A stretch of 40,248 bases of DNA from Basidiobolus meristosporus CBS 931.73 (taxonomy: Eukaryota; Fungi; Basidiobolomycota): assembly GCA_002104905.1 (NCBI GenBank), contig MCFE01000743.1, positions 1 to 40,248 of the forward strand. Reading direction: 5' to 3'. The notes under the pieces were generated by a model. The model was not told the origin of the DNA, ran no database searches, and saw only the letters and a list, made by a program, of their open reading frames with translations. Every line of letters begins with the position of its first letter. Position 1 is the first letter of the stretch. Made by a program: the position numbers and the translations under genes. Below, piece after piece: positions 1-40,248 of this stretch.

Positions 1-830
1 CTGCCACAGTCTCCACATCCTTCATTTTTGACAGAGTGGAGATCCCACTGACAGACAAAGTACCAATGTGAAGAACTCAAAGGTTATCACAAAGCCTTCA
101 GTGGAGTTTTGGAACATTAATAGGCACACCAAGAGGTTGTAACACTTGTTTAAAAGCAGTGCTCAAGAAAACACACTCAAATATTGCAAGGATTTATTGC
201 AAAGACTAGCAGATGAGGTGCCAGAACTTGCAGTGCCAGCAGAAGACCAGGATGTATGGGAACCAGTGAATGGACAATGGCATACAGCCATAGAGTTCTT
301 TCCAAAGTCATGGAAACAGAGCATTACAGCAGAAATACTTATTGAGTAGTAGATTTTAATGGAGTTACTTGTTGAGTGTGGGGTTGGGCTTAATGTTAGT
401 GTAGGGTATAGGGACTTGTATAGGTCAATATAATTGGCAATTGAGGTACAACTGAAGTTTCAACAGAAATAAATCAATTTGTATGCATGAAAAGTAAGAA
501 AAACAGTTGATTCAGGAAGTAAGGAGTGTGAAAAAGAGGCAATAGCTAATCAATGCACACAAGCTTAGGAGGTGATAGAGTGTCTGGCATCATAAAGTGA
601 GAAAAGTGGCTGAGAACCAATCAAAAGCCATTTCTGTATTGTTGTGATGAAAAATTTTGACCAAGTTTTTTGTGAAGTCTGCAGTGCAATTACTTTCTGA
701 TGGTCTTTGCATGGTGTCCTGACTGGATTGATACCTCTTAGTCACAGGACTTAGAATTTGTGATGACCTTTTGACAGGATCATCACAATTATTTCTCACA
801 GGGGCTATTGCAGTCAAATATAAGTTTTTG

Positions 831-1420
831 ATTCATCAAATGGATATAAAAGCTTCATTTTCAGGTGATGAACCTGATGTGGTTGTGTACATAGACCAGC
901 CTGATAGGTTTGTTGTCTAAGATAGCCCCTACTTGGTCTGCATGTTTGAAAAATCCTTATATGGTCTCAAATAATCACCAAAAGCCTGGAATTGTAAAAC
1001 ATATTCATATTAAGAATCTGTGAGTTTCCAAAGAAGTACTGCTGACTATAGAATGTACCATGAGTCAGATGGAGCAAATCCAGTTCTATTAGCTCTATAT
1101 GTGGATGATCTTATTATAGCTGCCAATAACTAAGAAACCTTGGAAGAGACTAAATCCTGCTTATCTAAAGAGTTCACAATGTCTGATCTAAGACAGCTCA
1201 GTTAAAACTTGGGCATAATGTTCTCCATAGACAGAAATACCCAGACTATCACCCTGAGCCAGTCCAAGTATATTCAAGATATATTTAAGAAGTATCAAAT
1301 GGAAGACTGTAAACCAGCAGCTACCCTAATGGAGACAAACCTTAACTTGATCAAAACTCAACCAAATCAAGAGAGCTTGGAGCCATCCAAAAGCCCAGAA
1401 TTCCCTTACCAATCTATAGT
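831..1420 (+). mobile_element. Degenerate Ty1/copia reverse transcriptase remnant (multiple in-frame stops)
   Basis: One frame from 831 reads IHQMDIKASF...VYIDQPDRF...KSLYGLK*SPKAWN...LALYVDDLIIAA...EFTMSDL...LGIMFSIDRNTQTITLSQSKYIQDIFKKYQMEDCKP. These are the RVT_2 (copia) motifs, including YVDD, interrupted by TAA stops. Confidence 0.92.
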
Positions 1421-1615
1421 TGAACAAACAGCTGCCAGCTGCCAAGATACCATCATTAGCACTTTAGATAGTTGGCAGAGGACCAGCAAGCATTGTCAGG
1501 CTTTTCACCATTGCATGCAACACATGTTGCAAATTGTGATTCCACCTGCATATGGTATCCACTTGGCCACTTGGATACCAGCCAAAGAATCTTGGCATAT
1601 CTTGCTCAGGTTCTT

Positions 1616-1745
1616 TGTTGGGATTTGCTGTGGATATTTTACTAAAAATTCAGGTACCAAGGGAATGAAAATGGGATGAGCTGTCCAAATGCCCCTAAAA
1701 TTTTCACACATGCACTTGGGGCCTTCATGAACATTAGACTTGTTC
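1616..1745 (+). mobile_element. Probable 3' LTR (5' portion) of the copia remnant; right boundary uncertain (a CAACA lies at 1990-1994)
   Basis: Starts TGTTGGGATTT and aligns by eye over ~120 nt with the clearly bounded LTR at 34069-34323 (shared GGATATTTT..AAAAT..CAGGTACC..ATGAAAAT..TGTCCAAA..CCCC..AAA.TTT.CACACAT..GG..CCTTC). Confidence 0.6.
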
Positions 1746-1760
1746 CATCATTCCAGCTGA

Positions 1761-1840
1761 TCATAGTGCCCAATAGTGCCAGAGCATGCCAGATGGTGCC
1801 TGATCATGCCACAGAGTGCCAGATGGTGCCATAGAGTGCC
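1761..1840. repeat. Eight degenerate 10-bp tandem units, each ending TGCC
   Basis: tcatagtgcc caatagtgcc agagcatgcc agatggtgcc tgatcatgcc acagagtgcc agatggtgcc atagagtgcc. Confidence 0.85.
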
Positions 1841-2434
1841 AATTTGGGATCAAAATTGACATGCATATGACCCTAAAATATCAAATTAATAACAAAATAT
1901 ACAGCACTTTCTGGCACAATGGAACAAGTCTATTTTATACATGTTTGCTTTGTGAGAGATTTGCATATCCAGGTGGTCAGTCACCCTCCCAACACCCAGT
2001 TGAGCACAGGACATCCCACTAACCTTGATATCTCTGATGAGTATCACTCATTCAAAGTTACTGTGGATAATAGCAATCCCCCCCCATGCCAATGTGATTG
2101 GTCAAGGACCCCCTCTCTGGCACGAGTTCCAGCTCATTCCCTGGTTGATTCAGATTCGAGGGGAAAAGGGGTCGATCACATGATGGTGGGGGAGGTCAAC
2201 CAATGACCCCGAATAGAACTGCGACCAACGGGCTAGGGAAATACGGGGGATGCGCACGTGAATGGAGGAAGGCTCGGGGACGCATTCTTCCACGGGATGG
2301 GGCGATCGACCGGTCACCCAGAGAGCAGGAAAATTCGATGCGGCTTCGGATCGGGGGAGGGGTGGCGATTTCTCGGGCAAGATACATGGTGCCGAACGAG
2401 TTGGCTCCGACGCCAACCCCTCTCCCCCCTTTAC

Positions 2435-2463
2435 CCACCACCACCACCACCACCATCACCACC
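2435..2463. repeat. (CCA)n microsatellite upstream of the hydrolase gene
   Basis: ccaccaccaccaccaccaccatcaccacc. Confidence 0.85.
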
Positions 2464-2516
2464 TCTCCACTCACCCTTCCCGGTTTCTGATAGACTGCAC
2501 CCCTGTCTCTTCGAGC

Positions 2517-3526
2517 ATGAGTAAATTAGCCACTTCACTGGTTGCGCTGCCCAAACTGAAGTTACTCACGAAGGCTTCGAAGTTCGAATCCGAAGTGACC
2601 GTTTATGTCAAAGGTAGGCCGGGGCTTCGAGTGGTGGCCTACCCCACCCACCCCAAGGGTTTAGCTCGACAACTGGCCAGGTCACTCACCGTAACGTAGG
2701 TTTTCTAGCCCAAGGGGAAGATCCGGAGGATTTCAACGCGTGGCTATACTCCCACCGATTGCTGTTACTCTCCCCACGGCACCACTGGGGTGGCCTCTCC
2801 TACGGGTATTTCTCTCCCCCCCCCCACGAACCAGGGGTAGGAAGCGGCTGTTTCGGGACGCTCGAGTGAACTGACCTTCCTATGTTTTCCAGGTACTCCT
2901 GGCCCTCAGGCACCATGAAAACCGCGCAGACCTTCCCGTTTCCCATAGCCACCCTGTCGGGGGCGGCCCTCCTGGTGTACCGGAGCGCGCTGAAGGTCAA
3001 GAACTTCCGGTTCCCCACCCCGGCCACCGTCGTGTCGGCGCTCGCGCTCGACGCGGGTTTGAACACCGCCCGGCTGGCGTACCAATATCACCTAGCCACC
3101 GAGGCGAGCCAGCTACGGGCGGACCTACTGGCGGAGAAGCTGGTTCAACTCCGACGGGAGCATACGCGGGTCCGAATTGTCGGGCACTCCCTTGGGTGTG
3201 GGCATTTACTGGCGGCGGTGCGCGAGTTGACCGAGTCTGACCGACCGGACGTCATCCACCTTTGCGCGCCCGCGGTCAAGGAGGAAACGGTCAAAGACAT
3301 CTTGGCCAGCTCCCCGGCCAAGGAGATGACCTACTGCTACTACACCGACCGAGACCTGACCTTGGCCGCCCTGTTCCGGGTCATGGCCCAGGGCAGCGCC
3401 ATGGGCGAAGTAGGCCTGTCTCAGGAATATCCGAACCTCAAGCCCGTAGACGTCAGCAATCGTTTCGGCATGGTGGTTCATACTAAGTACGCCAGAAAGT
3501 TCCACCACTTCGCCGAGCCTTTGTGA
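2517..3526 (+). CDS. Alpha/beta-hydrolase fold protein (DUF726/DUF900-like), 3 exons: 2517-2613, 2700-2805, 2893-3526
   Basis: GT-AG splicing gives a continuous frame: MSKLATS...TVYVKGFLAQGEDPEDFNAW...SYGYSWPSG...RVRIVGHSLGCG...VIHLCAPAV...YYTDRDLTL...VVHTKY. Contains a G-H-S-L-G nucleophile elbow. Family name is from motif resemblance only. Confidence 0.75.
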
Positions 3527-3997
3527 CCAGCACCGTTTCTTCACATCTCCCACCCCCCCCACCCCCGTCCCCGTCCCCATTGTAGATAAAGATGAATTCT
3601 GGTCGCAGTATCGAGGCTTGTTCTTCACTTCGGAATATTGCTGTAGAGCATATGCATTGTTGTCAGACGTACAACGTAGAATACGGAACGCCCGCCGTGA
3701 ATCGGTTCAAGCCTAATCCAGGATCGAGGTTGGATTGGCGGGGCCCATTCCGGAATGAAGTGAACCGGGATCACGCAAAGGGGGGGGGGCCAGGTAGCAG
3801 GGATTGGATGAAAAAAAAGGATCCCAAGGGAAGGTCGAAAAAAGAACAAAAAACGAGTCCGGCCGAGGGAATTTTCGTAGAAAAAAGAAGGGTCGCCCGG
3901 AAATCAGGCCAGCTTCGTTAGACAGACTTCAGAGGTATATCCCTTGTTAGGTTGTGGCCAAGTACGGTTCCGGTGAATAGTTGAACAGCAATAAAGA

Positions 3998-6026
3998 ATG
4001 CCCCAGTACCTTATCCAGTTCGCTCAGGCCCACGACGAGTTTCGTCTGCCTGAGCTACACTCCCTGATGAAGCTTGAGAACGTCCACCTGGAATACGATC
4101 CCGTGAAGTACGACAGCTTAGTAAGTACCCTCCCCCACTCTAGCGTGTCGAGTGACCCGTCGTGGAGCTGACCAACCGTGTTTTCAACTCACCTAGTCCC
4201 CTTTCCTCGTCGTGAACCTCGCAAACGACGAAGAGGCCTACAAACTGGTGCAACGTGCCATTCTTATTAAGTAAGTGGTTATAGTATACGTGGCATGAGT
4301 CGGTCGTGGAACTGACAGTTGGAACGCGCAGAGGGATTTATGAGCTCTGGGCGGTAGGAGAGACCTATGAGGAGGTGCACGAGAAGCTCAAGGCGAGCCA
4401 AGAAAAGTGGGTTAGTCTGTTTGTGTACGTTGACCTGGAGGCAAAATTGGTACCTAACTGGCTTCGATCAGCCCGCATACAGCAACTGCTCGTTCAAGTT
4501 CACAGTGGACGCCTTCGGTGGCACCCGCTCTCTACAGGAGCAGATTGATATCATCAACACCTTCTCGTTCCTTGGATTCGAGGGTCCGATCGACCTCAAG
4601 AACCCACAAGCCCACTTCCGGATCATCGAGGACTATGGTTTGGACCCCAGCAGATTAACTCCCCCCACCAAACCCTACACAATCTACATGGGTCGACAGG
4701 TCCGTACCTTTTGTTTCTCTTGTCCCAGTGCGGCCACTGATCTCGACTGCTCCCATTTAGATCGCCCTCGGAAAGCGTGATTTGATCGATGTCTACAACC
4801 TGAAGAAGAGAAAGTTCATCGGAAACACTTCCATGGACGCCGAGCTCTCCCTTGTCATGGCCAACCAGGCACTCGCCACCAAGGGAAAGCTCGTCTACGA
4901 CCCATTTGTTGGGACTGGTGAGTGACCGGTGCTGATTTTGCTAAAACGGGTCTAGCTAACCCTTCCCTTCTCTTCTCTTCAAAAGGAAGTTTCCTTGTTA
5001 CCTGTGCCCACTTTGGAGCCCTGACCATGGGGTCCGATATCGACGGCCGACAAATCCGCGGCAAAGGTGAGCAACGTCCGAGGTTGGCGGGCCCCTGTTA
5101 CCCTTGTTGACCACTTCTCTCCAGGAAAAACCTCGATCCGGTCGAACGTGGAGCAATACGCGCTCTACGACCGCGTTCTTGACACCGCCGTTTTCGATAT
5201 CTGCCGCAACCCTTGGAGACAGCAGACCTTCTTCGATGCCATCGTCACAGGTTCGGCCCATCCCCTCTCTCCACTGCCTTACTTCCTGACTAACCCTGCT
5301 TCCCTGATTTCTAGATCGTAAGTACCTCTTATTGTTGTTGCGGGCGCCGGGATCTTAACCTGGCTTGTTGACATTCACTAGCACCCTACGGAGTCAGAGC
5401 CGGAGCCAAGAGACTGGGCCGAAAGAACGGCACCATCCCGGAGCTCGGGTTGAAGGAGATCGAGGGCGTGCCAAACCATCTGTCAGTAAATTTTCGGCTG
5501 AGCACCACCACCTAGACCCTACCTAATCCAAGAATTGCCTCGACAGACGTGAGGACTACTACCCACCCACCGTACCCTACGAGATGTCCGAGGTGCTGCA
5601 GGATCTGCTGGAGTTCGCGGCCCGCTTCCTAAACTTGGGCGGACGATTGGTGTACTGGCTACCGACAGTTGCCGAGGAGTAAGTAAACATTGGATGGCTG
5701 GTTTGAGGGAAATTTTGACTCAAGTGATTTCTCCCCTCCCCCGTAGATACTCCATCACAGACGTGCCTCAACACCCTTGCATGGAGTTGATCGCCAACAG
5801 CGAGCAACCTTTCGGAACATGGAGTCGTCGACTCATCACCATGGAGAAGGTCAAGGAATATTCTCCGGCCTCCCTCGACAAGGTCAACGTTGCCAGGGAC
5901 ACTGAAAGTGAACAGAGTGCCCCCTCCTCACCCAACCTTGGTCACTCCAACTTCCGTGAAAAGTACTTCACCCTAGGCGGACCCAAGAAAGCCACCAAAA
6001 AGGAGCACGAAGCCCCATCAGCTTAA
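3998..6026 (+). CDS. TRM11: tRNA (guanine10-N2)-methyltransferase catalytic subunit, multi-exon
   Basis: N-terminus MPQYLIQFAQAHDEFRLPELHSL; SPFLVVNL; FEGPIDLKNP; KFIGNTSMDAELSLVMANQA; SAM motif VYDPFVGTGSFLV..AHFGA.TMGSDIDGR; catalytic AIVTDPPYGVRAG rebuilt across a 3-nt microexon (5315-5317). Confidence 0.95.
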
Positions 6027-6369
6027 GCGTAGGCTCCCTCCCCCCTCCCCCCCCCAGGACATTTCTTTTGTGTCCCTGACCAACCGCTTCCCCTCTTCCT
6101 TCCCTCACTCTCAACCCATTTCCTTACGCCTCGGCGATCACGATTTTGCTCCAGGGGATGCTTGTTTGGCTTCTTCATAGAGTTTGCAATAAATGAGTTC
6201 TATTGATTTATTTGGAATAGTATACCTACTACGGTTGCTCAAGTAATATATGAATCAACATACACATCCCGGTGATCACTGATCCGGAATACATGTGGTT
6301 GGAATAAGTACAGGTTTGTTACACCACAGTCTATCGCCCGTCAGCGATGGCTAATGGAACGGCGGACGT

Positions 6370-9300
6370 TCAGTCCTCGTCGTCGTTGGTCGGCTTGAAC
6401 TTCTTCTCGATCCGGATGTTCTGCGACAACGCGGTTGGTTTAGAGTACTGGTTGAGGGTAAAGGTGGGGGTAGGAGTAGAAGTAGGGGTGAGGGAGGTCA
6501 CTTACCGAAGACGGCTTGAAGGCGAAGCCCGCTAGTGTCGACTGTGTCTTGCGCTTTCTGGACATTTGATCAAGGCCATCATCCTTGGTCATATTCTCCT
6601 GGGTCTCCTCAAAAAAGCTGTTAGTTCGGTCAATATCGTGGGACTGACGAGGGCTGACAACGGCAAACGGGTTACCCCCCTTGCCGCTGGGCTGAGCTTT
6701 CTTCGGGGTGTAAGCTGTGAGGCAAGTCGAAGTTAGCTCGACGATGGAAGAGCCGCTGAAATAATGAACATCCACCAACTTTTGGTGACAGGTCGTCTTG
6801 CGGACTTTGCCCGAGTGGGAGAACCGAAGTCTTGGAGCTGGGTGTCCTCGTTGGAGTCGGGTAGTGCGATATCCTCCTGTTGAAGTGTCTCGCTGGTGTT
6901 GGGGCGGCTCTCAATAAGTTGTGGTGAAGAGCTCACTTCGCGCTGTTGATGTCTGATGGATCTGATACTTGGGATCGCTGTCCTGCTCGGGTCTCGTTTC
7001 GAAACCTCCCGGGTGATCTCTCGCGGCTGATAATCGATACTACGCTCCTGTTTCTGCTGCTCTTCGATCAATCGAGCCTAAACAAGGATGTGCTTAGCCC
7101 TACAAGACAAATGTCGGTCATTCCATGGCCTGACTAACCTCCTTCACCAGGTTCATACGCTCCGCCAAGGCAGACAATCGATGGAAAACGGCAATCTTGA
7201 TGGCGGCGTCGATATGCTGTGGCAAATGGAGCAGGGTCACAAGCTCCAAGGCTTTCTGGATTCGGTCCGTCTTGCATGCGGTCTACCGAAGATCAGAGAA
7301 ATGGGTGAATCATCCGGTTTGCCCACATCAATCCGCCCACCCGCTTACCTGAATCAGCTGAAGGATGTATTTATCCATCTCGGTTCTTCTCTTCAAGAGT
7401 TGAATCTCGAGCTCTTCCTCGTCGGTGATGACTTGCTCCACCTGCTTGGCCATGATACTGCCTCTCATGACTCTTTCTTCCAATTCACCCATCTGAGAGT
7501 CCAGGTGGAGTAATGGGATCTGAAGGTTAAGCTCGCTGATGATTGGCTTGGGGAATTGTGGGTACTCCGTTTCTCCCTAGTGAATGCCTTTAGGATGGGC
7601 CGTACCGTGTGTTACGCTGACCAGGGGTACGAATGCTTACCTTGCAGACCACACACATGAATTGAGATTCCGTGACTCCAACCGCCCAGTAAGTCTCTTG
7701 CTTGTTCTGGCTAGTGGCCCAGGCTTGGGAGTCGAGAACCGGGACCCAGTTACCCGGGGTGCTGCCTTGATAATTTTCGAGAATTCTCAACACCCCCTCA
7801 TCGTCGTACGAGACCGGATGCTATACAGAGCAAACATCATTAGAATTCAGGCCATATGCCGACGTGACGGAGCTGTTACCCCAATATCCGAGAAATCAAG
7901 CCATGCCAGTTGTGCACTGCTTGAAAGCGGAAAGTCTCCCTGCTGAATGATCTTGTGGATCTCGACGTTGTAAAGAGTATATGTGAGTCGGGAGTAGTTG
8001 TCTAGATCAAGGTTGGTGAGAGATGGGTGGGAGACCATGGCGAGTCGGGCACACGACTTGGCTTACCATTCTGATTGCCGTGAGCAAGAAGAAGGTGCTG
8101 ATCGTAGGCAGCGATGGAAATTACTGGCAGAGTGGAGAATACCCAGGTCTGGATCCCGCTGTAGGAGAATAGACGCACATAATTCTTTGAAGTGACCACC
8201 ACGGCTCCTTTGCTGGTTAGCGCTATCACTTCAGCGGGGATTAATTTCACAGGCGTCGGGCTGAATGGGGGATTACTACTTACACTCAGCGTCTTCACCA
8301 GGAGGCAACTGGACTGTCCACTCACTTTTGGTGGCCCAGCTTTCGAAAGGCCGGTAAAACACGGTGCTGGCCACCTCATCATGCGACTTGACCGCAAACA
8401 AGGCGCCACGTTTGCCTGGCGAAATTGGAATCGGTAAGCAAATACACCAGGAGCATGTAGTCAAAAATTCGAACCAACCAAGATATGCATGAGAGTATTT
8501 GTAAGGATCGCTAAAGTGGAAGCCGCGATGAGTAGATTTGTCATGGAACTCGACGGTAACTGTGGCGTGATCCCCTTGATCAATCGAAATGATCACCCCG
8601 GTCATGTTGAATGCTAGGTTCCAACAGGGCAATGGTTAATAGCTATTTGCTACGCATGAATGGGATTCTGTCATGTTACCAAGGTATCGGTGGTTCGCTT
8701 GATAAGGAGTGTTTCCAGGCTGTAACGGGTAGATGTCCGCCGAAGCCATTGCTGTGGAAGAAAGCATTAGGCAATGCGCGCTGGAGCAAAGAAAGTGCGT
8801 TGGTTACTTGGAATTGGGTTAAACACTTGATGTCTTTTTTTCCCCATCTCCTCGTCGTCGATAAAGGAATCCATGTCGCTTTCGTCCAACACCACCAACT
8901 CTTCTGTAGTAGGCAACTGGTGAGTAGGAGGCGTCAATGTAATGAACTACAGTAGCATTGACCTTCTTCCTTTTCCTCTAGTTCCGCCACGACGTCGTCA
9001 TCAAACATCCCGTGCAGGTCGTTGCTCTTCTCCTTCTTCATAACCACGGGGTCAGGAAGGTTCTTATCAACAGATATCACATTGTCCCAGGTCATAAGCT
9101 GGCCCATAGTATCGACCTAAATAGCGAACCATGAGTACATTGGTGTTCAGCACGACTGAGTAGTGCTAATACATACATAGGATACAGTGTTTTTCCTAGG
9201 ATGCCAAGCAATGTCACTAACAGTGGCTGAATGCTTCTGACTAAGAAGTCACATGGTTAGGCTCTGATCGTCAAACATCAAATCCCCTATACATGTCACC

Positions 9301-10525
9301 TGGCAATGGTCACTTTTCTTTCCATCTCCCACACTAGCACCTGGCAATCGACAGCTGAAGAAATCAGGTACTTCCCATTCGGAGACCAGCGAAGGACAGA
9401 GACGTTCTGCAAAGAAATAGAGTTAGATGCGAGTTAACTCACCCGCGGGCAAATGTTGGCCACTGACCGAGGAATGTCCGTCGTTTAAGACGTGCGATGT
9501 GGTCCAGTTTTCGGTGCTCAGAATCAAGATATCTAGCGCTGAATGAATATATGCCGGCTTCGATGAAAAAGGCTAGGACGCTACCTTTGTTTTTTCCTGG
9601 TACAGCCAGATACTTTCCATCTGGGTGCCATTGCAGGCTCACTCGTTCGCCCGATCTACCAATATGTGGGTTAGTGAATGTTAGGGTGTGTTAAGTCCGA
9701 GATCCATGGGACTTACGGAGCGTCGGAACTGGTCGAGATCTTGGTCAGCGTCTTGACTAGAGGCTCTTCTTGACGATTTAGGTCCCAGATTTTGACCGTT
9801 CCATCACAGTCGAGCGAAGCCTGTAGAGAGTGGTAAGTGAGGGACGTTTAGTGAAATTTGTGCCTAGAACTTACCAGTAACCCGCCCTTGGGATGGAAAC
9901 TGACTGCTTGCAGCCCCTTCCCGTGGCCCTTTAAGATGCGGATGTCCGATATATTCATCAGGTTGACAATTTTGATGTTTTGCTCGCTTGAATAGAAAAG
10001 GTAAGAACTCGGCCATCTTGGCAGCAACATAGACGCCACCTACTCAGAAGCTACTGCCAGCTCGAGGCCGTTTGGATTGAACGAGACACTGCGAATAGGG
10101 AGTGTACAACGTGTAACCAAGGTCTCCATCTTCAACGAAGGGTGGCTAAACAGCCGCACAGCATTGTCCTCGCAACCAGTGGCAATTTGAGAGTTCTACA
10201 ATATCAAGGTGTGCTCAGGCACGATTCAAGCCTTTGGCACCAAACAAAGTGTATCCTTACGAGTGCGTCTATGCAAGTGACCGCTTCGGTGTGCCCGTCA
10301 ATAAGGGCTGCTTCAGAGTCTCTTTCTTCTGGAGAAGTTTTGAAAACGCGGCATAGGCTATCCGTGCCGCCAGTGATGATTTCGCTAGAAAAAAAAGTTT
10401 AGGCCATGGAGCGCGATAAAGGTATGGTATCCTGCTAGCACTCACTCTCCAGTCGTGCCATAAGCGACTACTGTACTTCCCTCCGAATGGGCGAAGCGAG
10501 GGTGAACTTTTGTGAAGGAGGGCAT
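6370..10525 (-). CDS. CTF4: Replisome hub protein Ctf4/Mcl1/AND-1 (N-terminal WD40, SepB/Mcl1_mid domain, helical C-terminus), multi-exon
   Basis: Start MPSFTKVHPRFAHSEGSTVVAYGTTG; WD40 segments (LKGHGKGLQAVSFHPKG, WHPDGKYLAVPG); PLQPGNTP...RYLAFNMTGVI...TVEFHDKSTHRGFHFSDPY typical of Mcl1_mid; C-terminal GNPFAV and KRKTQSTL; stop after ...PTNDDED at 6370. Confidence 0.92.
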
Positions 10526-11031
10526 GGTCTAGAGTGTATACCGTGTTCTATTCCAAGGGGCTTTTATTTTTGGTTTGCAACCGAAAGGTAAAGAATACGA
10601 TATCAGATATCTGCTAGTTGAGGTTCTATGAAGCGTGAACCTTTTGTTCTTATCCAGATTTCTCCGGACTCACCACAGTGAAGGTGCTTTAATGTTTGGC
10701 TTTCATCCGAAATATAAACAAAACTTGATGATCCACCATTTCCACGATATGATTGGTCTGGACGCAATGTTTTTGAAAGCTGCGACCAGATCAAGCAATT
10801 CCAACATACTGACCAGCTAATCGGCTTGAATAAATGCGTCCTTTAGACTCTGACGAAAGTGGGATAGCCATGTTGATCCAATCTACTGCCAATCACCGAC
10901 AATGCCTGATCCTCAATTTACACCGTGACTACCATGCAGCAGTCCAAATGCTGCAGCATTCAACCAGGTAACAGGCGAGCCCGAAGACTGCTCAAGAGTA
11001 GACACATGAAATTGTGGGCAAACAGGGATAC

Positions 11032-11335
11032 TTTATTAAATCAAAGAGCTGAAGACAAATAACGTAGAAAACGGAGCGGTGCACCTCTGTACCACATTGG
11101 AATGAGCTAGGAGAGTGCAATTGAAACTGCGGTTAGTAAAAAGGACGACGACGATTGTTGGCAATTCAAGAAAATTCCATTATCAGTCAAAGAGGTTTCT
11201 ACACGAACTTAGTTCAGGTAATACATGCTATAATTTGATACATCATGTGGAGGAATTCTTCTTGAAAAGACAGGAGATTCTCACTTACCAGAGGGCTCGC
11301 GCGGTAAATAGCTAGAGTGGATGACTTCTTTAGTG
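11032..11335 (-). ncRNA. Short spliced non-coding snoRNA host transcript (one intron, 11127-11288); transcript ends approximate
   Basis: Minus strand: TATAAATA, an ATG-less short exon, donor GTAAGT (11288), branch/acceptor ACTAACCGCAG (11127), a short exon 2 with only a 19-codon ORF, then AATAAA (11032-11037). Confidence 0.6.
11178..11251 (-). ncRNA. Intronic box C/D snoRNA, U45/SNORD45-like (guide to the SSU rRNA UAAUACAUGCU segment)
   Basis: Box C variant ATGATGT (11240-11246), guide TAGCATGTATTA immediately before box D' CTGA (11214-11217), terminal box D CTGA (11183-11186), flanking TCCA/TGGA stem. The guide is the reverse complement of the conserved 18S segment CUAAUACAUGCU. From memory, human U45 has the same C-box variant and GCAUGUAUUA guide. 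Confidence 0.8.
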
Positions 11336-11346
11336 TAATGGGCCTG

Positions 11347-11354
11347 TATTTATA
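11347..11354 (-). promoter_or_regulatory. TATA box of the snoRNA host transcript
   Basis: TATAAATA on the minus strand ~60 nt upstream of the intron donor. Confidence 0.55.
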
Positions 11355-12664
11355 GCCACCACCATCCCCTCCCATCATGGGTTCGTCACCCGTTGGGGGC
11401 TTCAAGTCCCACAAGTGGAATGTGATTGGTAAGCGTGGGTGAGCATTTAATCTACGTGGCATTAGGTGGCAACTGCATAAGCCATCAGTTTTGTCCCCAC
11501 AATTCGATGTTCCAGTGATGAATTGACCGAAATGGTATTTCTTGCTTCCTTGTGCCATTGGATTGCCAGAAAGGGCTCAGAGAGACGTAGGTACAAAGCG
11601 ATAACCAGAGACGAGGAGCAGCAGCAGCAGCTGGGATTGCTAAGCTGGGGGATGGGGCCTGGATCGGCCCATATAGATCGCCTAAGACAAACGGGCCATG
11701 GCTCCAGGAAATTGGGGACATGGGGCAGTCCACCTCCTTCGGTCGAAGAGTAAGCCCGGCTTGCTCAAGCCCACGGTAAGCATTTGCGCATTGCCCTGGC
11801 GTCCATGGAGTCCATGGTCTCCTGCCATCCATCTCATTTTGCCTTAACGGGGATGTCTCTGATTTAAAGAGCACATCTCCCCAGACGCTAATTTGCATTC
11901 CTGCTATCGAGATATATAGATCGATGAGGGACTGCGATTAACTCCGAAGCATAAAATCGGCAGGCCAGCTTAAACAAACGATGACCCAGAGCCCTCCTTG
12001 GGAAATGCGCTACGTCAGGCTGTGTCAGGAAGAAAATCCGCACTAATCTTGGAATCTTCTTTTGTCCGATGCACATCGTGGATGTGTTTCCGCATGGGTG
12101 TTTGCCGCCTGCATCCCATGGTTGAGTGGTCTTGCCATCGTTGAGCTGTTTCGACTCACTGCACCCGACTGGATGAATCGGCTTCAATCGCAAGGGGACC
12201 GCGAACACAAGCATTAATTAAATGTCTGAAAGCTCTCCTTTGGTTTAGATTGTGGTGTTCCTTTTCTGGAAATTCAATTGATGCGCAACTTAGGGATTAA
12301 TGAGAGGCGGTTTGTTTTGACTCTATTGTGCGTTCAATAGGTTAAACTAAAACTGAATCCAATAATTGCGGCCTCCCTTTTCTCCTTTCAGAATCACCCC
12401 TTGTTCGCTCTCAGGTCGGCTAGTTTTCTATATTTTGCCAGCATCCGCCCGTTCAGCAGTCTGTTGCCTCCGCTTTATTGTTCTTGCGCTCCCGCCGTGG
12501 CTTCTTTTACCCAAGCTCTTGCCCTCTCTTGTTGACGAAAATCGGCCACCCACTCTTTTGGTTAGTCAACCCACCTCAGTGCTGCACACGTCCCTGGCAC
12601 AAACCACTTGGCCACCCACCTGAGACCTCTTGACTGCTCTACTTGTTTCATCTCCAACCACCCT

Positions 12665-13030
12665 ATGCTCTCAGCCTCTGCCTCCGGAAATATACCTACG
12701 CCTGGTATGAACGTTATGTCCGAGCACAAGCTAAAAAAAATGATGGAGCTCAACACCCACTTGAAATGCCAACTCGATCAACAGCGAGTTCCAATCTCTC
12801 AGGCTAGCCATATGTAAGCAGTCCATCCCCTTGCCCATGTGCAATCCCTTTCAGTTGAAACTGGAATTACTCTTCCGCTTGCTGCAGGCTAACTTACTCT
12901 CTTGCCTTCCAGGCTCATCAAATACGTGACGACAACCCGGGATTACCTGGTGCCTTCTGTCTGGGGCTCTCCAAACACCAACGACCTGTTTGCGGCCAAA
13001 GGAGCCGGATGCGAATGTAACATTATGTAA
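12665..13030 (+). CDS. Heterotrimeric G-protein gamma subunit (Gpg1/Ste18-like), 2 exons: 12665 (or 12716)-12813, 12913-13030
   Basis: Spliced product ...MSEHKLKKMMELNTHLKCQLDQQRVPISQASHMLIKYVTTTRDYLVPSVWGSPNTNDLFAAKGAGCECNIM*. GGL-domain pattern (RVPISQAS..LI.Y....D.LVPSVWG) plus a C-terminal CAAX (CNIM) with an upstream Cys. Confidence 0.88.
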
Positions 13031-13546
13031 AAAGGGCGCGAGGACTGGCACTATTCTTGACACTTAGTTATTTAATTTAATATATATCTGTCCTTGGCCC
13101 CTATAGCACTATTTCACATGCACACCCGTTATTCATGTTCTCAGCCTGAGGACCACCTATGCTCAGGCCCGTTTTGTTCATCGGATTCCTTTCGTACAGT
13201 TTCAAGATCGCCCGTAAGGAGCGTCTCGTTACTACGCTGCCTTCCACTGCTGGGGCCAGGTGTGACTGAAGATATGTCTCCCGTCTCTATATGGCATCTT
13301 GTATGATTGATATGAAGATCGATTTATAAAATAGTAAATCTCGATCTGGCCCAAGGGTTGCTCAGTGTCCTGGTCCGGTGGGGTCCATGGAATTTATTAG
13401 CTTAGATAGAAGGGTCGTGGGCCAACCAGGTGGTTGGGGCGGGGTGTGGGTGTGTGTGTTGGGTAGACAGCGGCAATCATATGAGCCGACGGTGATTTGT
13501 GGGTGCTCTAGAGATTGCAAACTCCCAGCCAGAGGGCCTTTCGAGT

Positions 13547-15928
13547 TCAAGCAGATAGAACAAGTATTTCCTCACCAGACTCCAGGCCATAGTAGTTGAT
13601 CTCCCTGAGGTCGTCGTCCATCGGATAGTCAAGCTAGAATGGGGCGGTTAGCTGGCGGAGTGGCCGGGATAAGCATCAGCACGTCACTTACAATCTGCGC
13701 TTGGCCTTCTGCTCCGTTCAGGTATCTTCGGTACAGCATTTGCTGGTTGGCGGGGACCTGAAGCAGCTTTTGTAGCAGGCTTTTGAGGCTGCGGATGGTC
13801 ATGGTGCCTAGCAAGAACAGACTGGGGAGTGAGCGCTCCGGGTCATTCCGTAATGAGCGTCAAGGTGGGACGGGATGAACTTTACCTAGCAGCTTCTTTT
13901 TGACGGTTTTGATGGGCTCAGCATCCTTATGCTCGCGCTTTGTGATGGTGATGGCTAGGAACATGGGCGATTTAGTCACGGTAGGCGGCTCCGAACCATC
14001 CCAGGCTATCGCTTACCTAAGAGGCGATCCTTCAATTTGTTGCTGTCATTTAAAGGGTTCTTCGCAGCCACGGGCGCGCCATGAACTACACGGGTGGGCT
14101 TGTTAGCATGCGGCCAGCAAACGGGGATTTCAATGGGCCTGCAAGTTCTTACGCTGGCACAGCTCCTGGTATCTGGGGTGCACAAGCTCGGGATTCTCCA
14201 GTGCCTCCTTGGCAATGGAGGACAAATAGAATCGCTCCAGGTCCGCTCGTTCGCTAGCTGTGATCTGGGTAGGGTGGGGGGTTAGTGGATCGTTGTTGGT
14301 CAGTATTCCCTGCATACGGGCTCGGCCACTTAGACGCCTTTTACCTGTGTTCCATTCAGGTTCGTCAGCTTCCCGAGTCGTCCGATCAACATGGCACGCG
14401 CATTGGCCTCGGAAGAGCCTGGAAAACGCCACACCACTGTTACTCACAAGATACAGCGCAAGGTCGTAGAAGGCACCTACCTGAAACCACCGGGTTGCCC
14501 CGCATGCGGAGCTCACGGAGGCGCGGGAAAAGATTGAGCTGATCTATCGACCCCCATTGCTCTATGTTGCAACTGGTGAGATTGAGTGATTCCAGCGCTT
14601 CGAAGCCTCCCAAATACTTCAGGCGGTTTAAGGCGTTAAAGGACAAATTGATTTCCCGCAATCTAGCAGACAGAGTCAACGTCGGCGGAACTCGAGTATT
14701 TTATAACATAAGTGCGTTACCTGGGAAGCTCCGAGAAGACCTGCACAGCATCCCAATCTTCGACTCTGTTGCTTTCTATGTCCAGAACCTCCAGATTCGC
14801 AAAGCCTTGGACTGCATGGCCCGGAGAAGTGAACATGGAGATCCCATTGAATCCAATATGAAGTTGGCGAAGCGCCTTCATGCATGGCGCCAAGCATTCA
14901 ACCTGAAGCATCAGACATGAGACATGGGTTAGCTGGGTCTTTACAATACAAAGCGGGTTGGGGCCACCTGTTCCCAAGTGATTCTTGTTTTGTTCGAGGA
15001 CAGGATCTCTAGCGCCATAAACGCGTTAGTACGCGAGAAGGGCGCGGTCAATGGCTCGAAGCGGTTTCGACTGATGGAAAACAGCGAGTTAAGTAATAGT
15101 TATCAATGCAGCGCTGAATCTTATGAACGCACTTAACACGCAGGATACTCAGCTCGCCCAGTTGCTCACAAATATCCGCCACTACCTCCCAGTTGGGAAG
15201 CAGGTTTTGGGAGAGGTTCAGGTCTCTTATCTCTAGAGTGGCCAACTAAATCAACCACGGATTTACAAGGAATAGGTCCCCAACATATACGTACTTGGAG
15301 CAACTTGTCGAATCTCACCCGGCACTCCCGCAGACGAGATTTCATAGTCATCTAGCCCCACCTCTACTATTTGGCCCAGGTTACTGGGTTCGCAAAATGA
15401 AGTCAATTAAGGTCGCTTTGCATGGAGGAGCTGTCGAAGGGGCCAGAAATACCTCTGGTGTTTGTGGATCTTTTCAAAACCAACCGCCTCCACCTCAATC
15501 TTTGGATTGGCCCCAAACTGGATTTTGTAAATATCTTGCGTCGAATCCTCCAGGTGGATGTCGTTTTGTTGAACGTATTTGCATCTCAAAGCGTCAAGAA
15601 ACGTGCCACCAAACTTAATTTTCGCCGAGGGCCGAACAAACGAGGCGCTGTTGGGCTTGCTATGGATAATGGTCAGACCAATCTCCGCGAACATGGGCTG
15701 CTTGCAGCTGGATTCTATCTCGTACCTGCATTGAAAGTATCTTCTCCCTTCGTGTTCGCCGGAATGTTTACCACGCTCCTGATCATCCCACTCTACACCA
15801 AACCAAACGCCTTTTGTCGGGGGAACCTCGCCGTAGAAACGAATGGTCGCAAAGTGATTATCGATCTTTACCCTGGCGCCAACCACTGCTCTTGCCTCAT
15901 AGGCCCTAGCATCTTCTGACTTGGACAT
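13547..15928 (-). CDS. TBCE: Tubulin-specific chaperone E (CAP-Gly, LRR, C-terminal ubiquitin-like), multi-exon
   Basis: CAP-Gly GVWFGVEWDDQERGKHSG; LRR segments (LNLSQNLLPNWEVV, LNLSFNAL, LNLTSCNIEQW, LRELRMRGNPV); UBL end TIRSLKSLLQKLLQVP...DDDLREINYYGLESGEEILV. Confidence 0.93.
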
Positions 15929-16288
15929 ATTACCTACTGCTGAATGAAACCAAGCTTAGCCTGGAAACCGTAGCTACGTTCTGCCAAAATTAACACCTAG
16001 GATCGGGTGAAAATCCGTATAAACCAGGAACGATGGATTTATTTAAACCAGAATTTGACGAGCCTGGCATTGATCATTGAGGCTTGGTGAGGCAGCTACC
16101 AGGAGTAAGGATCGAATCGCTTGGAAGCTGCCAATCAACCCAATCATACTGGTAAACTCAAGGTGGGGATAAACACCAACATGGTGATTTGATCAAGTTA
16201 TGAAAACTCGATCTAGTCAACCTAAATACCATAAAAATTGGCCCTCAACTGTCAGTCACGACTACTTCCTCTTCACTACTCCAAGTCC

Positions 16289-17568
16289 ATGTCATATATA
16301 GGACCCCAGTTACCGAAGGGCGAGGGGCCTGCCACCAGTTCTGGAGGCTCCGATCCGGAATCTCCTAGAGAGATCGGCCCCTCCCTACCTCCTACTGATC
16401 AAAGGAATATGGTGGGCCCCGTCCTACCCCCAGAACTGCAAAAAAAGCCCACAGAAAACGAGCAGGGCGAAGTTAAACCAAGTAATCAAGGCGCTGATGC
16501 GGCGTCCGAGGAGGAATCCTACGGGCCCTCACTTCCACCAGAGTTACTCGCTACAAGAGCTGCAACGGCAAAACCAAAAAGGGGGCCAATTGGACCCCAG
16601 CTTCCACCAGGTCTGGGGCAAAACTCGTCCGTCGATGAGGACATAGTAGGGCCCATGCTTCCAGATTCCAATACAGACGTATGTGCTATCGATTGTGCGT
16701 ATTTCGACCTGCCAGCTAACTTGGGGCGTGTTTTCAGACTACCAGCGATCTAAACTCCAAGATACGTGAGATTGAGGAACGTGCACAACGCACTAGAGAC
16801 TTGGAGAATGTACGTGGAATTCAGCAGGACATTTTCATGCAGTGTTTGAGCCAAGACGACTGACTTTTATCTAGGCGGCTGAAAAATCTCAGAAAGTAGA
16901 GCGTGGTGAATGGATGCTTGTCCCACCCACGTCAAAAACCCCAGGATCAGGTATGACCTCAGCTCGCCACTTGCCATTCGTTCTATTTACTTATGCAGGT
17001 CCTTAGACCCTCTGAACATCAAGGCCCGTCAGTTTGCGAAGAACTCTCGTGATTTAGATTTCGACTCATCTGGCTGGACAGACACACCGGCCGATCGTGA
17101 GAAGAAACTCCACCAAGAGAGGGTAATGTTCTTCTTGCAACAGGGCCCAGGATTTGGCTAACTGTTGTACTCCTTAGGACACCAAAGGAAAGCGAAAGAA
17201 AGAAATCAACGAGGACTTCGAAAACGCCAAGCTTCACGAGAAAGAAAGGAACATTGCCAAGGAAGTGAGCGAGTATAACGTACGTTTTGGCGAGACAGAG
17301 CGACCAGCTGCATGTACGAGTGCTAACTGTTTCCTCACACCAGATGACCCACAGACCCAAGTCGCTCATGGAGATGCATCTCGAGTCCAAAGCTAGCAAG
17401 AAGCGTGCACTCGGATATGATGAAGATGACCCAACCCAGAGAAGATTCGACCGAGACAAGGATCTCAGCATCAAAACGCTCGATCCCAAGAAGCAGAAGG
17501 AGCTGTTGGCCCGTGCCGGTAGTCTGGGTAACCGATTCTCTCGTGGAAATAAGGGATCTTTTCTTTGA
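16289..17568 (+). CDS. GPALPP1: GPALPP-motif protein 1 (DUF3752), multi-exon
   Basis: Repeated IGPQLP/IGPSLPP/VGPVLPP/YGPSLPP/IGPQLPP/VGPMLP motifs, then RGEWMLVPP, SSGWTDTPADREKK, SLMEMH, RRFDRDKDL, LGNRFSRG. Confidence 0.85.
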
Positions 17569-18036
17569 GGAAGGATCCCATCCGCCGCCTTGTTCGGTAT
17601 AGTCCTAATCCTTCACTGAAAACCAGGTGTCGATGAATCTGTCAATGCACTGACCCCCTTATCGCTTGATGCATCTATACTTGTCTAGCTTTTCTCGCTT
17701 GTTTGTCTTTTTACTTCTCTCCAACGCCACATGCTTGGATTACCAAGTGGTCAATAAAATAGATGGTTTCGTGCAAATACCACCCCATATCCGCCCACCA
17801 TAGCACAGAGGCTGTTGGTGTTGCTGCTTCAAGCCTGAGTTGCAGTACCTTGACCATCATTGGAGGTTGCCGGGTTACCGCAAAATCCGCTCTTTCCTTT
17901 GCCAAAAAGGAGGGGCGCGTTATGTTGCATGGTTTATTTGTCAACACGTCAAATCAAAGGAAGGGTTGCCTCGGTCCACTTTCAAAATAGAATTTACAGA
18001 GTACATGATGTTTTGCGAAGCTGGGGTAGAGATGGT

Positions 18037-18817
18037 TCATTCCAGGTCTAGGATGGATGGATCGGTCAACAGCCTCTCTAGCCTGGCAGCGTATATGTGA
18101 TAGGTCTTTTTGGTCTCTCGAAAAGACTTTAGAAACACATCGAGCTCAAGCTGCCCAGATAAGTATTGATTGGCCAGGTCGTCCGCCTCATGGTCGATGG
18201 TGGCAACTTTGCTGCGAAGCTGGTTTAAGATATTATCTCTAGAGAAGCGCTTGATGGCCTCTGAACGTAGCTTGGTCTGCTCGTCAAACACCGTTTTCTT
18301 CTCTTTCCATTCAAGTTCGAAGTTGGTGATAGATTCACGCAATCGCTCAAGCTCAGGCTGCTTGCTCAGGCTGCTTCCTAAGTTGGCGAAGATGATGGAA
18401 GCGGTTAGTTGAAGATGTCGATGCAGATGTCCGACAGCGCAGACACAGAAAACCAAAGAAAAGGGGGGAAAGTGTGCCCTTCCACTTACTTGCCAGGCTC
18501 TCGTTTCCCTCTTTGAGCTCGCGATGCACTGTCTCGACGTTTAACACTTGCTCTAGTTGGCTGAAATATTTTTCAAACTCCTCCTCGTCAGACAGAAGTT
18601 TTTCCAGCTCCTCTGGGCTTAAAAAAGGTTGAATATTAGCCCATACAGTAAAACAGATGCATTATCAACAAAGGGCCCATTCAAAGCCTTGATCGAATCG
18701 ACCAACAGCACAATGGGAATCGCAGAACCAGGTGGATATAAACCTTTTATTAGCAATGGAGGGGAAGTCGTTAGGAAGCGAGCTTGAGCGGACAGGTTGG
18801 CCAGTTGCAGAATACAT
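18037..18817 (-). CDS. VPS37: ESCRT-I subunit Vps37/Srn2 (Mod(r) domain), ~3 exons
   Basis: MYSATGQPVRSSSLPNDFPSIANK|SPEELEKLLSDEEEFEKYF...; C-terminal NILNQLRSKVATIDHEADDLANQYLSGQLELDVFLKSFRETKKTYHIYAARLERL matches the Mod(r) pattern. Confidence 0.8.
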
Positions 18818-20178
18818 TGTTGCGTGGAGCCTACAAGGTAGGTTACGAGATATGGCAAAGAGTGAATTTCCACCAGCCTTATTCCATGGATAGCCATTCT
18901 ATTTCAATTATGGCAGTTTCATCATGGCTGACCCGAGATAAACAAGAACCTAACCATCTCTGCCGCAATTTGCGTAACTCTGCACAACCTGGTCCCGGAT
19001 GATTGCTGCTGGCAGGATGCCAAAGGAGCTTAATGAATATGACGTGTCGCAGCCTAAAACGGCCGAGCCCGAGTACCGCCACCCTTGTAAAATGGCAACA
19101 TGATCTGCGAGCCGGACAGCTTGGATAAGCTGCGACTGGCATGAGCCAGCATCGTCAGCGCTCAGAGGATCTGAAGCGAGCGCAGGGAGCCGGATTGCCA
19201 TCCACCAACTTATTTTGATCGGGTCGAAATCAGCTGGTCTCCATCACCCCTCCAGTGGACAGAGATCAACACACCTCGGATGCAATTTGGGCATTCATGA
19301 GGCAATCAGAGGTTCAGCCTGAATCCTGAAACGACAGCCAACCTCCTCGCATCACCATCGTGTTCCAGCAAAGCCCTGGCGAGCCTGTTTGCAGCCGGCA
19401 TGTCTGGAACGGCTCAACACCGCACGCGTTGATGATGCAACACCCACCCGACGCTCCCGCTGGTCAAGTCCATCGTCACTTACAAACGTGGCTGCCTGCG
19501 GCGTCCAATGCCGAAGGCGTCGACCGATGAGATCAAAACACTGGAGGTAGCTGCGGCCTTGTAATCCATCCAAATGCATGTAACACTGGCAGTGAGTCGC
19601 GGTGCAAAATCAAGGAATTGTGCTCGGCACTACGAATGCAGGATATGATGCAAGTCATATGGATTTGGCAGCCTTCTGATTGGCCATAGAGGCAAACGGT
19701 GCAGCTGATTGGCCGCTGGAAGACATGCCCAGCTATTAGTGATGGGCCACGGAAGTCAGTCACGGCGGGTAGTCAGGGGGATGTAGAGCAGAGTCCATGG
19801 CGATTCGATCACCCCTCGCAGTTTGTAAATCCTTGGTTTGGATCTGTTTAGCTGTGAATGGCCAGGTGAGACTGGAATCAGATGACATCCATTGTATTGA
19901 GACCCGGTGTCCATGATATATTATCTGGCCTGACAAATTCTTTTTCTTTGTTCTGCATGGATCCATTATTTTAATTTTGATAAGCAAGGCTGTTCCATTG
20001 AAACTAAGCGCATCAAGAACCAATCCGAACATGGCCTAATGCCGGACTTTTTGCAACTTGGGTTGGGCTGTCGTTTAAATACAGCCTGAATGCCATGGCA
20101 ATTTCATTCCTGTCCCTTACACCTGTCCACCGCTCTGCCCTTTCTCCTTTAGCCCACTTCCAGGCAAGAACCTTCGTC

Positions 20179-20933
20179 ATGAGAAACTCGTTTAGTCCTA
20201 GCTTATCTGACAAGCTGAGTCCTCGTAAGCGTACTGCCAACGTGGAGTTGGAGCAGCCATCTTCGAAACGCTTCACCCCCGATATACGACGCTATTACGA
20301 AACCGGTCTTTCGCAACATCGCTCCACACGAGCCTCTCTTGTTCCTGGCGAGAAAAGGTATGTCTCAGGAGTGGACATTCATTCCTTGATTGCCAAGGTG
20401 AGCCGTACGGTGACTTTCGTATTTACTGCTGGCTAACCCCTTGAGAATCCCCAAAGTTTGATAACGGGCAGACCCCCAAGCGCTATCGTCGCTCTTCGCA
20501 CCAATCTCAGGACAGTAGACTTAGCTTGAGTGCGGGATCAACTCGCAGCTCCGTCGACATACCCCTAGACGTGCAACATATCGATGAAATTACGCCTGTG
20601 ATCCGCAATATCAAGGAAGAAGAGATTTTTGGTTCCAATAAATCCAAGAATCCGCTCCTACAGAGTGTGGACGAGCCAGACTTCCCCAAGCCGCCATGTG
20701 CTGACTCTATTCGCTCGCGCCATTCAGCCAACCTTCCAGAGTTCAGTATCCATCGCAAGCGGGGCAACGCACACTCACCCTTCACTAGTTCCAAGGAGGA
20801 TCCAGAAAAGGGCTTCCGATGCTCCATCTGCTGCCGGGTCATGGCCACTGACTCTAAGACCTTTGCTATTGTTGACGGACAGTACTATTGTCCAGCACAC
20901 TTCTCGCTTACCATCCCAGTGTCGTTGCTATGA
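20179..20933 (+). CDS. Low-complexity protein with a single C-terminal LIM-type zinc finger (half-LIM); exons 20179-20397, 20457-20933
   Basis: Phase-0 intron GTGAGC...CTAAC...AAG joins two ORFs (..IHSLIAK|FDNGQTPK..). The C-terminus FRCSICCRVMATDSKTFAIVDGQYYCPAH is C-x2-C-x19-C-x2-H. An alternative ATG lies upstream at 20095. Confidence 0.6.
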
Positions 20934-22978
20934 TCCAAAAATGATGTTGATTTTCATTTTTGCAACATGTACCTTTGTCGATAATGTTAATTCCGTTTTC
21001 TCTGCCAGAATCATATATGCCTCAAAACGTGTGTAATCTTCAATAAAACATCCAACTTCCCTAGAGTTCCCAATTGCTGTTGCCCGTCCTGCACAACTTA
21101 CGGCCATTGTACCGCAGAGGTGTTGATATAAATAGAAATCCACGGTCAAAGGTACTGAACACACCATTTCCCTGATCTGGGTAACACACATACATGGCAG
21201 ATGGTGCAGATTGGAACCATCAGCTTAGGTGTGAATTGCTTTTGGTTTGCGCTCTCACAAAGATAATCAGCCATTGACATCACCATGACCTAATGTATCG
21301 ATGAAAGCTGGTTTGCAGATACTGGCGTTCCATATGGTCGTTGTATGACATCTGTTCCAAAGACCATCTGCACTCCACAATGGCCTTGCTAGTATGACTA
21401 GCCCCTTATCTATACACACCAACCCACCCGCGTCTTGCCAACTGTGCCTCTATGATTCATCGTTTGTGGCGAGAATAGGCCCAATGAAGTATGGGCTTGG
21501 ATCGGCTGCAAAGGAGCTCCTTTGTCTTGAGATAAGCAGTGTGATTCTGGGAACCCTCCCTTCAAGCATTGGCATGCCGTTGATGGGTATATACCCGTAG
21601 TGAGCCCATGGATCCCTCTCCTGTGGGGAGTCGGGTTGCCTTACTGGTTTATTCGATCCATAACGAACCTACTGAGCAAGGCTGCCTCGTCAGTATCCTA
21701 TGGTAGAATCCACAAAATACTGCACGGCATAGAACAAAAGAGATCGATCCCATGAACGGGAAACGCTGGTTGCAAGATTATCTCAGGCCCACCACTGAAG
21801 TTAGGGCCTGTATCGGCTATCAGACGGTGTGTGCCATGCCAGGCCATCAGGCGAGAGGCATCTGGCAAGCCGAGGCGATATCTACCTGGTGCCAATGACA
21901 TGATTAAAAGCACACCTCCTCGCTCCGCCAACTCAGTGTTCACATTGGCCTCATTTGTTCCCTATACATGATTTCAAGGCCAAACACGCAGCCTCATAGT
22001 GGCACACATTATGCTGTAGGATGATTTTGTTCATTTGTTCAACATTTGTCGAGAGTCAATTGATGTTAACCTGTGTACATAGGTGACACCAGACAGTAGT
22101 AAGCCCTCAAATCGAGGTTTGCAGCAAATCAGCTCTATGCAAACAAGTATTGGTGGTCGGGAGCAGGTTCGCATCACGATTCGGTGGCAGGAGCCAGTAC
22201 CATTGATCCCAATGGGGAAGAACGCTAGTTCAAAGCAGGATTACGGTGATCAAATTCCCAAGTAATGAACCCTCTACTGAGCTAAAGTGTGACTCCATTC
22301 AAGTAGCTGGTGCTCTGCATGCGCAAGGTGAATTTTACGAATGCTACTTCTGCATTCCCTACAAAAATCAACAGTAACCTACGTTTCGTGAGTAGCCTCA
22401 GTCGGACTAGGAAAAATCGTAGTCTGCATCAATTATCATCCGGCCGTCATCTAACAAGGGCTCCAAGTGGTATATTTGGCTGCAAGTGAAGGATAACGTA
22501 ATTGATGCAAGGATGGCTGGTTGTGCAGTGTATCGACAGCTTAACCGCTATTATCTATTACACTGCCTTTAATGTCAAGGAATTGTGATGGTTTATAATT
22601 GCGTCCTATTCATTCCTGCATGAAACACTACAATGATCAAACAGAATAGGCACCTGGATTTAACTTTGTTCCCGGCTTTATCCCGACCATCTGTGTGCTA
22701 CTTAATTCTCTTCGTGCCACTAAATACTGTTGCTCTCCTGCCACAAAAAAGATTCGTTCTTCCTCTTATATTATTTCAGTGCTCAACTGGATCCGAATCA
22801 TTTCCCCACTTGTTCGGCTTTCTGTCCCCTTTGTCACTAGACCATTAAATCTATAAATATTCTCCAAAGTACTCGTACACTCGTTTTCATCTAATTCCGC
22901 GCCCTCTCGCCGTAGTTAACAAGTTCTTGTAGAGCTGGCTCTATCATAATAATCCTTTCACCTTACGTGAAGCTCACT

Positions 22979-24614
22979 ATGAAATCTAGTTTTTTGATTG
23001 CTGGCATTTTTTGCCTTGTCTTCTGCCTTGTTTTTTCTTCCGCTGGGACGGCGGGTCGACGCTCTCAGTAAGTGACAATAGACATTGCCTAGAGATGAGT
23101 CCTTGGATCCCGGCTGACACACACATCCCTTTATAGATGTAACCAAGCTTCTTGCAGGTCAAATTTGATGCGTAGAGATGAAATCGACGACCAGAATTCC
23201 ACTGATACAGATGTATACCAGGAGGTAGCTACAGAGGGCGAGCCTCCGGTTCTTCCTACTCCTGAGGGCACCGAGGAAACCTCCTCAGAGTTCTCCCCAT
23301 ACACCATGCCTCCCGGTGAAGATGGTGTCCCAATTGCTACTCCTACTGCTACACCAACTACCCTTTGGGATGACGACGGAAATGCCTATGTGTTCCCTGT
23401 ACCTTCTGATGGTAATCCAGTGTTAAGTATGCCTACCCCTTTCACCACTTGGGATGATTACGGTAGCGCGACAGTTATTACTCCTACCCTGCCAGTGAAG
23501 ACTCTCTGGAATGATGATGGGAATGCCGTCATGTATACTCCGACATTTGATGCTGTGGCTAGTGTGCCTTCCGACGCATTACCTTCCGAAATCCCCACTC
23601 CCACCGATCAGGCGTTGGATCCCAACACCGAGATCCCAGTACCCACCGACCAACCATTGGATTCCAACACCGAGAACCCATCTCCAGTTCAGGTAGCTGC
23701 TGAAAATAGTGACCCAGCATCGGGGAATATTGAGGTTGGTAGCGAAGAACAAGTTGCATCGACTACCAACCAGCGTATGCCAGTCATAATTGGTGGTTCA
23801 GTCGGTGCTCTTGCCCTTGTGGTGGGTATTGGCGGATTCGTTGGCTACCGTGCGGTTAGAAACCGCCGTAAATCCCAATGGTTTAAACCCGAATACAAAG
23901 ATACCAAAGGTAAGCATGTGCTGGCGTAGACTCTTCTGACTGGGTTCTATGAGATTAACCTCGTTTTCAGGATTTTTCGACTTGAAGGAAGTGGCGGAAA
24001 TCGCCGCCCATTCGCCTGGTATGAACACTCCAATGCCGATGAAGAGCGCCTCAACCCCGGCTCCAGCCTCATTTCCCTCGATATCTCATCAACCCCTCGC
24101 CTCTAGCCCTAAATTACCTTCAGTTCCTCCACTTGTTCAAAGGAATAATACTTATAATGGTCTATTCGTGCCTTCTTTTGATCAGCCAACAAGAACCAGT
24201 TCCCAGAGTTCTGTAGGGATTAGAGAGTCGGCGTTGGAAGGTAACCAACCTAATTTACAAATTGATCAACCGTTTGCTAACAAGATATCTATTCTAGAAA
24301 CAATCATTGTCGGTTTTTCTGACTTCGAGGAGAATAACCGCCATAGAGACTCCACCAACTATCGTCTCTCAACCAGCCCTTCGGCTAACACTCACGACTC
24401 GAGCATTGTTATTGAGGAACCGTTGTTTGTGATGACTGCGCTTCTGCCGTATATGCCACAGCGACCAAATGAAATGCTTGTTCAATCTGGTGATGAGATT
24501 GTCATTACGGAAGAAGTTGGCGAGGAGTGGCTTGGCGGATATAACAAATCCCGCGATCCGGACACAAAGGGGTACTTCCCCAGAACATGCGTAACTGGAA
24601 GTTCGTATCTGTGA
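22979..24614 (+). CDS. Type I membrane protein: signal peptide, acidic P/T-rich ectodomain, TM helix, cytosolic C-terminal SH3; exons 22979-23067, 23137-23909, 23971-24614
   Basis: MKSSFLIAGIFCLVFCLVFSSAG signal peptide; TM VIIGGSVGALALVVGIGGFVGY followed by RAVRNRRK; SH3 ALLPYMPQRPNEMLVQSGDEIVITEEVGEEWLGGYN...KGYFPRTCV. Confidence 0.85.
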
Positions 24615-25376
24615 ATCGCAATTGTAGAGCAGCAGTTTTGAAGTCGATTCATATCCCTTGCCACGGGTTCTAATTCTATATCATCAAATATCTTCTCTTT
24701 TTGTCAGATTTTGAATATCTTCTAATACTCTTTACGCTTTTGTTCGTTTATCTTTTGCTCAGACTGGCTACTGCTCGCATCAAGTGAGATGACTGTTAAA
24801 CGCTTCATATTGGATATATTTTCCATTTTCATTAACCGATCTAAGCATGTGATCTCGTAAATCTCTTGAACCAATATAGATGAAGTTATCATTCTATCCT
24901 ACTTTTAAGAATGGTGGAAGTGATCATGATACAGATTGAGAATAAACCACAAAAAAATCGCAAATATATTGCCTCGTAATACTCACCTGTTGCTCATTTG
25001 CTGTGGTTTGCTGTAATGTGCATGGTGTCAGTACTACTATTACGAAGTATACACAAATCCTATACTCCAGTCCGGATTTCTATGGGGCCAACTTAACGTA
25101 GCAATGCCTTTACATTGTGCAAAACTAGAAAATCTGAACATCGAATCGGTGTTCAGTTCACCCCTAGATAAGTCTGAGCGATTGATAATTCTAGAAGTGC
25201 AAATCCGAATTGGAATATGATGGCTTTTATCTCTTGCGATGCATTCATCTCTACTTCAGGTTTTGTCCGATATTAATCACAGATGTATGTCGTTCAAGAT
25301 TTTGTTGATGCCGTGAGGTTGTGGTGGTATATTTAATGTAGTCTATAAATTAGCATACTGTGAGTAATATAAACAG

Positions 25377-28300
25377 TTAAGAACGTCTTCGACCAGTGGT
25401 TCGCCTTTTTGATATTACAAACTGATGACTAGAAGACTGGGTTAGTTTGGCTGATAATATTTGACGAGAACATCCACTTACTTGTCAAAATCCAGTTCCT
25501 GTCGTAACGCACCAATGCTTACAAATTCTGTCAAGTAGACGGGAAATCCTTCTTTCAGAATTCGAGTGCATTCTTTAGCGTCCTGCTCGGTGCCAATAAC
25601 AATGATACTGGGGGGATCTTGACTGCACGGGTGAGGAGGTAAGGTTGGAAGAAGCTAAAAAGAATGGGTGTGATTAACACAATGTCAACATGGAGGATGA
25701 ATAGTCTTACCTCGGCGCCAGCTACCTCCGCAATTTCGCAAATTCCAGAATTTACATTCTTGGTGGTAAATATTTTCAACCCTTTCATCAAAGGGGCATG
25801 TCTCGCACGCATCAGACTGTCGGACAATCGGAAGTTGTATTGTCTCTCTGCGTTCGTATCTAGAAGCTCAAAGCCGGTTTCATCTAGTGCCGTAAAAATC
25901 AGTATTTATACCATAAATGTATAAGGCGCTTTAAAAAAGCTATACCTACGAAACGCTTCTCAACCATAGATCTGTCAACCCATTCAGGAGACACAATGGG
26001 GATCCCAGAGCAAAGCCCGCAAAGAAACTTGCTGGTTCGCTTGATGTTCATAGCAACCACATGGGTAGCCGTTTGCCATGATTCCTCCATGGTCCCCCCT
26101 AGCTGCTCTACAAACTAAGGCAATTTTTGTTAAAAGCGCGATACATGAATATATACAAGACGCTTAGGCATTTACTTTAGCCTTTGAAGTATCCGTAAAT
26201 CCAGTGAATACCACTTTCGGGTTACTAACGGAACAAGGTGATAATGACCCTAGTCCAGTGTACATAGACTTCCTCTTACTACGCCCTGGGTACTTTCGAG
26301 ATCCAGTTTCGTCCTCGAATGATGATTCCAGGTTGGAATTTGATGTGCTAAGGCTTTCCCTAAATCTCTACATCAGTAATCGCATGGAATTTCTCAAATA
26401 TTCAACAAGCTAATGGCCTACCTTGATGGTTCCAACAAAGCTACGGGTGACTCTACAGTAGATTTGGTCTTCTTTAGCTCCGGTGACTTAGTTTGAGCAG
26501 ATTTCTTTACACGCGATTTGGTTTCCTTGGGCTTGGTCGCTTTTTTCTCCGATACCACCTTATTTTTAGCTGTTCGCTTAGCAGGTTGCTTCTTGGGGAT
26601 TGGTGTGTCAGCTACCAGATCGCCAGATCGTTCTGGTATATCAACTTGCACATCCGCTTCGAAGCCTCTTTGCTTCTTTGGCACACCTCCCTCATCTTCT
26701 TCATTCCCTCTTTTTCCATGTACAACCTCAATCGAAGCTGAAGGTAAGGTGTCCATTTCACTGACAGTTTCCGTATCAATATTCACGAGTGCGCTTTTAT
26801 GGACTGGAGATAATTTGCCACGGGGCTCCTCGGATTTCGGGCTTCCATTTTCATAAGTTTCCTCATTTTGCTTTGAAGCTTCAAGATCAGACTCGTCAGT
26901 AGACGAATCTTGCTCTACGTAATTTCTTGTAACACGAGTAGGGTTCCTTCTGGTAGTAGGCTTCGTTACTTTGGCAGAAACATTGTTTTGGATTGTTCGA
27001 CCATTATTTGTTACATTTAAAGGAGCGATACTGTCATCAGAAACTTGGGGAATCTTCGCTGTGGTCGTATCATCCGTAATCTGATTCGCCTCTAATTCAC
27101 CCAGGATTTTGTCCAGGCTTGGGAATGACTCTGAGGTGGAGTCAGATTCATTCTCTTCTTCTGAATCTATACAATACACCATGAGTTATCAAGGAGAACT
27201 TAAATTGATCATCGACCAGGAATGTGTATTAGGCGCCTAATTACCTTGGATTCGAGGAGGCGGTCGCTGCCTTCTGGATCTTGTGGCTTTAATAAGACTC
27301 TCGCTTGCTAGGTCAAAATGTTAGTTATGTTAAAGTTTCCACGCCAAACATTTGTACAGGGCTACGCACAACTCTTCTCGCTTTCCCCTAGATTTTCTGT
27401 GTTATTGTGATGAGCTTGGAATTACGATACAAATAGATGCCACCAACCGTCTTGAGACACATTTACCGGGAGGCCCATCGGCTGCTCATGGTTAGACTTC
27501 CAGTCATAATAGCAAGACATGCATTAGAAATACTTACTTGTGTTGGCGCTGTCTGGTGAGGCTCTTCTTCATAATCTATCGTTGTGTCGCTGGCATCCGG
27601 CTCATCAATTGGTAGCAGAGTGGACTCGATTTTGTTTTGCTTGAAGAACTCTGTATCGTTTACCGGTATCGTCGCAATAGTATTCTCAGCTTCCATATCC
27701 ATTGGTATGGTGTCAGATTTCGCTATTGATTAGGGATGAGCGTTTGCGACATCTAGGTGTTTAATCTTGGTATCTAATGAAAAGATATTTACAGGAAAAT
27801 GCTGATTTGATGGAATCGTCGTCCGAGTTCTCTTCATCGGAAGGTCGCAGAAAATTAACCGTGGCATGGGCCTGGTATGTATCGTATTAATCTAATAGTA
27901 TATACGAAAAAGTCTAAAATCTCTTACGTTGCTGAGTTCTATAGTCGTTTCAGTATGGATTTAGTATAATGTATAATACATGTATATATATTGAGCAGAC
28001 TTACGTTGTTCAGGAAGAGTAGTCAGGTGCTTTTCTTCCTTAAGCTGCTCCAATATTTCATATCTATAAACAAGTGGCCCTAATGTGATCTTACGACCAG
28101 TTAACAGCTGATATTCTCTCCCGGCACGCAAGCTTTTTTCTCCAAACTTAATTAAATCCTGCGCTGGGCTTGAAATAAAGTGTTCGCCAAATTCGATGTC
28201 TAACGTATATAATAGGCAAAGGTATATTAGTGCTCCGTTTTGTGTCTGCTAGTCTTTGTGACAGCTGCTCGCAAAACATAACCAGAAAGCTCCATACCGA

Positions 28301-28516
28301 AACGCGCATGTATGGGCGCTATCTCCGGAAGCTCGATTCTTACTGTGCATAATTCACTTCGTCCCAAGGTGGTTATTCCAGTGTACAATAGTATCTCTTT
28401 TGGCCCCAGCACTGAATCTGTTCGTAATTTAGCCAAAGGCTTCAAGAGATCGTATTAGTATTTGATAATTTCGGCATTTTGTAGGTTTGATGAGGGACCT
28501 TGTCGGACTTTTTCAT
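25377..28516 (-). CDS. FHA + acidic disordered linker + tandem BRCT protein (MDC1/Mdb1-like), multi-exon; start codon tentative
   Basis: FHA-like LYTGITTLGRSELCTVRIELPEIAPIHARF (28227-28445). BRCT1 ATHVVAMNIKRTSKFLCGLCSGIPIVSPEWVDRS; BRCT2 KGLKIFTTKNV...EIAEVAGAE...GFPVYLTEFVSIGALRQELDF, resembling the MDC1 C-terminus. Confidence 0.78.
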
Positions 28517-30844
28517 CACGCACTTGAAGCAATTAAAAGGAAACTAGTAATGTTATGTTTAGTGCTACTGAACTGCTAGAGTTGGCTACTACTGAAGATA
28601 TCAAATACTTGAAATCAATCGTAGTTTTATTTACTTCTGCGTGAGTAGATTTATTAGTAGAATGTTGCTTATAGGCTCATGAATTCTGTATATTTTGATT
28701 TCAGATAAATTCCACGTCCTATCCATCTATTTCCACAAGATGTCTTCGAATAGCAATGTATCCAAGATCATGTCCCTCATTGAACCATGCTTTCTCAAAC
28801 CACTCTGTACTGAAGAGGAATCCAACGAGTACCTCTGGCACCATGACTAGCATTTAATTATAGGTTCACAGATCATGATGCTCTCATTGTAAGCACAAAC
28901 CACATGGACATCCACCATTACCGCAGTACTCACAGTATCAACTTGAAATAACCAACTCTGGCTAAAAAATACGTAGTTTGAAGACTTCAAGAGTTATTGC
29001 GGCTGTGTATACAATGTTTTGACTTCCAGGGACACGGAAATGCACTTGGACGCTGCTGGCCTAAGATTTTTTACCAGTGCTGAGCATTTATCACATAAGC
29101 CTATAATGCAGTTATGTTCGTAAGAATCCCACCAAGAGTGCAATACGCCCTTGATAGATGGAGTTTCTGAGTTCTGGAGGGCTGCATATTATGAGTCTGA
29201 TGCAGCGAATGCCCGACAAGGTTTCGAACACATTTTTTGACTCAAATAATGCCGCCGATCAAAATTCATTTGAGGATACTCCGACTTTTGATACTTGGTA
29301 GAAGAATTCGCCAATTTTCCATGTAATATGAATATAGCACATCATAAATGGTACAGAGTTGTAGAATGACCTCGAACAAATCGACTGCGCCTCTGGGTAC
29401 TTCCCAAGCACAACCTCCTCATTGTTTCTTTATATTGATCAATTTCGCATCATTTGAAGCCCCTCGCCGATAATTGCATTGATATTGTCAGTTGCCTTCT
29501 CTTGAAGAATGTCTGAGCATACTCTGAGGTAAATAACTTCAGCATTCCATAATCAAAAGTATGTTTCTCCGAGAAGAGACTTATTCGTTCGAGAGCTACG
29601 TGACACTAGCGATCAAAGTGCTTAAAGAGGTGGTGCGAATTCTCGGGGCATCCGTGTAATTTTAACATGTTCATCTTTGGGCATTCCGTTCGATAGGACG
29701 TTCTATTCTTTTATACTTACTGGAACTGAATCTCTATCAGTCTAATTCAATGGTCAACTGTAATAACTGAGTGGGTTGGTGCTAAACCCGCCAACGACGA
29801 CACTACTCTCCTGTAGTTGATTTCGTAGGATTGCTGGATATTTCTTTAGATATATTAATTACAAGCTGTTTTGTTTACAAAAGAAATTTAGGCTGCTAAC
29901 ACCACCACTTTCAAGAAAAAGGGAGCATCATCCAGGTAGTTGGGGCAAAATACCCCGAGCATTGGACATACTGGGAGCAGAAAGATGGGAAGTCCCTCAG
30001 AATCAACGTTGTCATGGCTGAAATCTTAATTGCAGTCGCCGACATGATGTCTTTATTACTGACTACTCGTCAATATTTGGATGCTATATATCTAGGGTTT
30101 GGGATATCCAACGTAATATGCTCATGAATAGTGTAGAGATCCAAGGTTATGCAGTCTGTTCAATTTATACTTTTATCTATGCTTAATTTTTTGAATGGGC
30201 TACAATAGAAAATAAAGGCTTACGTAGTGGTGCCAGTGCTTATTATGATAATCATTGGTCTCTACTGATACACAATAGCCTTCACAACCTCCACTCTAAT
30301 AAATCAAGCAGGATGTAATATTGATCCAAGCGCCCTAAGCCAATTAGCCATCTAGTATTCCTTCGTATCACTTCACAGATCACCAATATAGGCAATGACT
30401 TGTTTTGGTCTTGGGAGGGTCTTCCGCTCCTTTCTATTCGTGGAATTTCACACATGAAATCAGAAAACATTGGTGTATTGAGATAGGTTTTCATCAAAAC
30501 AAGAGAAAGGTACAGCATTCTATTGTAATCTATAGCATCCACAAAGTCATATTTACTCCTCAGGCGATATACAAATCATTATTCTGTACTCTGACTTTGG
30601 CCAGGATCATCCCTGTTGAGCACATGATCAGCAGCGGGGCATCAGAATACATAAAAAGAGTTCTCGTCAAATGCTAATGGAGTTGGACTGGCTTTCCCCA
30701 AAGACATCACGTTATCGTTTTGTTACTAACTCCACATCCCTTCCCTTTCCCCAGGTTCTTAACTATTCACATTCATCCCTTAAATCAAGACCGCATTCAC
30801 CGCACTAAACTTTCAACACCTGCACCCCCCCCTCTTTGACTAGC

Positions 30845-31657
30845 ATGGTTTCGCCAAGATCAGTTAGTTCTTCCTCTAATTCAACAACAGTCTCTAGAGA
30901 TACCTTCTCTATGCAATCTAGACGATCATCAGTATCATCCCACACGTCGTGCGCATCTTCCGGCTTTCGGAAATCTCCGGTTTTGTCTGAAAATACTCGG
31001 ACAATCCCAAGCCTTCTATTTGAAGAGGGTCAGCTTTCACACCGTCGCCGTCTTCGAACCAAAAGTGGGATAATCAGCAGTTCCAATTTCTCCGATAAGG
31101 AGAATATTCCCAACGCGTCTCCCACACCATTGCCAAGACAGACATCCAAATTACCAGAGGGTGTTTGGTATTGTCAGGTGCCGCCTCGTCCTGCCTTTTT
31201 CCCGTATCATAACAATTCAGTGTTTCTTCCTACCGGGAGAGGCCAGGAGTTGGCCCCACAGTTAAGCACTCTAGCATCTCAAGATAATTCAGAGAATTTT
31301 ACTTTTTCTGAAAAGCCTGCTAGAAAGATTCGCCGCCGATCATATTCGGGATCTCAACTCAAAAGCCCCGAGATACTCTCCAAAGCATCGCCATGCTCAT
31401 ATGTTTCATGCCACAGCAACGATAGTAGAACCTCTCTACCAGGGGCCTTGACACAGGACAAAGTCAACTTGTTAAGAAAGATTCGTCAGATAATTACCAA
31501 CAAGAAGAAATCCTCTTTGTCAAAGAAGAAGCCATTATCAAATGCCTTAGTTGCAGAGATTCAGATATCACCACATGTTTCACGAGGTAAGAAACGCCGC
31601 TCAATTGGTGAGCCACTTATTGCTGGCCCAGAGTACTCGAAGATAAATGCATGCTGA
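30845..31657 (+). CDS. Hypothetical Ser/Lys/Arg-rich disordered protein (single long ORF)
   Basis: ~270-codon uninterrupted ORF in a stop-rich region; contains DKENIP and basic clusters; no recognisable folded domain. Confidence 0.5.
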   Translation: MVSPRSVSSSSNSTTVSRDTFSMQSRRSSVSSHTSCASSGFRKSPVLSENTRTIPSLLFEEGQLSHRRRLRTKSGIISSSNFSDKENIPNASPTPLPRQTSKLPEGVWYCQVPPRPAFFPYHNNSVFLPTGRGQELAPQLSTLASQDNSENFTFSEKPARKIRRRSYSGSQLKSPEILSKASPCSYVSCHSNDSRTSLPGALTQDKVNLLRKIRQIITNKKKSSLSKKKPLSNALVAEIQISPHVSRGKKRRSIGEPLIAGPEYSKINAC

Positions 31658-32288
31658 TCGCGCTCGACTCGCATAATGGTATCTTGGCATGCTGGTCATG
31701 CTACACTATTATTAATATCACCAGTATATATATTCACCACACCGATTTTGAACATATAAGACCTCTACACAGATATTGCTCTATAGATATCCACAGCTAT
31801 CTTTACCCTTACAGCATCACTATTATCCCTATACTAAACAACAAAAAAAGCACTTAAACTGATGAAATAGCCATAGAAAACACCTATCTATTAGTTCCAC
31901 TATTGATATCATCCACCCTAAATTTATAAACAATGCCGACTCCATACCATTTTCCTATACCAATATATAATTGCGCAACTAAATATGCTTATCAGGAAAA
32001 GAATTACTGGGTAATTTGCATAAAAGCATTCTACTCAAATGCTTGGTTGGGCCAAAGCTCTTGCTATCACCGCATTGAATTAGAATCATCTCGGGTTAGG
32101 GGAAATGCAGGAAAGTAAGAGATCGTAAGTATTGTCGTGACAAAGGATTTGATAAAAAGATATATCAATACCGATCAATAGACTTGATCACCAGATGAAG
32201 TATGCTCAAAGCAATTGGTATATAACAATGGCATGATTATCTGGCAAAGATCACTCTATATACCAAAATGTAAGCTGTACAAAAGGTA

Positions 32289-32325
32289 GGGCTCCGGGGG
32301 GAATTGAACCCGCGACCTCTCGCAC
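32289..32325 (-). tRNA. 3' half of a tRNA-Pro-like gene (5' half missing or decayed; probable pseudogene)
   Basis: Minus strand GT-GCGAG-AGGTC-GCGGG-TTCAATT-CCCCC-CGGAGCC-C, then TTTT (32281-32284). Matches eukaryotic tRNA-Pro from position 37 onward, with an intact B box and discriminator C. No D-arm or 5' acceptor strand found nearby. Confidence 0.7.
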
Positions 32326-32524
32326 AAAAGGGAGTGAATGTGTCCACATTTGTGAAATTTGTATTTTTAAGCAATACTCAAAAAATTATTCCAAAAATAA
32401 GAAGCTAGCTAAGATACTAAAAATCTCTTCAGTAAATAATTTCACTTGCGCTTGACTTGCAATCTAATATTGGAGTGGAAAAATACAGTTCTTTTAGTGG
32501 AAACAGAAAGTTGGGTGACTTGGA

Positions 32525-33234
32525 GTCAGGGGGGGGGGTGATAATCATCAACTGTTGAAATCATTTTTTCAACAACCCAAAATATAGAAGCCAAGTGCTA
32601 CTTGGGTAGCTTTTTAACAAGTGAATAAAGGGAAGGGTCATTTTGTGAAAGCTTATCACAGAGGTAATGAGGTTCAGGAGGAGTCAAAGTAGAGCTAAGC
32701 AGCATTGGAGGGATAACTCAATGAAGTAATTGTTATAAAAAATCTGTAATTGCACCTGAATATTCACCTAACTTAGTCACTCAGATCATAGAGTTAGGGT
32801 AGGGTAGTCAAAGTTGCTAAGATAGGTGAAATTTATATTTGAATTCAGATAAGCCTAATTACAAATTGGTCAGAGACATTTTGAGAGAATTGTTTAGCAA
32901 TACTTTTGTCAAGTACTACCTCTAGAGTGTGATGGTTGATAAATCTCATGTTAACAATCTTGGATAAATTGTAATCTTGTTGCTTGAGATACATCCTATG
33001 CTCAGATATTGGAATAAACTCCACATTGGCAAAGTAGCAGACAGCCCAGTCTGTAGCAGGAGGTGAAACAGAAGTGGCAGGAAACTTTCTTTTAGTCTTG
33101 GGAGGAGCAGCCAGATATCTTGAGGAAGCAGGAACAGGCTTTTTGACAGCTTCAGAGTAGGAAGCGTGAGTAGGAGCAGATGATTCTTGGGGAGTCTTGT
33201 TGACAGGAAGAGTTGGCACAGGGACAATAGATTC
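32525..33234 (-). mobile_element. Old non-LTR derivative D: ORF1/gag-like fragment fused to an RT C-terminal remnant and a diverged shared 3' tail
   Basis: ORF1-like THASYSEAVKKP...YLKQQDYNLSKIVNMRFINHHTLEVVLDK. Terminal peptide LSSTLTPPEPHYLCDKLSQNDPSLYSLVKKLPK* aligns ungapped (13/33 identical, same stop position) with the end of the RT ORF; diverged tail at 32525-32600. Confidence 0.7.
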
Positions 33235-33975
33235 TTAGGGTTAGGGGGGGGGAGACAGTCACCAACAGGTGAAATCTTTATTTCAGTTGAAACCAAGAAG
33301 CCAGCACTACTGTTGTAGCTTTGATACAAGAGTGTGTAGCTGAGGGGAATTTGCTGGTAGGTTAACAAGAAGTGATGATATTTCTTCAGTGCTCAAGACA
33401 CTATTCAGTGGGAAGGGGGGTAGCAAGAGGGGCAAGAATGATTTGTGAGCAACATTAATGAGGGGAATATGATAAGGATTGATATTCATCATAAAGGGAG
33501 TGTGCTGCTTCAGATATTGCTGCCAAAGGTTTGTCAAGTACCTCAGGTAGGCCAGCTTGGGTTTTTCTAACTGCAGAATATATTGAGCAAACTTCTTGAC
33601 TTAAGGATCTCCAAGTATATTTCTCCAGCAGGAGCCAGGTGTAGTGTGGTGTGTTCTCTTCCATGCCCTAATCAGTGGGTTGTTGCAGTGGTGAAGTCTG
33701 AGATATAATCTGGTTCTAAGGTAGAGTAGTCTGGTCTTATAGGGCATAAACCCAAAAGCACCAAGATTAGCATGTCTATAGGGTCATTCAGGCAGATGAG
33801 GCACCAGGGATTTAATGCACCAGACTGCAAACTTGTCAAGCTTAGTGCAGTCTCTAGAAGTAAGAGAGAGAAGTGGTAAGCCAAATTCCAGGACAGGGAA
33901 GACAAATTGCTAGAGTAGAAGGAGGCAGCTGGGAGCTGAAGTTGTAGGAGGAGTAACAATCAGTAGCTTGTGGAT
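33235..33975 (-). mobile_element. Non-LTR retrotransposon copy C: 3' fragment, diverged, internal stop
   Basis: Aligns with the 3' ~730 nt of copy A; in-frame TAA near 33600; tail begins TTAGGGTTAGGG on the plus strand. Confidence 0.9.
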
Positions 33976-34068
33976 GTTGTAAAAATTTGTAATTCCAACT
34001 AAATATTCACCTAGCTTAGTCATTTAAATCATTACCCTCAAATTCTAGAGAATACTGACCAAATTCCT

Positions 34069-34323
34069 TGTTGGGATTTACTTGGAATATTTTCACCAAA
34101 ATACCAGGTACCCAGAACATGAAAATTCTCAAAGTTGTCCAAACAGCCCCAAACTTTGCACACATACTCTAGGGACCTTCCTTAACCTATTCTACGTGTT
34201 TGTTATGCCAAGACCAGGTAAAAGTATAATTACTACTTTTACCTTCAATAAATCATTAAGTGAAAACCACATAATCTACTTGTCCTCCCAATCACTTCCA
34301 ATATCTCCAAGACTCTTACAACA
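34069..34323 (+). mobile_element. Ty1/copia 5' LTR (255 bp)
   Basis: TGTTG...CAACA terminal inverted repeat, directly followed by a copia-type PBS and gag. Confidence 0.88.
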
Positions 34324-34335
34324 GGTTATGAGCCC
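34324..34335 (+). promoter_or_regulatory. Primer-binding site GGTTATGAGCCC (copia-type, initiator-tRNA-Met half-molecule priming)
   Basis: Immediately follows the LTR CA; one mismatch to the Drosophila copia PBS GGTTATGGGCCC as I recall it. Confidence 0.75.
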
Positions 34336-34354
34336 CAAACTGTCACTCTCTGCA

Positions 34355-35042
34355 ATGTCCACTACTGCTATTACTGGAATTTTTCCCTCTGCTGAAAAGT
34401 TGAATGGATCTAACTACCAAGTGTGAAAGGTGATAATGAAGATGCTGCTACAACAAAGAGGCCTTTAAGATATTGTCATGGGAGAAGAATGCCCTCCTAA
34501 AAACGTGGGAGAGGAAGCCTTGAAGTACCAGAAGAAAGAACAAAGTGCCTTTAACTGCATTTGCCTTAATGTCAAGGACAAATTGCTAATTCAATGCTCA
34601 AGAGTAAAAACGGCAAAGAATGCCTGGAAGGCATTAGAAGACACCTACCAGTCATGTTCAGCTGCCAAGAAAATGTATCTGAGAAGAAAATTCTTTACTA
34701 CAAAGATGCTGCCAGGAGAAGAAATGAAAAATCTAATTAACAGAATTACCCTGTTGGTAGATGAGATGGAATCTGTGGGCGTACCAACTACTGATGAGGA
34801 TGTGATAGTTACCATCCTGAATAGCCTGACAAACGAGTTTCAGGGCCTTGTATCAGCCCTAGAGTCCAGAACTGAAGATTTGACCTTAAATTACGTATAT
34901 GGAAGGCTCCTGGATGAAGAATTAAGAAAATCAAGCGCCAATAAGAAGGAAGAAGAAAATGCTTTAATAAGCAATGATAACCAACAAAGGAGGTACCCAA
35001 GACCCTACAGTGGCAACAGCAACCTGTTTTGCAACTACTGCG
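34355..35042 (+). pseudogene. Ty1/copia gag (UBN2-type), two premature stops, truncated within the zinc knuckle
   Basis: KLNGSNYQV*KVIMKMLLQQRGL*DIVMGEE...AKNAWKALEDTY...MYLRRKFFTTKM...DEDVIVTILNSLTNEF...LLDEE...LFCNYC, then an abrupt switch to TTAGGG plus element tail. Confidence 0.92.
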
Positions 35043-35567
35043 TTAGGGGGAGGAAAGTCACCAAGTGGTGAAATCTTTATTTACTTATGACAAGTATCTA
35101 AAGAAGCCAAGTTAATCTGAAGTAATTCCTAGAAAGCTAGGTCTGAGAGATATCATCCTGGTAAGCCAGGTCTGAGAGTTGAGAAGCTGAGTGGTACTAT
35201 ATTTCCTAGTTAGCTAGGTCTGAGAGAGGTTTCCTGGAAAGCCAGGCCTGAGAAGTGAGAATCTGAATATATCTGAGCTGAGTTATACTGGTTTGCGGTA
35301 GCTGAATTGTGGCCGGAATGGCCAGTAGACTGGGGGAACTGAGATGAAATTCTGGGCAATCACTGGCCATATTTACTAGGCAAATCTGGCCAATTAGCAT
35401 TTCAAGGATTTCAGCCAATCAGAGCCTTTACTTTGCCCGATGGTTGATCAAGCCATCTCCCAATGAGCACACATCAATTTATTAATCAAATTTTGTTGGA
35501 TCCAGGATTTGAACCCACAACCATGGGTATGGAAGGGTTAGGGATAACCACAAGGCTAAGTGTTCTT
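35043..35567 (-). mobile_element. tRNA-headed SINE-like element, copy 1
   Basis: A-box-like TAGCCTTGTGG (35548-35558) and exact B box GGTTCAAATCC (35505-35515) at tRNA spacing; non-coding body; 3' tail shared with the LINE; near-identical second copy at 37778-38299. Confidence 0.78.
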
Positions 35568-35569
35568 GG

Positions 35570-37770
35570 TTAGGGGGGGAGACAGTCACCAACAGGTGAA
35601 ATCTTTATTTCAGTTGAAACAAAGAAGCCAGCGCTACTGTTGTAGCTTTGATACAAGAGTGTGTAGCTGAGGGGAATTTGTAGGTAAGTTAATAAGAAGT
35701 GATGATAGTTCTTCAGTGCTCAAGACACTGTTCAGTGGGAAGGGGGGTAGCAAGAGAGGTAAGAATGACTTGTGAACAACATTAATGAGGGGAATGTGAC
35801 AAGGATTGATATTCATCATAAAGGGAGTGTGCTGCTGCAGATATTGCTGCCAAAGGTCTGTCAAGTACTTCAGGTAGGCCAGCTTGGGTTTTTCTGACTG
35901 CAGAATATAGTGAGCAAACTTCTTGACTTCAGCATCTCCAAGTATAGTTCTCCAGCAGGAGCCAGGTGTTGTGTGGTGTGTTCTCTTCCAGGCCTTAATC
36001 AGTGGGTTGTTGCAGTTGTGAAGTCTGAGGTATAATCTGGTTCTAAGGTAGAGAAGTCTGATCTTATAGGGCATAAACCCAAAAGCACCAAGAATAGCAT
36101 GTCTGTAGGGGCATTCAGGCAAATGAGGCACCAAGGAGGTAATGCACCATACTGCAAACTTGTCAAGCTTAGTGCAGTCTCTAGAAGTAAGAGAGAGAAG
36201 TGGTAAGCCAAATTCCAGGACAGGGAAGACAAACTGCTTGAGTAGAAGGAGGCAGCTGGGAGCTGAAGTTGTAGGAGGAGTAACAGCCAACAGCTTGTGG
36301 AGTGCCTGTCTTGCAAGGATAATTCTCTTCTTCAGGTGTGATCCAGAGTCTAGTCCAGTAGGAAGGAAAGGAAAGCCAAGATATGTAGCAGAAACCTGAG
36401 CAGGTAGAGTGGAGTTCTCCAAGTTGATGGGAGAGCCCAAAGGTACTGTCTTTGCAATGGAAAGCTGGAGATTATTCTTCTGCAGATACTGGTGGATGGT
36501 CTGGGAGTCTTGTTGCACATTGGAGGAGGATATTCTGATGTCATCAGCAAAGAGAGTAACCAGGCAGTCAGCTGAGAGTCTTGGGAAATCATTCAGGAAG
36601 ATGGCAAGCAGTATAGGACCAAGCACAGAGCCTTGAACCACTCCATTAGGAACTGAGAACACAGCTGATTGCTCACTTGGGTGCAGAATTCTTGCTTGTG
36701 GATCCAGAAACAGAGACCTGACAAGGAGGGTGAGAGAGGTACTGGAGAAGCATTGCAACTTGGACCAAAGCAGATTTCTGTCAACTGAATCAAAGGCCTT
36801 GGTAATATCAAACAGAACAGAGGGATACTTGCACTGGAGAGAGTGATCTTCGCTAAGTATGACTGCATATTCCAAGGAGAGGCCAGGAACAAAGCCAAAC
36901 TGTGCAGGATGAAACTTGAGAGAGTCAGAGTAGAGCTCCTGAGCAAGCAGAAGCTCAAACACCTTTCTGCAGGTGGGCAGCAGAGATATTGGCCTGTAGG
37001 AGCTAGGATCCAGGTGCTTTCCTTTACCCTTGTACAGTGGCAGAACATTTGCAAAGGACCATTCCTCAGGAGTAGAAAGCTGGGCTGAGCATTGCTGAAA
37101 CAGTGGAAGCAGAAGTGCAGACATGGCCTTGGTACTAGTCTTCAGAAGCTCATAAGAGATTGTGTCCACACCTGGAGCAGTAGAGTTGGGAAGCCTCTTG
37201 AGCACATTATGGATTCTCCTTTGATCAAGTGCAAGTGGGATGGGCAGAGTCTTGAAGTCAGGATGAAAGCCAGGAGTTGAGTACTGCTTTGTAGAGAAGA
37301 AGATGTTAGCCAGCTGTTCTGTTGAAGGTAACTTCCTGGAAGAGGGCCTCATTGCCCTGTAGAGTCTTGATACTGTTCTTGTTATAGAGTTGGAAGATTG
37401 CAGAGGCAAGGAACTCATAATATGATCCCAGAGCTGAGTATGCAGAGTGTGGTGAATTGCCTTGGAGTGGTGTATTGCTGTCAGGAGGAGTTTCTCTGTT
37501 TTTGGGTTAGGGAAGCTCAGGTAGCTTTGTTGAAGGGCTGAAACAATGGATTCCCATTTTCTTGAGGTAACAGCAGTAGTCTTGCATGGCAGTGAGAGGG
37601 AGGCAGACACCAGAATCAGATGCTTCACAAAGAGCCAGGCAAAGTTGAGATCATCTGGCAGAGAAAGTAGCAAACTGGCAAGCTTCAAGTAGTTCCCAAA
37701 GTCTTTCTTCTGATTCTTGGTAGCTTTGTGGGTGAGCACAGTAAGTTTTGGCAGCTTCTTCTTCACAACT
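35570..37770 (-). mobile_element. Non-LTR (LINE-type) retrotransposon copy A, 5'-truncated, open 710-codon RT ORF (35634-37766)
   Basis: APGVDTISYELLK, EWSFANVLPLYKGKG, SYRPISLLPTCRKVFE, QFGF, FDITKAFDSV, GVVQGSVLGP, FADD, YLG. No endonuclease, RNase H or CCHC knuckle in the retained part. Confidence 0.96.
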
Positions 37771-37777
37771 GGTTGGG

Positions 37778-38299
37778 TTAGGGGAGGACAGTCACCAAGT
37801 GGTGAAATCTTTATTTACTTATGACAAGTATCTAAAGAAGCCAAGTTATTCTGAAGTAATTCCTAGAAAGCTAGGTCTGAGAGATATCATCCTGGTAAGC
37901 CAGGTCTGAGAGTTGAGAAGCTGAGTGGTACTGTATTTCCTAGTTAGCTAGGTCTTAGAGAGGTTTCCTGGAAAGCCAGGCCTGAGAAGTGAGAATCTGA
38001 ATATATCTGAGCTAAGTTATACTGGTTTGCGGTAGCTGAATTGTGGCCGGAATGGCCAGTAGACTGGGGGAACTGAGATGAATTTCTGGGCGATCACTGG
38101 CCAAATTTACTAGGCAAATCTGGCCAATTAGCATTTCAAGGATTTCAGCCAATCAGAGCCTTTACTTTGCCCAATGGTTGATCAAGCCATCTCCCAATGA
38201 GCACACATCAATTTATTAATCAAATTTTGCTGGATCCAGGATTTGAACCCACAACCATGGGTATGGAAGGGTTAGGGATAACCACAAGGCTAAGTGTTC
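37778..38299 (-). mobile_element. tRNA-headed SINE-like element, copy 2
   Basis: Near-identical to 35043-35567; B box 38239-38249, A-box-like 38282-38292. Confidence 0.78.
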
Positions 38300-38303
38300 T
38301 TGG

Positions 38304-38350
38304 TTAGGGGGGAGACAGTCACCAACAGGTGAAATCTTTATTTCAGTTGA
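38304..38350 (-). mobile_element. 47-bp isolated 3' tail of the LINE
   Basis: ttaggggggagacagtcaccaacaggtgaaatctttatttcagttga, matching the copy A/B tail apart from G-run length. Confidence 0.88.
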
Positions 38351-38354
38351 AGGG

Positions 38355-38560
38355 TTAGGGTTAGGGGGGGGGAGGGAAAGTCACCAAGTTGGTGAAATCT
38401 TTATTTGGGTTAAGAACTAATCTAAGTACAAATAAAGAAGCCAATTAAGAGGTCTAGAACCTCTCTAATAAGTAATCTAATTTATGTTTTGTTTCATCTC
38501 TAATGTTTGTTTCAATAAAGTAAAGCTCATCAGGGGTAAATATAAAATTCAGGGGTTTTG
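38355..38560 (-). mobile_element. Third short family (~200 bp, AT-rich body) carrying the same 3' tail
   Basis: TTAGGGTTAGGG-Gn-AGGGAAAGTCACCAAGTTGGTGAAATCTTTATTT...AAAGAAGCCA, then a body unlike the LINE or SINE. Confidence 0.65.
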
Positions 38561-38563
38561 GGG

Positions 38564-40248
38564 TTAGGGGGGAGACAGTCACCAACAGGTGAAATCTTTA
38601 TTTCAGTTGAAACAAAGAAGCCAGCGCTACTGTTGTAGCTTTGATACAAGAGTGTGTAGCTGAGGGGAATTTGTAGGTAAGTTAATAAGAAGTGATGATA
38701 GTTCTTCAGTGCTCAAGACACTGTTCAGTGGGAAGGGGGGTAGCAAGAGAGGTAAGAATGACTTGTGAACAACATTAATGAGGGGAATGTGATAAGGATT
38801 GATATTCATCATAAAGGGAGTGTGCTGCTGCAGATATTGCTGCCAAAGGTCTGTCAAGTACTTCAGGTAGGCCAGCTTGGGTTTTTCTGACTGCAGAATA
38901 TAGTGAGCAAACTTCTTGACTTCAGCATCTCCAAGTATAGTTCTCCAGCAGGAGCCAGGTGTTGTGTGGTGTGTTCTCTTCCAGGCCTTAATCAGTGGGT
39001 TGTTGCAGTTGTGAAGTCTGAGGTATAATCTGGTTCTAAGGTAGAGAAGTCTGATCTTATAGGGCATAAACCCAAAAGCACCAAGAATAGCATGTCTGTA
39101 GGGGCATTCAGGCAAATGAGGCACCAAGGAGGTAATGCACCATACTGCAAACTTGTCAAGCTTAGTGCAGTCTCTAGAAGTAAGAGAGAGAAGTGGTAAG
39201 CCAAATTCCAGGACAGGGAAGACAAACTGCTTGAGTAGAAGGAGGCAGCTGGGAGCTGAAGTTGTAGGAGGAGTAACAGCCAGTAGCTTGTGGAGTGCCT
39301 GTCTTGCCAGGATAATTCTCTTCTTCAGGTGTGCTCCAGAGTCTAGTCCAGTAGGAAGGAAAGGAAAGCCAAGATATGTAGCAGAAACCTGAGCAGGTAG
39401 AGTGGAGTTCTCCAAGTTGATGGGAGAGCCCAAAGGTACTGTCTTTGCAATGGAAAGCTGGAGATTATTCTTCTGCAGATACTGGTGGATGGTCTGGGAG
39501 TCTTGTTGCACATTGGAGGAGGATATTCTGATGTCATCAGCAAAGAGAGTAACCAGGCAGTCAGCTGAGAGTCTTGGGAAATCATTCAGGAAGATGGCAA
39601 GCAGTATAGGACCAAGCACAGAGCCTTGAACCACTCCATTAGGAACTGAGAACACAGCTGATTGCTCACTTGGGTGCAGAATTCTTGCTTGTGGATCCAG
39701 AAACAGAGACCTGACAAGGAGGGTGAGAGAGGTACTGGAGAAGCATTGCAACTTGGACCAAAGCAGATTTCTGTCAACTGAATCAAAGGCCTTAGTTATA
39801 TCAAACAGAACAGAGGGATACTTGCACTGGAGAGAGTGATCTTGGCTAAGTATGACTGCATATTCCAAGGAGAGGCCAGGAACAAAGCCAAACTGTGCAG
39901 GATGAAACTTGAGGGAGTCAGAGTAGAGCTCCTGAGCAAGCAGAAGCTCAAACACCTTTCTGCAGGTGGGCAGTAGAGATATTGGCCTGTAGGAGCTAGG
40001 ATCCAGGTGCTTTCCTTTACCCTTGTACAGTGGCAGAACATTTGCAAAGGACCATTCCTCAGGAGTAGAAGCTGGCTGAGCATTGCTGAAACAGTGGAAG
40101 CAGAGTGCAGACATGGCCTTGGTACTAGTCTTCAGAAGCTCATAGGAGATTGTGTCCACACCTGGAGCAGTAGAGTTGGGAAGCCTCTTGAGCACATTAT
40201 GGATTCTCCTTTGATCAAGTGCAAGTGGGATGGGCAGAGTCTTGAAGT
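38564..40248 (-). mobile_element. Non-LTR retrotransposon copy B (runs off the window), near-identical to copy A
   Basis: ORF 38627-40195 has the same RT motifs; only scattered substitutions and three 1-nt deletions relative to copy A. Confidence 0.96.

Follow-up and report, generated by a model that had tools for sequence, protein, structure and literature searches.

A one-way stack of LINEs and tail-sharing passengers joined through short telomeric repeats in Basidiobolus meristosporus

Flies, silkworm, rotifers, Giardia, Chlorella and a handful of fungi among the ascomycetes and basidiomycetes harbour retroelements that reside at chromosome ends, and every such case bears on the relationship between telomerase and retrotransposons. 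Morrish and colleagues reportedly described endonuclease-independent insertion of L1 at dysfunctional telomeres and breaks, in which, as in the process considered below, a free DNA 3' end primes synthesis through short microhomology and no target-site duplication results; in mammals the reaction is a rare by-product of a dispersed element, whereas in the present system it would be the principal route and assisted by sequence. Zepp of Chlorella is poly(A)-tailed, unlike the elements studied here, and to our knowledge it is not reported to have an ORF1-only partner or a SINE that shares its tail. Zepp (L1-like) does share with the present locus the nesting of 5'-truncated, APE-lineage LINEs at telomeric regions in a host with telomerase-type repeats (PMC10088271). 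Our locus and the Drosophila elements HeT-A, TART and TAHRE (Jockey clade; PMC5537684, PMC6581046) have in common head-to-tail end arrays whose 3' ends point to the centromere, 5' truncation of variable extent and a lack of target-site duplication, together with a consortium of autonomous elements (APE endonuclease and reverse transcriptase, RT) with an ORF1-only partner. TRAS and SART of Bombyx and Tribolium (R1 clade) are likewise telomere-specific, APE-type LINEs of fixed orientation that coexist with telomerase (PMC7265360, PMC2868851). Athena and Coprina, endonuclease-deficient Penelope-like elements restricted to chromosome ends, carry at their 3' ends, as do the elements here, short telomeric repeats in reverse complement; these are thought to pair with the G-rich overhang, and Coprina has been found in fungi (PMC8557442). 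MoTeR, FoTeR and Cnl1 (CRE/SLACS clade) offer the parallel of fungal non-LTR elements at chromosome ends with telomere-repeat junctions and non-autonomous derivatives (PMC12857005, PMC7367193).

The window, meaning the whole 40,248-nucleotide stretch analysed, is an entire contig (MCFE01000743.1), and its last 7.7 kb are a subtelomeric one-way stack of LINEs with non-coding or ORF1-only passengers (Table 1), in which neighbouring elements are joined via zero to two telomere-repeat units. The original prediction looked for a terminal (TTAGGG)n on the right; position 40248 instead falls within the last LINE, and the contig's own telomere is therefore out of view. Indels are present in that last copy.

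Table 1. Elements of the stack, from the interior (left) to the contig end (right)
Feature	Position	Strand	Remarks
Oldest stack element, family H, 3' end only	32525..32730	-	A+G10 joins unique DNA; diverged double-hairpin tail (nhmmer E 7e-12); unmatched in nine other arrays
Scrap of copia-type LTR start	32731..32793	+	Distal side cut, then TTAGGG; repeat family D7, 85% to 33981-34032; 32731-32789 matches at 91.5%
ORF1-only partner (type D), older, 5'-truncated	32794..33234	-	Decayed tail 32794-32856; ORF 32845-33219; 93-94% to other copies
LINE-A, old copy, 3' 740 bases	33235..33974	-	Starts TTAGGGTTAGGG+G6; interrupted by copia insertion; collinear to 33974
Copia-type element, 5' LTR and gag	33975..35041	+	Cut within gag zinc knuckle, remainder absent; Retrotran_gag_2 E 8e-38
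SINE-like element B, full length, ~527 bases	35042..35569	-	A/B-box-like head right, LINE-type tail left; repeats D4, D5
LINE-A, young 5'-truncated copy, 2.2 kb	35570..37775	-	Open 710-aa part of ORF2 with RVT_1 (E 3e-24); 99.3%
SINE-like element B, second full-length copy	37776..38303	-	Joined via GGTTAGGGG; repeat D4, 96%
LINE-A stub, first 48 bases of tail only	38304..38351	-	Tail-profile positions 7-63
LINE-C 3' fragment (second autonomous LINE family)	38352..38563	-	Joined via GGGTTAGGGTTAGGG+G6; 99.5% to LINE-C copy on C636
LINE-A, young copy reaching contig end	38564..40248	-	522-aa ORF; 99.4%

The eight co-oriented plus-strand tails of the original prediction were all recovered in place. 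The repeat-family search of the whole window gave eight copies of one family (D5, at 32528, 33242, 35041, 35569, 37775, 38302, 38365 and 38562); a degenerate tail pattern matched seven times, always on the plus strand (expected 0.00 from 100 shuffles), the eighth tail falling outside it by one additional loop base; and an nhmmer profile made from 52 tails found the eight at E 1e-22 to 7e-12, with zero matches on the minus strand and zero left of 32522, i.e. across the first 32.5 kb of the window. A ninth tail, weak and decayed, had been overlooked at 32794-32856 (nhmmer match 32797-32856, E 0.056) and is considered real because the adjoining body (32863-33236) is 93-94% identical to the ORF1-only family of other arrays. 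TTAGGG alone shows no enrichment in the window (27 matches against 19.8 expected; at least 27 in 7 of 100 shuffles), and the signal is the hexamer plus tail in combination. The junction wording proposed earlier stands for TTAGGGTTAGGG at 33235 and 38355 and needs correction at 37771, where the first GGTTG of the supposed GGTTGGGTTAGGGG belongs to the LINE: longer LINE copies read on as CATAGAAAGG past 37775, so that only GGTTAGGGG is telomere-like. The oldest junction is decayed as had been noted, reading A + G10 at 32525. All families share a ~60-nt 3' tail of two predicted hairpins, a C-run and CCCTAA, which in the predicted RNA sense proceeds from an AAUAAA-containing hairpin via a UCACC/GGUGA hairpin to the C run and one or two CCCUAA; poly(A) is absent at all 52 tails.

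A LINE of 4.5 kb is the autonomous element; its ORF1 is of coiled-coil type and its ORF2 comprises APE-type endonuclease and RT. One common tail terminates LINE-A copies as different in length as 48 b, 740 b, 2.2 kb and ~4.5 kb, hence a constant 3' end with variable 5' truncation. The RT is of LINE type (RVT_1, E 3e-24 to 2e-25), human L1 ORF2p being the closest solved structure (E 4e-13). The endonuclease match by Pfam (Exo_endo_phos) is weak in LINE-A and above cut-off in the relative P0005, and an AF2 model of the domain (pLDDT 71) matched APE1, ExoIII, L1 EN and TRAS1 EN with probability 1.0 each. Family members are 40-54% identical in this domain; every compared member whose aligned piece spans the motifs N, Y-PP, GDxN and SDH retains them, and the metal-binding Glu (motif II) is replaced by Asp in all four members covering the site. 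Judged by motifs and model, the N-terminal endonuclease of ORF2 is apparently intact. Beyond the family itself, identity to the nearest APE+RT proteins, most of them unnamed, does not exceed 31%. Two autonomous LINE families (the LINE-C copy on contig C636 has an open frame of 949 aa) are accompanied by tail-borrowing passengers, namely a SINE-like RNA, an ORF1-only element and older families. The ORF1-only family encodes a 196-aa ORF that aligns at 44% identity with the LINE ORF1 in its C-terminal domain (E 4e-14). SINE-like element B combines the LINE's 3' tail with a constant 5' end, ctaagtgttcttgg, found in many copies on at least five contigs; by eye, its head contains a B-box-like GGTTCAAATCC and an A-box-like TAGCCTTGTGG ~40 nt apart, and neither ARAGORN (down to 80% thresholds) nor the Rfam tRNA model gave a tRNA match there. 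The sequence CCCTAACCC occurs near element 5' ends (SINE head, LINE-A 5' UTR) and once more within ORF2. ORF2 relatives with 48-80% identity, from other read sets, have the same hairpin, C-run and CCCTAA(CCCTAA) end and are stacked too. Telomerase and telomere length, both of which the original prediction proposed to examine, could be read from the assembly: a Telomerase_RBD match above cut-off on contig C935 indicates TERT, and the telomere tracts that end four sampled contigs are 22-39 units long.

Compared with HeT-A/TART/TAHRE, whose tails are oligo(A), the stack has C-run and CCCTAA tails, telomerase and long TTAGGG caps alongside the arrays, a SINE-like member and a fungal host. Athena and Coprina lack an endonuclease and combine a Penelope-type RT with hammerhead ribozyme motifs, in contrast to the LINE-type RT, APE endonuclease and separate ORF1 found here; the endonuclease and the lack of a hammerhead match (no Rfam match in 32200-40248 at E up to 1) speak against membership, and the likeness at the 3' end is one of mode of action. 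MoTeR, FoTeR and Cnl1 feature a restriction-enzyme-like endonuclease and a single ORF type (PMC12857005), whereas here the endonuclease is N-terminal and of APE type, ORF1 has a coiled coil and the elements share a hairpin/C-run tail. The N-terminal APE fold and the lack of a restriction-enzyme-like domain after the RT (none in ORF2 by Pfam scan) speak against membership of the CRE clade. TRAS and SART have poly(A) and insert within repeat tracts; neither poly(A) (0 of 52 tails) nor long-tract insertion (0-4 units between elements) is matched here.

The stack is understood, on balance with probability on its side, as built by successive additions of telomere-specialised non-LTR retroelements at the chromosome end, with cDNA primed from the G strand. 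To proceed, the C-run and CCCUAA end of the element RNA would pair over a few bases with the G-strand 3' end of a short or uncapped chromosome, which ORF2p would then lengthen as cDNA; copying would often halt early, hence the 5' truncation, and the genome-encoded telomerase would cap the newly made end. Directly observed are the anatomy of the elements, their orientation and position at ends, the short junctions and their microhomology, the age gradient and the conservation. Across 52 junctions on ten contigs, the number of telomere units was most often one (n=28), otherwise zero (n=11), two (n=11), three (n=1) or four (n=1); 41 of the 52 tails thus carry 1-4 reverse-complement telomeric units, while terminal tracts have at least 22. 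Microhomology amounts to 0-4 nt, and at most junctions the left element extends 1-4 nt into the telomere-like tract. The predicted CCCUAA end of the element RNA could itself template the 0-4 units between elements, and the brief TTAGGG re-capping between rounds that the original prediction invoked may not be required; the microhomology fits telomerase-made and RNA-templated repeats equally. Elements stop abruptly on the left of junctions and target-site duplications are unseen, both as originally claimed: the copia element at 33975..35041, for example, is collinear with intact copies to 35041, where G+TTAGGGGG and the SINE tail replace the AAAAGGAAAGG of intact copies. Both copia inserts in the window lack their distal part, and a tail caps the cut. 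Identity to other LINE-A copies (median 94.5% for the proximal copy, 99.3-99.4% for the distal ones) shows that proximal copies of the stack are older than distal.

The retained endonuclease domain is a point against pure end-priming, for which it would be superfluous. We infer its role, like the primer and any host benefit; because it looks intact, TRAS/SART-like nicking of duplex repeats has to be weighed. The APE endonuclease would nick the G strand of duplex TTAGGG and the nick would prime the RT, resulting in insertion into a tract instead of addition to a free end. The same orientation and telomeric junctions would follow, three repeats suffice for SART1Bm (PMC7265360), TRAS1 endonuclease is among the structural matches, and fold and catalytic motifs are conserved despite the divergence between family members. 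However, none of the 52 junctions exceeds 4 units, against 22 or more in terminal tracts, 11 lack a complete unit and the copia junction lacks any telomeric target; poly(A) is missing, and the loss of the distal part in both copia inserts is unexplained by insertion. We regard this route as rather unlikely. Improbable to a greater degree is template switching, in which the enzyme jumps mid-synthesis to the C-run/CCCUAA end of another RNA and lays down several units per event. It would accommodate stubs of minimal length, among them the LINE tail of 48 bases lying directly against the next tail (similarly on C1089), the junction microhomology, the junctions without telomere unit and the uniform 99.3-99.4% identity of adjacent young copies; yet it explains some junctions and not the array as a whole, where the age gradient (94.5% against 99.3%) and two intervening copia insertions imply events separated in time.

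Addition at chromosome ends is further consistent with where the tails lie. All ten sampled LINE-tail matches are 0.8-9.5 kb from a contig end, and four of these contigs (C212, C90, C636, C1283) end in (TTAGGG)22-39 that abuts the 5' end of the outermost element. On the 345-kb contig C1 each of the 5 listed tails is no more than 22 kb away from the telomere tract, and on the 264-kb C2 each of the 10 listed no more than 10 kb. Genome-wide, the tail pattern occurs 1415 times forward and 121 times reverse, going with the telomere strand; (TTAGGG)4 itself occurs 7604 times forward and 81 reverse, and the copia control is without bias (21 against 19). Contig orientation in this assembly is clearly non-random, which is a point against the reading. 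End enrichment is read from these strand counts and from tails sampled out of ~1,500. The original prediction of a telomere-associated, single-orientation, head-to-tail array with 3' ends toward the interior is borne out by the concentration of tails under true (TTAGGG)n caps; neither interior dispersal of tail copies nor, in the ten other contigs examined, unique DNA to the right of the array was seen. Short 3' repeats are common among LINEs, and an ordinary dispersed LINE/SINE pair with a coincidental TTAGGG-like 3' microsatellite, the stack being a graveyard of nested insertions, might account for the 8% of tails in reverse orientation; it is very improbable, being contradicted by tails at contig ends with locked orientation next to a copia family without strand bias, by unseen target-site duplications and by a tail-free first 32.5 kb, and the one reverse case checked (C284) is an ordinary tail junction on the opposite strand. 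The search of Logan contigs and unitigs with this stretch left this contig's particular junctions unconfirmed and its right end unextended; the identical junction grammar with many distinct breakpoints is found in ten contigs and recurs both in unitigs built from runs of the source sample and in independent read sets from related organisms. An assembly artefact by collapse or chimeric joining of repeats at contig ends is scarcely credible in view of that recurrence, even if contigs break inside these repeats, the assembly has an orientation bias and the last LINE copy has indels.

Lastly, with ~1,500 young tails spread over several hundred contig ends and copies 99% alike, the system looks recently active. 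Within the literature searched no earlier description was found, in line with the original claim, the telomere-complementary 3' end being already known from Athena and Coprina (PMC8557442). The system would be the first of its kind findable in an early-diverging fungus, and the first fungal case to rest on an APE-type LINE accompanied by a SINE-like passenger. It joins traits otherwise known apart: arrays and an ORF1-only helper as in flies, a 3' end complementary to the telomere as in rotifers, and coexistence with telomerase as in silkworm. The host is culturable, which opens the system to study. As a tentative extension, itself doubtful, the ends, apparently several hundred, may be routinely rebuilt by the retroelement consortium together with telomerase: an APE-type LINE with a convergent, Athena-like telomere-complementary RNA end would heal short or broken ends and carry the SINE-like RNA and ORF1-only partners along, and CCCTAACCC seeds would aid the restart of telomerase or of the next element. 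If true, this would constitute a Drosophila-style partnership of end maintenance in a telomerase-positive fungus.

Based on several lines of evidence obtained here, the retroelement array is understood as a chromosome-end system. The enrichment of tails at chromosome ends that the original prediction proposed to test is borne out in the contigs sampled: of the LINE-tail matches on other contigs, each of the best 10 has a contig end 0.8-9.5 kb away. In four of those 10 contigs the end is a run of 22-39 TTAGGG units set immediately against the 5′ end of the last element. Five more contigs of forward orientation stop at the array, as does the window contig (C1083, 40,248 b, in an assembly of 89.5 Mb in 1,366 contigs); the stop falls inside a LINE copy in 4/5 and, in contig C1190, in an 86-b tandem repeat. 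The C1190 repeat (~86 b per unit; L001:7980-8274) lies distal to the array, reaches the contig end and holds TTAGGGG plus TTAGGG in each unit. Across the nine forward-oriented contigs, all tails point the same way as the telomere, and the sole reverse match among the ten (C284) is an ordinary tail junction on the opposite strand. Genome-wide forward-to-reverse counts are 1415 to 121 for an exact tail pattern and 7604 to 81 for (TTAGGG)4, the latter count implying roughly 300 telomere-bearing contig ends. The dispersed LTR retroelement family copia, serving as strand control, has 21 scored matches on the forward strand and 19 on the reverse, so the search itself is without strand preference. 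On the two largest contigs listed, no listed tail is more than 22 kb and 10 kb, respectively, from the telomere tract, and the 250-320 kb preceding those end regions contain none of the listed tails. The check for TERT was positive: telomerase is encoded, with a Telomerase_RBD match above cut-off. As a separate observation, the telomere is on the right in nearly all contigs that bear one, and contigs starting with CCCTAA are very rare. Such a bias cannot come from random contig orientation; it may stem from the assembler or some processing step.

The layout of the window is summarized in the table. The eight tails originally noted were recovered by a repeat search, by a degenerate pattern that matched 7 times in the window where 0 would be expected, and by an nhmmer profile made from 52 tails; none of the three gave a tail on the other strand or left of the array in the window. 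The profile also returned a weak ninth tail at 32797, which is accepted as real because the adjoining body is 93-94% identical to the ORF1-only family of other arrays. By plain TTAGGG count, the window is not separable from chance.

Features of the window, from proximal (left) to distal (right)
Position	Feature	Detail
1 to ~24 kb	G+C near 0.5	ordinary genes, e.g. SH3 domain, alpha/beta hydrolase
24-32.5 kb	G+C ~0.41	
31,000-32,530	last 1.5 kb proximal to array	no match to any other array compared
32285-32335	tRNA-like T-arm + acceptor fragment (GGGTTCAATTCCC...), minus strand	just left of array; no ARAGORN gene, Rfam match only 13 nt (E 0.54)
32,525 to contig end	stacked elements	sense strand minus for all
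	stack 1 (most proximal): old family-H 3′ end	linked to unique DNA via A+G10
32731-32793	stack 2: copia LTR scrap	63 b
	stack 3: ORF1-only element	type D
	stack 4: LINE-A	740 b
	stack 5: copia	5′ LTR + gag
	stack 6: element B	SINE-like
	stack 7: LINE-A	2.2 kb; open ORF2 part, 710 aa
	stack 8: element B	second copy
	stack 9: LINE-A stub	48 b
	stack 10: LINE-C end	195 b
	stack 11 (most distal): LINE-A	running off contig
35535-35543, 38269-38277	9-mer GGGTTAGGG	~30 nt from element B 5′ end
37504-37512	GGGTTAGGG inside LINE ORF2	codons FPNPK
40020-40110	frame breaks in last LINE-A copy, near right end	source-run unitigs differ by single-base indels; assembly error, instead of decay, is a possible cause

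Common to every element family in the window is the ~60-nt tail, which in RNA sense runs from a conserved GGCUUCUUUAUUU...AAAUAAAG hairpin through a UCACC-loop-GGUGA hairpin and a short spacer to 3-10 C. Both hairpins are predicted by RNAalifold, with modest covariation (compensatory changes in 3/16 pairs); Rfam returned no known RNA family within the array. Other array families, found in pieces retrieved for comparison (L005:675, L012:1032 and 1191, L001:7275, L007:3258), are joined via TTAGGGTTAGGG and have tails that lack the hairpin or C-run and start TCTAAATTCTTTTATTGAATC... and TTCTAGTGCTTTATTGGG..., so the consortium extends beyond the families present in the window. Of two metagenome scans for the tail, one with a strict pattern gave 0 matches and one with a loose pattern at least 121, 107 among the matches listed being one unrelated identical string and none of those listed being followed by a C-run plus TAA.

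Full-length LINE-A, present on other contigs, measures ~4.5 kb. A coiled coil is found in its ORF1 (511-524 aa), whose C-terminal domain also occurs in the ORF1-only partner; the LINE-A ORF2 (917 aa) combines RVT_1 with an N-terminal divergent APE-type endonuclease. The endonuclease scores below the Pfam cut-off in LINE-A and just above it in one relative, and its predicted model (pLDDT 71) appears to share the fold of APE1, ExoIII, L1 EN, R1 EN and TRAS1 EN (Foldseek probability 1.0). In the alignment, motifs N, Y-PP, GDxN and SDH are kept wherever the aligned part of a family member extends over them, and the usual metal-binding Glu of APE-type LINE endonucleases is Asp in the four members covering that position. 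The family endonuclease is short (~200 aa; alignment A1) and without the usual H-GG motif. Among solved structures, human L1 ORF2p is the best match to the RT. The closest proteins to ORF2 form a five-protein family at 48-80% identity, all others being at ≤31%, and an Atlas search returned generic APE+RT clusters only. Element B, originally proposed as a tRNA-SINE, keeps its 5′ end constant across many copies and shows an A/B-box-like pair; a tRNA origin is unsupported by ARAGORN and Rfam.

The junctions record how the array has grown. Across 52 junctions on ten contigs, the complete TTAGGG units before the G-run number 0 (11 cases), 1 (28), 2 (11), 3 (1) or 4 (1), compared to at least 22 in terminal tracts. 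Where the left neighbour is truncated, its alignment to longer copies usually extends 1-4 nt into the telomere-like tract; by chance, no overlap would be expected in roughly three of every four junctions. The abrupt stop originally seen at copia is real: the element aligns collinearly with intact copies as far as 35041, a position within the gag zinc knuckle, and beyond this point G+TTAGGGGG and a tail replace it, with no homology to the intact-copy sequence there. The LTR scrap is cut in like manner. Loss of the distal part from both copia pieces is predicted by end erosion or breakage followed by addition, not by insertion. Identity to other copies is 94.5% for the LINE-A at 33235 and 99.3-99.4% for those at 35570 and 38564; the outward-younger trend recurs on contigs C491, C90 and C1034. 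Short Logan unitigs from four source-sample runs contain many alternative truncated-LINE-to-tail joints, but none reaches a cap or confirms the end of the window contig. A second copia-family copy interrupts a LINE-A in the stretch coding for the endonuclease (L026, contig C1029, ~33.5 kb; flank ILLGDLNIPHPEN); the copia family therefore lands in arrays repeatedly.

The array has the anatomy of a telomere-specialised retroelement consortium. The favoured and somewhat probable route of addition is priming at the 3′ end of the G strand where a chromosome end is short or uncapped, in which the tail C-run plus CCCUAA would pair over a few bases with the G strand. Nicking of the telomere and insertion in the manner of TRAS/SART, for which the conserved endonuclease speaks, is considered rather unlikely. 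Units are separated by hardly any telomere repeats, which speaks against nicks at random positions in a long tract. That some joints, the 48-b stubs especially, are template switches within one event seems more doubtful still. The tail distribution and independent data contradict two further readings, a dispersed LINE carrying a repeat tail and an artefact of assembly.

Telomere-like seeds also occur within the elements. The ORF2 seed GGGTTAGGG keeps its nucleotide sequence even in relatives with just 48-63% identity, and in one relative (L019:5636) a junction sits exactly on it. TTAGGGTTAGGG lies 100-150 nt from the LINE-A 5′ end (L003:9699-9710).

Relatives of ORF2 are encoded on contigs of seven other public data sets (ERR14042375, ERR14042384, ERR14042393, ERR14127404, ERR14127551, ERR14656578, ERZ27274739). 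Wherever the 3′ end is present, they show AAUAAAG, the same hairpin, a C-run, and CCCTAA or CCCTAACCCTAA; on two contigs, the 3′ end directly adjoins another element's 5′ end or a truncated copy. From tail and stacking in these relatives, the architecture is older than the families of this genome.

A literature search on telomere retrotransposons in Basidiobolus found nothing relevant. The fungal telomere retroelements MoTeR, FoTeR and Cnl1 belong to the CRE clade and use a restriction-like endonuclease (list in PMC10088271; PMC12857005), whereas the Basidiobolus LINE has an APE endonuclease. The reverse-complement telomeric repeat at the 3′ end is shared with endonuclease-less Penelope-like elements (PMC8557442), and the ORF1-only partner in the array with Drosophila, of which arrays with an ORF1-only helper are a hallmark (PMC5537684). 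With fungal telomere elements, telomere-complementary 3′ ends and ORF1-only-helper arrays each known, the Basidiobolus system is therefore a variation on known telomere retroelements.
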